IMG/VR virus record: IMGVR_UViG_2690316062_000005 | From: a virus | Taxonomy: Duplodnaviria; Heunggongvirae; Uroviricota; Caudoviricetes | Direction: 5' to 3' (one strand) | Length of the DNA: 44,255 nt | Part shown: in pieces, positions 1 through 44,255 of the stretch | How the letters are laid out: the number at the start of each line of letters is the position of its first letter | Position numbering within the stretch: position 1 is the first letter of the stretch | Made by a program: the position numbers and the translations under genes | Notes under the pieces: generated by a model | Databases searched by the model: none | What the model saw: only the letters and a program-made list of their open reading frames with translations | Told to the model about the DNA's origin: nothing

Positions 1-1194
1 ATGATCACCGACACAAAGCTCAGGAAGGCGCTCGGCAAGAAAAGAGATGATATCGAGATTATTTCTGATTCGCACGGGCTCAACGCCAGAATCAGCCAGG
101 CCGGAAAAATATCATTTTTCTATCGGTATCGCTGGGCCGGTAAAGCGGTAAAACTCAATGTTGGTGATTATCCTGCAATGAGTATCACCCAGGCAAGAGA
201 GCGTCGCCAACAATTCAGAAACTGGTTAACTGAGGGACTGGATCCGCGAGAGCAGGTGAAGCTGGATAAGCAGACCCGACAGGAAGCGATATCCGTTGCC
301 GAAGCGTTCAATTACTGGATTGAAAGGCACTGTATCGCTAACGGGCTAGTTAAAGTCGATTACTATCGCCAGGTGTTTGAGAAACATATCGCCGAACCGA
401 TGAAGAATGTCAAAGTCGATAACACAGCGAAAATGCACTGGATCAACGTCTTCGATTCTATAGAAAGCAGGGTGATGGCTCATTACATGCTTTCGCTGTG
501 CAAACGGGCGTTTAGGTTCTGCGTTAACAGAAGTGTGATCGCCTCAAACCCACTCGAGGGATTACTGCCATCTGATGTCGGGCAAAAGCCTAAAAAGAGA
601 ACTCGCAGGATGGACGATGACGATCTGCGCAAAATCTATCAGTGGTTGAAAAGCCATATGTCGATAGAGTCCGTTTTCCTGGTGAAATTTATTATGCTTA
701 CCGGATGCCGTACGGCTGAGATTCGACTTAGTGAGAGATCATGGTTTCGATTGGATGATAATGAGTGGGTCGTGCCTGCGGGCAGTTATAAAACTCGGGT
801 ACATATTAGAAGGGGACTCTCAGACGCCGCCGTTAACCTGGTCAGAAATCACCTCAAGAAAATAAACACCAATCACCTGGTGACTTCACAACGTAAAATT
901 GATGGCGGGATCAAAGATTCGCCCGTTCATTCACCTGTGGCATCCAATTACGCCCGTTCTATTTGGAATGGAACAGGTATGGCAGAGTGGTCGCTTCATG
1001 ATATGAGGCGGACGATAGCCACAAATCTCTCTGAGTTAGGTTGCCCGCCGCACGTAATTGAAAAGCTGCTCGGGCATCAGATGGTGGGGGTTATGGCGCA
1101 TTACAACCTTCATGACTATATCGATGATCAGAAACACTGGCTCCGCGTTTGGCAGAGCCATCTTGAAGAGATCATCGGAGAGCCCTTCAGTTAA
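1..1194 (+). CDS. int: Tyrosine recombinase / phage integrase, P4-like family
   Basis: 397 aa; N-terminus [10 protein letters not shown]...YRYRW typical of the P4-type arm-binding domain; C-terminal catalytic region with HDMRRT and HYNLHDY (candidate catalytic Tyr). Confidence 0.85.
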
Positions 1195-1433
1195 TTTATC
1201 TTCTTTTTATCCTCCCACTCTTTGATTGACTCAGAGCGCCAGCGGTTAGGGTTGCCGGGCCAGTCAGGGGGTGGGAACGGGCATACGAAGCCCCGAGGCA
1301 TTGTGTCTGCACTTTGCCATGACCAAAGGGTTTTGCGTGAAATTTTGTAGCGACTGGTCAGGTCTGACGTTACCAAAATATCATCCATAGCTCTCTCCAG
1401 TTGCCCGTTCGGGCCATTCAAAATCTTTTTCAA
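1191..1433 (-). CDS. AlpA-like excisionase / DNA-binding regulator
   Basis: 80 aa; overlaps int stop; HTH-like segment SRKTLWSW followed by FPPP...W...IKEW resembles AlpA/Xis-family small DNA-binding proteins. Confidence 0.5.
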
Positions 1434-1672
1434 CCAATCTGCCCGGGCAGGGAGCGGAGACGGCGCATGCCGGTCATCGCTGTGGCCACGTAGCTCGCCT
1501 TTCGGTTCACCACCTCCACCCAGACTTTCACGCCTTCAACCTTCACCGTATAAGTCTCTTTCATCTTGCTTCGCCCATAGTCGCCATATGTTTGCAAGTG
1601 AGCTGCCAGCGCGATGTCGCATGCTTGGCGAGCTAAAGGTGATTGCTTACTTCCTCGATTGATCAGTCGCAT
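1430..1672 (-). CDS. Hypothetical small protein
   Basis: 80-aa ORF with AAGGAG-like RBS about 6 nt upstream of the ATG; 4-nt overlap with the downstream excisionase-like gene. Confidence 0.4.
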   Translation of the reverse strand: MRLINRGSKQSPLARQACDIALAAHLQTYGDYGRSKMKETYTVKVEGVKVWVEVVNRKASYVATAMTGMRRLRSLPGQIG

Positions 1673-1710
1673 ATAATCTCCTTGAGGGAGGGTTACCCCT
1701 CCCGGTCTCG

Positions 1711-2829
1711 TCAGGCCACGTATTCCGGTTTCATATCCGCCAGGGTGATGCTGAATTGATCGTGCAGTTCATCGCCTAAGTGACGCTTTGAAGATGCAAG
1801 CATGCGCTCGGCTTCAGCGAACCGTTCGGCTGCATGCGGCTCGTCGGGCTGGGGCAGGGATTTAATAGCCTCCTCAACCTTGTTGCGTGCATCCACTAGG
1901 TAATAACGCTTTACGGCTTTGTTTTTCAGCTCGGTGAATAGTGCGGATCCCAGCGTAGCTTTCGCCGTTTCAATGTCGGCACGCAGCGATTTGGCGCTAT
2001 CCACGTCCTGAGCAGATTCGATGCGTTCGCGGAAATCATCGGCAAGAGAGTCGACATTTACCGACGATTCCTGTGCGCTTTGCGTGGTTGTGACGGTGTC
2101 ACCTGAGATATCAGCCAGGCTAACGCGTTGCGGCGTTGGGTTGATCTCTTTTTCTGTGCGCTGTTCAATCTCATCAGGGGTGTACACACCAAGAACAACT
2201 GCAGGGCAATATAGGCGCGCCCAGTATTTGAGTGCCAGATAAGCGATCTGCTGTTTCGGGTTTGATACCCAAAGTGGAGAATTACGTGTGATTACGCTGG
2301 AGAGGAAAACAGGCTCTCCCCAGGTGATATCACTTTCACCGCGAATAACGGCACCTACCCGTACCGACAGTCCTTGTTCATCAGCACTTTCCCAACCGCG
2401 TACCATTTCTTTCTTGTCGTACGTCCCGCCACCTTTCGCAGGCTTTTTAACGGTTATCTCGCGGCTGCTGGCACATTTCGACCAGTCGCCCTCGTACTCA
2501 TAGTGAAAGCGGCCAACGATGGCGTTTGAGCTGGAGATCACCGCATTAACCAGTTGCGCTTCGTATCCCAGGACACCGTTAACCAGGTGCGTCTTTTGCG
2601 CCACGGCGTAAGGGTTCATACCCCACTGCATCGCCTGCATGATGATGGCCATGCAGTCTGCCGGATTGCCGCGGAGGTGCTCAGGCACCGTTACGGCTGC
2701 CTGTGCCATCAACCCGGCGACAGACTGAAGCTGGGTTAAAGCCTGCACGTTGAAAATGGCATTGCTGGCTGAGATCGTGTTTGGAGTCTGCTGTTCAGCG
2801 GTTACGATATTCGTGTTTTCCATCATCAT
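1711..2829 (-). CDS. recT: RecT-family single-strand annealing recombinase
   Basis: 372 aa; central region (MQAMQWGMNPY...LGYEAQL...KYWARLY) characteristic of RecT/Bet-type annealing proteins; immediately downstream of a RecE-like exonuclease. Confidence 0.75.
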   Translation of the reverse strand: MMMENTNIVTAEQQTPNTISASNAIFNVQALTQLQSVAGLMAQAAVTVPEHLRGNPADCMAIIMQAMQWGMNPYAVAQKTHLVNGVLGYEAQLVNAVISSSNAIVGRFHYEYEGDWSKCASSREITVKKPAKGGGTYDKKEMVRGWESADEQGLSVRVGAVIRGESDITWGEPVFLSSVITRNSPLWVSNPKQQIAYLALKYWARLYCPAVVLGVYTPDEIEQRTEKEINPTPQRVSLADISGDTVTTTQSAQESSVNVDSLADDFRERIESAQDVDSAKSLRADIETAKATLGSALFTELKNKAVKRYYLVDARNKVEEAIKSLPQPDEPHAAERFAEAERMLASSKRHLGDELHDQFSITLADMKPEYVA

Positions 2830-2834
2830 TCCCC

Positions 2835-5800
2835 TTATGCCTGAGTACGCAGCGCTTCAAGGCGGCGCAGGTCGAAGTCGTTCAGTTCGTCGGTGTAGTC
2901 AGCAGTGATTGGCGCTGGCCATTCACCTGTGTCGAATCCGGTTGCGATATTGCGCATCGCTTTGCGGTACTCGAGCATACCCAGCTCCAGTAGTTCAGCG
3001 GATGCCTCGATGATGGCGATCCAGTGGTAGTTCTCGTCTTTGTTGACGAAAATCCAGAAGAACTGATCCAGCGCTGCGGTTTCGCAGTACATAGCCGCGC
3101 TCAGGTGATAATCACGTTCAATAATTTCCCGGTGTAGCCTGGCGCGCAGGCTTTCCTGCTTAACATTCCACATGCTGATGGTTTTCAGGTCTGCACCTAT
3201 ACGCACGCCATCCAGGTCGATCTCAAGGTCAGGGCGCACACGAACTTCCAAGCCCGTCTCCTCGTCAAAACCAAAGTAGCTCACCTCAACGGCTCGGCTA
3301 GGGTGGGTCAGCAGCATGCCGGCGGTCGGGTGTGCCAGAAGCGCTTTTTGAATATTCAGCGCGGTGCTCAGCTGCTGGCGGGTGACCAGCACTTTTCCTT
3401 CCGGGTTATCGCGCCAGGCATCCAGCAGTTCGTCGGCAAATACGGCATCTGGTTTGACTGCCTTCACGGCCTGGATCATGTCTGCTTTGGTACCGGACAC
3501 TTTCAGTGGTGCCGGTTTCTGTGCTTCCTGAGCCACAAGGTCAGGGTTGATGATTGCCAACTGCTCCAGCAGCGCGTCACGGCTGCCGCTGGTTTTAACC
3601 GGCGGCGGCAGGGTGGCGTTGTACTCTTTAATGCATGCCTTCATTGCCGTCGCCGTCTGCTTCTGGTCACCATCAATACGCTGGAAGTCAGCTGGCAGCG
3701 CCATATAGTTCTGTGCCGTTTCTTCCAGGTTAGCGCCAAGCGGAACCTGCGGCGGCAGGGTGGCGTTGTACTCTTCCAGTAACACCTTGATGTCGTCGGC
3801 AGACAGCAGCGCCGGCAGGCTGGCATTGTGCTCATCGATAAAGGCGCGCAGGGTCGCGGCCGTTGTGAATGCGCCTTCAGGGATCACCGGTTCAACGCTG
3901 AATTCTGCGTCCAGTAGTTCAGGCTGCAACGCCAGCGCATGCACCAAGTTGCCCATGTCCAGCACCGCTGAGCGCTCTTTGACGATGGTTTTCTCTACGT
4001 GGCGCGCATTGAAGTACATCAGCGAAACGCGCGCATCTTTCACCTGGGTTGAGCTGATGCCGTTGGCGGCGTGGTAAACCTCGTTTGGCAGCCCTTCATA
4101 GCGGCCTGGCTCGAAATAAGCGGGATAAACAACAGCTGGTTCGTCAGATTGCGCTTCTGGCTCGGTTTGTGCTGCAACTGGTTCGGTTTGGCTTACAGAA
4201 TCGCTATTTTTGGCGACAGAATCCGTATTCTGGTCTACATCGTCCTTCTGGCTGGTATCTGACTCTTCACCAGACTCCAGACTGCTTTCGCCTGGCTGTA
4301 CTTCATCACCAGCTTGTTTTTCATCACTGACAGTTTCTTGAACCTGCACATTGCTGGTGGTCTCCGTAGCCTTTTTCGTGCCATGAGTTGCTGAGTTCTG
4401 CAGCAAAGCCGTAACGTCGAATATTCCGTTGCCGACATTTTTAACCAGTTCTTGTTCGACTTTCTGCGGTTGTGCTGCCGCTTCCTCTGCGCGGCGGCGT
4501 GCTCCTTCTTCACGCACGCGTTGCAGGTTCTCTTCGTGAGTGCAGAAGGATTTGCGCGGAGACTCCTTACCTTCAGGTTGGGGAATTTCCTGTGCTGCGG
4601 GTTCAGCCTCATGCAACGGCAATAACTCGACCGCGGAATTGAACGCGGCTGTCATGGTCTGGTTAACAAATTCCAGGTGAGCGACAGGAGTTAAATGAAT
4701 ATTTTCCGGTGCGATACGTACCAGGTTAAAAATAGCCGTGCGGTTAACACCCAGAACGCCTGGCTGATTGCGCAGGATGTTGCTCCATGATTTCCATGGT
4801 TCTTCTTTTTTGGTCACGATTTCTTTAGCGCGACGAAGAATGCTGCCCGGGATCTCGAAGTGGTTGAAGTCCATAGGCAGAAGGGCACACGCAATCTCTA
4901 AATCGAGAGTGTCCAGTGTGTGGTGTGCGTCAGGTCCACGGTCAGTGACGTAACCGCCGTCGGCATTAGTGCCGGAATCAGTACGCTGCACACTACTGAT
5001 GCGATTACCGGCGGCCCATTCGCGAACGAGGATACCGCGGTCGATGTGATCTGTAGCGAACCACAATTTCAAAAACTGGATTAAGGTTGCGAGTTCAGGG
5101 ATTTTTCCATCGACAGGGAAGACTTTCTTAACGGCATTCACGACTTTATGAATATCGTGCTCAATGGCTTTTTTGAATGCTTCCACATTCTCAGCTGCCA
5201 GCAGCAGGTTCTGGACGTACGCGTCATCGGTGTCCATCTCAAGGCGGACAATCTCATTTTTCTGCCCTGCGTCGATGTGATAGAGATATTCACCATCACC
5301 GATGAACTGAGCCAGTACGCGCTGGCGGAATGGCAGGGTGGCAACAACGATCAGGTTCGGTTGCTGTGTCTGCTGGGATTGCTCTTCGGTATCGACTTCA
5401 CCATCAACGACGCCACCTTCTGCCCGGCCGTTCTCGTCGGTCTGGATACCGTCCTCAACAGTGAGATCTTGACCCGTTGTAACGTCAGCAGCGTTGCTGG
5501 TTTCAGTTTTGAGCAACTGCAACTTACCACTGCGCCAGTCTTCTACCAGTTGATTGCGGTCACCGGCATCGGTGTTCACCCAGTCAGACATGAATGCAGC
5601 GATCAATCTTGGTTCGTGCTCTTCGTCTGGTGTGAAAATGTCCTTAACCGCCCGAATCATTTTCCACTCAGCATTCAGGCTGAGTTTGGCGGTCGCGGGC
5701 ACATCGTTCCTTGCCACAAGCAGGCTATGGAGATATGTATTGCCTTCATCCAGTGACATTTCGCTGGCAGCCAACTGCTGCTCTTTAGTGACGTGGGTTT

Positions 5801-6224
5801 GGTATTTATCGTTCATCAGATGGACGGCAAAGCGGACCGCTGGAGTACGGTTTTCAACCGGGACAATTTCGGACGCAGTCGCATCTTCAACGATTACGGT
5901 CGGAGTAGGTGTGTAGGGGGCGTCAACGGAACCAGTAGACACACCAGCGGCTTTTGGCAGCCAGGTGCGCCCATCGTCCTGAAGCTCGTAGCGATCACAC
6001 CAGGTAAAATCAACTTCACCTTCTTTCGGCAGGCCGTCGACAACTGGGAAATCAGTGCGAATCGGTTTGGCGTAGTCCTTACCCCGACCTGTTTCGATAC
6101 CTGCATCTTCCAGCGCAACATCCAGCATCAGATTGGCGCGAGCCTCGGTTTTAGCAGTGAACCAGACCACTGCATCTTGCTTTCCGGATTTCTGAGTGGC
6201 TTTAACCACATTAAAGAATTCCAT
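2835..6224 (-). CDS. recE: Exodeoxyribonuclease VIII (RecE-like) with C-terminal PD-(D/E)XK nuclease domain
   Basis: 1129-aa ORF; GAGGA RBS upstream; long acidic/low-complexity N-terminal region and conserved C-terminal nuclease region; paired with recT as in Rac-type prophages. Confidence 0.7.
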   Translation of the reverse strand: MEFFNVVKATQKSGKQDAVVWFTAKTEARANLMLDVALEDAGIETGRGKDYAKPIRTDFPVVDGLPKEGEVDFTWCDRYELQDDGRTWLPKAAGVSTGSVDAPYTPTPTVIVEDATASEIVPVENRTPAVRFAVHLMNDKYQTHVTKEQQLAASEMSLDEGNTYLHSLLVARNDVPATAKLSLNAEWKMIRAVKDIFTPDEEHEPRLIAAFMSDWVNTDAGDRNQLVEDWRSGKLQLLKTETSNAADVTTGQDLTVEDGIQTDENGRAEGGVVDGEVDTEEQSQQTQQPNLIVVATLPFRQRVLAQFIGDGEYLYHIDAGQKNEIVRLEMDTDDAYVQNLLLAAENVEAFKKAIEHDIHKVVNAVKKVFPVDGKIPELATLIQFLKLWFATDHIDRGILVREWAAGNRISSVQRTDSGTNADGGYVTDRGPDAHHTLDTLDLEIACALLPMDFNHFEIPGSILRRAKEIVTKKEEPWKSWSNILRNQPGVLGVNRTAIFNLVRIAPENIHLTPVAHLEFVNQTMTAAFNSAVELLPLHEAEPAAQEIPQPEGKESPRKSFCTHEENLQRVREEGARRRAEEAAAQPQKVEQELVKNVGNGIFDVTALLQNSATHGTKKATETTSNVQVQETVSDEKQAGDEVQPGESSLESGEESDTSQKDDVDQNTDSVAKNSDSVSQTEPVAAQTEPEAQSDEPAVVYPAYFEPGRYEGLPNEVYHAANGISSTQVKDARVSLMYFNARHVEKTIVKERSAVLDMGNLVHALALQPELLDAEFSVEPVIPEGAFTTAATLRAFIDEHNASLPALLSADDIKVLLEEYNATLPPQVPLGANLEETAQNYMALPADFQRIDGDQKQTATAMKACIKEYNATLPPPVKTSGSRDALLEQLAIINPDLVAQEAQKPAPLKVSGTKADMIQAVKAVKPDAVFADELLDAWRDNPEGKVLVTRQQLSTALNIQKALLAHPTAGMLLTHPSRAVEVSYFGFDEETGLEVRVRPDLEIDLDGVRIGADLKTISMWNVKQESLRARLHREIIERDYHLSAAMYCETAALDQFFWIFVNKDENYHWIAIIEASAELLELGMLEYRKAMRNIATGFDTGEWPAPITADYTDELNDFDLRRLEALRTQA

Positions 6225-6363
6225 GTGAGATCCTCATTTTTGGGTGTTAGAATCCCCGGACCATTGATAGCGCCCATTGGGTTAACTTTGGTTTTAATGT
6301 TGTTTCCGGTGTAACTTTGGTCGGTACCACCGGACGTAGATCCCGCCTTGCGCGGGTTTTACG

Positions 6364-6525
6364 TTAGCCTTCGTGAGCCATCTGGTCGTGCGAAGCGCAA
6401 CGTTTGGAGCAATACTCTTTTTCTTTGCGCGCCAGCTGTGAGCCGTTGCGATAGAGAAGGGTGCTCTTGATTACTTCCTCCGTTTTAACCGGCTTGCCGC
6501 AATATCCGCATTTCTTGTCTAACAT
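6364..6525 (-). CDS. Small zinc-ribbon protein (53 aa), not in the supplied ORF track
   Basis: Hand translation MLDKKCGYCGKPVKTEEVIKSTLLYRNGSQLARKEKEYCSKRCASHDQMAHEG; CxxC ... CxxRC; strong GGAGGA RBS 6 nt upstream of ATG, directly after the stop of the upstream ORF. Confidence 0.45.
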   Translation of the reverse strand: MLDKKCGYCGKPVKTEEVIKSTLLYRNGSQLARKEKEYCSKRCASHDQMAHEG

Positions 6526-6536
6526 GACATCCTCCG

Positions 6537-6902
6537 CTAGTGGCTGAGTCCATGCCCCAGACCGTTCAGATAAACTTCAACCAGCAAATCCCTGGTGTAA
6601 GTCATCTCAACGCCGCGATGCAGATACAAACGACCACGAGCATTAGCTGATGCCGTCCAGGTTGAATCCTTGTGTTTGACGAGCATTCCAGGCTGAACTG
6701 CGCCGCGGTTTACCGTCTGTGTACCGTAGTGCTGATGAACCATGATGTTCTCCACTATTGCTGAGTGAACTTCGCTGGTGGTGCCGTGACGCTGATCTTC
6801 ACAGTTGAGCGTTTTAACTCTGCAGTTCACCACCGCGAAACCCACTCTTATGTGCCTGTCTTTTATCCACTTCAGGCTCGGTGGTATGCTGGTAGTTCTC
6901 AC
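6537..6902 (-). CDS. Hypothetical protein (GTG start)
   Basis: 121-aa ORF; start codon is GTG with no clear RBS; its stop abuts the RBS of the zinc-ribbon ORF. Composition unremarkable; weak support. Confidence 0.3.
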   Translation of the reverse strand: MRTTSIPPSLKWIKDRHIRVGFAVVNCRVKTLNCEDQRHGTTSEVHSAIVENIMVHQHYGTQTVNRGAVQPGMLVKHKDSTWTASANARGRLYLHRGVEMTYTRDLLVEVYLNGLGHGLSH

Positions 6903-6922
6903 ACAGCCAGCAAGGAATAACT

Positions 6923-7216
6923 ATGAAATCAGTAACTAAGCCATGTCCTATTTGTGGTGAAGATTCTTTGTCTTTTAACCAGACAAATCAGTTGGTTAAC
7001 ATCAAAGTAAAACCACCAACTATTCGTGAAGTTCCATCAGTGGTTTACGTTTGCGATACTCACGGATGGTTTTCACTTTCAGAACAGATAAACAGACTCG
7101 TCACATCTAATGACGACCCTGCGGCTAAGCAAAAACTGGCTGTTATTGTCAAAGAGCGATATGTGCCGGAACAGGATCAGCCGTTAGCCCTGAAACCTAT
7201 TGAGTCGCTCGCATAA
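6923..7216 (+). CDS. Small zinc-finger protein (YgiT/MqsA-type zinc-ribbon-like)
   Basis: 97 aa; AAGGA RBS 8 nt upstream; CPICG...(about 30 aa)...CDTHG arrangement; on opposite strand to the surrounding leftward early operon. Confidence 0.45.
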   Translation: MKSVTKPCPICGEDSLSFNQTNQLVNIKVKPPTIREVPSVVYVCDTHGWFSLSEQINRLVTSNDDPAAKQKLAVIVKERYVPEQDQPLALKPIESLA

Positions 7217-7466
7217 GGTCTTTTCGGCTCTCGCTGCGATATCCCAGGCGGTACATTTTCACGTAGGCTTTGCCGCGAGGAATGCCGCCTGTTTTGTTGA
7301 ATCTCTGCTGGGCGCGGCGATGGTGTTTTGCTTCAGGGCTGTTTGAACCTTTCCCGCCATTCGATCGAGAACTTGGGAGTTGCATTGGCTTTTGGCGTGA
7401 ATAGAATTTACGTGCCCAGCATGCTCCAAAGCCGATCATGCCTGTTTTCTTCGTATTACCTTTCAT
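7197..7466 (-). CDS. Small basic protein; candidate N-like antiterminator (first gene downstream of putative pL)
   Basis: 89 aa, rich in Arg/Lys; first ORF transcribed leftward from the putative pL; assignment is by position and composition only. Confidence 0.3.
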   Translation of the reverse strand: MKGNTKKTGMIGFGACWARKFYSRQKPMQLPSSRSNGGKGSNSPEAKHHRRAQQRFNKTGGIPRGKAYVKMYRLGYRSESRKDLMRATQ

Positions 7467-7537
7467 CTCAATCCCCTCGTTTGCCCTTGTCGCCAGGCCA
7501 GCGGAACGTTTGAACTTGATGCGCTTAGTGTTTCTCG

Positions 7538-7590
7538 ATGGGGTGATGATAGCTAAGGCGATTTATTTTATCAATCGCTTAAACGATAAT
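7538..7590 (-). promoter_or_regulatory. Putative pL: -35 TTGATA / -10 TATCAT (minus strand, 17-bp spacer) with overlapping operator-like site
   Basis: Minus-strand hexamers at 7569-7574 and 7546-7551; ATCGCTTAAACGAT (7574-7587) resembles the ATCGC-N4-GCGAT operators at the cI/cro switch. Confidence 0.3.
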
Positions 7591-7911
7591 ATTGTGATTT
7601 TGCCGATTATTATTTGATTTATAAAGTGATTTATTTTTGTATGAGATGCGTGATATGCTCAAAAAAACACCAGGCGGGGATATTGATATGGGTTTAGGAA
7701 TGGATATGTCACGTGATGAGCTGCTGGAAGATCGCGCTGCTTTCATGGCTGGCGAGATTGGCGGTGCAGTTGTCGAGTAGATAATCAACGGTGTGGTGAT
7801 AAGTCGAGATGCGATAGTAGATAGCTTGGAGACTAAGCGTCGCGCGGTTGGAAATGTGATTCACAAAGGAGTGTTGTGGGATGTCACTGCTATGGTGAGA
7901 AAAGGAATATG

Positions 7912-7930
7912 AAAACCGGCATAATGCCGG
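7912..7930 (-). terminator. Intrinsic terminator ending the cI immunity operon
   Basis: CCGGC-ATAAT-GCCGG hairpin (7916-7930) directly after the stop of the 210-aa gene, followed on the minus strand by a U-run (AAAA at 7912-7915 on plus). Confidence 0.5.
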
Positions 7931-7931
7931 T

Positions 7932-8564
7932 TTACTTTGATTTTTCCTGTTGGTGAAGTACTCGTGGAGTAGTTGGTTCTTGAGGTAATTGGATGATAAC
8001 AGGTTGCTGCGCTACTGGTTGAACTACGGGCGGATCACTCTTCAAGGCAGAAACAAGACTAGGTAATGCAACGACAACCGCAATGATAACGCCAAAAATA
8101 GCAAGCCTAGTGGAAATACCTGATTGAATACCGCCAATCGCAGTGTTTATTCCTGTAATTTGCCCTTGTATACCTTCGAATTTGCCATTGATGGCTTTTA
8201 CATCCCCATCAACGCTATCCATTTTCCCTTCAATTTTAGAAGAAATAGAGCTAATAGATGAATTGAGCGATGCCAGCTGAACGTTCATATTCTCGCGTGA
8301 CAAAGCCATTTCAGCTCTAATCGAAGATGCAATGGACTCCATCTCCGCCTTATTGGCAGCTAGAAGTGCTTGCATTTCTTCACGGCTAACTGATGACATT
8401 TCATTTCCCCCATCAGTTTCATTAGCTTCATCTGTTGATTTGATAAAGTTAGTATACATTTCTTCTTTATCGACGCGTAGTCTGTTTTGAACATTGGGGT
8501 ACAGGTCATCTTTATCAATGCCAGAACCGCAGTCTGGGACAGCTTTGAGAGATGGGCCCATCAC
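7932..8564 (-). CDS. Coiled-coil protein with C-terminal transmembrane anchor (unknown function)
   Basis: 210 aa; strong AAGGAG RBS; helical repeat-rich middle; hydrophobic segment LAIFGVIIAVVVALPSLVSAL near C-terminus then Pro/Gln-rich tail; start overlaps stop of upstream gene. Confidence 0.6.
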   Translation of the reverse strand: MMGPSLKAVPDCGSGIDKDDLYPNVQNRLRVDKEEMYTNFIKSTDEANETDGGNEMSSVSREEMQALLAANKAEMESIASSIRAEMALSRENMNVQLASLNSSISSISSKIEGKMDSVDGDVKAINGKFEGIQGQITGINTAIGGIQSGISTRLAIFGVIIAVVVALPSLVSALKSDPPVVQPVAQQPVIIQLPQEPTTPRVLHQQEKSK

Positions 8565-8923
8565 TTCCCATCCTCTCCTTGATCTTCTTTTCTTTTATTA
8601 ATCAGTGTCCTGGCTTTTTTATAAGAAAAAAGCAGTACATGTGCGCAGTGATCACACGTGATTCGAAATAGTGGCATACCGCCAGGATATGTCACAGCAC
8701 TATCAGTATCAGGTTTGTATTGTGCATAACTAAGTGTTTCGATCACATGATGTTTTGGCTGATTTTCTTCTACATCAAGATCAAAGGCACCAACTACAGA
8801 CCATGACTGGTTCCCGCAGATTTGGCAAGTTATTGGTTTTTTGAATGAATTTATGAAATCAATGAACTCATCCGCTGTGATAATCTCGGAGTTTGCTTCA
8901 CTATGAAATAATTCCGATTTCAT
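8561..8923 (-). CDS. Zinc-ribbon protein (unknown function)
   Basis: Start moved to internal ATG (MKSELFH...) with AAGGA RBS; CQIC ... CDHC pair; 120 aa; 44 bp downstream of cI on the same strand. Confidence 0.55.
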   Translation of the reverse strand: MKSELFHSEANSEIITADEFIDFINSFKKPITCQICGNQSWSVVGAFDLDVEENQPKHHVIETLSYAQYKPDTDSAVTYPGGMPLFRITCDHCAHVLLFSYKKARTLINKRKEDQGEDGK

Positions 8924-8967
8924 AATTATGATCCTTTTCTGGGCCAAAGTAGATAAAAAGTACAGTT

Positions 8968-9651
8968 TTACAATCGGTTATACTTTATTGATTCATGAAT
9001 CAATGCCTTACCCATTACGTAGAGTTGATCCTGATTACCTTCGTTAATGTACCACTTCTCATAAGCTGAGTTATCAGACAAAACTGCCAACCTATCGCCC
9101 TGCATCTGCAAGCGCTTCACATGGAAATGTTGTCCGAAAACGAACGCATAAACACCGTCGACCTTGAAGTTTCTTACAGAAATATCGAAAAACAATCTGT
9201 CACCAGACTGTATAGTTGGACACATGCTGTCGCCATCGACCGTCATTACTTTTACGTCTTCCTGAGAACGATTTCCGAAGAGTGAACGAGCGTGTTCGGT
9301 TGTGAACTCAATGGCGTGTAGAACCTCAACAAACTCAGAAATCATGAAAGAACCTGGCCCCGCGCTAAATGTCAGGTCAAGTACGTCAACTCTGAATATG
9401 TTTGAGTCTTTTTTTGTCGCGGTAATGGGAGGCGGTAGCTGGCCATCGTTACGCATCGGTCCGGATCCCGTGGAAAGCCATTCAGGGCGAACATTGAGAA
9501 CAGAAGCTATCTCGACCGTTTTTCTTGAGCTTGATGCACCATTTAGCAGCTTGTTAACACTTGACTGTGCCATGCCAACTGCCTTAGCTAGCTTGCCCTG
9601 TGTATAACCCGCCTCATTCATTGCGCGATCTAATCGCTCAGAAAAACTCAT
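8968..9651 (-). CDS. cI: CI-like prophage repressor (HTH + S24/LexA-type autopeptidase domain)
   Basis: Start set at MSFSERLDRAMNEAGYTQGKLAKAVG (HTH); C-terminal GDSM (Ser) and HVKRL (Lys) dyad of S24 peptidases; divergent from cro with operators between. Confidence 0.85.
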   Translation of the reverse strand: MSFSERLDRAMNEAGYTQGKLAKAVGMAQSSVNKLLNGASSSRKTVEIASVLNVRPEWLSTGSGPMRNDGQLPPPITATKKDSNIFRVDVLDLTFSAGPGSFMISEFVEVLHAIEFTTEHARSLFGNRSQEDVKVMTVDGDSMCPTIQSGDRLFFDISVRNFKVDGVYAFVFGQHFHVKRLQMQGDRLAVLSDNSAYEKWYINEGNQDQLYVMGKALIHESIKYNRL

Positions 9652-9679
9652 TAAAGATACCCCCCTAATAACCTTCATA

Positions 9680-9760
9680 AATATTATCGCCACAGCGATT
9701 AATAAGCAAAAAATCGCATAGGCGATTGACATTCGTTAAAGCGATAAACATAATCAACCT
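9680..9760. promoter_or_regulatory. Immunity switch: two 14-bp palindromic operators with divergent pRM / pR promoters
   Basis: ATCGCCACAGCGAT (9686-9699) and ATCGCATAGGCGAT (9713-9726); pR -35 TTGACA (9726-9731) and -10 CATAAT (9749-9754), 17-bp spacer; pRM on minus strand -35 TTGCTT (9704-9709) and -10 TAATAT (9681-9686), 17-bp spacer. Confidence 0.55.
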
Positions 9761-9781
9761 AAATTGATAGAAGGAGCGATT

Positions 9782-10012
9782 ATGAAAAACCCTGCTGTAG
9801 AAAAAGCGATTGCAATCGCCGGTAGTCAGAAAGAGCTAGCGAAGCGATGTGGTAAGGCCCAATCCACGGTCTGTGACTGGTTAAATGGGAAAAAACAAAT
9901 CTCCCCGATCCATGTTCCTGTTTTGGTAAAGGCAAGCGAAGGACAGATTCAAGCTCATGAATTCCGTCCCGACCTTCCTGAATTGTTTCCGCATCCACAT
10001 TCAGCCGCCTGA
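9782..10012 (+). CDS. cro: Cro-like HTH regulator
   Basis: 76 aa from ATG with AGGAG RBS; HTH-like segment GSQKELAKRCGKAQSTVCDWLNG; divergent from cI. Confidence 0.6.
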   Translation: MKNPAVEKAIAIAGSQKELAKRCGKAQSTVCDWLNGKKQISPIHVPVLVKASEGQIQAHEFRPDLPELFPHPHSAA

Positions 10013-10043
10013 CCGGCGGCGCTAACCATCAAGGGAAAGCACT

Positions 10044-10583
10044 ATGCAATCACTTACGTTTTACCAGGATACAGGAGTACCGCAACAAGCGGTGATAAAT
10101 CGCGCTCAAACCTATAAGGGGCCGTGTCACGAAGATATTCGAAATGCCGTTCGTTCATGGGCGGGTGTAGATGGTCAGGATGTCGTTTCTGCTCTGATCG
10201 TCGAAGAGTACCGGGCGCAGGGTGGTTATGACATCACTTTCCCTGACGATCTCTGCCGAAAGCGGCAGAAGCTTTTCCGCTTCCTGGATAACCATTTCAA
10301 CAGCGAACGGTACCGTGAGAACGTTCGCCAGCTGACTCCGGCAATCCTGGCGGTCCTGCCGATTGAATACCGCAACCGTCTGCTACCAGAAGACAACGTT
10401 ATGGCCCGCCTGGCTCGGCTGGAGAAAGAAACCAGCGAAGCGAAGATTGCCGTCGCAATGGATGCGCCACGCCATCAAAAGCTGAAAGAGTTGAGCGAGG
10501 GGATCGTGGAGATGTATCGCGTTGACCCTGGGTTAACCGGTCCACTGATGGAGATGGTGCAGATGATGCTGGGGGCTATATGA
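10044..10583 (+). CDS. CII-like / YdaT-like early regulatory protein
   Basis: 179 aa immediately after cro and before O; family assignment by position and vague recall only. Confidence 0.4.
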   Translation: MQSLTFYQDTGVPQQAVINRAQTYKGPCHEDIRNAVRSWAGVDGQDVVSALIVEEYRAQGGYDITFPDDLCRKRQKLFRFLDNHFNSERYRENVRQLTPAILAVLPIEYRNRLLPEDNVMARLARLEKETSEAKIAVAMDAPRHQKLKELSEGIVEMYRVDPGLTGPLMEMVQMMLGAI

Positions 10584-10667
10584 CCGGTTCAAAAATGGCG
10601 AAAGCCGCGGTGCGCGAACACCAACGGCTTTCAGGTGCAAAAACAGTGCGTAATTGCGGAGAACAGT

Positions 10668-11576
10668 ATGTCAAACACCGCTGAAATAATCAATTTCCCA
10701 AATAAAACCGAACAACCGGGAGGTCGTATGGCCGACCTGTCGAACGGGTATACCAAGGTCGCTAACGAGATCCAACAGCTTAAGCCTCGCCTGAGACTGT
10801 CAGGCCGGGAATGGCAATGTTTTGAGGCGGTGATCTGGCTTACCTACGGCTGGAACAAGAAACAGGACCGCGTGACAAATACGGTTATTGCCGAGCTTAC
10901 GGGCCTGAGCGATACGCATGTATCGGACGCGCTTAAGTCTCTCGCAGAACGCAAAATCATCTTTTCACAGAAGCAGGGCATGATGAAAATCGTCGGTGTA
11001 AACACTGACCTTTCAGCATGGATTTTAGACAAACCGGAAACGGGAAGAAAATTCCCGAAAACGGGAAAATCCTTCCCGAAATCAGGAATAACCTTCCCGA
11101 AAACGGTAGACACCCAATACAAGAACAAGAACAGTATTAAAAGATCTTCGTCCGAGAATTCTGACGAATCCTCTGACGCACGTCTGAAGAAATTTTTATC
11201 AACTCATCCTGAAGCTGCGGTCTACACACCATCCGGTGCGAAGTGGGGCTCTGCTGAAGACCTCGAGACAGCTAAGTGGATTTCCTCCAGGGTGAAGCTG
11301 ATTAACCCAACCTGCAAAGCCCCGGACATGACCTCCTGGTCTAACACTGTTCGCCTGATGCGCCAGATAGACAACCGGTCGCACCAGGACATCTGCGCGC
11401 TGTATGACTGGGCTAGCAAACACCACTTCTGGCAGACCAACATCCTGAGTCCCGAAAGCCTGCGTAAGCAGTGGGACAAGCTGACAATGCAGCGTAACGC
11501 CGGAGGTGAGCAGCGCGCTGTCAAGCCAGATCTGGACTTCAACAACACTGACTGGGCCTATGGGGTGATCCGATGA
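10668..11576 (+). CDS. O: Replication initiation protein O (lambda O family)
   Basis: N-terminal O-like domain; internal FPKTGKSFPKSGITFPKT repeats encoded by ori iterons; GGAG RBS before ATG at 10668. Confidence 0.8.
   Translation: MSNTAEIINFPNKTEQPGGRMADLSNGYTKVANEIQQLKPRLRLSGREWQCFEAVIWLTYGWNKKQDRVTNTVIAELTGLSDTHVSDALKSLAERKIIFSQKQGMMKIVGVNTDLSAWILDKPETGRKFPKTGKSFPKSGITFPKTVDTQYKNKNSIKRSSSENSDESSDARLKKFLSTHPEAAVYTPSGAKWGSAEDLETAKWISSRVKLINPTCKAPDMTSWSNTVRLMRQIDNRSHQDICALYDWASKHHFWQTNILSPESLRKQWDKLTMQRNAGGEQRAVKPDLDFNNTDWAYGVIR
11031..11110 (+). repeat. ori-like iterons inside O gene
   Basis: TTCCCGAAA recurring at 11052, 11073 and 11094 (21-bp period) within partially palindromic units, followed by an AT-rich stretch (11101-11150), as in lambda ori. 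Confidence 0.6.
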
Positions 11577-12262
11577 AATCTCTTGCAGAGCAGGTGCGTA
11601 ACCACGACCGCGAGCAGATGAGCCGCATGGCCCATAACCTGCCAGAGCAGTACCAGGAGTGCGCGCCGGTCGAGCAGGTGGCGCAGGTATTCAACAAGCT
11701 GTTCAACGAGCTGCGCGCCGCGTTCCCGGCCAGCATGGCGAACTTCCGCACCCAGGAAGACCTGAACGAATTCCGCCGTCAGTGGCTGCTGGCGTTTCAG
11801 GAGAACGGGATCCACACCATGGCTCAGGTCGATGCCGGCATGCGCATTGCCCGCCGCCAGGAGCGCCCATTCCTGCCGTCGCCGGGCCAGTTTGTCGCCT
11901 GGTGCAAGCAGAGCGGCGGCGCGCTGGGCGTCAACGTTGACCAGGTGATCGCCGAATACTGGGACTGGCGTAACCGCTCGTTCGAATTCATCTCCAGCGA
12001 GCAATTTCCATGGTCGCAGCCGGTCATGTACCACATTTGCGTAGAATTGCGCCACCGCAGCACCGAGCGCCAGTTAACGCATGGTGAACTGGCACGCGAG
12101 GCAGGCGATCTGCTGGACATGTGGGAAAGGCGCGTCACCGAGGGTAAGCCAGTGCCGCCGGTACGCCGGGCTATTGCCGCACCAGCTGCCGAGCAAGGGC
12201 CGACGCCGATCCAGCTGCTGCTGGCCAAGTACAACCGCAACAAGTCGAACGGGATGGTGTGA
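11573..12262 (+). CDS. P: Replication protein P (helicase loader, lambda P family)
   Basis: 229 aa; ATGA overlap with O; sequence character and position of lambda P. Confidence 0.75.
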   Translation: MKSLAEQVRNHDREQMSRMAHNLPEQYQECAPVEQVAQVFNKLFNELRAAFPASMANFRTQEDLNEFRRQWLLAFQENGIHTMAQVDAGMRIARRQERPFLPSPGQFVAWCKQSGGALGVNVDQVIAEYWDWRNRSFEFISSEQFPWSQPVMYHICVELRHRSTERQLTHGELAREAGDLLDMWERRVTEGKPVPPVRRAIAAPAAEQGPTPIQLLLAKYNRNKSNGMV

Positions 12263-12263
12263 C

Positions 12264-12608
12264 ATGAACATAACAATCCGTGAGCAGGTGCTGGCAGCCC
12301 TGCGCAACAACCCAGGGTTGAACAACGCCAAACTGGCAGGGCTTATCGGCATGGACACCAAAAAGATATCCGGAACGGTGAGCACGCTGCTGGCAGACGG
12401 CCTGATCCGCTGCGAAGGAAAATACGGCCAGCGCCTTTACAGCCTGACCAGCTACGGAATGCGCTTCGCCCCTGACACGATACCTGGCATGAAGCAGGGT
12501 AAGTCGAAGTTAATTCAGCGGACGGACACAAACGTGATCTGCCAGGAGTTCCGCAACAGCGCGGCGATGAAGCGAGTATTGATGGTTTGGGGGAGGGCAG
12601 GGGTATGA
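12264..12608 (+). CDS. Hypothetical protein, probable winged-helix DNA-binding
   Basis: 114 aa from ATG at 12264, 1 nt after P stop; the longer ORF-track frame (12081) overlaps P and is unlikely. Confidence 0.5.
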   Translation: MNITIREQVLAALRNNPGLNNAKLAGLIGMDTKKISGTVSTLLADGLIRCEGKYGQRLYSLTSYGMRFAPDTIPGMKQGKSKLIQRTDTNVICQEFRNSAAMKRVLMVWGRAGV

Positions 12609-13111
12609 GCAATAAATACGAAGATCTGATTAAAAGCGCCAGGATGAATGCCGATTGTGGTGAGCACATGTCACCGGCAGAAGTTACGACTCTCCTTAAC
12701 GTGGTTGAAGCCAAGTGCGCGGCGCTGGCTGCGGAGTTGAGTGCAATTGAAGCAATTCACAATGACGCGGTGTTCATCACCGATGCTCATTACGATCAAT
12801 GCCATCCAGAAGTACAGAAGATTATCGGAGCTCTGGCTGTGCTGCAGATTCCTGCGTACCAGGCTTTCCTGGCTGAAGTGCGGGCGCAAGCCCACAAGGA
12901 AGGCGCTCACTTTGTTGCCAACCGAATGCTGGCTGCATGGGAGGCTGGGTTTATCGAAGACACAGCGAAGAACGCTGCGGACATCGCACGAATGATACTG
13001 ACCTCCACAGAGTTTATGGATGATGCGCCGGAAGGCGATTTCGATCGCTCGTTCGCTGATGGTGTACTCGAAGACATCGCCGCCCAGATTCGCAAGGGGG
13101 ACGCGCAATGA
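12605..13111 (+). CDS. Hypothetical phage early protein (Ea22-like by position)
   Basis: 168 aa; ATGA-type overlap with flanking genes. Confidence 0.45.
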   Translation: MSNKYEDLIKSARMNADCGEHMSPAEVTTLLNVVEAKCAALAAELSAIEAIHNDAVFITDAHYDQCHPEVQKIIGALAVLQIPAYQAFLAEVRAQAHKEGAHFVANRMLAAWEAGFIEDTAKNAADIARMILTSTEFMDDAPEGDFDRSFADGVLEDIAAQIRKGDAQ

Positions 13112-13557
13112 GCAACATCGACAAACAGGCGCTGCGCCTAACAGCAGAAAAGGCAAAAGATAACTTCATGCCGAACTTCATGGTACCAACTCGCGATTTA
13201 CTGGCGCTGCTGGATGAGCTGGAAGCCGCAGAGAAGCGCATAGCAGAACTTGAGGGGGGCGCATTCAATCCCGCAATTCTTGATGTGGTAGCCGAACGTC
13301 AGCGGCAACAGTCGGTTGAAGGATGGACTCCTGAACATGACAACGCATATCAAAATAGCGAATTAGCAGATGCAGCGGCTTGTTACGCAATTCATGCGCA
13401 CAACCAAGGTTTCTCCACTCCAGCACATTGGCCGTGGTCGCCTGATTGGTGGAAGCAATCAGGAGCACGCTGCGACTTGGTAAAAGCTGGCGCTCTTATT
13501 CTGGCAGAAATTGAACGCATTGACCGCGCCGCTGGCATTGGCGTGAAGGGGGAATGA
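13108..13557 (+). CDS. Hypothetical phage early protein
   Basis: 149 aa; N-terminal coiled-coil-like region; conserved-looking WPWSPDWWK segment; translationally coupled. Confidence 0.5.
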   Translation: MSNIDKQALRLTAEKAKDNFMPNFMVPTRDLLALLDELEAAEKRIAELEGGAFNPAILDVVAERQRQQSVEGWTPEHDNAYQNSELADAAACYAIHAHNQGFSTPAHWPWSPDWWKQSGARCDLVKAGALILAEIERIDRAAGIGVKGE

Positions 13558-13558
13558 G

Positions 13559-13762
13559 ATGTCAAAGTCACCAATGAAACTCATGCTACGGGCATGGAAC
13601 AAAGAGCTTAAAAATCCAGAATGGGGCATGGGCAATCGTAAACACCGCAAAGCTTGTGCTCGTGATTTTGCCGGAGCCAGCATAGAAACCGATGCTGATA
13701 TCCCTAACCAAGCCGAAGCAGATGACCGCCTGGCGGAAGAACTTACTTACTGGACGGACTAA
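13559..13762 (+). CDS. Hypothetical small protein
   Basis: 67 aa; GGGGGA RBS; in a tightly packed early gene string. Confidence 0.4.
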   Translation: MSKSPMKLMLRAWNKELKNPEWGMGNRKHRKACARDFAGASIETDADIPNQAEADDRLAEELTYWTD

Positions 13763-13765
13763 CCC

Positions 13766-14215
13766 ATGACAACTAACCACCCGGCGCACGGTCATGTATC
13801 ACTCGATCGCCTGCACCAGATACGCGAAATACTCAGCAACGCAGCAGCACAAAGCGACGGCGGTAATCTCGGCTACGCAATGGCTGATGCTGTGAAGGTG
13901 ATTGATGGAGTTCTGGAGTCGATGGCCCGTGAGCAAGTACGCCGTGAGCATGCTACATGGTCACAGGCTACTTTCGGCGATGTCGGTCCAGTTGGTCCGC
14001 TGAAGCACCTTTCCAAAGAAGCGCTCGAGGCGGCAGCTGAACCAAGTGACCTTACCGAATGGGCTGACATGCAATTCCTGTTATGGGATGCGCAACGTCG
14101 TGCCGGTATCAGTGATGAGCAGATTACCCTGGCGATGGTAGAAAAGTTGGCGGTTAACAAACAGCGCGAATGGCCTGAGCCGAAAGATGGTGAGCCGCGT
14201 CTGCACATCAAGTAG
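13766..14215 (+). CDS. Hypothetical phage protein (possibly MazG-like nucleotide pyrophosphohydrolase fold)
   Basis: 149 aa; EHATWSQATFG ... LKHLSKEALE ... EWADMQFLLWD resembles small all-alpha NTP pyrophosphohydrolase proteins of lambdoid phages; unverified. Confidence 0.4.
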   Translation: MTTNHPAHGHVSLDRLHQIREILSNAAAQSDGGNLGYAMADAVKVIDGVLESMAREQVRREHATWSQATFGDVGPVGPLKHLSKEALEAAAEPSDLTEWADMQFLLWDAQRRAGISDEQITLAMVEKLAVNKQREWPEPKDGEPRLHIK

Positions 14216-14268
14216 ACTCTTATGGATAATTGAACCCTAATTCATTATGAACATAATAAGGAGTCCTT

Positions 14269-14589
14269 ATGTCTTACATAATGCCTGAAAAAGGCCAAAT
14301 GAATGAATATGGAATTGAGGCTTTCGGGATCCCGCTTACCAGTAGGCATGGAGTTGCGATGGAACTGTCTCAAATGCTACGTTTTTCTTACTATGTAGCT
14401 TCAGTTGGGCTTGTAAAATGTATTGAAAGTGTCTTCTATGATTCAGGCTCTTGCTGCTGTAATTTTGAATTTATTCCCGGGTTTAATGAGTATTCGGAGG
14501 AGGCAGAAAAAATTAGACAGTGCGCGCTACGTTCGATTGGGCAATTTGAATGGTTCGGTATGATTGAACACGGCGACATCAACGGCTAA
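14269..14589 (+). CDS. Hypothetical protein (standalone AT-rich moron)
   Basis: 106 aa; AAGGAG RBS; unusual CCC cysteine triplet (GSCCCNFEF); followed by a terminator. Confidence 0.5.
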   Translation: MSYIMPEKGQMNEYGIEAFGIPLTSRHGVAMELSQMLRFSYYVASVGLVKCIESVFYDSGSCCCNFEFIPGFNEYSEEAEKIRQCALRSIGQFEWFGMIEHGDING

Positions 14590-14620
14590 GTGTTTAACTC
14601 CAATAGCAAACGAATAAAAG

Positions 14621-14641
14621 CCTCTAAGTTAGAGGTTTTTT
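14621..14641 (+). terminator. Putative intrinsic terminator
   Basis: Short hairpin CCTCT-AAGTT-AGAGG followed by TTTTTT. Confidence 0.45.
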
Positions 14642-14844
14642 ATGTCTGAAAGGTAGCATTACCAAGTCTATGGTTGCCTAGCTCAGTCAGGCTTGTATTT
14701 GGTTGCTTAGCAATCAACTCATGCGACATGAGCGGGATCTTTCTAATCATCATTTTCGGTAAATGATTTTGGTTGCTTGGTTGACAAAATCGAGAAAATG
14801 CGAAAATATATGGTTTACGAATTCCAAAAAAAGCGAAACTTGAA

Positions 14845-15495
14845 ATGAGCGACAACCAGTTAGCACCTTGTTGGGAATTTCAGCCTTACCTTGCTGAAAG
14901 CAATGTTCGTCAGTTGTTAGCGGAAATTGCTAATGTACTCGAGCAATTGTACTACCACAAACACACACTGGACAGTAACTGGTCCGAAGGTGTAAGGGCT
15001 TATGATTGGGTCAGAAATCATTTGATTCAAAGTGAAGGGACACTGCCGGGTCTGGAAATGGTTTCGAAGGGACTGGATTATGTGGTTGCGTTAAATAAAG
15101 TGCCGCTGCAGTTCTCCAAAGATTGCATTAATAACCCGAAGAAGAAGCATCGCCTTCTTCGAAATAGGGTGGAGCATGAGCAACTTTCATTGTTCGGTGA
15201 AACTGAAGCCGAGCAAGATATTACATGGCGGATCATCGCCGAACCATTTTTATCCGATGAAGAAGATGGCGAGCTGGAATCAACATTGCCTCGCTGGGAA
15301 GTGGCTTTAGTTGGGTTTAACGCATATGGTGCCCAGATCAGTATGGTTTCACACCAATCTACTGCTTCAGCGCCGCTTATGTCTCTTGATACCAACACTC
15401 TTCCGGATGAAGCTGAGATTGGCAAAGCCTCTCTTCGCCGCCGTAAAAAAGATCAAGATTTGGATGTGAGCAGTAATGGAACATCAAGTGAATGA
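14845..15495 (+). CDS. Hypothetical protein, unknown fold; candidate toxin/effector partner of downstream HTH-peptidase
   Basis: 216 aa; no motif I recognise; overlaps the downstream gene by 20 nt (out of frame). Confidence 0.55.
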   Translation: MSDNQLAPCWEFQPYLAESNVRQLLAEIANVLEQLYYHKHTLDSNWSEGVRAYDWVRNHLIQSEGTLPGLEMVSKGLDYVVALNKVPLQFSKDCINNPKKKHRLLRNRVEHEQLSLFGETEAEQDITWRIIAEPFLSDEEDGELESTLPRWEVALVGFNAYGAQISMVSHQSTASAPLMSLDTNTLPDEAEIGKASLRRRKKDQDLDVSSNGTSSE

Positions 15496-16579
15496 CTTTG
15501 CTGAGTATCGTGGGGATAAGCTCAAATTAGCCAGAATGGCTGTTGGGCTCTCCTGCGAAGAGTTAGCGGAGAAAATTGGTAAAACAAAACAATTCGTTAG
15601 CAAATTGGAAAAAGGGTTTAAACCATCAGAACAGTTGTTAGAATTAATCTCATCTGCGCTGATGATTAAATCTGATTTCCTATTTACTGAACGAAAATAT
15701 GCTTTAGAAAGCGATGTTTGCCATTTTCGGAGTAAAAAATCGAGAACCCAAACATTAACCAATAGTGTTCTGGCAAGGGCGGAGATTCTTAACATTATAA
15801 TCTCTGCCGTTGAGGGAGAAATCGAGTTTCCTGATGTTTTCATACCTGAGCACCCCGGTGCTGAATTGCTGACTCCAAATGATATTGAACGTGTAGCGGA
15901 AGACTGCAGAAGAGCATGGAACTTAGGGCTGGGACCTATATCCTCAATGGTCAAACTGGCTGAGAGTTTGGGGGTTATTGTTGCTCATGTGACAGGAGTG
16001 GATGACCGCGTAGATGCTTTTACTGTTCATAACAACAGGCCAGTAATCATCCGAAATAACGTCAAAAAGAGTATATGCAGATTCCGATCAGATTTAGGTC
16101 ACGAATTGGGGCACTTGGTTATGCACGAAGGTATAACCACAGGAGATAAAGTGACTGAATCGCAAGCGGATCGTTTTTCAAGCGCGTTGCTAGTTCCTCG
16201 ATTGTCCTTTATTAAAGAGTTTCCCCGTATACGAGGAAGACAGTTCGATTGGAACGCCCTAGTTGAGTTTAAGCTTCGGTGGAAGATTAGTCTTAAAATG
16301 TGCATTTACCGAGCAACAACTCTAGGCCTGCTGACGCAGGAGCAGGCAAGAACAGGTTATATGCATTTGAACTCTAAAGGATATACGAAAGTTGAACCAG
16401 GAGATGAATTTATTCGCCCGGAAGAACCGAGTATGTTAGCTGAGGCGATTGAAATGCTGGATGATGCAACATGGATGAGCATTCTCATGAAAACTGGTTT
16501 AAGCCAGGAGTTGGTTAGGGAGTTATTCTCGGTAAACCGCCCACTGTCAAATCCAAGAAATCTACTTCAACTGGTTTGA
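15476..16579 (+). CDS. XRE-family HTH fused to ImmA/IrrE-type zinc metallopeptidase (COG2856-like)
   Basis: 367 aa; N-terminal HTH (LARMAVGLSCEELAEKIGKTKQFVSKLEKG); HEXXH zinc-binding motif in DLGHELGHLVMHEG. Confidence 0.8.
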   Translation: MEHQVNDFAEYRGDKLKLARMAVGLSCEELAEKIGKTKQFVSKLEKGFKPSEQLLELISSALMIKSDFLFTERKYALESDVCHFRSKKSRTQTLTNSVLARAEILNIIISAVEGEIEFPDVFIPEHPGAELLTPNDIERVAEDCRRAWNLGLGPISSMVKLAESLGVIVAHVTGVDDRVDAFTVHNNRPVIIRNNVKKSICRFRSDLGHELGHLVMHEGITTGDKVTESQADRFSSALLVPRLSFIKEFPRIRGRQFDWNALVEFKLRWKISLKMCIYRATTLGLLTQEQARTGYMHLNSKGYTKVEPGDEFIRPEEPSMLAEAIEMLDDATWMSILMKTGLSQELVRELFSVNRPLSNPRNLLQLV

Positions 16580-16597
16580 CTCAAAGCTTGTAATAAA

Positions 16598-16618
16598 CCC
16601 GCTATATGCGGGTTTTTT
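16598..16618 (+). terminator. Intrinsic terminator
   Basis: CCCGC-TATAT-GCGGG hairpin followed by TTTTTT, 19 nt after the stop of the 367-aa gene. Confidence 0.65.
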
Positions 16619-16743
16619 CTTTCTGGTAGCGCGCTGTGGTAACGCTGTGCCTCCAGCGCTCGCTGAGGCGCTGGTGCGTGCTAATTTGCCGGAGCTTTGT
16701 CAGCAGAAACAAATAGCGGCGTAATAAAACATTGCTAATTCAA

Positions 16744-16762
16744 CCCGCTACGGCGGGTTTTT
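16744..16762 (+). terminator. Intrinsic terminator
   Basis: CCCGC-TACG-GCGGG hairpin followed by TTTTT. Confidence 0.6.
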
Positions 16763-16829
16763 CACTCTCTATTGTATATGCTATTTTTTATGCAATAAGA
16801 GCGATTAGTCGGACGCAACTGGGGAATGC

Positions 16830-17030
16830 ATGGATTCAACGAACGACGAAGAAAAACGTATAGAATTTGAAAAATTCATCATTGAAAGGTTTGGTGATGC
16901 AGTTGATCTCCGCAGAGCGAAAAATGGCGGTAATGGATATATATCATGGGAGGCGGCTGTAGCATGGATTGTCTGGCTGGAGCGTCCATTGCATCATAAA
17001 ACCAATTCGACAGGGGCTGAACCAGCCTGA
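16830..17030 (+). CDS. Hypothetical small protein
   Basis: 66 aa; GGGGAA RBS 5 nt before ATG. Confidence 0.4.
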   Translation: MDSTNDEEKRIEFEKFIIERFGDAVDLRRAKNGGNGYISWEAAVAWIVWLERPLHHKTNSTGAEPA

Positions 17031-17130
17031 TACTGCGGTTTTTTCTTGCATTGATTTTCCATTATCAACTGTACATAATGTCAGTGTCAGCCTGAACAAC
17101 TGACAACTTGATGCGCCACGGAGAGAAACC

Positions 17131-17730
17131 ATGGCGCACGAATTACAACTCATCAAGCAGTCCTCAGGAATCCTGATCCCCGCGACGCCGGAGACCAGCG
17201 ATATTCTGCAATCAAAAATCAAACTCGGAGCCGTACTGGTAGCCGAATTTCGTCAGGTGAGGAATCCAGCATTCCATCGCCGTTTCTTTGCGCTCCTGAA
17301 TCTCGGGTTTGAATACTGGGAACCCACCGGTGGGGCGATTTCTTCCAATGAACGTAAATTGGTGACCGGGTACGCTAAATTCCTCGCGGCATTTGGTGGA
17401 AACGAAGGCGCACTGCTGGATGCTGCCGAGCAGTATCTGGACCGTATCGCCGATAAGCGCGCCGGTAGTATCAGCATCTGCAAATCCTATGACGCATATC
17501 GTGCATGGGTGATCATCGAGTCTGGCCACTACGACGCCATACAGCTTCCCGACGGCACCCTTCGCAAACACCCCCGCAGCATTGCCTTTGCCAACATGGA
17601 CGAAACCGAGTTCCAGCAGCTGTACAAAGCCGCGCTCGATGTTCTGTGGCGCTGGGTATTGTCCCGGGCATTCAAGGACCAGCGTGAAGCGGAAAACGCC
17701 GCATCGCAGCTCATGAGCTTTGCGGGATGA
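17131..17730 (+). CDS. nin-region protein, YbcN-like (DUF1367-type)
   Basis: 199 aa; N-terminus MAHELQLIKQSSGILIPATPETSDILQ matches my recollection of YbcN-type proteins upstream of ybcO/rusA in lambdoid prophages. Confidence 0.5.
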   Translation: MAHELQLIKQSSGILIPATPETSDILQSKIKLGAVLVAEFRQVRNPAFHRRFFALLNLGFEYWEPTGGAISSNERKLVTGYAKFLAAFGGNEGALLDAAEQYLDRIADKRAGSISICKSYDAYRAWVIIESGHYDAIQLPDGTLRKHPRSIAFANMDETEFQQLYKAALDVLWRWVLSRAFKDQREAENAASQLMSFAG

Positions 17731-17936
17731 TGGCGATGAAATATTCCTGGTTCCACCATCACGAATGCACAACCGATCAGGCCGACGAGCTGGTGGCCAG
17801 TTACCGTCGTCGTGGCGCCACGGTAGAACGTAGCCTGAATCGCGACAACATCACCTGGACCGTCAGCGCGCAATTGCCGGAAGGCGATAACGCGCCTCGC
17901 CCGAGCCGGGTATGGCAAAGCAAGGCGTGGGGGTGA
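17727..17936 (+). CDS. Hypothetical small protein
   Basis: 69 aa; ATGA overlap with upstream gene. Confidence 0.4.
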   Translation: MMAMKYSWFHHHECTTDQADELVASYRRRGATVERSLNRDNITWTVSAQLPEGDNAPRPSRVWQSKAWG

Positions 17937-17938
17937 GC

Positions 17939-18229
17939 ATGGCAAATTTACGCAAAGAGGCTCGTGGTCGTGATTGTCAGGTTCGAATTCCCGGCGTCTG
18001 CAACGGTAACCCGGAAACGTCTGTACTGGCGCACATTCGCCTGGCCGGGTTATGTGGCACCGGAATCAAACCGCCTGATCTGATTGCCACCATTGCATGC
18101 TCTGCCTGTCACGACGAGATCGACCGCCGTACACATTTTGTCGATGCTGAGTATGCTAAAGAATGCGCGCTGGAAGGTATGGCGAGAACGCAGGTTATCT
18201 GGCTGAAAGAGGGGGTAATCAAGGCGTGA
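17939..18229 (+). CDS. YbcO-like protein (DUF1364; putative nuclease)
   Basis: 96 aa from ATG at 17939; Cys-rich [22 protein letters not shown] ... [13 protein letters not shown]; position immediately upstream of rusA as in DLP12-like prophages. Confidence 0.6.
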
Positions 18230-18588
18230 ATACTTACAACATCACATTGCCCTGGCCGCCGAGCAATAACCGCTACTACCGCCATAATCGCGGGCGCACG
18301 CACATCAGCGCAGAAGGGCAGGCATACCGCGATAACGTCGCCCGAATCATTAAAAACGCAATGCTGGATATCGGTCTGGCTATGCCTGTGAAAATCCGCA
18401 TTGAGTGCCACATGCCGGATCGCCGTCGCCGTGACCTGGATAATCTGCAAAAGGCCGCTTTTGACGCACTCACCAAAGCAGGTTTCTGGCTGGACGATGC
18501 TCAGGTCGTTGATTATCGCGTTGTGAAGATGCCCGTTACCAAAGGTGGAAAGCTGGAACTGACAATCACCGGGCTGGAGGCCGTATGA
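18226..18588 (+). CDS. rusA: Holliday-junction resolvase RusA
   Basis: GTG start overlapping previous stop; [40 protein letters not shown]... closely matches RusA. Confidence 0.85.
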
Positions 18589-18718
18589 CATTTGAATCCT
18601 GTTTTTCCGATCACCTCCGCGTTCGCTGGCAGCGGCTTCGCTTATACCACTTTCCCGGCTCTGTGCTAACGGACTACCGGATACTGAAGAACTACATCAA
18701 AACCATAGGCGGTGCAGT

Positions 18719-19411
18719 ATGAATACTCAATTTCTCGAATACGTGCGCCAGCAGTTGATGGTGGCCACCGCCGATTTAAGTGGTGCGACAAAAGGACAGC
18801 TGCAGGCGTTCAGTGATCATCCACCAGCAGATAAGAACAAATACCCCCGGCACCATCCTGAAATCGTCATGGAAGGTGGGGAAGGTTGTGGATCGAAGGT
18901 TGTAAAAACTCTGGCCACTCCGCTTTATGTTCTTGAGACAAGGAGCCGTCGCCGACCTTTACCGCCTATTAAGGATACGGAGTTCGCTTGTTCAGCATGG
19001 CGTCGGTCGGTGAATGGTCTGGGGGAGCATTTGCAGGCATGGGTGCGGTATTGCTATGGGTATGACCTGACCTTCCGGTACCAGACGTTAATGTGCCAGT
19101 ACGTGTGGGAACAATTTCAGCGTCAGCATAGCGGCAAAAAAATACAGGGCCGTGTCACTAAAAAACTGATAGGGCTTGTCTGGCTGGCGGCGCAAGAAGT
19201 TGCTGCCTCGCGTAATAACGATACCTATCAGGAGTATGCTGGAGCAGCTCTGGCGCGCATGGTCAGCGTTGAGCGTTCCACCTGGCTCAGAGTGTATTCA
19301 GGCCACTGGGCGGCTTTCAAAGCGTCGTTTGCAGAAATGGACAGCCAGGCACTAAGCGAAATTTTGTCACGGTACGAAGAGTACCAAGAACTCAAAGTGG
19401 CGGAAATGTGA
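18719..19411 (+). CDS. Late-gene antiterminator Q-like protein
   Basis: 230 aa; located after rusA and directly upstream of late promoter/terminator and lysis genes; Cys-containing segment; assignment mainly positional. Confidence 0.55.
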   Translation: MNTQFLEYVRQQLMVATADLSGATKGQLQAFSDHPPADKNKYPRHHPEIVMEGGEGCGSKVVKTLATPLYVLETRSRRRPLPPIKDTEFACSAWRRSVNGLGEHLQAWVRYCYGYDLTFRYQTLMCQYVWEQFQRQHSGKKIQGRVTKKLIGLVWLAAQEVAASRNNDTYQEYAGAALARMVSVERSTWLRVYSGHWAAFKASFAEMDSQALSEILSRYEEYQELKVAEM

Positions 19412-19506
19412 GATAACTTTCACTAACTCCCTCAATTGGGCTTGCAAAATGCAACAAAATAAGCGATATTTGAAGCTAATTTGATATGTTGCCAACAGTA
19501 TATAAA

Positions 19507-19528
19507 CCCGCCAGTGAGCGGGTTTTTT
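19507..19528 (+). terminator. tR'-like intrinsic terminator downstream of the late promoter
   Basis: CCCGC-CAGTGA-GCGGG hairpin followed by TTTTTT about 100 nt after the Q stop; candidate -35 TTGCAA (19442-19447) upstream. Confidence 0.6.
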
Positions 19529-19880
19529 AATTTTGCGGAATACTTTTTTAATCGCAGAAAAGCATGTCGTTTCGTTTTGATAGGAAAAAACGATGGATAG
19601 GCAACACAAGGCTCTAATGTGCGTAAGTTTGATGGATATGATAATTACGCACAGCTTATCAACAATATTTTGCTATTAGTTAAGTTGTGAATAACTTTTT
19701 TTGTTGATAACTCTTTTTTCTGTGGATAAGTCTGTAGGTTTATTAAATTCTTATGCACAAGTAGAACGCTGATGGTCCTGTACAATCCCGTAAAAGCTTC
19801 AATACTGATGACAGCAATATAAAAACCTATCCAGTGAAGCTATTGAAAACATACAGAATTTGGTTTTCTTCGGGAAAATT

Positions 19881-20636
19881 ATGTCAGGACAGCCTGAGTC
19901 AAAAGAACAAGAACTGCTTGCAACAATCCTCGATTACTTCCAGAAGGGAGAAGTCCCGGATACAGACACTATTGCGGAAATTGAGCGCGACATTGCTAAA
20001 CTTCCAATAAGTGAGCGCGCACATGCGTATGCATGGCTTAATGGAACTCTCGGGCGTCACTCTGATGCAGTACGTTTATTCAAAGACGCGATGAGCTCTG
20101 GGAGTCCAACGATCGCACAAAACTACTTGGCGTATCTTTCTCGTTCGGCTCATAACTATGAGCATCGCGTTGAGTTGTTTAGAATAGTTGAGCTTTTCCC
20201 TTCACATGAACTGAGGCTTGTAGCAAGAAACGCTGCATTTTGTATCGGCAACGACAAGTTGGTTAAAAAGTTCTCCCTCAAAATGGCTGCTCTTTATGAT
20301 GGCCAAGAGCGAGAGGATATAATCAATCAGGGAAATTATATGGCTGAACAGATTGTTGATTTCAAAAACGCTACCCGTCTTTCTTCTCGAGAACTAGAAG
20401 CCCTTTGCGATCAAGCTGAAGAGATTGCGAACAAGCGCGGTATTAACTGTTCAAGTGTTAGCTATTATCTTGGTGGAGATGATGACAATGCATTCATCGT
20501 TAGAGCCCAAACTGCTGATCCGCAGGTTTTAGCTGAAATGAACATGGAACTGTTGGTTTTGCTCTCAGATGATAGTTATCGGAACAGCCCTTTTACATCC
20601 TGGTTTCAAAGCGATGAAAAAAGAGGGATTTACTGA
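19881..20636 (+). CDS. Hypothetical protein (moron, all-alpha)
   Basis: 251 aa from ATG at 19881 (ORF track begins at an upstream TTG); 1-nt TGATG coupling to the next gene. Confidence 0.55.
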   Translation: MSGQPESKEQELLATILDYFQKGEVPDTDTIAEIERDIAKLPISERAHAYAWLNGTLGRHSDAVRLFKDAMSSGSPTIAQNYLAYLSRSAHNYEHRVELFRIVELFPSHELRLVARNAAFCIGNDKLVKKFSLKMAALYDGQEREDIINQGNYMAEQIVDFKNATRLSSRELEALCDQAEEIANKRGINCSSVSYYLGGDDDNAFIVRAQTADPQVLAEMNMELLVLLSDDSYRNSPFTSWFQSDEKRGIY

Positions 20637-21040
20637 TGAGCGTATCGGGGAAAGATTTTATTGTTTTTGCTGGTAAATGCATTTCTCACAACGATGAAAT
20701 CGGTTACAGAAACGCCATTGGTCGAGCGTATTATGGAGTTTATCATGAAACGCTTGATAAGCTTGAGAAATGCCCAAACAAGTCGTCACACCAAGCTGTT
20801 CGCGACTATCTTACAAATGATGCATGGTTAAAAGGAAATGAGCCGTTTGAAAAAATGAAACTCATTTCTATGGGAACAATGCTGAGACATTTGCATACCC
20901 GACGTAAATGGGCAGATTACGAGCTTGATAGAACTTTAAGTAAGGCTGATGCGGAAGCTATATTGATAATGGCTAACAAAGCTATTGACACCCTTCAGCA
21001 GATGTATGAGCAGGTTTATCCATCCGAACCTGCTGCTTGA
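20636..21040 (+). CDS. Hypothetical protein with R-x6-H motif (possible HEPN-like domain)
   Basis: 134 aa; AGAGGGA RBS; motif RAYYGVYHE near N-terminus; followed by a terminator. Confidence 0.55.
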   Translation: MSVSGKDFIVFAGKCISHNDEIGYRNAIGRAYYGVYHETLDKLEKCPNKSSHQAVRDYLTNDAWLKGNEPFEKMKLISMGTMLRHLHTRRKWADYELDRTLSKADAEAILIMANKAIDTLQQMYEQVYPSEPAA

Positions 21041-21057
21041 TTATCTATTCGAAATAA

Positions 21058-21080
21058 CCTCGCTTAAGCGGGGTTTTTTT
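21058..21080 (+). terminator. Intrinsic terminator
   Basis: Hairpin around CGCTT/AAGCG followed by TTTTTTT. Confidence 0.55.
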
Positions 21081-21249
21081 ATGCCTTCGCACCTCCATTT
21101 CGGAGGTATTTTGCTGTGAAAATGGGCGGCTGGTGGATGTTGGAGCACCCACCAGCCATCAGCTCATGCTTTCAGGTCACAAGCTAACCAAGGCCCATTG
21201 CTTTAGCGCAAAAGCAAAGAGAGCCTATCAGAGTTACGCTTATTGATCT

Positions 21250-22302
21250 ATGAAAAATACTGTAAATATAAACAGTGTTGAGTTAGTCAACGCTGATAGC
21301 CTGCAATACATCGCCACTCTCCCTGATAACTCCATTGACCTGATAGTCACGGATCCGCCGTACTTCAAAGTGAAACCCAACGGCTGGGACAATCAGTGGA
21401 AAGGGGATGAGGATTATCTTCGCTGGCTTGATATGTGCCTCGCACAATTCTGGCGAGTGCTTAAACCTGCTGGCAGTCTTTATCTTTTCTCCGGTCACCG
21501 CCTGGCGGCAGACATTGAGATCATGATGCGTGAGCGGTTCAACGTCCTGAACCACATCATCTGGGCTAAACCGTCGGGCCGCTGGAATGGCTGTAATAAA
21601 GAGAGTCTGCGCTCTTACTTCCCTGCAACAGAGCGCATCCTCTTCGCTGAGCATTACCAGGGGCCGTATAAACCAAAGAGCGACGGTTACGCGGAGAAGG
21701 GAAGCGAGCTGAAGCAGCATGTAATGACTCCCCTAATTTCTTATTTCCGGGATGCACGTGAAGCGCTTGGCATAACCTCAAAACAAATAGCCGATGCGAC
21801 TGGAAAGAAGAACATGGTGTCTCACTGGTTCAGCGGTAGCCAGTGGCAATTACCGAATGAATCAGACTACCGGAATCTTCAGTCCCTTTTCACGCAGGTA
21901 GCCATCGAAAAGCACCAGAACGGCGAACTGGCAACACCACACCACCAGCTGGTGGCTATGTGGCATTCGTTAAATCGCAAGTATTCAGAGCTGCTCGAAG
22001 AGTACAAATCGCTTCGGCGGCATTTCTCTGTTTCCGTATCCGTTCCTTATACCGACGTCTGGACACATAAACCCGTTCAGTTTTACCCAGGTAAACACCC
22101 ATGCGAAAAACCCGCTGACATGTTGCGGCAGATCATCAACGCCAGCAGTAAGCCTAGTGATGTGGTGGCTGATTTCTTTATGGGGTCCGGTTCGACCGTG
22201 AAAATCGCGCTGGAACTTGGCCGCCAGGCTATCGGCGTTGAACTCGAGGAGGACAGGTTTAGCCAGACGGTGGAGGAAATAAGGGCGTTAACAGGGGAAT
22301 AA
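21250..22302 (+). CDS. DNA amino-methyltransferase (N6-adenine or N4-cytosine; beta-class motif order)
   Basis: 350 aa; DPPY motif (LIVTDPPYF) near N-terminus and FxGxG-like AdoMet motif (DFFMGSGST) near C-terminus; no adjacent restriction endonuclease. Confidence 0.8.
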   Translation: MKNTVNINSVELVNADSLQYIATLPDNSIDLIVTDPPYFKVKPNGWDNQWKGDEDYLRWLDMCLAQFWRVLKPAGSLYLFSGHRLAADIEIMMRERFNVLNHIIWAKPSGRWNGCNKESLRSYFPATERILFAEHYQGPYKPKSDGYAEKGSELKQHVMTPLISYFRDAREALGITSKQIADATGKKNMVSHWFSGSQWQLPNESDYRNLQSLFTQVAIEKHQNGELATPHHQLVAMWHSLNRKYSELLEEYKSLRRHFSVSVSVPYTDVWTHKPVQFYPGKHPCEKPADMLRQIINASSKPSDVVADFFMGSGSTVKIALELGRQAIGVELEEDRFSQTVEEIRALTGE

Positions 22303-22307
22303 ACGTG

Positions 22308-22330
22308 AGGTCGCTCAAGCGGCCTTTTTT
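22308..22330 (+). terminator. Putative intrinsic terminator
   Basis: Imperfect hairpin GGTCGCT-CA-AGCGGCC (one G-U pair) followed by TTTTTTATT. Confidence 0.4.
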
Positions 22331-22370
22331 ATTACCTCAATAACACCCGCACACAGCGAGGTGAGAGACC

Positions 22371-22673
22371 ATGAAAATGAATGATTCAGGGAACATTTTC
22401 ACGCAGTTCTTCGCGTGGGTAGCAGCTCTGGCGTCAGCCATTGGTTTTACCACTCAGGATATGGTGTTCATGTTCTTTGGCGCCGCTGGTCTGCTTATCT
22501 CGTTTGCCTCCTATGTCAATGGTCGCGTGGATGCCCACCGCAGGCGTAGAGAGGACGAGAAGCGAACAAAAATGGTTAATGACTACCTGAAAGGCGTTGG
22601 TGATAAACCCCTTCACGAACGTCCTGCGGCTGCAAGCGTGGTCGTTGAGGCATTACAAAAGGAAGGTGAGTGA
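22371..22673 (+). CDS. Holin
   Basis: 100 aa; MKMN dual-start-like N-terminus; two to three hydrophobic helices; charged C-terminal tail; immediately upstream of endolysin. Confidence 0.6.
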   Translation: MKMNDSGNIFTQFFAWVAALASAIGFTTQDMVFMFFGAAGLLISFASYVNGRVDAHRRRREDEKRTKMVNDYLKGVGDKPLHERPAAASVVVEALQKEGE

Positions 22674-23206
22674 TGGGATCCAGAGCAAAATTAAGTGCTG
22701 CTGTTCTGGGGTTGGTACTTGCTGGTGCGCCAGCATCCGTCATTCTCGATCAGTTTCTGAATGAGAAAGAGGGAAACAGCCTTACAGCGTACAAAGATGG
22801 CAGCGGTATCTGGACGATTTGCCGGGGAGCTACCACGGTTGACGGCAAGCCTGTTACCCCAGGTATGAGGCTATCGCCAGAGAAATGTAATCAGGTGAAC
22901 GCCAGCGAGCTGAACAAGGCGCTGGCTTGGGTCGACCGCAATATCCAGGTACCACTGACCGAACCGCAGAAAGCGGGGATTGCCTCATTCTGCCCGTACA
23001 ACATTGGTCCTGGTAAATGCTTCCCTTCTACCTTTTATAAACGCATCAACGCCGGTGATCGTAAAGGGGCATGTGAAGCAATCCGCTGGTGGATCAAAGA
23101 CGGTGGCCGCGATTGCCGACTAACCAAAGGCCAGAAGAATGGCTGCTATGGTCAGGTTGAGAGACGGGACCAGGAAAGCGCGCTGGCGTGTTGGGGGTTA
23201 GATTAG
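22673..23206 (+). CDS. SAR endolysin (T4-lysozyme-like muramidase with N-terminal signal-arrest-release domain)
   Basis: Hydrophobic Gly/Ala-rich N-terminus ([19 protein letters not shown]) followed by E-x8-D-x5-T catalytic spacing ([16 protein letters not shown]). Confidence 0.8.
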
Positions 23207-23667
23207 TGAGCCGATTAACAGCAATTATCTGTGCTGTCGTTATCTGCCTGATGGTTTCCATGGCTTGGGCTATTAACCACTACCGCGGCAACGCCATCAC
23301 CTACAAAGACCAGCGCGATAAAGCCATTAAGAATCTTAACCAGGCGAACGCCACCATCAAAGACATGCAGATCCGCCAGCGTGATGCAGCGGTGCTGGAT
23401 GCCAAATACACGAAGGACTTAGCTGATGCTAAAAAGCAGCTTGATGATTTGCAGCGTTGTGTTCGCACTGGCAAGTGTGGGCTGCACGTCAACGCCAGAT
23501 GTCCCGCGAACGGAGCGACCAGCACCGGCGGCCTGGGCGATGTTACCGGCCCCCGACTTACTGACTCCGCTGAACGGGATTATTTCACCCTCAGAGAGCG
23601 AATCGTCACAGTGACGAAACAGGTTGGATATTTGCAGGAATACATCAAAGAGCAGTGCTTAAATTGA
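23206..23667 (+). CDS. rz: Rz i-spanin
   Basis: N-terminal TM segment then coiled coil; close to lambda Rz (…[19 protein letters not shown]…[15 protein letters not shown]…). Confidence 0.75.
23426..23614 (+). CDS. rz1: Rz1 o-spanin lipoprotein, embedded out of frame within rz
   Basis: 62 aa; signal peptide with lipobox-like SVGC; Pro-rich; ...[10 protein letters not shown] matches lambda Rz1; GAAGGA RBS. Confidence 0.75.
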
Positions 23668-23699
23668 TGTTAAATTAACCTTTTACATACGGAGGGGTT

Positions 23700-24104
23700 A
23701 TGCAAATAGATCAAGAATACCTTAAAGGTTTGCTCGAGGCTTTCGAGGCATCGGATTCACCTGATACCGATATTATTCGATTAAATGATTTAGGGTTCAA
23801 TTGTGAAACTGACACATTTGTGTTTCATATGCGTTTGCTTGAGGATAGAAGGCTGATTATCAGGAGTGATGGGGAGCCCGGCTTTGGTGCTATTCAGTCT
23901 TTAGACGGAATGACTCACTGGGCTGTAATGCCCTTGCGATTGACCGCGATGGGGCATGACTTCTTGGATGCTCTCCGTAACAAAGAGGTTTGGGCAACAT
24001 TAAAAACCGGATTCAAAGATGCCAGTATGGGCACGCTGATGACAGTTTCGAAGGAGCTGTTTAACCGAGCTCTTGCTAAGCAACTTGATAAAATGTTCGA
24101 CTAA
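23700..24104 (+). CDS. Hypothetical protein (DUF2513-like by recollection)
   Basis: 134 aa; GGAGGGG RBS; standalone between lysis cassette and a strong terminator. Confidence 0.45.
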   Translation: MQIDQEYLKGLLEAFEASDSPDTDIIRLNDLGFNCETDTFVFHMRLLEDRRLIIRSDGEPGFGAIQSLDGMTHWAVMPLRLTAMGHDFLDALRNKEVWATLKTGFKDASMGTLMTVSKELFNRALAKQLDKMFD

Positions 24105-24124
24105 CCGCCTACGGGCGGTTTTTT
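24105..24124 (+). terminator. Intrinsic terminator
   Basis: CCGCC-TACG-GGCGG hairpin followed by TTTTTT. Confidence 0.65.
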
Positions 24125-24180
24125 ATTGTCAACTTTATGAGCAAACTGATCTTAATTACTGTAACTAGGAGGTCAATGAT

Positions 24181-24822
24181 ATGGCAACGCTTAAGGACCT
24201 TTCCAGTCAGTTAAGACAGCTGCAGAAGCAAATACCGTTTGCGACTGCCCAGGCTATGACTAAAGTGGTTCGCCAGATAGAAGCGGCCCAAAAAACAGCA
24301 TTTGAGCGGAATCTGGATAATCCAACACCTTTTACAGTTAAATCGGTAGGGTCAGTTGGTGCCAGGAAAAACAGCCTTCGTGCGAAGGTGTTTGTTCGTG
24401 ATACTGCTGCTGGCTACCTTGAACCCTTCGAGTTCGGCGGAGAGCACAAGCTTAATGGTAGTGCTTTGCTTAATCCGAAAGACATAAAGCTTAATAAATA
24501 CGGCAACCTGCCGCGTAATAAGCTCTCTCAGCTCAAAGCAAAGCCAAACGTATTTATTGGTGACGTTGGTGGCGTGAATGCCGTGTGGCAGAGAAAAAAG
24601 CCGAAAATCAAAAAAGGGAAGAAACGGGCAAAACGTTCTCCGAACGGCACGCGCAGAGACAAGATTAAGCAACCTGCACCAAAATTGCTCATTCGGTTTG
24701 GAGACGCGCTTCCAGTCAAACCAACGCTCGGCTATATGGACAGGGCAAACACCATGGTCAACGCATTGTTACCCTCAGCGCTGCACCAGGCGATTGCTGA
24801 GGCGATCAGCTCGGCCAGATAG
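24181..24822 (+). CDS. Hypothetical protein with Lys/Arg-rich segment
   Basis: 213 aa; AGGAGG RBS; basic stretch QRKKPKIKKGKKRAKRSPNGTRRDKIK; immediately upstream of the cos/terminase region. Confidence 0.5.
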   Translation: MATLKDLSSQLRQLQKQIPFATAQAMTKVVRQIEAAQKTAFERNLDNPTPFTVKSVGSVGARKNSLRAKVFVRDTAAGYLEPFEFGGEHKLNGSALLNPKDIKLNKYGNLPRNKLSQLKAKPNVFIGDVGGVNAVWQRKKPKIKKGKKRAKRSPNGTRRDKIKQPAPKLLIRFGDALPVKPTLGYMDRANTMVNALLPSALHQAIAEAISSAR

Positions 24823-24913
24823 CCCCCCAGGGGTTTTGGGTCCTTCCTGAGCCTTTTGTAAGGCACGGGCATTGCGCGCCGCGGTGTTTTCCTAGCTACA
24901 ACTTTCAGATTTG

Positions 24914-25061
24914 TGTCCCATGTCCCACCTCTGGCGATCATTACGGACACCTCGCCAGCTCTGGCTATTCCAGTTTATTCCAGTGGGACATTCTGGTGGG
25001 ACATGGCAAAAATGTCCCAGGCGAATGTCCCACCCCAGAAAATGTCCCAGGTGATGTCCCA
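24914..25061. repeat. Array of eight TGTCCCA 7-mers (6 direct, 2 inverted) upstream of terS
   Basis: TGTCCCA at 24914, 24921, 25013, 25026, 25043, 25055; TGGGACA at 24984 and 24997; the last copy overlaps the terS start codon. Confidence 0.6.
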
Positions 25062-25630
25062 TGACCACGATGAACCAGAGTCAGTACGCACAACATTCAG
25101 GTGTGGATCGCAAAACAATTGGTCGGTGGATTAAAGCCGGGCGCTTCATTGTGATGGACGGAGACCTGATTGACGTAGAGGCCAGCGATGCGGCATTGAA
25201 GAAAAACCGCGATGGCAAAGACCCGCGCGCCTCGAACGCGAAGAAAAAGAAAACTCCCGTCGTTAGCGATAACGATGATGACGGTGATGAAATCAATAAA
25301 ACTGTCCGCCAGATAATGCTCACTGAAGGGGCAGATCTTTCGAGAGAGGAAGCGGGACGTATCCGCGAGAATTACATGGCCCTGCAGGCAAAGCTGCAGT
25401 ATGAAAAAGACAGCGGCCAGCTTATTGAGCTGACAGCAGCCGAGGAGGTTTTATTCAACGCCTTTCGCCAACAGCGTGATGCCTGGCTTAACTGGCCGTC
25501 CAGGGTGGCGCCGCTAATGGCTGCTGATCTGGATGTACCGGCGGACAGGATGACAGAGGTGCTGATTGAACATGTCCACAAACACATCTCAGTCCTCGGA
25601 GAGCCAGAGTTTAACCCGGCAGAAGATTGA
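25061..25630 (+). CDS. Terminase small subunit (Nu1-like)
   Basis: 189 aa; N-terminal HTH-like region (QYAQHSGVDRKTIGRWIKAG); position directly upstream of large terminase. Confidence 0.65.
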   Translation: MTTMNQSQYAQHSGVDRKTIGRWIKAGRFIVMDGDLIDVEASDAALKKNRDGKDPRASNAKKKKTPVVSDNDDDGDEINKTVRQIMLTEGADLSREEAGRIRENYMALQAKLQYEKDSGQLIELTAAEEVLFNAFRQQRDAWLNWPSRVAPLMAADLDVPADRMTEVLIEHVHKHISVLGEPEFNPAED

Positions 25631-27695
25631 GCGTCTTGAATTAAGCGTCCGCAAAGGCTGGACACCCCCGCCGCGTATCAGTGTGCCGCAGTGGGCAGAT
25701 GACTATCGTAAGCTGGCAAAAGAGGCTGGGAGCACTTCGGGAAACTGGGAAACATCGACGGTAGAAATTGCCCGCGGACCGATGCTTGCCGCGACGGAGT
25801 CCGGGGTTCATATCATCACTGTAATGTGCTGTACCCAGTTGATGAAGACAGCACTGCTGGAAAACCTTTTTGGCTATTTTGCCCACCTCGATCCTTGTCC
25901 GATACTGCTGCTGCAGCCGAAAGAAGAAGCCGCTGAACAGTTTTCGAAAGAGCGTATTAGCCCGCTGGTAAGGGTGACGCCGGTACTGCGTAAAATCATC
26001 GGTGATTCGAAACAGAAAAGCTCGAAAGAAACCATTCTTTACAAGGCATTCACTGGCGGATTTCTGGCGCTGGCGGGTGCTGGTAGCCCTGATAACCTTG
26101 CGCGTCGTCCGATTCGTGTCCTGCTGGCGGATGAAGTGGACAAGTACCCGATAACCCGCGAAGGCGATCCAATTGCGCTGGCCGAAGAGCGTACAGCGAC
26201 ATTTGGCCTGACCTGGCTGTCTGTACGCGCCTGTTCGCCGACGGTGGAGGATGAGAGCCGCATTGCTGACAGCTACGCCGACTCCGATCAGCGCCGGGCA
26301 TCTGTGGTTTGCCCGCACTGTGGCCACCGCCAGTTCCCCGACTTTTTCAAACACGTTCAGTGGCCGAAAGAGGGAGATAAACACCTGACTAAATCGGCGA
26401 TGCTCTATTGCGAATGCTGTGGTAGTGGCTGGTCCGAAGGACAGCGCCTCAGAGCTCTGCACACTATTCGATGGCATCAGACGCGCCCATTTGAGTGCTG
26501 CGGGGAGCGGCACTCACCGCTGATGGATTATGACCTTGCCTGGCGGGCGGCAGACGAGGGCAGCGTTGAAAAGGTCTGGCAATGGTCAGAGTCGGAACGG
26601 CATGCGGTCTATCGCGCAATCTGCCCCTCCTGTGGAAAGGAGGCAGTCGATAACCACCACGCGGGGTACCAGGCATCCAAGCTTTTCAGCCCCTGGCAAA
26701 AAGATAAGCCGTCGGATATTGCGAAAAAATATATCGATGCGAAGGGCGATCCGGATAAGGAACAGGCGTGGTGGAATACCCAGATGGGGCTTCCGCACCG
26801 ACCTAATCATGGGAAACAGCTCCCTGTTGATGTTCTGCTGGCGCGCCGGGAAATATTTCCGGCCGTCGTTCCGGACGGGGTGGCATTGTTAACAGCTGGA
26901 GTTGATACCCAGGACGATCGCTTCGAAATTACGATCACCGGCTGGGGGAGAGATGAAGAATCGTGGTCGGTCGCGCATGACGTTATTTATGGTGACCTTG
27001 AGACGGAAGAACCCTGGAAGCGACTGGATGCATACCTGAAACAGATCTGGCGACGTGGTGACGGGCGCGGCCTGAATATCATGGCAACGTGCATGGACTC
27101 CGGTGGCCACCATACGCAGAAGGTATACGAATTCGCCAAAGAGCGTCTTGGCCGTCGTGTCTGGGCAATTAAGGGGGAGTCTGCACAGGGAGGTAAACGC
27201 AATCCTGTCTGGCCGACCAAACGACCATCATCGAAAAGCAAAGCCAGTTTCCGCCCTGTCATTCTGGGGGTTAACTCAGCGAAAGACGTGATACGCGGTC
27301 GCCTGCATCTTGAGCCACCCAAACCTGGCGCCGCCGCTGCGGGTTATATGCATTTTCCTGACGATCGCGATCTCGGGTACTTCAATCAGCTGCTGGCGGA
27401 GCGACTGGTTTACAAAGTCATTTCCGGGCAGCGGTACAGTATCTGGGAAGCAATACCAGGACGAGCTAACGAAGCGCTTGACTGCCTCGTTTACAGCTAT
27501 GCCGCGCTGTGCGGTCTCAAACATATGGGGTTAAAACTCAACGTCCGGGCCGCCAACCTCGAAGCCGATCCGGATAAGTTCCTGCCAGCGCCAGTTGGAC
27601 AGGAAGAAAAAATCAATTACGAGCTGCCGGGTGCGGTTATTGAAGAACCAGCGCCGGTCAAACGTAAGCGAATATCGCAACTCCTGCCGAAATAA
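25572..27695 (+). CDS. Terminase large subunit (lambda gpA family)
   Basis: About 707 aa; gpA-like ATPase/nuclease architecture; start uncertain (ATG 25572 chosen; ORF opens at a TTG at 25566); overlaps terS end by 59 nt. Confidence 0.85.
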   Translation: MSTNTSQSSESQSLTRQKIERLELSVRKGWTPPPRISVPQWADDYRKLAKEAGSTSGNWETSTVEIARGPMLAATESGVHIITVMCCTQLMKTALLENLFGYFAHLDPCPILLLQPKEEAAEQFSKERISPLVRVTPVLRKIIGDSKQKSSKETILYKAFTGGFLALAGAGSPDNLARRPIRVLLADEVDKYPITREGDPIALAEERTATFGLTWLSVRACSPTVEDESRIADSYADSDQRRASVVCPHCGHRQFPDFFKHVQWPKEGDKHLTKSAMLYCECCGSGWSEGQRLRALHTIRWHQTRPFECCGERHSPLMDYDLAWRAADEGSVEKVWQWSESERHAVYRAICPSCGKEAVDNHHAGYQASKLFSPWQKDKPSDIAKKYIDAKGDPDKEQAWWNTQMGLPHRPNHGKQLPVDVLLARREIFPAVVPDGVALLTAGVDTQDDRFEITITGWGRDEESWSVAHDVIYGDLETEEPWKRLDAYLKQIWRRGDGRGLNIMATCMDSGGHHTQKVYEFAKERLGRRVWAIKGESAQGGKRNPVWPTKRPSSKSKASFRPVILGVNSAKDVIRGRLHLEPPKPGAAAAGYMHFPDDRDLGYFNQLLAERLVYKVISGQRYSIWEAIPGRANEALDCLVYSYAALCGLKHMGLKLNVRAANLEADPDKFLPAPVGQEEKINYELPGAVIEEPAPVKRKRISQLLPK

Positions 27696-27703
27696 GGAAA
27701 ATC

Positions 27704-27967
27704 ATGTTCAACCGGAACACCAGCCTGCTTGCCGGCGCAATGACTGACGATCAGCTCAGGGATGCGCTTGCGAAAGCTCAGCAGGCGTACATTGATTTAG
27801 CAACCGGGAGCCACGGTGTTTCGTTTTCCTATACGCAGGGAGACGGGACGCGATCAGTGTCCTATCAGCAAAGCACCCTGGCTGATCTGCTGGCCCTGAT
27901 TCAACTTCTGCAGGCGCAACTGGGGATTATCTCTCGTCCCCGGAAACCAGCGAGGTTTAGATTCTGA
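27704..27967 (+). CDS. Head-tail joining protein gpW-like
   Basis: 87 aa between terminase and portal, as lambda W. Confidence 0.55.
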   Translation: MFNRNTSLLAGAMTDDQLRDALAKAQQAYIDLATGSHGVSFSYTQGDGTRSVSYQQSTLADLLALIQLLQAQLGIISRPRKPARFRF

Positions 27968-29604
27968 TGAATAAAGTACAGATACTGGGCTCTGATGGGC
28001 AGCCGTTGCGACAGCAGCGTCCCTCTATGCTGGTGGGGGGGAGCCGCGTACCTTATGACGCAGCTGACTCTTTCAGCGATCAACTGGCGAACTGGCAACC
28101 CGCGCTGTGGTCCCCGGACAATGAAATTAACATTTACCGGGATCGCATCGTGTCCCGCGCACGCGATCTGGTCCGTAATGACGGCTGGGCAAACGGTGCG
28201 GTCACACGTCTGCTGGATAATGCGGTTGGTGCCAACTTCCGCCCCATCATGAAACCCGATTACCGTGTTCTCAGAATGATCACCGGAAACAAGGCGTTTG
28301 ATGCGTCCTGGGCGGAAGAGTACGGAAAAGCACTGGACGGGCACTGGCGGACCTGGAGTAACGATCCTGGCCGGTATTGTGATGTTGAACGAAAACTCAC
28401 CGTGTCGCAGATGTTACGCCTGGGATTTCGTCACAAGCTTATTGACGGGGATGCTCTGGCCATTCTCCAGTACAGAACTGACAGGCTTGGTCCCGGAAGA
28501 GGGCGTTACGCCACCACGGTACAGATTGTCGATCCTGACCGCCTCAGTAATCCTCAGCAGAATTTCGATATGCCAAATGTCCGTGGTGGCGTTGAAATTG
28601 ATGCGGACGGTGCGCCGGTTGCTTACCACATCAGGGAGGCCCATATCGGTGACTGGTGGAGCGGGGCTAAAACCATGACGTGGCAGCGTATCCCGCGTGA
28701 AACTGACTGGGGCCGCCCGCATGTGGTTCACGATTTTGATCATGAGCGTGGCGCGCAGCACCGTGGTAACGGCATCCTGACTCCGGTTATTCAGCGTCTG
28801 AAAATGCTGGTGAAGTATGACCAGAGTGAGCTTGAGGCAGCAATTCTTAATGCCATATTTGCCGCTTACATTGAGTCACCCTATGACCCTGCGATGGTTC
28901 AGTCTGCCCTGGGCGAGACCTATGACGAGTCGGAGTTAGGCACTTATCAGGACGGGCGTGTTGAGTTCCATAACGATCGGCGTCTGACACTTCAGAATGG
29001 TGCCCGAATGCCCATTCTTTATCCTGGTGAGAAAATCACGACGGTTAACGCGGCGCGGCCCTACAGCAATTTTGAAGTCTTCGAATCTGCTGTTCTCCGT
29101 AATTTTTCTTCAGGAACAGGGTTGTCCCCACAGCAGGTCACCCAGGACTGGTCTGACGTTAACTACAGTTCTGCACGCTCCTCGTTGCTGGAGGCATGGA
29201 AAACACTGACTCGCCGCCGGGACGATTTTTCTACCGGCTTCGCTCAGCCCATTCTCACCGCCTTTGTTGAAGAAGTTCACGACAATGAGGATTTACCCCT
29301 GCCCGCAGGCGCACCTGATTTTGTTGACGCCAGAGCCGCGTATTCTCGCGCGCGCTGGATGGGGCCAGGGCGCGGCTGGGTGGATCCGGTTGCAGAGAAA
29401 AAAGGCGCCATTCTTGGTCTGGATGCCGGACTTTCCACCCTCGAGATTGAGGTGGGTGAAAACGTCGGTGAAGACTGGGAAGAAGTGCTTGATCAGCGCC
29501 AGAGAGAAATTGAGTCATGTCTTAAACGCGGATTACCGCTTCCGAGCTGGGCACAGGCTGACCAGTTTGCGAGCCAGACCATTACCGATCCGGAGGAAAA
29601 GTGA
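27967..29604 (+). CDS. Portal protein (lambda gpB family)
   Basis: 545 aa; ATGA coupling; position and size of lambda B. Confidence 0.8.
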   Translation: MNKVQILGSDGQPLRQQRPSMLVGGSRVPYDAADSFSDQLANWQPALWSPDNEINIYRDRIVSRARDLVRNDGWANGAVTRLLDNAVGANFRPIMKPDYRVLRMITGNKAFDASWAEEYGKALDGHWRTWSNDPGRYCDVERKLTVSQMLRLGFRHKLIDGDALAILQYRTDRLGPGRGRYATTVQIVDPDRLSNPQQNFDMPNVRGGVEIDADGAPVAYHIREAHIGDWWSGAKTMTWQRIPRETDWGRPHVVHDFDHERGAQHRGNGILTPVIQRLKMLVKYDQSELEAAILNAIFAAYIESPYDPAMVQSALGETYDESELGTYQDGRVEFHNDRRLTLQNGARMPILYPGEKITTVNAARPYSNFEVFESAVLRNFSSGTGLSPQQVTQDWSDVNYSSARSSLLEAWKTLTRRRDDFSTGFAQPILTAFVEEVHDNEDLPLPAGAPDFVDARAAYSRARWMGPGRGWVDPVAEKKGAILGLDAGLSTLEIEVGENVGEDWEEVLDQRQREIESCLKRGLPLPSWAQADQFASQTITDPEEK

Positions 29605-30467
29605 ATCTACCCCATCTGGCCCAGCGATTATTTAACACCCCGCTGGCGCTGCACCCGAGTAAAGCCGAAGTCATCATGGCATCCGTAATGGACCGATTTG
29701 GTATCAGTAAAATCGAATCTTCTCTTGCCATGGAGGATGACTGGTACGGATATGACGATAACCGGGGACGTGAATCCCGTAGTGATCCGGGTTATGACAA
29801 TGTGCTGGGTGTCGCCGTCATCCCGATATGCGGAACGCTGGTGCAAAAACTGGGCAGTCTGCGTCCGTACAGTGGAATGACAGGGTATGACGGCATTCGT
29901 CAGGCGTTTCTTACTGCGATGGAAGATCCCGACATTTCGGGCATTTGCCTGGATATCGACTCACCCGGCGGCGAGGTCGCTGGATGCTTCGATCTGGTTG
30001 ATGTCATTTACGGCTCCCGGGGGAAAAAGCCTATCCATGCCATTCTGACGGAAAGCGCTTATTCCGCTGCGTATGCCATTGCCAGTGCAGCGGACCGGAT
30101 TTCTGTTCCGCGCACCGGCGGAGTGGGTTCTGTGGGTGTGATCACCATGCACCTTGACTGGACGCAGCGGATTAAAGATGACGGTCTTAAAGTTACGATC
30201 ATCACCTATGGATCCCGCAAGGCTGAAGGTTCGCCGCTGAGAGAGTTGTCAGATGAAGCTCTGGCCGCCATCCAGCAGGACATTAACACCATGGGCGAAT
30301 TGTTTGTGAACACTGTTGCCAGAAACCGGGGGATTAGCGCAAAGGTTATAAAAAGTACCCAGGCCGCCTGTTTTATGGCTGCTGATGGCGTTGAAATTGG
30401 ACTGGCTGATGAGGTGTGTCCTCCTGACGCTGCGTTCAAAAACTTACTTGAAAAAACAGGAGCCTGA
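29601..30467 (+). CDS. Prohead protease / minor capsid protein C (S49, ClpP-like)
   Basis: 288 aa; GTG start after GGAGG RBS; S49 peptidase-like core (GGEVAG ... SAAYAIASAADRI). Confidence 0.75.
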   Translation: MNLPHLAQRLFNTPLALHPSKAEVIMASVMDRFGISKIESSLAMEDDWYGYDDNRGRESRSDPGYDNVLGVAVIPICGTLVQKLGSLRPYSGMTGYDGIRQAFLTAMEDPDISGICLDIDSPGGEVAGCFDLVDVIYGSRGKKPIHAILTESAYSAAYAIASAADRISVPRTGGVGSVGVITMHLDWTQRIKDDGLKVTIITYGSRKAEGSPLRELSDEALAAIQQDINTMGELFVNTVARNRGISAKVIKSTQAACFMAADGVEIGLADEVCPPDAAFKNLLEKTGA

Positions 30468-30468
30468 A

Positions 30469-31059
30469 ATGGCAAAGAAAAAGACGTTTAGTTTTGCTCA
30501 CCTCATTGGTCTTGGCCCTTCCGCTTCTGAGGAAGAAGAGGATAAAAAAGCCAAAAAAGCGAAAGCCCGTCGCGCGGAAGAGGACGAGCGCGAAGATGAT
30601 GCCGATGATGATGAGCGCGACGACGACGCGGAAGAAGACGAACGCGACGATGATGCTGAAGATGACGGCGATGATCCGGATGCGTCAGAAGATGATGATT
30701 CTGAAGACGACGGCGACGACGATCGCAAAGAGAGTAAGGCGGTAAAAAATGCACGCGCTGCTGAGCGTAAACGCTGCGCCCGTATTTTCGGCAGTAAGCA
30801 TGCAGCTGCGAATCCTTCACTGGCCGCGTCACTGGCTTTCAATACCGGGATGAGTTCTGCGGCAGCAATTAATGTCCTAGCCTCTTCGGCTCCGGCCGCA
30901 GCCGCATCTCAGCCATCCCGTAAACGCTCTCTCGATCAGCGTATGCAGGAAAGCCACCAGGTCCGGCTTAATCCGGATAGCGGACAGAAAGAGACCGGAA
31001 AGTCTGCGCTGGTAAGTAAAATGACCGGCCTCTACAACTCCACAAGAGGAGAGAAATAA
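30469..31059 (+). CDS. Acidic scaffolding-like protein
   Basis: 196 aa from ATG with AGGAG RBS; long Asp/Glu low-complexity repeat; position between protease and decoration/capsid genes. Confidence 0.55.
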   Translation: MAKKKTFSFAHLIGLGPSASEEEEDKKAKKAKARRAEEDEREDDADDDERDDDAEEDERDDDAEDDGDDPDASEDDDSEDDGDDDRKESKAVKNARAAERKRCARIFGSKHAAANPSLAASLAFNTGMSSAAAINVLASSAPAAAASQPSRKRSLDQRMQESHQVRLNPDSGQKETGKSALVSKMTGLYNSTRGEK

Positions 31060-31463
31060 TGGATCAGTTTGGTCAGAATGCGTTTGCGCCTGGCATGAAG
31101 AGCGCGCTGTTTGTTCCGGATCAGCTTGTCGCTGGCACGCTCCAGCTGGTGACTGACACCGGGATCATTACGGGCGGTGCCTTTAAGCGTGGTACTGTCC
31201 TGGGCCTGGTGGCTGCCAGCGGGAAATACACGCAATGTGTGAAAACGGCTGAAGATGGCAGTCAGTTACCCGTTGCTATTCTGGTTGATGATGTTGATGC
31301 ATCGTCTTCCGATCAGAACGGCGGCCTGTATCTGATGGGGGAATTCAACCAGCACCGAATTATTTTTGATAACTCCTGGACGACCGCTGACCTGAAAAAA
31401 GCGCTCCGACCGCTGGCTATCTTCCTGAAAGACAGTGACCAGGCACCTGTAACCACCTCCTGA
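31059..31463 (+). CDS. Head decoration protein (gpD-like)
   Basis: 134 aa directly upstream of major capsid gene. Confidence 0.55.
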   Translation: MDQFGQNAFAPGMKSALFVPDQLVAGTLQLVTDTGIITGGAFKRGTVLGLVAASGKYTQCVKTAEDGSQLPVAILVDDVDASSSDQNGGLYLMGEFNQHRIIFDNSWTTADLKKALRPLAIFLKDSDQAPVTTS

Positions 31464-31560
31464 TTTCCCCCACGGCTCTCCTGACGAATGCTTTAACCGG
31501 CAGGGGCTGGCTCGTTTAAATTTTTTGCCAGCTGCGGCTGGCACTATCAAGAGACTGAAT

Positions 31561-32610
31561 ATGGAAAATATTTTTGATACCAGCGTGCTGGTGCAGGTTG
31601 TTCCTAACCTGAAAACCAGTCAGAACTGGCTGCTCGATCGCTTCTTCCCGAATGTCGTGACTTACGAGACTGAAGAAGTGGCGATTGATGTTGATGTCGG
31701 CCTGCGTCGTATGGCGCCGTTCGTCTCCCCGCTGGTGGAAGGTAAGCTGGTCGAATCCCGTAAATACCAGACCAATACCTTCAAACCGGCATACATCAAA
31801 GATAAGCGCGCGCCGGACCTGCGCAAACCTATCCGCCGCCAGATTGGTGAGCGTATTGGCGGGGAATATACCGCTGCCGAGCGCGAAATGCTGAACCTTC
31901 AGTTTGAAATGACTGACCAGATTGACATGATCAACCGTCGTCTGGAATGGATGGCGGCGAGTGCGCTGGTGTCTGGGACCGTAACCGTCGCCGGGGAGGG
32001 CTATGAAACTAAGGTGGTGGATTTCGGGCGTGCTTCGGATCTGACCATCACTCTTAGCGGCTCGGATAAATGGCCACTGACCGTTGCAGCTGGCGCTACC
32101 AATACCCAGCCATCAGATGACATTGAAATCTGGCAGACTACTTTCCTGAAAGAGTCCGGCTCTGTCGCCACGGATCTGGTCTTTACGAATAAGTCATGGC
32201 GTGCATTCCGACTGGATACCACCATCAAGGATAACGCCATTACATTCCCGGCGCTGAGCCCGTTTGGTAACCAGATTAACGCCGGCCCACAGGTAATGAA
32301 GGGCGCAATTTATAAAGGGCGCTGGGGTAACTTTGACCTCTGGTTATATAACGACTGGTTTATTGACCCGCTGGACAACGTCGAGAAGCCTATGATCCCC
32401 GATGGCGCTGTCATTATGAGTGGTGCCGATCTGATGGGTACCCGCGCCTTTGGCGTTATCCTGGACCCGGCTTTCAACTACGGTCCGCTGGCTTATGCGC
32501 CAAAATCCTGGGTGAAAGAAGATCCAGCCCAGCGTCTTATCCTGATGCAATCCTCCCCGCTGGTTATTCCGAGCCGGGTAAATGCATCCCTCTGCGCAAC
32601 GGTGGTCTGA
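31561..32610 (+). CDS. Major capsid protein (lambda gpE family)
   Basis: About 349 aa from ATG 31561 (MENIFDTS...); upstream in-frame extension spans a hairpin and is unlikely coding. Confidence 0.8.
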   Translation: MENIFDTSVLVQVVPNLKTSQNWLLDRFFPNVVTYETEEVAIDVDVGLRRMAPFVSPLVEGKLVESRKYQTNTFKPAYIKDKRAPDLRKPIRRQIGERIGGEYTAAEREMLNLQFEMTDQIDMINRRLEWMAASALVSGTVTVAGEGYETKVVDFGRASDLTITLSGSDKWPLTVAAGATNTQPSDDIEIWQTTFLKESGSVATDLVFTNKSWRAFRLDTTIKDNAITFPALSPFGNQINAGPQVMKGAIYKGRWGNFDLWLYNDWFIDPLDNVEKPMIPDGAVIMSGADLMGTRAFGVILDPAFNYGPLAYAPKSWVKEDPAQRLILMQSSPLVIPSRVNASLCATVV

Positions 32611-32611
32611 T

Positions 32612-32992
32612 ATGGCAAAACAACCTAATACCGGGCTGGCTGATGATCTGAATGCAGAAGGATCTGCCAAAGACGGCCTGAGCGTTGACAACCTGAATGC
32701 TGGCGATAACACCCAGGAAAAACAGCCTTTGAGCAAAACAGATGATGCCGAATTGTCTGTTGATGACGATGGTGGTGACGAAAAATCCGGAGACACTGAA
32801 TCGCAGGAGTATGTGGTGTTGAAAGGGAATTGCATTCGTCATGACGGGGAGATGTACCGCGAAAATATGCGCATCCCTGTAACCGGCAAAGATGCTGAGC
32901 GTCTTCTGCAGTCCGGCGTTATTGCTGATGTTGATGTGCTTCGTAAGCGAGTTCTTGCTTCTCAGCCATCAGTTTCAGTTACGACAGGGTAA
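32612..32992 (+). CDS. Hypothetical head-associated protein
   Basis: 126 aa; acidic N-terminal half; position after the capsid gene. Confidence 0.45.
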   Translation: MAKQPNTGLADDLNAEGSAKDGLSVDNLNAGDNTQEKQPLSKTDDAELSVDDDGGDEKSGDTESQEYVVLKGNCIRHDGEMYRENMRIPVTGKDAERLLQSGVIADVDVLRKRVLASQPSVSVTTG

Positions 32993-32996
32993 TGAC

Positions 32997-33356
32997 ATGG
33001 GCGTGGACTGGGATTCTCATCTTCTGAGTCCGCTGCATGATGTCTTTGGCGATGAGCACGAGTACCGTCCACGTAACGGTACTCCTTTTACAATTAACGG
33101 GATTTTTGACCGTGGTTATGCGCAGGTTGCTGAAAACCTTGATGGCGATTCAGAAATTAACACCTCCAGCCCGATGTTGGGTGTGCGCGATGCTGAATTT
33201 CGCAAGCTGGGTAAATCGCAACCTGCTGTATCTGACCGGGTATTTATAAAGACGGTCGGTGGTCACATCATCAATCAGTTATTTGTTGTGTCAAACGTCG
33301 AACCCGACAGTCATGGCGGATCTCGTCTTGTCCTCAATGTGGTAAAACCGCGATGA
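32997..33356 (+). CDS. Head completion / head-tail adaptor-like protein
   Basis: 119 aa from ATG 32997; positional assignment. Confidence 0.45.
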   Translation: MGVDWDSHLLSPLHDVFGDEHEYRPRNGTPFTINGIFDRGYAQVAENLDGDSEINTSSPMLGVRDAEFRKLGKSQPAVSDRVFIKTVGGHIINQLFVVSNVEPDSHGGSRLVLNVVKPR

Positions 33357-33898
33357 ATTCAGCAGCGATACGGCAAATGGTTGTCACTGCACTAACCGGG
33401 ACAACCAGCGCGGGCGACCGCGTATTCTCTCCACGCGACTGGTCAACTTCACCAGATATGTATCCTGTGTTGTTGGTTCAGACGCCTTTTGAACAGAAAA
33501 AATCACAGGGGCGTAATACCCCTGCTTTTACCACCCTCACCACTGTCAGGATCACTGGGCGCGTTCAGGAGTATGACGGCGATACAGTGGATGATGGAGC
33601 CATGCGGGCAGAGCTGGCGCTTGAAAGCCTTCGCGAGCAGGTGGAGCGCGCGGTGATCAACAGCTACGAACTGACGCGGAATATTCAGAAATACGCGGAA
33701 GTTCGTTCAACCATCAATGTTGATTCAGAAGGAGAGGCCCATATGGGGCAGCTTCTTTTCGAGATCGACATAGAGCATTACCAGGGGCCGGAAGATTTTT
33801 ATCCTGTCCAGTCGGTTCCCCTTGAGGGCATGGATATTGCGGTCGATATGCCAGACGGCACAGTTAAACCGGGTATCAGCCTCAATCTTCAGGAGTAA
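33353..33898 (+). CDS. Putative tail completion / neck protein
   Basis: 181 aa; ATGA overlap; position before sheath. Confidence 0.45.
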   Translation: MNSAAIRQMVVTALTGTTSAGDRVFSPRDWSTSPDMYPVLLVQTPFEQKKSQGRNTPAFTTLTTVRITGRVQEYDGDTVDDGAMRAELALESLREQVERAVINSYELTRNIQKYAEVRSTINVDSEGEAHMGQLLFEIDIEHYQGPEDFYPVQSVPLEGMDIAVDMPDGTVKPGISLNLQE

Positions 33899-33901
33899 TC
33901 C

Positions 33902-34099
33902 ATGTTTGTTAAGCCGAACAACGGGCTCAGCGTTCGCTGCCCCGTCAAGGGCATCCCATTGCCTAAAGAGGGTGCTGAAGTACCTGACAATATTTTCTGG
34001 CGTCGCCGTCTGAGCGATGGGGACGTGATCCTCTCTAAAAAGGATGAGGGCGCGCCAGAGAAACAATCATTACCTAAAAAAGCGGGAGAAAATGAATGA
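33902..34099 (+). CDS. Small tail-region protein (DUF2635-like)
   Basis: 65 aa immediately upstream of sheath gene, as in Mu-like tail clusters. Confidence 0.45.
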   Translation: MFVKPNNGLSVRCPVKGIPLPKEGAEVPDNIFWRRRLSDGDVILSKKDEGAPEKQSLPKKAGENE

Positions 34100-35598
34100 C
34101 CGTACCTTTCGCTCGTGTTCCCGATAACCTGCGGGTAGGGCTTTTCTTCGTTGAGTTTGATAACTCAATGGCGAATAACGCCACTGCCACGCAGCGCACC
34201 CTGCTTATCGGTGGGATGCTCAGTACCGGCTCAACCCCCCCTGGTATTCCGCAGCGAGTTTCCTCTTCGGATACCGTCGGTGAGCTGACAGGAAAAGGGG
34301 GAATTCTGCAGGCCATGATGGCGGCGTATCAGAAAAATGATACCGCAGCCGAAGTCTGGATCCTGCCGCTGGAGGAAGACTCCGATTCCATGGTGGCTGC
34401 AACCGGCACCATTAAAGTGAGCAGCGCACCGACGGCAACCGGAGTGATCTCCCTTTATATTGCTGGTGAGCGCATTCAGTTGACCGTTGTAGCAACAGAT
34501 ACGGTGGCAGCGATCGCCACCTCTCTGGCCGCGGCGATTAACGCAAAAACCACGCTACCTGTAACCGCAAGTGCGACTACGGATACCGTAACCCTGACCG
34601 CGAAGAATCTTGGTGCTACGGGTAATGGGATCGACATTCGCCTGAACTTCCTCGGCTTACCTGGAGGCGAGTCCACACCTGCAGGCCTGGAACTGACGAT
34701 TACTGCTATGTCTAACGGAGTCGGGGCTCCGGATATTACCGGCGAGCTGGCAAACCTGCAGGATCGGACATTCGATTTCATCATCAACCCTTACGACGAT
34801 ACAACCTCGTTGAATGTGATGAAGGAGTTCCTGTCAGACACTGGCGGTCGCTGGGCATGGGACAAGCAGCTTTATGGCCATTCCTTTGGTACCACCACCG
34901 GGACTTACGCCCAGCTCGGTACCAAAGGTGAGCTGCGCAATAACCAGCATGAGACCCTGCTGGGCGTAAATAAATCGCCGTCCCCTTCCTGGGCATGGTC
35001 TGCAGCTTACACCGGCGCAGCTGCGGTGAGTCTGCGTAATGACCCCGGCCGCCCGCTACAGTCGCTCGCTGTTCAGGGGGTGCTTGCGCCAGAACTGCAG
35101 GATCGCTTTGAGCTGACCGAGCGTAACAATCTGCTGTACAGCGGCATTTCGACATTTACGGTCGATGACGATGGCACGGTGCGCATTGAAAACCTGATCA
35201 CCACCTACCAGAAAAACAGCTATGGCGATGCAGATGACAGTTATCTGGAAGTGGAGACGCTGTTCAGCCTGATGTTTGTGACCCGCTACCTGCGCACAGC
35301 GGTGACCAGCAAGTTTGGCCGTATGAAGCTTGCTGCGGATGGAACCCGATTTGCACCTGGCGCGGCGATCGTCACGCCAAACATTATCAAGGCCGATCAG
35401 ATTGCCGAGTACCAGACTCTGGTATGGAACGGTTATGCGCAGGATGCGGAGGCATTCGCAAAAAATATCATCGTCGAGCAGAACGCCAAAAATCCGAACC
35501 GCGTCGATGTGCTGTGGCCGGGAACCCTCATGAACCAGTTGCGCATTTTCGCGCTGCTCAATCAGTTCCGCACTCGGGCTGAATCAACAGGAGCTTAA
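34096..35598 (+). CDS. Contractile tail sheath protein (Mu gpL-like)
   Basis: 500 aa; followed by tube and chaperone genes in Mu-like order. Confidence 0.75.
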   Translation: MTVPFARVPDNLRVGLFFVEFDNSMANNATATQRTLLIGGMLSTGSTPPGIPQRVSSSDTVGELTGKGGILQAMMAAYQKNDTAAEVWILPLEEDSDSMVAATGTIKVSSAPTATGVISLYIAGERIQLTVVATDTVAAIATSLAAAINAKTTLPVTASATTDTVTLTAKNLGATGNGIDIRLNFLGLPGGESTPAGLELTITAMSNGVGAPDITGELANLQDRTFDFIINPYDDTTSLNVMKEFLSDTGGRWAWDKQLYGHSFGTTTGTYAQLGTKGELRNNQHETLLGVNKSPSPSWAWSAAYTGAAAVSLRNDPGRPLQSLAVQGVLAPELQDRFELTERNNLLYSGISTFTVDDDGTVRIENLITTYQKNSYGDADDSYLEVETLFSLMFVTRYLRTAVTSKFGRMKLAADGTRFAPGAAIVTPNIIKADQIAEYQTLVWNGYAQDAEAFAKNIIVEQNAKNPNRVDVLWPGTLMNQLRIFALLNQFRTRAESTGA

Positions 35599-35601
35599 AC
35601 G

Positions 35602-35973
35602 ATGGCAGGTGATACTACTAACCGCCTGGCGGGAACCGCCTATGTCACTGTTAACGGTGTGACGGTAATGGTGGAGGGCTCGTTTAAATACCAGGCTGCC
35701 ACCGTAAACCGTACCACCCTGACAGGGATGGATGGTGTGCACGGATATAAGGAAAAACCTGTGGCGCCATACATTTCTGCCCGACTGCGTGACAGTGGCG
35801 GAACGAATGTGCAGGGCTTTAACCAGCAGACGAACGTCAACGTGATCGCCGAGCTGGCTAACGGGAAAACTATCATTGGCCGTTCACTCTGGACGGTCAA
35901 CGTCCAGGAAGTGGAAAGCGAAGATGCAGTATTTGATGTTCGCTGGGAAGGCCGCGACGTAACGGAGAACTAA
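35602..35973 (+). CDS. Tail tube protein (Mu gpM-like)
   Basis: 123 aa; AGGAG RBS; directly after sheath. Confidence 0.7.
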   Translation: MAGDTTNRLAGTAYVTVNGVTVMVEGSFKYQAATVNRTTLTGMDGVHGYKEKPVAPYISARLRDSGGTNVQGFNQQTNVNVIAELANGKTIIGRSLWTVNVQEVESEDAVFDVRWEGRDVTEN

Positions 35974-35974
35974 G

Positions 35975-44255: not shown

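Follow-up and report, generated by a model that had tools for sequence, protein, structure and literature searches.

A TPR and HEPN gene pair at a variable prophage site as a candidate abortive-infection or toxin-antitoxin module

Gene content and boundaries of the insert

The window analysed here is a stretch of 44,255 nucleotides from a virus of the class Caudoviricetes (IMG/VR record IMGVR_UViG_2690316062_000005). It represents an E. coli prophage and contains, downstream of a gene for a Q-type late antiterminator, a cassette of two genes, referred to as ORF1 and ORF2, which is framed by the following features:

18719 to 19411, plus strand: Q-type late antiterminator of the left backbone (PF06323, E 2.6e-44; phrog_304)
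19504 to 19530, plus strand: tR'-like intrinsic terminator after the conserved Q-proximal leader (stem-loop and T-run, terminator scan)
19531 to 19880, plus strand: AT-rich region upstream of ORF1 (GC 0.34), which travels with the cassette
19881 to 20636, plus strand: ORF1, 251 amino acids, TPR protein, proposed regulator, antitoxin or sensor partner
20636 to 21040, plus strand: ORF2, 134 amino acids, HEPN domain of the AF0298/UPF0332 (HEPN-T) type, proposed RNase effector
21056 to 21082, plus strand: intrinsic terminator closing the cassette (8-bp GC-rich stem, then a T7 run)
21089 to 21249, plus strand: conserved non-coding leader of the backbone methyltransferase (~95% identical in phage Flotzy and the ECONIH5 prophage)
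21250 to 22302, plus strand: N6/N4 DNA methyltransferase of the backbone, 350 amino acids (PF01555, E 4e-42; PADLOC MTase_II, E 1.7e-145)
22371 to 23667, plus strand: lysis cassette with a holin-like 100-amino-acid ORF, a lysozyme and a spanin-like protein (RefSeq annotation of an identical prophage; ORFs)

ORF calling places the ATG of ORF1 at 19881 and the end of its stop codon at 20636, a base which ORF2 has in common with it in the overlap TGATG. The Shine-Dalgarno sequence of ORF2, AGAGGGA, sits within the 3' end of ORF1. Both coding sequences have been called identically in the RefSeq record of strain ECONIH4, where each is labelled 'hypothetical protein'. The ORF calls and RefSeq bear out the two-gene cassette with a one-nucleotide overlap that had been proposed in a preliminary description of this DNA, and the terminator which was expected 3' of the cassette has been located as the stem-loop and T-run at 21056-21082. 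The GC content of the cassette ranges from 0.37 to 0.44, compared to about 0.50-0.55 in the flanks. A Rosmer system has been detected in another low-GC island of the same prophage.

The edges of the insert, as determined by alignment to Flotzy and to the prophage of ECONIH5, are at ~19531 and ~21088, very close to the coordinates first given for it (19531-21080). The left flank is conserved in Flotzy, ECONIH5 and VE-F5 to about 19530 and divergent beyond, so that the left junction falls just past the T-run of the tR'-like terminator. The right junction coincides with the start of the methyltransferase leader, and the sequence to the left of this junction is unrelated in Flotzy and ECONIH5. In related prophages the same site holds different cargo between the same conserved flanks, and this indicates that the pair is a moron at a variable site 3' of Q, as had been suggested. 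The cassette is absent from relatives, deviates in composition and has its own terminator, features by which morons are recognised. The methyltransferase is also found in relatives without the cassette, which identifies it as a backbone gene and not as a member of the insert. As it lies between the insert and the holin-like ORF, the reported position between the Q/late terminator and the lysis cassette holds on the terminator side and has to be amended on the lysis side.

The region between 19531 and 19880 had been described as a 330-bp AT-rich promoter region. While its AT-richness is evident, no plus-strand sigma-70 consensus was found within it, the best score falling below the median of shuffled sequences, and a promoter in it would be putative. 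The region is conserved alongside the cassette in prophages with a different Q gene. A promoter with an extended -10 element (GTGACA-N16-TGnTACAAT) is carried by some copies of the cassette elsewhere, including copies at prophage ends, and is missing from the copy in the window. A Rfam scan of 19300-21400 returned only sub-threshold matches at chance level, with no retron match. The lack of a good sigma-70 promoter, together with the site 3' of a late terminator, suggests that expression of the cassette may occur chiefly at late stages of lytic growth and not in lysogens.

ORF2 is a HEPN protein of the AF0298/UPF0332 type

ORF2 has a HEPN fold and belongs to the HEPN-T (AF0298/UPF0332) subfamily. 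In its structure model four helices form an up-down bundle in which an insert separates helix 2 from helix 3, and Foldseek ranked PDB entry 2hsb first among the structures compared. In searches of the PDB with the family profile, 9xbd was retrieved at an E of 1.8e-10 and 2hsb at 4e-7. Both approaches place the protein among HEPN domains, which is the fold that had been suspected. PF05168 was matched by 8 of 24 family members (best E 1.5e-5), and HEPN_IX, the PADLOC model of the type IX retron effector, by 8 of 23 (best E 3.5e-7), the ORF2 of the window not being one of the latter. Homologues are also named 'HEPN domain-containing' or 'UPF0332' in some public sources. Taken alone, the window ORF2 does not reach the threshold of any Pfam, NCBIfam or PADLOC model; the HEPN assignment runs via family profiles and structure. 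Its match to the PADLOC model PDC-M05B is weak and sub-threshold (E 0.012), and single-sequence PDB searches returned nothing. In PHROGs, ORF2 falls in phrog_5176 and ORF1 in phrog_17809, both of unknown function; with these memberships and the HEPN/UPF0332 assignment, the initial statement that neither protein matches a nameable family can be withdrawn. No relevant paper on PDB entries 9xbc/9xbd or on the RefSeq accessions was found in the literature searched.

The AF0298/UPF0332 HEPN-T proteins (PF05168 clade; PDB 2hsb, 9xbd) constitute a biochemically uncharacterised clade, enriched in archaea and thermophiles, whose members usually stand alone or occur with a minimal nucleotidyltransferase, either as a pair or as a fusion. 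ORF2, in contrast, is encoded in an enterobacterial prophage next to a TPR partner.

The stretch RAYYGVYHE of ORF2, which contains R30 and H37, had been highlighted as an R-x6-H motif of HEPN type. It is present, as the sole Rx4-6H match in the protein, but it is not supported as an RNase signature. The canonical HEPN motif is located at the C-terminus of core helix 3 (Anantharaman 2013, PMC3710099), whereas R30 and H37 fall in helix 2 of the ORF2 model (residues 21-42). The match is also at chance level, with at least one Rx4-6H occurring in 55% of ORF2 shuffles, and the two residues are not kept across HEPN relatives: in place of H37, 9xbd has Tyr and the HEPN protein of Retron-Kva2 has Leu, while AF0298 has Thr in place of R30. 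The motif first noticed is thus likely not the active site of ORF2.

At the canonical position ORF2 has R90-K-W-A-D94-Y95, with Asp instead of His, and therefore lacks the canonical Rx4-6H. A conserved acidic E-x3-[KR] in helix 2 is a further feature of HEPN domains (PMC3710099), which in ORF2 corresponds to the invariant E21-x3-R25 at the start of that helix; a helical-wheel estimate puts R30 and H37 on the opposite face. Among 23 homologues, down to 28% identity, E21, R25, R30, Y32, Y33, H37, H52, R90, D94 and Y95 are invariant. Two of these, D94 and H52, correspond in the alignment to an Asp and a His of AF0298 and 9xbd. HEPN-T proteins of the AF0298 type are described as having Asp for the motif His and, within the insert that joins helices 2 and 3, an alternative conserved His (PMC3710099).

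A tentative likeness also exists to the type IX retron Retron-Kva2 (PDB 36ht), the HEPN protein of which is non-canonical and without Rx4-6H, having R-G-I-V-D-Y where ORF2 has R-K-W-A-D-Y. In the alignment to 36ht_I, H52 is matched with H64 and R90 with R122 of this R-G-I-V-D-Y stretch, the direct comparison of the family profile to Kva2 reaching an E of only 0.69, and hhalign to the retron HEPN backs the N-terminal half (E 0.0011). A study on Retron-Kva2 has shown that H64A and R122A each abolish toxicity and defence, that the HEPN protein cuts rRNA and tRNA, and that the partner protein alone neutralises it (bioRxiv 10.64898/2026.07.14.738597); the HEPN protein is toxic alone, is wrapped by its partner and acts as an abortive-infection effector. 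As this arrangement is described for AF0298-type HEPN-T and has been demonstrated by experiment for the type IX retron HEPN, the catalytic histidine of ORF2 is likely H52, a residue of the helix 2-3 insert. By the same analogy ORF2 is probably an RNA-cutting toxin; with the canonical catalytic His absent, its activity rests on the comparison with the retron IX enzyme. The cassette differs from a type IX retron in having no reverse transcriptase, msr/msd RNA or winged-helix (WH) partner, its neighbours being Q and the methyltransferase, and the Kva2 HEPN is longer (174 amino acids) than ORF2. The WH protein has no sequence similarity to ORF1, and kinship between the two was rejected as ORF1 gave no match to the WH chain.

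The TPR partner and the distribution of the pair

ORF1, a TPR protein, is non-enzymatic and ends in an alpha/beta domain. Its structure model opens with eight TPR-like helices, the repeats spanning residues ~8 to 136, followed by a pair of long helices (141-184) and, at the C-terminus, a beta-beta-alpha-beta unit (190-244), the last of which corrects the earlier view of an all-alpha protein. Across 1.84 billion proteins the ORF1 family numbers 71 representatives, nearly all of them 250-260 amino acids long and of one architecture, and no residue is invariant in it. The ORF2 family likewise comprises roughly 70 representatives. Comparison with Pfam, NCBIfam and PADLOC gave no significant match and no consistent PADLOC model match, and no DNA-binding domain (HTH, RHH, AbrB) was detected. 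ORF1 has no nucleotidyltransferase (NTase) motif, no NTase fold match and no match to PADLOC M05A/MNT, on which grounds it was ruled out as a nucleotidyltransferase.

The two genes are inherited in a coupled manner. At every locus examined, a gene resembling ORF1 in type (234-271 amino acids) lies directly upstream of the HEPN gene; this upstream partner is detectably homologous to ORF1 down to 28% identity, and weakly so in phage Chronis. For the partner in a Vibrio P2-like phage, homology to ORF1 was not detected (hhalign probability 1.7%).

All loci examined lie in prophages, where the pair occupies accessory-gene sites. It is placed between Q and the lysis genes in E. coli and Serratia, and between Mor and the endolysin gene in Mu-like prophages of Aeromonas and Pseudaeromonas. 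Further copies adjoin the integrase gene, follow the tail fibre at the prophage end, or occur in the nin or early region. In the Vibrio P2-like phage the pair lies between gpA and the portal gene, an interval which has been published as a defence hotspot of P2 (Rousset 2022, PMC9122126); no TPR and HEPN pair is listed in that study. The pair moves as a unit among accessory sites of lambdoid, Mu-like and P2-like prophages.

The insert is both rare and mobile, and strictly phage-associated. The cassette was present in 12 of 5426 genomes, and most relatives of the phage are without the pair; where it occurs on different prophage backbones it is >99.7% identical, which indicates recent spread. Neither an ORF2 homologue nor the pair was found among 72,556 plasmids, and blastn found no diverged cassette in E. 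coli. One copy of the pair, in a Klebsiella phage, is decayed. The pair was not found among the validated systems of DefensePredictor in its searchable supplements.

Possible functions of the pair

Taken together, the pair has the appearance of an anti-phage or toxin-antitoxin module not yet catalogued, and an abortive-infection or toxin-antitoxin reading, strengthened by the genomic context, is plausible. That 19531-21088 is a horizontally mobile two-gene prophage module acting as such a system is, in our judgement, an evenly balanced proposition. A more specific version is offered tentatively, as somewhat short of probable: the pair would represent an undescribed prophage abortive-infection family, in which a TPR sensor-antitoxin directly gates a HEPN-T RNase with a split His/Arg site. 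In the evenly balanced reading itself, ORF2 would dimerise and form a non-canonical active site from H52 and R90 (R90-x3-D94-Y95, at the end of core helix 3), mirroring that of the type IX retron HEPN, a cutter of rRNA and tRNA. ORF1, translationally coupled to and co-evolving with ORF2, would bind the HEPN protein and hold it inactive until a phage-derived trigger, acting at the TPR surface of ORF1, freed or activated ORF2. The ensuing RNA cleavage would arrest growth and exclude competing phages. The size of ORF1, which exceeds that of a typical antitoxin, and its lack of a DNA-binding domain count against a toxin-antitoxin or abortive-infection function, as does the absence of a good sigma-70 promoter from the window copy. 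In three phage types the pair recurs immediately 5' of the lysis genes, which might reflect a function in the lytic cycle of the phage itself.

Use of the module by the phage in its own late programme is a less likely variant. Formulated as an alternative, the pair would be a lytic-cycle accessory, transcribed as part of the late operon by read-through that depends on Q or Mor/C, and would serve the phage, not protect the lysogen; late cleavage of host RNA, countering of host defence, or exclusion of co-infecting phages during lytic growth only would be examples. Four independent backbones have the pair between a late regulator and the lysis genes (Q-holin in E. coli and Serratia, Mor-endolysin in two Mu-like prophages), with short gaps in three of them (137-245 bp; loci L010, L012 and L019), a gap of 469 bp in the window and no convincing promoter. 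The window copy is moreover 3' of the late terminator and without the extended -10 promoter of the prophage-end copies. Nonetheless, this explanation is considered unlikely, given that the pair also occurs where late transcription does not serve, namely beside the integrase, in the early/nin region, on the opposite strand past the tail fibres, and in the P2 gpA-portal hotspot. Some of these copies carry the GTGACA-N16-TGnTACAAT promoter of their own, the Q-to-lysis interval is a classic site of lysogenic-conversion cargo, and most relatives do without the pair, as reflected in the 12 of 5426 genomes. The recurrent late regulator-lysis placement also raises a question of timing, namely when a prophage expresses a potentially suicidal RNase.

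It is rather unlikely that the pair is a selfish addiction module, with ORF2 as toxin and ORF1 as a labile antitoxin stabilising the cassette or the prophage without phage sensing. The genes are translationally coupled with the putative neutraliser upstream, an order and overlap which fit type II toxin-antitoxin systems, elsewhere the HEPN clade is known as a component of toxin-antitoxin pairs (PDC-M05, HEPN-MNT), and the recent spread of a cassette >99.7% identical across backbones would be in keeping with addiction. However, ORF1 at 251 amino acids is nearly twice the size of the toxin, a TPR protein without DNA-binding domain is atypical of type II antitoxins, and the usual targets of TPR domains are ligands or proteins. 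Plasmids commonly carry addiction modules, whereas this pair is confined to phages (0 of 72,556 plasmids), and the decayed copy in the Klebsiella phage argues against strong addiction.

A non-catalytic HEPN, in which ORF2 would have lost RNase activity and be an adaptor that binds ligands or RNA, scaffolded by ORF1 and with a regulatory function for the pair, appears improbable. It would agree with the missing Rx4-6H at the canonical site, where Asp replaces His, and with the existence of nucleotide-binding, non-nuclease members among PF05168-type HEPN proteins (PMC3710099). The ten polar or aromatic residues which are invariant down to 28% identity speak for a constrained functional site, and the retron IX HEPN uses this H...R-x3-D-Y constellation for catalysis.

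A type VII-like system, in which ORF1 would be a divergent nucleotidyltransferase AMPylating Y95 of ORF2 as MntA does on HepT, would suit the invariant Y95 after the motif (compare R-x4-H-x-Y in HepT), the role of MNT as usual partner of the HEPN-T clade and the mutation of the equivalent Tyr to Phe by the depositors of 9xbc, but it is very improbable for a protein like ORF1, which is not a nucleotidyltransferase. The pair does resemble HEPN-MNT (HepT/MntA) type VII and PDC-M05 systems in having two genes, a small HEPN as the second and a Tyr after the motif, and the ORF2 family has a weak profile similarity to PDC-M05B. HepT, however, has the canonical R-x4-H-x-Y, belongs to the DUF86 clade and is paired with a GSx10DxD nucleotidyltransferase antitoxin. 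A paper on a fused MNT-HEPN protein deals with canonical HepT and is uninformative for the clade of ORF2 (PMC13000451).

If the abortive-infection or toxin-antitoxin reading is true, the pair is a defence or toxin module which has been missed as a system by PADLOC-DB 2.0 and was not found in the literature searched. The abundant UPF0332/AF0298 HEPN-T clade could then include active RNases with a His...Arg-x3-Asp-Tyr site, backing a prediction of 2013 which, in the literature searched, has been experimentally tested only in type IX retrons (2026). ORF2 would be the first immune effector of the AF0298/UPF0332 type without a nucleotidyltransferase or retron partner, and one effector would be seen to swap partners between a nucleotidyltransferase, a retron reverse transcriptase plus WH protein, and a TPR protein. 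An archaea-enriched type of HEPN-T would in this way be tied to phage exclusion in enterobacteria.

Other HEPN systems have also been compared. DS-28 of E. coli, validated for defence in the DefensePredictor study, likewise consists of two genes, one of which encodes a small HEPN protein. Its gene order is reversed, its motif is the canonical RNSVAH and the partner gene does not encode a TPR protein; when the published sequences were inspected, no evident similarity to ORF1 or ORF2 was seen, and DS-28 was set aside as an unrelated HEPN pair. HepS of Gifsy-1, Tha of S. aureus phages and AbiV are prophage HEPN abortive-infection proteins which belong to other HEPN clades than ORF2, HepS being a single 218-amino-acid protein with a canonical R100-H105 and no TPR partner.

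A cargo site between Q and a methyltransferase gene

The cassette forms a low-GC block (GC 0.37-0.44 vs ~0.50-0.55 in the flanks) in an E. coli lambdoid prophage whose compared stretch, 19400-21250, is 100% identical to the ECONIH4 chromosome. Its two coding sequences, ORF1 and ORF2, are both annotated as "hypothetical protein" in RefSeq.

Features of the cassette and its surroundings
18719-19411: Q antiterminator gene (PF06323, E 2.6e-44)
19504-19530: stem-loop and T-run ending the conserved Q-proximal leader (terminator scan)
350 bp upstream of ORF1: AT-rich non-coding DNA, inside the low-GC block
19881 (ATG) to 20636 (stop): ORF1, 251 aa
20636-21040: ORF2, 134 aa
21056-21082: intrinsic terminator after ORF2, inside the low-GC block
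21250-22302: N6/N4 DNA methyltransferase, backbone gene directly after the cassette
22371: start of the lysis genes

The two genes share one base in TGATG, with an AGAGGGA Shine-Dalgarno sequence preceding ORF2; this 1-nt overlap and the intrinsic terminator downstream, both pointed out in a preliminary description, have been confirmed. The lysis cassette, which that description placed directly after the pair, is separated from it by the methyltransferase gene. The left flank shared by the window, Flotzy and the ECONIH5 prophage consists of the Q-proximal leader up to ~19530, and the shared right flank begins at ~21089 with the 160-nt leader of the following gene. Between these flanks, Flotzy has ~130 bp with a 50-aa ORF (locus L002, 1814-1966) and ECONIH5 an unrelated, oppositely oriented hypothetical gene of 159 aa (L003, 2634-3113); this differing cargo indicates that the interval from the Q terminator to the methyltransferase leader is a genuine cargo hotspot. 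The cassette has been found in 12 of 5426 complete E. coli genomes, every copy being chromosomal and at least 99.7% identical, with a different Q gene preceding it in some copies. The flank comparison and this patchy presence thus bear out both the insert coordinates first proposed (19531-21080) and the label of "moron".

The methyltransferase leader (21089-21249, + strand, 160 nt, non-coding) opens with a stem-loop at 21091-21107 and is ~95% conserved in Flotzy and ECONIH5 despite the differing cargo to its left. Rfam searches gave sub-threshold matches only, and the leader may be a regulatory RNA or a late-operon leader.

The gene pair across phages

All loci examined have the HEPN gene directly preceded by a gene resembling ORF1 (234-271 aa), the two usually overlapping or sitting a few bases apart, and the identities of both proteins track each other (48%, 45%, 31% and 28% for ORF1). 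The pair is one unit, always phage-borne in the loci examined, and no ORF2 homologue was found among 72,556 plasmids.

Positions of the pair
Serratia prophages: Q to holin
Two Mu-like prophages (Aeromonas, Pseudaeromonas): Mor to endolysin
E. coli: adjacent to a divergent M78-peptidase gene, with the nin genes and Q downstream
Erwinia and a metagenome contig: after the tail fibre, at the prophage end
Metagenome contig: adjoining the integrase
Klebsiella phage Chronis: nin region
Second Klebsiella phage, ST405-OXA48phi1.3: structural region, ORF2 broken
Vibrio P2-like phage: between gpA and the portal gene

The gpA-portal interval is the P2 defence hotspot defined by Rousset et al. (PMC9122126). 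In ST405-OXA48phi1.3, two small annotated CDS (L014, 4053-4396) represent the broken ORF2 homologue and the ORF1-like gene is intact, suggesting that this copy of the module has decayed. The Aeromonas Mu-like prophage that has the pair between Mor and the endolysin also has a 271-aa gene (L019, 2212-3027) with a weak TIR_2 match, in opposite orientation and shortly upstream of Mor; this gene may be a second defence-like cargo.

The HEPN fold and candidate active site of ORF2

The ORF2 protein of the window, searched alone, has no match in Pfam, NCBIfam or PDB sequences. PF05168 (HEPN) is matched by 8 of 24 members of its family, and a diverse family profile matches solved HEPN proteins (9xbd, E 1.8e-10; AF0298/2hsb, E 4e-7). 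The AlphaFold model (pLDDT 93.7) comprises helices at 5-16, 21-42, 52-62, 73-95 and 103-127. Anantharaman et al. (2013; PMC3710099) place the Rx4-6H motif of HEPN domains at the end of core helix 3 and describe a conserved acidic residue in helix 2 (E-x3-K/R). The corresponding helix-3 end in ORF2 is R90-K-W-A-D94-Y95, with E21-x3-R25 at the beginning of helix 2. The R30-x6-H37 motif, on which the preliminary description had based its HEPN assignment, is not the HEPN signature: it sits in the middle of helix 2 of the model, 55% of ORF2 shuffles contain an Rx4-6H match, and other HEPN proteins differ at its residues (AF0298 has Thr for R30; at H37, 9xbd has Tyr and the retron-Kva2 HEPN has Leu). 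Both residues are invariant within the ORF2 family and so are important for something, though not as that signature. The original observation was largely correct and its interpretation half right, ORF2 being a HEPN protein and plausibly a toxin, on different grounds and with other candidate catalytic residues.

The motif His is absent from HEPN-T proteins of the AF0298 type, where Asp often takes its place; their helix 2-3 insert contains another conserved His, which could pair with the motif Arg as an alternative active site (PMC3710099). H52, R90 and D94, invariant in the ORF2 family, reproduce this arrangement exactly. The PADLOC model of the type IX retron effector, HEPN_IX, matches 8 of 23 family members (best E 3.5e-7), collinearly across both halves of the proteins. 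When aligned to the non-canonical HEPN of the type IX retron Kva2 (36ht_I), ORF2 H52 falls over H64 and R90 over R122, R-K-W-A-D-Y facing R-G-I-V-D-Y, and hhalign backs the N-terminal half (E 0.0011). The direct family-to-Kva2 profile E-value is weak (0.69), so that the proposed equivalence of the two residue pairs is well supported by pattern, short of proof. According to a July 2026 preprint, the Kva2 HEPN lacks Rx4-6H, H64A and R122A each abolish toxicity and defence, the active site arises at the dimer interface, the substrates are rRNA and tRNA, and the WH partner alone can neutralise the HEPN by wrapping around it (bioRxiv 10.64898/2026.07.14.738597). Kva2 is the best available precedent for the proposed role of ORF2 as an active RNase toxin restrained by a protein partner. 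Between 9xbc and 9xbd ("HEPN domain-containing protein"), the PDB entries closest to ORF2, the motif Tyr differs (DYDL in one, DFDL in the other); its depositors apparently regard the Tyr of R-x3-D-Y (Y95 in ORF2) as important for function, and a paper describing these entries was not found in the literature searched.

The TPR partner, the proposed module and its setting

The predicted model of ORF1 (pLDDT 86.8) shows eight short paired helices at 8-136, two long helices at 141-184 and a beta-beta-alpha-beta unit at 190-244. TPR Pfam models are matched by 9 of 45 homologues, and the family profile matches consensus PPR/TPR proteins (E 1e-10 to 1e-5). Searched exhaustively, 1.84 billion representative proteins yielded only 71 relatives, nearly all 250-260 aa and collinear; 45 of these share no invariant residue, and the GGDDDN segment is not preserved in distant partners. 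ORF1 has no GSx10DxD motif, nucleotidyltransferase fold match or consistent PADLOC match. Given the TPR matches, the absence of invariant residues and the lack of nucleotidyltransferase features, it is most likely a non-enzymatic binding protein.

There is about an even chance that the cassette is a toxin-antitoxin-like abortive-infection module, with ORF2 as a non-canonical HEPN-T RNase toxin that ORF1 would gate as the most likely mechanism. No entry for the pair turned up in the searchable defence catalogues and papers. Membership in HEPN-MNT/PDC-M05 has been rejected, since that system needs a nucleotidyltransferase, whereas the partner here is a TPR protein; the type IX retrons, a class that needs RT, ncRNA and WH, have likewise been rejected. 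A serious rival is that the pair functions in the phage's own lytic cycle, mainly because of the expression setting of the window copy. This copy is located downstream of the late terminator, and promoter scans found no consensus sigma-70 promoter upstream. Three copies of the pair located at prophage ends or in the early region (L005 ~230-270, L021 ~5130-5170 and L006 ~5125-5165) have a conserved extended -10 promoter-like element, GTGACA-N16-TGnTA(C/G)AAT, 71-76 nt upstream of ORF1, which is missing from the window copy. Transcription of the window copy might therefore come mainly from read-through under Q control, or start at a weak promoter within the AT-rich DNA.

Further features have been observed in the prophage.

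Other features
14845-16579 (+): complete Rosmer defence or toxin-antitoxin pair in a low-GC island (GC 0.41-0.45)
7932-8947 (-): two unannotated ORFs, 128 aa and 210 aa, GC 0.38-0.42
1711-6224 (-): RecT gene (372 aa) adjoining an unusually long 1129-aa RecE-like protein

The Rosmer pair comprises RmrT (216 aa, PADLOC E 2.4e-26) and RmrA (367 aa, HTH and M78 peptidase domains, PADLOC E 1.6e-106). Besides the cassette, then, the prophage has at least one recognised defence system. The two unannotated ORFs lie directly downstream, on the same strand, of an S24/HTH cI-like repressor gene (8968-9732, -), the position that rexAB has in lambda; they have no PADLOC match, and in Pfam only Baculo_PEP_C (E 5.9e-5), below its cut-off. 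GC skew reaches an unusual +0.40 in the adjoining bin 7501-8000, and no tandem repeat was found there. The RecE-like protein combines an N-terminal Exonuc_VIII match with a C-terminal PDDEXK DUF3799 domain.

Follow-up and report, generated by a model that had tools for sequence, protein, structure and literature searches.

The window analysed in this work, a 44,255-nt stretch of viral DNA (IMG/VR record IMGVR_UViG_2690316062_000005), is a lambdoid prophage with an integrase gene at positions 1-1194, genes for RecT and an ExoVIII-like protein, the replication genes O and P, RusA, and a CI-type repressor gene on the minus strand (8968-9732). No tRNA or tmRNA genes were found in the window. The region from the late antiterminator gene to the lysis genes contains the following features:

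18719..19411, plus strand: late antiterminator Q gene (Pfam Phage_antiter_Q, PF06323, E = 2.6e-44)
19504..19535, plus strand: tR'-like intrinsic terminator, 93 nt past Q (8-bp G+C-rich hairpin, then a T-run)
19860-20636 and 20636-21040, upstream of the methylase gene: two ORFs without known function (phrog_17809 and phrog_5176)
21056..21082, plus strand: intrinsic terminator upstream of the methylase cassette (AACCTCGCTTAAGCGGGGTT, then TTTTTTT)
21091..21107, strand not assigned: hairpin P0, directly 5' of the conserved element (hairpin scan)
21108..21249, either strand: predicted conserved structured RNA element (covariance model and compensatory changes)
21250..22302, plus strand: methylase gene, predicted M.EcoGII-family beta-class N6-adenine methyltransferase (ATG start, 350 aa)
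21352..21363, plus strand: catalytic motif IV, DPPY, aa 35-38 (read directly from the sequence)
21748..21840, plus strand: tentative Xre-like helix-turn-helix, aa 167-197, in the target-recognition region (Pfam HTH_3)
22171..22197, plus strand: AdoMet-binding motif I, DFFMGSGST, aa 308-316 (located in the translation)
22307..22333, plus strand: intrinsic terminator between the methylase and holin genes (GAGGTCGCTCAAGCGGCCTT, then TTTTAT)
22371..23667, plus strand: lysis cassette with holin (22371-22673, phrog_1350), lysozyme (22670-23206, Pfam Phage_lysozyme) and Rz (23188-23667, Pfam Phage_lysis) genes

The terminator at 19504 was assigned as a putative tR' from its position only; the best promoter-like match ahead of it (TTGCAA-17-GATATT, 8/12) is weak and was scored by eye. 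In total, three plus-strand terminators lie between Q and the holin gene, and a consensus scan found no plus-strand promoter-like site in this interval. The terminators at 21056 and 22307 have similar stem-loops. A hairpin occupies the place of P0 in most related loci, with differing sequences; the conservation of its loop (AGTAAT/AGTGAT) was rejected as a sign of RNA function, these bases being the stop codon of an upstream small ORF in other phages. The first-pass annotation had placed the methylase gene in the late region, which agrees with the presence of Q upstream and of the holin, lysozyme and Rz genes downstream. Its statement that no restriction endonuclease is adjacent also holds: Pfam and PADLOC gave no nuclease or defence match in the two upstream ORFs, and the downstream neighbour is the holin gene. 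These ORFs were rejected as a hidden endonuclease partner, because they have no such match and seldom occur with the methylase gene (1 of 80 species loci). A cognate endonuclease gene kept together with the methylase gene, as in type II restriction-modification pairs, was not found beside it. An identical (100%) copy of the methylase gene is present in the same arrangement in a prophage of E. coli ECONIH4, where it is followed by genes for terminase, portal, capsid and a contractile tail.

The region 21250-22302 is an intact gene for a beta-class amino-methyltransferase, as had been proposed previously from the order of its motifs. The DPPY motif precedes the FMGSG sequence of motif I (aa 310-314, nt 22177-22191) and the recognition region lies between them, which is the beta-class order. 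The protein matches Pfam PF01555 (N6_N4_Mtase) over aa 29-340 with E = 4.3e-42 and 145 bits against a cutoff of 26.7, and its whole length is matched by DNA methyltransferase families of PHROG (E = 1e-98) and by MTase_II of PADLOC (E = 1.7e-145). Degenerate catalytic motifs had been named as evidence that would speak against this assignment; in 30 aligned homologues, DPPY is invariant, as are residues D308, F309, F310, G312, S313 and G314 of motif I. In RefSeq the protein is named DNA methyltransferase, and the NCBI family name is “site-specific DNA-methyltransferase”.

Among solved structures, the best sequence matches are M.BceJIV, M.RsrI, M.MboIIA and CcrM, all of the beta class. The alignments always consist of two stretches, the N-terminal catalytic and the C-terminal AdoMet-binding one, and leave the middle 165 aa uncovered. 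These four enzymes share the catalytic fold and motifs with the methylase, whereas they are about 20% identical to it, lack the middle region and have defined sites. An AlphaFold model with 30 close homologues as input reached a pLDDT of 63, with the catalytic core alone well modelled and segments 99-144 and 251-286 below 50; in a Foldseek search with this model, the top 37 matches were all beta-class enzymes (E down to 3e-9). The middle part may contain a helix-turn-helix at aa 167-197, where HTH_3 was matched below its cutoff (E = 7.9e-4, 19.8 bits versus 23) and the model gave weak Foldseek matches to the helix-turn-helix domains of ClgR, SinR and EDF-1 (E = 0.2-0.5).

The original report describes M.EcoGII as a 349-aa beta-class enzyme from a prophage of E. 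coli O104:H4 C227-11 that methylates adenine in any sequence context (PMC5778455). For comparison, its sequence was taken from a machine-read supplementary table (PMC11551740) and checked against the genome of E. coli O104:H4 FDAARGOS_349, where the protein encoded at 4641-5687 of the locus (L207) is the same as the printed sequence at 345 of 350 positions, with mismatches only at machine-reading errors. The methylase is 79% identical to this protein (275/347) without gaps. The identity decreases along the protein, from 83% in aa 1-115 to 77% in aa 116-280 and 71% in aa 281-350; 38 of the 165 positions differ in the target-recognition region, aa 116-280. No structure of M.EcoGII was present among the solved structures in the PDB copy searched. 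Judged by sequence, the methylase adds a new member to the M.EcoGII family, which has been characterised before, and is related to M.EcoGII at the level of an orthologue.

Reconstructed ancestors of this lineage provide a second line of comparison. Identity of the methylase to them falls from 85% for Anc289 and 83% for Anc291 to 73% for Anc284, 64% for Anc250 and 61% for Anc242, which places its apparent branch point on the M.EcoGII lineage between Anc284 and Anc289/291. Every ancestor amenable to purification methylated both DNA and RNA (PMC11551740); no motif was seen on RNA for M.EcoGII, Anc291 and Anc284, RNA being the only substrate on which the non-specificity of the ancestors was directly tested (PMC11551740). 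Because of the gap-free identity to M.EcoGII and the broad activity of the deeper ancestors, the predicted target of the methylase is probably any adenine, with little or no sequence preference. The 21% divergence from M.EcoGII, which includes the recognition region, could in principle restore such a preference. The first-pass annotation had called the target specificity unknown and had allowed for either N6-adenine or N4-cytosine methylation; the homology-based prediction takes the place of the former statement and retains the adenine part of the latter, N4-cytosine activity being unlikely because of the homology to M.EcoGII.

The gene family is widespread. At megablast sensitivity it was detected in 590 of 5426 complete E. 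coli genomes, and 2879 protein clusters matched with E <= 1e-20, the 120 listed being chiefly from Enterobacterales. Its members include genes of the phages mEp460, Ayreon, Flotzy, Eeyore and PY54, of Stx2 phages, and of Vibrio and Aeromonas phages. In mEp460 the methylase gene stands between Q and the holin gene, and in PY54, Val-yong3 and phiARM81ld it is followed by the genes for holin, endolysin and spanin; in Stx2a_WGPS2 and at M.EcoGII, Q is followed by the methylase gene and then by tRNA genes and stx. A lysozyme homologue lies downstream of the methylase gene in at least 31 of 63 species loci. This conserved slot between Q and the lysis or late genes supports late, pre-lysis expression. 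The methylase gene is under purifying selection: in comparisons with homologues from other genera of Enterobacterales, dN/dS was 0.04-0.11 (about 0.05), with synonymous sites near saturation.

The first-pass annotation made no mention of a conserved structured element just upstream of the gene. In an alignment of 230 nt upstream of the start codon from three phages, conservation of the last ~135 nt exceeds that of the coding sequence, and across species the element is 83-96% identical at the nucleotide level, against 44-55% for third codon positions of the methylase gene. The predicted fold comprises five helices:

21123-21127 with 21193-21197: P1, closing a three-way junction
21128-21139 with 21146-21157: P2, a long hairpin in the three-way junction
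21159-21168 with 21178-21187: P3, a hairpin in the three-way junction
21199-21204 with 21211-21216: P4, a hairpin after the junction
21218-21224 with 21238-21244: P5, enclosing the conserved GAGCC at 21221-21225

To assess this structure, 80 species loci were reduced to 46 non-redundant upstream regions and aligned with MAFFT (alignment A2). With the manually derived structure, made up of P1 to P4, 84.9% of the helix cells are paired and compensatory changes occur at 20 of 38 pairs; no shuffle out of 500 equalled the observed values, and slid registers gave 28-44% pairing. The model-based alignment A3 of 71 sequences, which is biased towards the covariance model that built it, gave compensatory changes in 28 of 38 pairs, 87.4% of cells paired and again no equal among 500 shuffles. 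The covariance model R1 has exactly one match in the window (21108-21270, 176.6 bits) and also finds the element in phages outside its seed: PY54 (E = 4e-21), Val-yong3 of Vibrio (5e-13) and phiARM81ld of Aeromonas (8.5e-7). In addition, the 5' flank GCTGTGA (21113-21119) is complementary to TCACAAGC (21177-21184). In each of the 71 sequences this flank is complementary to the 3' side of P3, and the two change together in PY54, L071, Val-yong3 and phiARM81ld; the complementarity may represent either a pseudoknot or an alternative fold.

The 3' arm of P5 is lineage-dependent: in the E. coli type it stops ~7 nt short of the AUG, and in the Serratia type it covers the AUG. The score of P5, 6.17 compared with 5.15 +/- 0.15 after swapping of the 3' parts, gives this helix modest support. 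An earlier version of P5 (ATCAG/CTGAT) showed no covariation and was replaced by the GAGC-enclosing helix, and the alternative pairing GCUCAU-GUGAGC was rejected by eye, being absent from the Hafnia and Providencia groups. Other readings of the region were considered as well. A small ORF in the element (21 aa in the window, 33 aa in Stx2a_WGPS2) was rejected, its frame not being conserved because of an indel; an extended -10 promoter on the plus strand at TGTGAAAAT was rejected, since variants like TGTGGAAAT do not preserve the key bases.

The element and the methylase gene are closely linked. An exact diagnostic 15-mer was found in 120 IMG/VR contigs, with the true element in 107; a methylase homologue follows at a fixed distance in 106 of these, and the single exception has lost the methylase gene. 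The element also sits directly 5' of M.EcoGII itself, where the equivalent site is 4497-4661 of L207. By blastn, it is present in 2636 of 5426 complete E. coli genomes, in up to 8 copies per genome and with more than 3700 E. coli copies in all, and none of the 30 records listed carries an annotation under the match. Rfam 15 gave no match at gathering thresholds anywhere in the window, the sub-threshold matches being at chance level (E up to 1), and a hammerhead-like core and known riboswitch classes, considered as candidates, were rejected for want of Rfam support. Literature searches by sequence strings and by topic returned nothing relevant to the element; their coverage was partial and they are no proof of novelty. 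If real, the element would be an RNA that is widespread in E. coli and unannotated.

The strand from which this RNA would be produced was addressed by comparing both orientations. In the 71 sequences, 94.3% of helix cells are paired on the minus strand versus 87.4% on the plus strand. Among the non-Watson-Crick cells, 246 are AC/CA, which pair on the minus strand only, versus 61 GU/UG, which pair on the plus strand only; by position, 23 pairs favour minus versus 10 for plus. The minimum free energy is -45.6 kcal/mol for the minus strand versus -39.2 for the plus strand, and is lower for minus in 17 of 18 sequences. RNAalifold energies are equal on both strands, and P2 shows no strand bias. Third positions of methylase codons 2-12 are unusually conserved (0.66 versus about 1.3 bits), and codons 2-11 contain a candidate antisense promoter:

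21254..21281, minus strand: weak sigma-70-like match, TCAACA-16-TATTTT (8/12)

In most loci of the E. coli type this match keeps the same position, and it reaches 10/12 in a Providencia locus (L062); it is not kept in the Hafnia, Serratia and PY54 groups, and no clear minus-strand terminator for the element was found. On the sense strand, the E. coli-type start codon of the methylase gene has no nearby Shine-Dalgarno sequence, and a conserved GAGC(C) lies ~28 nt upstream of the start, inside P5. By a rough judgement, which is an estimate and not a computed value, we lean slightly towards an antisense RNA and regard a sense leader as a substantial, lesser possibility, leaving a small remainder for both together or another arrangement. 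Cis-antisense RNAs control toxic genes in hok/sok, symE/SymR and P22 sar/ant. The present element would resemble those systems in that a short, highly structured RNA region overlaps the 5' end of a harmful gene, and here the pairing favours the opposite strand; it differs in that no sequence or Rfam relationship to them exists, and in that the “toxin” of the prophage is an enzyme that serves lytic growth.

Whichever strand is used, the likely role of the element is tight post-transcriptional control of a harmful methylase gene. With moderate confidence, we favour a joint reading in which it represents a new class of structured regulatory RNA situated 5' of every M.EcoGII-family gene. According to this reading, the element would be built of a three-way junction and two hairpins. 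It would be either a 5' leader or an antisense RNA, might respond to a ligand or protein, and would keep the methylase off in lysogens and confine it to the final minutes before lysis. Its occurrence would extend to about half of the complete genomes of E. coli and to Yersinia, Vibrio and Aeromonas phages of the N15/PY54 type, in the latter phages combined with a Com-type translational activator.

For the locus as a whole, we propose that a lambdoid prophage expresses an orphan adenine methyltransferase late, and we consider this mechanism, with all its steps taken jointly, likely. In a lysogen, the terminators would halt transcripts from the late promoter and so keep the methylase silent. On induction, Q-modified RNA polymerase would pass these terminators, as suggested by the gene order and consensus scans, and the methylase would thus be made minutes before lysis. 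The enzyme would transfer the methyl group of S-adenosylmethionine to adenine N6 with little or no sequence preference, so that progeny DNA would be packaged heavily m6A-modified and would resist the many restriction systems that adenine methylation blocks; harm to the host would be immaterial, since lysis follows. The 140-nt element at the start codon would most likely provide a further, post-transcriptional level of control over this harmful gene; it could be an antisense RNA, or a folded 5' leader hiding the ribosome-binding region.

M.EcoGI and M.EcoGII are reported to be silent in lysogens and deleterious on expression (PMC12707154, PMC5778455). The earlier suggestion that the methylase serves anti-restriction or epigenetic regulation is plausible in its first part; epigenetic regulation of the lysogen is unlikely, because these two relatives are lysogen-silent and harmful and because the gene, which lies between terminators, has no promoter-like site of its own. 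In the literature consulted on M.EcoGII, no report of a protective effect of such methylation on progeny phage was found.

Of the competing explanations, a sequence-specific N6-adenine methyltransferase, whose own site would shield the DNA against one or a few restriction systems, appears unlikely; this view is implicit in the first-pass annotation. Most beta-class enzymes, such as M.BceJIV, M.RsrI and CcrM, are site-specific, the NCBI family name is of this kind, and the 38 differences from M.EcoGII in aa 116-280 fall where specificity could change. However, the identity to M.EcoGII extends over the protein without indels, the nearest confirmed site-specific enzyme, M.PflMI, is only ~27% identical to M.EcoGII (PMC11551740), and ancestors farther from M.EcoGII than the window protein still methylate broadly. 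E. coli homologues ~93% similar to M.EcoGI/GII were likewise predicted to be “nonspecific” on the basis of REBASE (PMC6602927).

We give even less weight to the idea that the main natural substrate is host or phage RNA, with the enzyme acting as a late regulator or in host shut-off and not in anti-restriction. RNA and DNA:RNA hybrids are in vitro substrates of M.EcoGII (PMC7544214, PMC5778455), relatives of the same lineage reach 12-fold higher RNA activity, and an MT-A70-family methylase of an Stx prophage acts on 16S rRNA (PMC10810198). The last enzyme is unrelated: it was rejected as a relative because of its DPPW motif, its MT-A70 family and its location in the early region. Against an RNA substrate, M.EcoGII extensively methylates DNA in vivo, according to PMC5778455, and the slot right before the lysis genes fits the marking of DNA for packaging. 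Residue 179 of the methylase is Q, as in M.EcoGII, and the substitution E179Q in an RNA-improved ancestor cut RNA activity 3.4-fold. Least probable, to a degree that makes it very doubtful, is the view that the gene is a passenger (moron) which is decaying or inactive and now serves no function. The two similar terminators flank the gene as they would an inserted cassette, the prophage of M.EcoGII was termed cryptic in its report (PMC5778455), and pseudogenes occur among the neighbours of the gene at the O104:H4 locus; yet the methylase has an uninterrupted reading frame and a full set of catalytic residues, dN/dS is low across Enterobacterales, and viable phages, among them mEp460, PY54, Flotzy and Eeyore, have retained the gene along with its upstream element.

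The favoured reading, a late-expressed adenine methyltransferase of broad specificity, is illustrated by comparison with its closest characterised relative. In both cases a beta-class enzyme of nearly the same length (350 versus 349 aa, with gap-free alignment) is encoded in a prophage, in the slot after Q and before the late or lysis genes, behind the same upstream element. The two differ at 72 of 347 residues and in their surroundings: the prophage of the window copy has a contractile, myovirus-type tail and carries the holin gene immediately after the methylase gene, whereas tRNA genes and a degraded late region come after M.EcoGII. A small winged-helix ORF precedes the element at M.EcoGII, and two unrelated ORFs and an extra terminator take its place in the window.

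A further parallel is the mom gene of phage Mu, which directs a host-harmful DNA modification and is silent in the lysogen, expressed late, active in anti-restriction and subject to an extra post-transcriptional control (PMC12707154); the same paper makes the analogy to mom explicitly. Control of the methylase by the element would be analogous in its logic to that of com/mom. In the Vibrio and Aeromonas phage relatives, a Com-type zinc-ribbon ORF (Pfam Zn_ribbon_Com, E = 1.6e-6) lies between the element and the methylase gene, an arrangement like that of com-mom in Mu. The window differs in having only the RNA element in the place of Com; no ORF of 25-120 aa with a CxxC...CxxC pattern was found anywhere in it. 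To our knowledge, Mom itself is not a SAM-dependent methyltransferase and has no sequence relation to the methylase.

As a member of the known M.EcoGII family, the methylase is on its own of low interest; M.EcoGII is already a commercial reagent. The recurrence of the gene before the lysis genes of lambdoid and N15/PY54-like phages provides a testable picture of a broad-spectrum anti-restriction device, in which the adenines of the progeny would be methylated regardless of sequence at the last moment. Murray et al. described M.EcoGI and M.EcoGII as lysogen-silent, on the assumption that the usual repression of a prophage is responsible. The element next to the start codon, here and at M.EcoGII, suggests a dedicated post-transcriptional lock. 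This unannotated and strongly covarying RNA element is the part worth follow-up and, if its proposed role is true, it could bear on the practical expression of M.EcoGII-type enzymes.

A conserved structured RNA element is located directly 5' of all examined methylase genes of the M.EcoGII family, with a fold composed of hairpins and a three-way junction and covariation in 28 of its 38 pairs. The element was located at the following positions:

Window, 21108-21249: RNA element abutting the methylase start codon
L207 (M.EcoGII locus of E. coli O104:H4 FDAARGOS_349), 4497-4661: RNA element
L204 (related locus), 2360-2521: RNA element
L206 (Vibrio phage Val-yong3), 2225-2382: RNA element
L205 (Aeromonas phage phiARM81ld), 2224-2380: RNA element
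L198 (viral contig), 9660-9863, minus strand of the locus: RNA element in the methylase-less contig

The element had no match in Rfam, and no annotation on it was found among the matches listed; it was identified in 2636 of 5426 complete E. coli genomes. The pairing statistics lean towards the minus strand. In methylase codons 2-9 (window 21250-21285), synonymous positions are near-invariant across genera, with a third-position entropy of 0-1.0 bit vs ~1.3 bits elsewhere, and thus the nucleotide-level constraint on the RNA element reaches ~27 nt into the methylase coding sequence.

In the Stx-type and mEp460-type phages, a small ORF of ~65 aa, which is absent from the window, terminates within a hairpin just 5' of the RNA element. 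Its product gave weak, sub-threshold winged-helix matches in Pfam (TrmB, HTH_24; E ~0.003).

L002, 4653-4850: small ORF
L003, 3647-3850: small ORF
L207, 4286-4489: small ORF
L198, 9871-10239, minus strand: small ORF

The single viral contig L198 has no methylase gene but carries this small ORF together with the RNA element, and a gene for a NanS-p-like SASA esterase directly follows the element; the segment from the methylase to stx has apparently been deleted in this contig.

In phages phiARM81ld and Val-yong3, the gene order is RNA element, Com-type zinc-ribbon ORF (motif LRCxxC...IKCxRCK) and methylase gene, an arrangement that matches com-mom of phage Mu.

L205, 2362-2577: Com-type ORF of phiARM81ld (Pfam Zn_ribbon_Com, E 1.6e-6)
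L206, 2362-2478: Com-type ORF of Val-yong3

The Val-yong3 record calls its ORF 'RNA polymerase subunit P', apparently a misnomer.

In the early-right region of the prophage, a 367-aa protein (15476-16579) has an Xre-type HTH at its N-terminus and, in the same chain, an ImmA/IrrE (Peptidase_M78) domain; the two are usual partners, and their fusion in one protein is unusual. A 179-aa YdaT-toxin-domain protein (10044-10583) adjoins the immunity region. The ExoVIII/RecE-like protein encoded beside RecT (2835-6224, minus strand) is unusually long (1128 aa) and carries a PDDEXK domain at its C-terminus. A 62-aa ORF (23426-23614) with the lipoprotein-like signal LASVGC lies within the Rz gene, in its +1 frame, and presumably encodes the Rz1 outer-membrane spanin.

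Two overlapping ORFs (19860-21040), located 3' of the tR'-like terminator and 5' of the methylase cassette, encode proteins of 258 aa (phrog_17809) and 134 aa (phrog_5176) from families without an assigned function, which had no match in Pfam or PADLOC. The pair has an A+T-rich gap of 335 nt on its 5' side and a strong terminator on its 3' side, an organization resembling that of a separately inserted cargo unit. It is present in only one of 80 related loci. The methylase cassette is itself bracketed by two terminators with similar stem-loops:

Window, 21056-21082: terminator, stem-loop TCGCTTAAGCGG
Window, 22307-22333: terminator, stem-loop TCGCTCAAGCGG

Gain or loss of the methylase cassette could proceed via recombination between these similar repeats.

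Follow-up and report, generated by a model that had tools for sequence, protein, structure and literature searches.

Gene content of the terminase region

The window, i.e., the whole analysed stretch of 44,255 nucleotides, is an E. coli prophage and 100% identical to strain ECONIH4. Its genes include an integrase, RecE/RecT-type genes, a methyltransferase, a lysis cassette, a lambda-type head module, and a contractile tail. An array of TGTCCCA repeats is located next to the lysis genes, an ORF of the phrog_1924 type, and the terminase genes. Downstream of the array follow terS, the overlapping terL, gpW, and a lambda-type portal gene. The coordinates of all features are compiled in Table 1, in which base pairs (bp) are counted from the first base of the predicted cohesive end (bp 1 = 24869).

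Table 1. Features of the putative cos region and the adjacent terminase genes (F, forward copy; R, inverted copy of TGTCCCA)
Feature	Position	Strand	Basis or remark
cosQ-like element GGGTCCTTCC	24838-24847	+	GGGTCCT 31 nt upstream of the predicted top-strand nick
cosN, predicted 12-nt 5' cohesive end GCATTGCGCGCC	24869-24880	+	identity to BZS1 cosL
cosN-to-cosB spacer, GCGGTGTTTTCCTAGCTA..., semi-conserved	24881-24913	+	bp 13-45
Putative specificity cassette, array plus TerS residues 1 to ~120	24901-25420	+	alignment of the window with prophage L007
TGTCCCA forward copies F1-F6	24914, 24921, 25013, 25026, 25043, 25055	+	exact search
TGTCCCA inverted copies R1, R2	24984, 24997	-	exact search; + strand reads TGGGACA
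F1+F2, abutting, TGTCCCATGTCCCA	24914-24927	+	bp 46-52 and 53-59; R3-equivalent
Spacer, 56 bp, sequence variable	24928-24983	.	between F2 and R1
Direct repeat TATTCCAGT, two copies, conserved	24966-24974 and 24976-24984	.	repeat family D5, in the 56-bp spacer
R1+R2, inverted pair	24984-25003	-	bp 116-122 and 129-135; R2-equivalent
F3-F6, direct	25013-25061	+	bp 145-151, 158-164, 175-181, 187-193; R1-equivalents
Imperfect palindrome formed by R1-R2 and F3-F4	24983-25033	.	inverted repeat, centre near 25008
terS, 189 aa	25061-25630	+	PHROG 57 'terminase small subunit', E 4.6e-36
terL, gpA-type large terminase (ATPase and endonuclease), predicted cosN nickase	25566-27695	+	Pfam

The large terminase subunit TerL matches the Pfam families GpA_ATPase (2.8e-64) and GpA_nuclease (2.2e-78). 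The small subunit TerS is listed as a 'hypothetical protein' in RefSeq, and nearly all of its homologues in a large protein collection carry this name. No Pfam family including Nu1 was matched at E ≤ 0.001, and only HTH_28 and HTH_17 appeared at E values of approximately 0.13 to 0.15. A phmmer search of TerS against the PDB returned only spurious matches to RecA and ATPases. The alignment of TerS with lambda Nu1 by hhalign reached a probability of 89.7% (E 1.8e-6) over about residues 1 to 50. In the comparison of the TerS profile with the PDB, lambda TerS, the Nu1 DNA-binding domain, RppC, and other TerS proteins were the top matches, with non-significant E values (0.06 to 0.36).

The AF2 model of TerS (mean pLDDT 69, about 79 in the N-terminal domain) contains a winged helix-turn-helix (HTH) fold (residues 1 to 51, beta-alpha-alpha-beta-beta-alpha), a disordered linker (residues 52 to 75), and a helical C-terminal part. 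The top PDB match of this model in Foldseek was 1j9i, the DNA-binding domain of gpNu1 (probability 0.93, TM 0.57, non-significant E 0.58); winged HTH proteins of the Xis, BldC, and RacA types were also returned. Since hhalign as well as the AF2/Foldseek comparison point to Nu1 and the Pfam model failed, TerS is best described as a protein whose predicted architecture resembles that of Nu1, but for which membership in the Pfam family could not be shown. The first-pass annotation had called TerS a Nu1-like protein with an N-terminal HTH. In the two comparisons, TerS resembles Nu1 only in the N-terminal winged HTH domain, and the protein does not pass as Nu1 in Pfam. An RNA element in the region was rejected, because a chance miRNA match (E 0.37) was all that the Rfam scan returned.

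Organization of the TGTCCCA array

An exact search located eight copies of TGTCCCA within 148 bp (24914-25061), six in forward and two in inverted orientation. The final copy F6 (25055-25061) overlaps the terS start, and its last base is also the first base of the start codon (ATG, 25061). Both the number and orientation of the copies in approximately 150 bp and the end of the cluster on the terS start codon had been reported in the first-pass annotation and were confirmed here. In total, the heptamer occurs 12 times in the 44-kb window compared with an expectation of 5.63 +/- 2.40, and the four copies outside the array are scattered, at about chance level. With eight copies per 150 bp, TGTCCCA forms the densest 7-mer cluster of the window; in 200 first-order Markov shuffles, the densest 7-mer reached three to five copies per 150 bp.

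The spacing is 13 bp inside each of the pairs R1-R2 and F3-F4. These four copies make up an imperfect palindrome with arms of 22 nt each (24983-25004 and 25012-25033), which are 86% complementary and separated by a gap of 7 nt. The Shine-Dalgarno sequence of terS, AGGTGA (25049-25054), lies between F5 and F6. The repeat unit can be extended to (a)A-TGTCCCA, as position −1 is an A in 81% of the 429 copies found in 58 unique related sites. Two winged HTH domains placed side by side are hard to reconcile with the abutting copies F1 and F2. Because the spacing of these copies is only 7 bp, recognition may not actually proceed by one heptamer for each domain.

Putative cohesive end and flanking sequences

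A 12-mer, GCATTGCGCGCC, is located 33 bp upstream of the repeat array. It is identical to the annotated cosL (bp 1-12) in the linear record of the Serratia phage vB_SspM_BZS1. According to the published account of the BZS1 termini, the 5' overhang was determined with PhageTerm on virion reads and confirmed by PCR and sequencing across the prophage cos in comparison with the virion ends (PMC7556043). The flanks of the 12-mer are homologous in the window and in BZS1 and the Citrobacter phage phiNP, with the order GGGTCCTTCC-(16 nt)-CACGG / GCATTGCGCGCC / GCG..CTAGCTA, and cosN is 100% conserved in 29 unique relatives. From the identity with BZS1, cleavage in the window prophage would be expected at 24869/24880. 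A few contigs end near cos, and their ends lie 14 to 35 nt past bp 1, not at the overhang itself.

The ends of lambda have a comparable skeleton, in which GGGTCCTTTCC begins 30 nt before the left end. It includes GGGTCCT at 48473-48479, which we take to be lambda cosQ. The right flank of cosN in the window, GCGGTGTTTTCCTA, matches CGCGGGTTTTCGCTA, which follows the lambda overhang.

Two mosaic junctions were detected by blastn in E. coli genomes. The first one, at 24837, lies immediately left of the cosQ-like element and was found in many E. coli prophages; the second one, at 24912, lies just before the first repeat. Both fall exactly at the edges of the functional parts. The scan for the IHF consensus WATCAANNNNTTR gave a weak match with two mismatches on the minus strand at 24899-24911 (bp 31-43), a position with zero to one mismatches in some relatives. 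No match with two or fewer mismatches to this consensus was present in the 56-bp spacer of the window.

Repeat classes and TerS recognition helices in related cos sites

The region is present in 65 of 5,426 complete E. coli genomes (blastn). No close phage isolate was found in the phage collection by megablast and blastn, the only match being one of 70 bp to the cos of phiNP. The nearest isolated phages are BZS1 and phiNP, each with a TerL identity of 48%; BZS1, the closest phage with mapped ends, thus shares only this degree of TerL identity with the window and carries another repeat class. In six diverged prophages (82% to 87% identity, L001-L006), the repeats stay in place and the spacers differ. 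All eight exact copies are kept in L001 to L004, and at least five of the eight across the six prophages.

A pattern scan for cosQ-cosN identified more than 120 loci in IMG/VR and 47 genomic loci, i.e., about 170 cos sites, which are pre-selected for this scaffold and in which the cosQ-like element is invariant by construction, because the search pattern required it. Many of these loci are closely related, and the locus counts given below overstate the number of independent events. The genomic loci belong mostly to Enterobacterales, but also to Chromobacterium, Aquitalea, Undibacterium, Caballeronia, Dyella, and Rhizomicrobium.

The repeats downstream of cosN were paired with TerS by a loose pattern search for the recognition helix. 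In the alignment with Nu1, this helix corresponds to alpha-2 (residues 17 to 24). In the approximately 170 cos sites, each class of dominant heptamer goes with its own TerS recognition helix, without exception where a helix was detected. TGTCCCA is combined with the helix V[D/N]RKT[IV]xRW in 76 of 79 loci, the other three (L009, L010, and L043) being those in which no TerS was found. GGTAACA occurs with VSRKTxTxWK in all 64 loci of its class and TTCACAC with [MI]SRR[SA]FYNWE in six out of six. For TTGACAC, the helix MSRQALYxWE was found in three of six loci, and the remaining three gave no helix in the search. The same search yielded no helix for TGTCCGC (0 of 4 loci) and TGCGAAC (0 of 3 loci). 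The first-pass annotation had suggested a comparison with the cos regions of related phages, and in this comparison heptamer and TerS helix change together.

In the TGTCCCA class, 54 of the 58 unique sites have a first copy that starts at bp 46-48, and the corresponding start in the GGTAACA class is bp 47-49. FFRRFFFF is the commonest pattern of orientations in the TGTCCCA class and in the long GGTAACA class. The GGTAACA class comprises two forms, one with three copies in 75 bp and one with six to eight copies in approximately 200 bp.

Conservation and exchange of the array

The comparison of 29 unique sequences of the window's subfamily revealed a majority-base frequency of 99.1% in the motif columns versus 83.5% in the inter-motif columns (Mann-Whitney p 7e-9). 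This difference indicates purifying selection on the repeats, in contrast to the diverging spacers. Near-invariant columns in the subfamily are also found in the spacer at bp 98-115 and in the F3-F6 block.

The alignment of the window with the E. coli prophage L007 displayed an identity of approximately 100% from 24181 to 24900, 35% to 62% from 24901 to 25420, and 80% to 100% beyond. In the divergent part, L007 carries GGTAACA in the same layout as TGTCCCA in the window. Its TerS consists of a BZS1-like N-terminus fused to a C-terminus of the window type, and the C-terminal third, which overlaps terL, is common to both. Because this block was swapped as a whole in L007, the array and the DNA-binding domain of TerS move as one functional unit.

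Satellite islands with a copy of the phage array

Two E. coli islands with the same gene layout (strains EC12 and 2015C-4136CT1), inserted at different chromosomal sites, carry cosQ-cosN and a TGTCCCA array. The first island (approximately 17 kb, both ends seen) is located between rcnR and thiM and has an integrase at its left edge; of the second one, beside tRNA-Ile/mug, only one end was seen. Both encode regulators, an Icd-like protein, a primase, SSB, ProQ/FinO, and PerC-type genes, and genes for capsid, tail, and TerL are absent from both. The island end contains in each case the same cosQ-cosN and seven exact copies of TGTCCCA with further near-copies. No gene follows downstream of the array, and host DNA begins after about 1 to 1.7 kb. 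The islands also encode a TerS-like protein of 177 amino acids (PHROG 57, 1.8e-13; hhalign probability of 98.3% with the TerS profile), whose recognition helix VTRTTVYKW is unlike that of the phage TerS. A copy of the phage array in such islands is what would be expected if the array is a packaging address. Known E. coli cos-PICIs keep the cosQ and cosN of the phage and have a different, non-repeated cosB, which is read by Rpp-TerS heterodimers (PMC6739421; PMC9026076).

Interpretation of the array as cosB

The TGTCCCA array is very probably the cosB of a lambda-type cos site (cosQ, 24838-24847; cosN, 24869-24880; cosB, 24914-25061). We favor this reading because the array lies where lambda has its cosB, as measured from a cosN whose 12-mer equals the mapped end of BZS1, because the heptamer co-varies one-to-one with the TerS helix and is transferred together with the N-terminal domain of TerS, and because the repeats are selectively conserved and are copied by cos-bearing satellite islands. 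The first-pass annotation had left a choice between a cosB and a pac-type site. The comparison with related phages supports the former; a pac-type (headful) site disagrees with the gpA-type TerL and with the defined 12-nt cohesive ends of BZS1, the nearest characterised relative.

In late infection, the winged HTH domains of TerS would bind the (A)ATGTCCCA units in the abutting pair (bp 46-59), in the four-site palindrome (bp 116-164), and in the two direct copies that extend to the terS start. The resulting TerS-DNA complex would anchor the gpA-type TerL at a fixed distance over cosN. Nicks introduced by TerL with a stagger of 12 nt would produce the 5' overhang GCATTGCGCGCC. TerL would then stay on the cosB-bearing end and package rightwards through terS and terL, and the upstream cosQ would serve termination at the next cos. 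The binding of the heptamers by TerS, the cut at 24869/24880 in the window prophage, the stoichiometry of the complex, and any role of IHF are inferred. A secondary effect on regulation is conceivable for TerS that occupies the region of its own ribosome-binding site.

A regulatory function without any role in packaging, with the array serving as operator or activator sites of the terS-terL late operon for a phage regulator or for autoregulation by TerS, is improbable in our view. F5 and F6 flank the Shine-Dalgarno sequence of terS, with F6 reaching into the start codon, HTH proteins on arrays of direct and inverted repeats are typically regulators, and the Xis, BldC, and RacA-type proteins among the Foldseek matches would suit such a role. 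However, the scan of 24600-25300 gave no sigma-70 promoter-like or terminator-like site. A regulatory array also leaves unaccounted for the fixed start at 46 to 48 bp from the cosN end across subfamilies, the co-variation and co-transfer with the DNA-binding domain of TerS, and the satellite islands, in which no gene comes after the array. The transcription-factor array, which the first-pass annotation had named as an alternative, finds no support in view of the missing promoter-like site and these island arrays without a downstream gene.

It is very improbable that the array is read by a satellite or hijacking protein (Rpp-like or TerS-like) instead of the phage TerS, or only by a heteromer of both. 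The phages themselves carry the array in 58 unique versions and conserve it, and it co-varies with the helix of the phage TerS as expected of the phage's own cosB; in favor of a satellite or hijacking protein stand the TerS-like protein with the helix VTRTTVYKW in the array-bearing islands and the Rpp-TerS heterodimers used by known E. coli cos-PICIs (PMC6739421). Replication-origin iterons or a centromere-like partition site beside the packaging genes, which short repeats in both orientations with a spacing of approximately 12 to 13 bp and A-rich stretches might suggest, are hardly credible, as the neighbors are the lysis genes, the phrog_1924 ORF, and the terminases with no adjacent initiator or ParB gene, the repeat type follows the TerS helix and not any replication gene, and the exchanged cassette comprises nothing but the array and the N-terminal part of TerS.

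The interpretation as cosB can be extended to a speculative model, which we consider rather unlikely. The eight-site array (2 + 4-site palindrome + 2) would be a protein-only scaffold with one TerS domain per heptamer, which would template an eight-TerS terminase and replace the IHF bend. It would be part of a programmable 'address label' system in which cosQ-cosN stays invariant and at least four, possibly six, heptamer-helix pairs are exchanged as cassettes. Satellites equipped with the label as well as a TerS-like protein would parasitise this system by mimicking the label directly and not in the Rpp style.

Significance

A common cosN with the specificity located in cosB and the TerS N-terminus is an established principle, as in lambda, 21, and N15. 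New are the repeat sequence, the 2+4+2 multiplicity of the heptamers, the apparent lack of I1, the breadth of the family, and the mimicry by satellites. In a literature search, no published description of the TGTCCCA repeats was found, and the 12-mer appeared only in the BZS1 paper.

With the array read as cosB, both the element recognized in packaging and the likely genome ends would be defined for a widespread group of enterobacterial prophages, whose small terminase is a 'hypothetical protein' by annotation and has no Pfam family. Lambda TerS binds weakly in vitro, and DNA reading by Nu1-type terminases is therefore hard to study in lambda. The constant cosQ-cosN, the matched pairs of heptamer and helix, and the natural swap provide a comparative system for DNA reading by winged HTH domains of this type. 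The cos-bearing satellite islands are flagged as would-be cargo of phages of the TGTCCCA class, which bears on horizontal gene transfer in E. coli.

Comparison with known packaging systems

The cosB of lambda has the order R3-I1-R2-R1, with R3 at bp 50-65 and R2 inverted relative to R3 and R1 (Murialdo and Feiss, PMC9026076). The window resembles lambda in the gene order (cos, terS, overlapping gpA-type terL, gpW, and lambda-type portal), in the location of GGGTCCT approximately 30 nt upstream of the nick (31 nt in the window, 30 nt in lambda), and in the right flank of cosN. The first sites of the window (bp 46-59) correspond to R3 of lambda, inverted sites in the middle are followed by direct ones in both, terS starts at bp 193 compared with bp 191 for Nu1, and the predicted N-terminal domain of TerS resembles the winged HTH of Nu1. 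In contrast to lambda, the predicted 12-nt overhang is GCATTGCGCGCC instead of GGGCGGCGACCT, and the putative cosB has eight units of 7 to 9 bp (2+2+4) instead of three R sequences of 16 bp. The consensus scan gave no convincing I1-type IHF site between the direct and the inverted repeats of the window. Further differences are the TerS, which is below the Nu1 threshold of Pfam, and the contractile tail of the virion.

In lambda/phi80, 21, N15, and Gifsy-1, cosN and cosQ are common, and cosB together with the DNA-binding domain of TerS sets the specificity; the minimal cosB of N15 has a single R3 at bp 48-60 (PMC9026076). The sites described here parallel these specificity classes in having long and minimal forms of cosB, represented by the long and the three-copy form of the GGTAACA class. 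They differ in cosN, in the TerS family, in the existence of at least four heptamer classes tied to a detected helix, and in a host range that extends from Enterobacterales to Chromobacterium and Rhizomicrobium.

BZS1 and phiNP share with the window the identical 12-nt cohesive end, a homologous cosQ-like element with its flanks, a TerL of 48% identity, and an ORF of the phrog_1924 type upstream of cos. Unlike the window, both have a cosB with three copies of GGTAACA at bp 48-73, a terS start at bp 75, and a TerS N-terminus of another class (27% to 30% identity overall). Their three-copy form is reminiscent of the single R3 of N15. The published account of the termini and the terminase of BZS1 does not mention repeats (PMC7556043).

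The satellite islands have in common with EcCICFT073 and other Rpp cos-PICIs that they are small, lack structural genes, and contain a phage-like cosQ-cosN near one end. In cos-PICIs, however, cosB differs from that of the helper, is devoid of repeated R sequences, and relies on Rpp, whereas the islands described here copy the TGTCCCA array of the phage and encode a full-length TerS-like protein.

Recombination junctions and elements adjoining cos

Two recombination junctions among E. coli prophages lie on either side of the predicted cut site. The first falls exactly where the cosQ-like element begins (24837/24838; blastn matches H48-H66 start at 24837), and the second is located just ahead of the first TGTCCCA repeat (24912/24913; H78-H90 end at 24912). 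Together they mark off the cosQ-cosN core as a separately exchangeable block.

Within the array, a direct repeat of TATTCCAGT abuts the first inverted TGTCCCA copy. This pair is near-invariant across the subfamily of the window; the remaining spacer is variable. The repeated sequence is two transitions apart from TGTCCCA and could represent a weak TerS site or a site for a host factor. Upstream of cos, an ORF assigned to PHROG 1924 stands apart from the tail genes and holds the same place in the phages BZS1 (p72) and phiNP as well as in many relatives. The position of p72 was also remarked on by the authors of the BZS1 report (PMC7556043). The role of this ORF could be related to packaging.

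Features at the cos site of the window and in the satellite-like islands
Feature	Location	Strand	Remarks
213-aa ORF, PHROG 1924 ('minor tail protein')	window 24181-24822		directly upstream of cos
Direct repeat, TATTCCAGT x2	window 24966-24984		spacing 10 bp
L016, locus containing the island	NZ_CP070229.1 3672880-3700990		cos near locus position 14000
L017/L187 island	NZ_CP027550.1, about 1656300-1673600
ORF preceding the TerS-like gene	L017:9309-9686		126 aa
TerS-like gene, full-length product	L017:9686-10216	+	PHROG 57 and hhalign matches

The small-terminase family and its distant relatives

The product of terS (window 25061-25630) and 228 homologue clusters are labelled 'hypothetical protein' almost everywhere, and no Pfam domain was found for this small-terminase family; a family model would improve prophage annotation. 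Near-identical copies of an enterobacterial TGTCCCA-class cos and its terS (locus L140, protein P0006) were also found on a 226-kb contig of 'Vagococcus sp. WN89Y' (NZ_JBQPOM010000071.1). Their presence under a Gram-positive label suggests that this assembly is mislabelled or contaminated.

In distant relatives from Chromobacterium (L049, L143, L146) and Rhizomicrobium (L065, L103, L145, L165), considered over bp 45-300 from cosN, a single heptamer occupies about bp 45-52, ahead of a terS start at about bp 56. The other four to seven copies read TGCGAAC or TGTCCGC, occur in both orientations and are found inside the coding sequence of terS, some 160-240 bp further downstream. The predicted cosB therefore runs into the gene, over the part that is expected to code for the TerS linker.

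Chromosomal islands with the phage cos

The same cosQ-cosN as in the phage, together with a TGTCCCA array, closes each of two islands (L016 and L017) at different chromosomal sites. The L017 island (about 17 kb) is covered at both ends and carries an integrase at its left edge; the L016 island, whose sequence is covered without the left end, has the same gene layout. Both contain genes for a primase, SSB, ProQ/FinO, PerC-type regulators and Icd-like proteins, and no capsid, tail or TerL genes were found among their genes. The TerS-like protein of L017 matches PHROG 57 (1.8e-13) and the phage TerS profile (hhalign, 98.3%), and its recognition helix, VTRTTVYKW, is unlike that of the phage TerS; it may work in the manner of SaPI TerS or of Rpp. 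The preceding ORF shows a weak match to the C-terminal half of the TerS-like protein's family. Both islands resemble phage satellites of the cos type, whose helpers would be TGTCCCA-class phages.

Follow-up and report, generated by a model that had tools for sequence, protein, structure and literature searches.

An Asp/Glu repeat tract as the probable polyanionic arm of a Nu3-type head scaffold in an E. coli prophage

The head operon and the putative scaffold gene

The window, by which we mean the whole 44,255-nucleotide stretch of viral DNA analysed here, is an E. coli prophage with a lambda-like head and a contractile tail module (DUF2635, sheath, tube and baseplate J). Its head genes run in the order portal, S49 protease, scaffold-like ORF, decoration protein D and major capsid protein E (Table 1), which corresponds to B, C(Nu3), D and E in lambda. 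The protease aligns with residues 7–283 of lambda gpC at 36% identity (E = 2e-60) and is, as judged by sequence, a homologue of the gpC protease domain. Its stop codon, the TGA at 30465–30467, is separated by a single nucleotide from the ATG of the scaffold ORF, which is read in the +1 frame, and the stop codon of the scaffold ORF in turn overlaps the start of the decoration gene in the sequence TAATG (31057–31061). For the major capsid gene, the mechanical ORF begins at TTG 31525 and the RefSeq start is used in Table 1.

The ORF list also allows a longer version of the scaffold ORF, from an upstream ATG at 30385. We place the start at ATG 30469 because AGGAG lies 6 nt upstream of it and because RefSeq annotates a 591-nt gene in identical prophages. 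The caggag motif is kept in all 10 of the loci compared, those of the phages BZS1 and phiNP included. Three other ORFs overlap the gene, two on the minus strand (30498–30842 and 30503–30832; Ser-rich, Arg/His-rich) and one in the +2 frame (30494–30745), and all three are shadows of its GAN-rich coding frame. Among sequenced phages, the relatives are Serratia phage vB_SspM_BZS1 and Citrobacter phage phiNP, and the gene is labelled 'hypothetical' in both. The related prophage in NZ_AP021894 has an annotated tRNA-Ile that is missing from the window, and the early regions of the two differ.

Table 1 Head genes of the window and features of the putative scaffold ORF
Feature	Coordinates	Strand	Basis
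Portal protein gene (lambda B family)	27967..29604	+	Pfam Phage_portal_2 (PF05136), E = 6.6e-100; phrog_21
S49 head-maturation protease gene, without Nu3 part	29601..30467	+	Pfam Peptidase_S49 (PF01343), E = 1.6e-27; phrog_53, E = 2.9e-110
Shine–Dalgarno sequence AGGAG	30458..30462	+	6 nt upstream of the scaffold ATG
Putative Nu3-like scaffolding protein ORF, 196 aa	30469..31059	+	RefSeq: hypothetical protein; phrog_6382
N-terminal conserved segment, residues 1–36, MAKKKTFSFAHLIGLGPSASEEEEDKKAKKAKARRA	30469..30576	+	(Nearly) invariant columns in 48 homologues
Acidic low-complexity tract, residues 37–85, EEDEREDDADDDERDDDAEEDERDDDAEDDGDDPDASEDDDSEDDGDDD	30577..30723	+	Composition; predicted disorder
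Imperfect 27-nt (9-aa, A-[ED][ED]-D-E-R-[ED]-D-D) tandem array	30577..30667	+	Tandem Repeats Finder: period 27, 3.4 copies, 76% matches, score 112
Direct repeat pair, 45-nt spacing, 23/27 identical	30649..30720	+	Sequence; alignment with L008, L010 and L011
Basic C-terminal domain, predicted helical, residues 86–196	30724..31056	+	Conserved, Nu3-like part
Head decoration protein D gene	31059..31463	+	Pfam HDPD, E = 3.2e-20
Major capsid protein E gene	31561..32610	+	Pfam Phage_cap_E, E = 2.4e-60; RefSeq annotation of the identical module in NZ_AP021894

Proposed assignment of the ORF to the Nu3-type scaffolds

The first-pass annotation, which had been made from the letters alone, called the product of this ORF a scaffold-like protein. 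The comparisons bear this out: the ORF occupies the exact slot of lambda Nu3, and it matches profiles of proteins in which protease and scaffold are joined. In phrog_53 ('head maturation protease'), the match covers positions 298–463 of 583 (E = 1.4e-6), the part that comes after the protease domain in protease–scaffold fusion proteins, and phrog_17040, a profile of such fusions, is matched at E = 5.4e-10. The ORF also matches phrog_6382, a family of unknown function, at E = 3.5e-77. Direct comparison with lambda Nu3 gives one marginal BLASTP alignment, 30% over 69 aa at E = 0.061, in the C-terminal helices, and hhalign again picks out the C-terminal helix region (E = 0.0074, probability 5%).

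Scaffold families in Pfam and NCBIfam gave no match. Pfam matches to Nop14 and CDC45 fall below threshold and are driven by acidic low complexity, and they were rejected. Among 50,697 phage records, megablast with the gene as query found no match; tblastn against phage records found phiNP and BZS1 only, with alignments confined to the C-domain, the tract being masked by the low-complexity filter. Our literature search found nothing specific on this ORF family or on acidic repeats in Nu3-type scaffolds, and in the BZS1 paper the scaffold-like gene goes undiscussed.

Strong synteny combined with weak but consistent homology makes the ORF the likely counterpart of Nu3, and we conclude from gene position and weak profile homology that it probably encodes a lambda Nu3-type scaffolding protein. 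Translation of Nu3 itself begins at an internal start within gene C, in frame with it, so that gpC carries the scaffold domain. The scaffold of the window, unlike this nested arrangement, is a separate +1-frame ORF with its own Shine–Dalgarno sequence. A fusion of protease and scaffold by programmed +1 frameshifting was considered and rejected: the AGGAG of the ORF is conserved, whereas the open stretch upstream of it is not. The scaffold frame is open upstream for 39–53 codons in E. coli alleles, for 1 codon in BZS1 and for 4 in phiNP, which makes such a fusion unlikely. A 306-aa 'fusion' in the protein collection (P0002) is discounted as the product of a frameshifted short-read contig.

Layout and composition of the protein

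The protein falls into three parts. The conserved N-terminal segment contains the motif MAKKKTFSFAHLIGLG and has a net charge of +5; within it, a short run of glutamates, EEEED (30529–30543), is followed by the basic block KKAKKAKARRA (30544–30576). The acidic tract then contains 37 Asp/Glu among its 49 residues (76%) and three Arg, with a net charge of −34, and the C-domain has 20 Lys/Arg against 7 Asp/Glu, a charge of +13. The next most acidic 49-aa stretch among the six-frame ORFs of at least 80 aa in the whole window holds 15 Asp/Glu, and the composition of the tract is far beyond chance. The Asp/Glu low-complexity region described in the first-pass annotation is therefore real, and the DNA and peptide quoted there are correct, gatgatgatgagcgcgacgacgacgcggaagaagacgaacgcgacgatgatgc at approximately 30604–30656 encoding DDDERDDDAEEDERDDDAEDD in the frame of the ORF. 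The interval drawn for it, 30540–30730, takes in the basic block KKAKKAKARRA as well as the tract.

Predicted structure

An AlphaFold2 run with an alignment of 48 homologues gave a model of low overall confidence (pTM 0.22), with pLDDT below 50 across most of residues 16–82 and no secondary structure before residue 90. Beyond that point, helices are predicted at residues 90–107, 116–126, 130–139, 155–167 and 178–192, with pLDDT of roughly 50–84. The acidic tract is thus predicted to be disordered and to be followed by a basic, helical C-domain. A Foldseek search of the model against BFVD gave no match at E ≤ 0.001, a null result that is uninformative because the model is of low confidence, and a PDB sequence search with the family profile returned compositional matches only (prunin and Toc34, E ≥ 0.1).

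The tract had been suggested in the first-pass annotation to be DNA-mimic-like. As a folded anti-restriction mimic of the Ocr/ArdA type, or as an injected internal protein, it is scarcely credible. Extreme negative charge is the one property it shares with such mimics. Its gene belongs to the late operon for head assembly, with the protease gene on one side and the decoration gene on the other, and the tract is tied to a Nu3-like domain and predicted to be disordered rather than to present a folded array of carboxylates; the searches found no structural match in BFVD and no sequence match in the PDB beyond the compositional ones. A looser electrostatic mimicry, in which a polyanion competes with DNA for basic surfaces, is possible.

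Repeats within the tract

In addition to the 27-nt array and the 45-nt-spaced pair (Table 1), a repeat search finds 39-nt copies at spacings of 27 and 54 nt that are 72–87% identical. We assessed these patterns with 5,000 codon shuffles of the tract. In this one sequence, neither the autocorrelation of the DNA at period 27 (p = 0.24) nor the best local DNA repeat (p = 0.16) is significant against the shuffles, but the amino-acid period of 9/18 is (p = 0.006). Taken by itself, a single sequence makes the low-complexity tract certain and the repeat structure suggestive, modestly above chance. Since the periodicity of the DNA is modest in the single sequence, the reality of the repeats rests mainly on the insertion and deletion of whole units among relatives.

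Length variation among relatives

A search of a collection of 5.8 billion proteins gave 740 matches, and the best 120 of these 740 were examined. With the 306-aa frameshifted call set aside, the 120 matches listed are 160–208 aa long. When the ends of the tract are set by conserved anchors, its length in 121 close homologues ranges from 13 to 52 aa, with a median of 47 and most values at 46–50. At least eight tract lengths (13, 31, 34, 38, 41, 45, 46 and 49 residues), drawn from metagenomes and short-read assemblies, occur on flanks that are at least 97%, and mostly 100%, identical to those of the window's protein.

The DNA of four length variants was aligned to the gene of the window. In the 178-aa allele, exactly 54 nt (2 × 27) are deleted, with a junction inside the repeat GACGA[GA]CGCGA[AC]GATGATGC, whose two copies in the window (30583–30602 and 30637–30656) flank the deletion. 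This allele is found in independent samples and on differing synonymous backgrounds (L006 versus L007), which argues against an assembly artefact. The 181-aa allele has a 45-nt deletion between the 45-nt-spaced repeats, GATGATGCTGAAGATGACGGCGATGAT (30649–30675) and GATGATTCTGAAGACGACGGCGACGAC (30694–30720). The left copy of the same pair is the seed of an expansion in the 192-aa allele, where a 21-nt unit, CTGAAGATGACTGCGATGATC ('DDCDDPE'), present once in the window, occurs three times in tandem. The fourth variant, a 160-aa allele with a 13-aa tract, has a 108-nt deletion and is known, tentatively, from a single contig (ERZ25038517) at 0.5× coverage. By their positions in the aligned sequences, these insertions and deletions are footprints of replication slippage, or of unequal recombination, between short direct repeats.

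The module is present in 58 of 5,426 complete E. coli genomes, where its scaffold-like gene falls into three allele classes. The gene is at least 98.6% identical to that of the window in 31 genomes and measures 591 nt in every one of the 31. Three genomes carry a 570-nt allele in which an E-rich EEEEEETA repeat takes the place of the tract, with 82% protein identity overall and nearly all differences within the tract. The remaining 24 form an HS-type class, of which two genes were fetched, both of 591 nt. At the level of divergence between strains, the tract shows no hypermutability.

The suggestion of the first-pass annotation that the region varies in length by slipped-strand events therefore holds as an evolutionary pattern, with eight lengths and indel junctions inside direct repeats. 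It does not hold for a fast or switching locus, given repeats that are imperfect, variants that are all in frame and 31 genomes of a single length. The comparison of copy number across relatives that it had proposed gives the same division, whole units varying among relatives but staying fixed within the E. coli lineages represented by complete genomes.

These observations also bear on whether the tract is a contingency locus, at which rapid slippage would switch or tune a phenotype through phase or antigenic variation. The indels of repeat units between near-identical alleles are what such a locus would leave, but the remaining evidence makes this reading highly improbable. The units, of 27, 21 and 45 nt, are all multiples of three and only 72–87% identical; the 31 complete E. 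coli genomes are uniform at 591 nt, and the other two allele classes each have a single length (for the HS-type class, in the two genes fetched). No frameshifted tract allele was seen among the variants, all of which are in frame, and the two frameshifted gene calls (P0002 and P0099) are broken outside the tract. An internal scaffold is, moreover, exposed neither to hosts nor to immunity.

Charge pattern across the family

To reach distant relatives, an exhaustive phmmer search was made with the C-domain alone against proteins clustered at 50% identity. It gave 322 representative clusters at E ≤ 0.001, mostly of proteins of 160–260 aa with the domain at the C terminus. In the 136 representatives analysed, with kinship ignored, the net charge of the N-region is −10 or lower in 124 (median −18), the C-domain is net positive in 131 (median +8) and the whole protein is net negative in 131 (median −10). 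The acidic units are unrelated across the family: DDPDAE, EDEDPKPDAE (five copies), EDPENDPDAE (five copies), DDVDDVK, EEEEEETA and EDKPEGEDEKPEDLE. Acidity is thus kept despite wholly different repeat units, so the repeats arose repeatedly.

This pattern bears on the simplest account of the tract, an inert flexible linker for which only length and flexibility would count and whose acidity would be a by-product of GAN-rich slippage and solubility. Such a linker would fit the predicted disorder, the great freedom of sequence, unit and length, the common occurrence of alleles 18 aa shorter and the composition of the lambda Nu3 linker, which is mostly Ser/Thr/Ala/Gln. A neutral linker, however, should drift among many compositions, whereas acidity is kept in 124 of the 136 distant representatives with units that arose independently, and length within the clade is concentrated at 46–50 aa. 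We regard this account as improbable. The first-pass annotation had set its own readings against a simple flexible linker of invariant length; the tract is indeed predicted to be a disordered linker, but its length varies and its acidity is conserved.

Acidic and basic residues also vary together. Across the 136 distant homologues, with kinship ignored, the counts of Asp/Glu and Lys/Arg are correlated at rho = 0.83, and at 0.69 when taken as fractions. The net charges of the N-region and the C-domain are anticorrelated (rho = −0.65, kinship again ignored), a value sensitive to the placing of the domain boundary. In BZS1, the basic and the acidic block have been duplicated jointly, as a single unit.

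Such co-variation would suit an autoinhibitory role, DNA-mimic-like in a different sense, in which the tract pairs, within or between molecules, with basic parts of the same protein, namely KKAKKAKARRA and the +13 C-domain. The pairing would mask these blocks from nucleic acids and from premature capsid binding, or would drive a coacervate-like core, and would last until assembly or proteolysis set them free. The strongly basic character of the C-domain and of the flanking blocks speaks for this reading, and both the correlations and the joint duplication in BZS1 point the same way. The proteins nevertheless stay net negative, so that acid exceeds what neutralization needs, and the correlations could instead reflect the joint expansion of mixed-charge, low-complexity sequence. 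On balance, we find autoinhibition unlikely, if worth keeping in mind.

A more speculative reading would make the tract not just a linker but a charge-tuned placeholder for DNA. The scaffold would be a block polyampholyte, built from the tract and its co-varying Lys/Arg blocks, that condenses within the procapsid as a coacervate-like core. The polyanion would sit on capsid-interior or basic sites and be displaced from them by the competing, incoming DNA, and the length and charge of the tract, adjusted by slippage, would be matched to the basic charge of its partner domains. We offer this as a speculation with rather little chance of being right.

A probable polyanionic spacer in the scaffold

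The reading that we prefer is that the tract is probably a polyanionic, disordered spacer of a Nu3-type head scaffold, selected for its charge and free in its sequence. Such a tract is an ordinary feature of scaffolding proteins. The scaffold would act as an electrostatic dipole, in which an N-terminal motif and a Lys/Arg block are followed by about 50 near-pure Asp/Glu residues and then by the basic helical C-domain. By analogy with lambda Nu3 and with the C terminus of P22 gp8, the basic C-helices would attach to the major capsid protein on its inner face, to the portal or to both, and would also self-associate. The acidic tail, reaching into the lumen of the procapsid, would keep the scaffold soluble and extended and would shield the basic domain from nucleic acid. 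When DNA enters and the S49 protease is at work, repulsion between charges could help to expel the scaffold or its fragments.

Selection would then act on charge and disorder and not on sequence. The GAN-rich, imperfect direct repeats that encode the tract would let slippage or unequal recombination continually add and remove in-frame units, and the products would survive since the exact sequence and, within limits, the length are free. Selection would hold the tract at approximately 46–50 residues in the clade.

Several observations weigh against this spacer. The lambda Nu3 linker is merely mildly acidic, so extreme acidity is not required in every Nu3-type scaffold. The allele with a 31-aa tract is widespread and one with a 13-aa tract exists, the latter on the 0.5×-coverage contig, and a large part of the tract may thus not be needed. 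RefSeq and PHROG assign no function to the gene, and the homology to lambda Nu3 is weak.

Comparison with known systems

Lambda Nu3 is a scaffold with C, B and E as interaction partners, and C degrades it (PMC3224144). The ORF corresponds to gpNu3, or the C-terminal third of gpC, in its slot, which follows the S49 protease domain and precedes D and E. The C-terminal helices can be aligned (AERKRCARIFG...GMSSAAAINVLASSAP...SLDQRMQ in the ORF, AENSRIMGIL...GMTVKTARRILAAAP...ALDRLMQ in Nu3), although the sequence similarity is marginal, and in both proteins a low-complexity linker precedes the C-domain. The composition of that linker differs: rich in Ser, Thr, Ala and Gln and mildly acidic in lambda, it is 76% Asp/Glu here.

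The scaffold of P22 offers the closest physical parallel to an acidic arm. Its first 40 residues are disordered, carry negative charge and remain mobile in procapsids, and the authors propose that this acidic N terminus aids release during genome packaging (bioRxiv 10.1101/539965). Its basic C-terminal helix-turn-helix binds the N-arm of the coat protein electrostatically (PMC9962691). The scaffold of the window is predicted to share this plan of an acidic, disordered N-region and a basic, helical C-element, but it has no detectable sequence relationship to gp8. The acidic segment of P22 is, furthermore, approximately 40 residues of ordinary sequence and not an Asp/Glu repeat array, and P22 reuses its scaffold intact and without a protease, unlike the phage here, which encodes an S49 protease.

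The nearest relatives are members of the phrog_6382/WP_001472856 family, among them BZS1 p06 and Citrobacter phage phiNP_023, which have the same gene order and the same combination of acidic tract and basic C-domain. The length and the units of the tract differ between members, and the basic-plus-acidic block of BZS1 is duplicated.

Acidic, disordered segments that compete with DNA for basic domains are also known as the acidic tail of HMGB1 and the C-terminal tails of T7 gp2.5 and T4 gp32. The tract resembles them as an Asp/Glu-rich disordered segment joined to a basic domain. HMGB1, gp2.5 and gp32 are DNA-binding proteins with demonstrated contacts between tail and domain; the likeness here, unlike theirs, comes from the Asp/Glu-rich segment and the basic domain alone.

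For phage-assembly specialists these findings will be unsurprising. A widespread gene of enterobacterial prophages, 'hypothetical' in RefSeq and of 'unknown function' in PHROGs, could be annotated as a Nu3-type head scaffold, and its Asp/Glu repeat would then find its explanation as the acidic, disordered arm that scaffolds typically carry. The tract would also provide a clean natural example of a disordered region that keeps its charge while its sequence, unit and length turn over by slippage. The natural lengths of 49, 46, 45, 41, 38, 34, 31 and perhaps 13 residues, on identical flanks, form a ready allelic series, with which the amount of negative charge needed for scaffold assembly and exit could be probed.

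Divergence within the acidic tract of the scaffold

Within the scaffold protein, the acidic tract acts as a local divergence hotspot or as a cassette for recombination. An alternative allele carries a Glu-rich EEEEEETA repeat in place of the Asp-rich tract, with the N-terminal 38 residues and the C-terminal approximately 100 residues almost unchanged. In the scaffold homologue of Serratia phage vB_SspM_BZS1, the whole basic-plus-acidic block is duplicated (KEKGKKAKSRRAEE... is present twice), which indicates that unequal recombination acts also on units larger than the 27-nt repeat. Within the tract, codon 67 shows a recurrent Gly-to-Cys polymorphism, the window reading ‘DDGDDP’ where a relative's locus (L003) and three homologous proteins (P0001, P0004 and P0006) read ‘DDCDDP’. 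In some alleles the amplified 7-aa unit is the Cys-containing one, so that a protein with otherwise a single Cys has up to three.

Coordinates of the scaffold variants, virion genes, gene junctions and tRNA
Feature	Sequence	Position	Details
Allele with EEEEEETA repeat	L001/L002 (E. coli GN05064, ABWA45)	4001-4570	570-nt gene; also in homologous proteins P0042, P0047, P0072
Duplicated basic-plus-acidic block	L012 (vB_SspM_BZS1)	2210-2809	
Codon 67	window	30667-30669	GGC to TGC
Mosaic virion module	window	27967-34099	
Mosaic virion module	L004 (NZ_AP021894)	14593-34782	
DUF2635	window	33902-34099	first of the contractile-tail genes
Protease–scaffold junction	window	30465-30471	scaffold ATG 1 nt past protease stop TGA
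Scaffold–decoration junction	window	31057-31061	TAATG
Major capsid protein, mechanical ORF	window	start 31525	TTG; 361 aa
Major capsid protein, RefSeq annotation of identical gene	window	start 31561	ATG; 349 aa, MENIFDTS...
Segment in mechanical ORF only	window	31525-31560	
136-aa ORF	window	32582-32992	phrog_24496, unknown function
tRNA-Ile (GAU)	L004	5176-5267	92 nt; ARAGORN confirmed
Stretch compared with the tRNA	window	about 15644-15735	

A mosaic virion module

Both the window and the related NZ_AP021894 prophage contain a mosaic virion module: the head genes (gpW, portal, S49, D and E) are of lambda type, and next to them come the genes of a contractile tail, where DUF2635 is followed by sheath, tube, DNA circularisation protein and baseplate J/gp46/gp47-like genes. 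Serratia phage BZS1 and the phage phiNP of Citrobacter share this arrangement. The early regions of the two prophages are not collinear, with an ungapped identity of approximately 55% overall, and unlike the NZ_AP021894 prophage, which encodes a tRNA in its early region, the window has no tRNA anywhere. The two prophages have only the structural module in common.

Coupling of the head genes

The head genes of the window are tightly coupled, and the start of the decoration gene overlaps the scaffold stop. In lambda, nu3 forms an in-frame part of C; in the window, by contrast, scaffold and protease are separate ORFs, and the 288-aa protease therefore has no covalently attached scaffold domain.

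Further downstream, the annotated starts of the major capsid protein differ between the mechanical ORF and RefSeq. The 3′ end of the capsid gene is overlapped by 29 nt by the 136-aa ORF, which had no match in Pfam or NCBIfam; the RefSeq version of this ORF is 126 aa long and starts directly past the capsid stop. The window's second most acidic stretch, with 15 D/E in 49 aa, also falls within this ORF.
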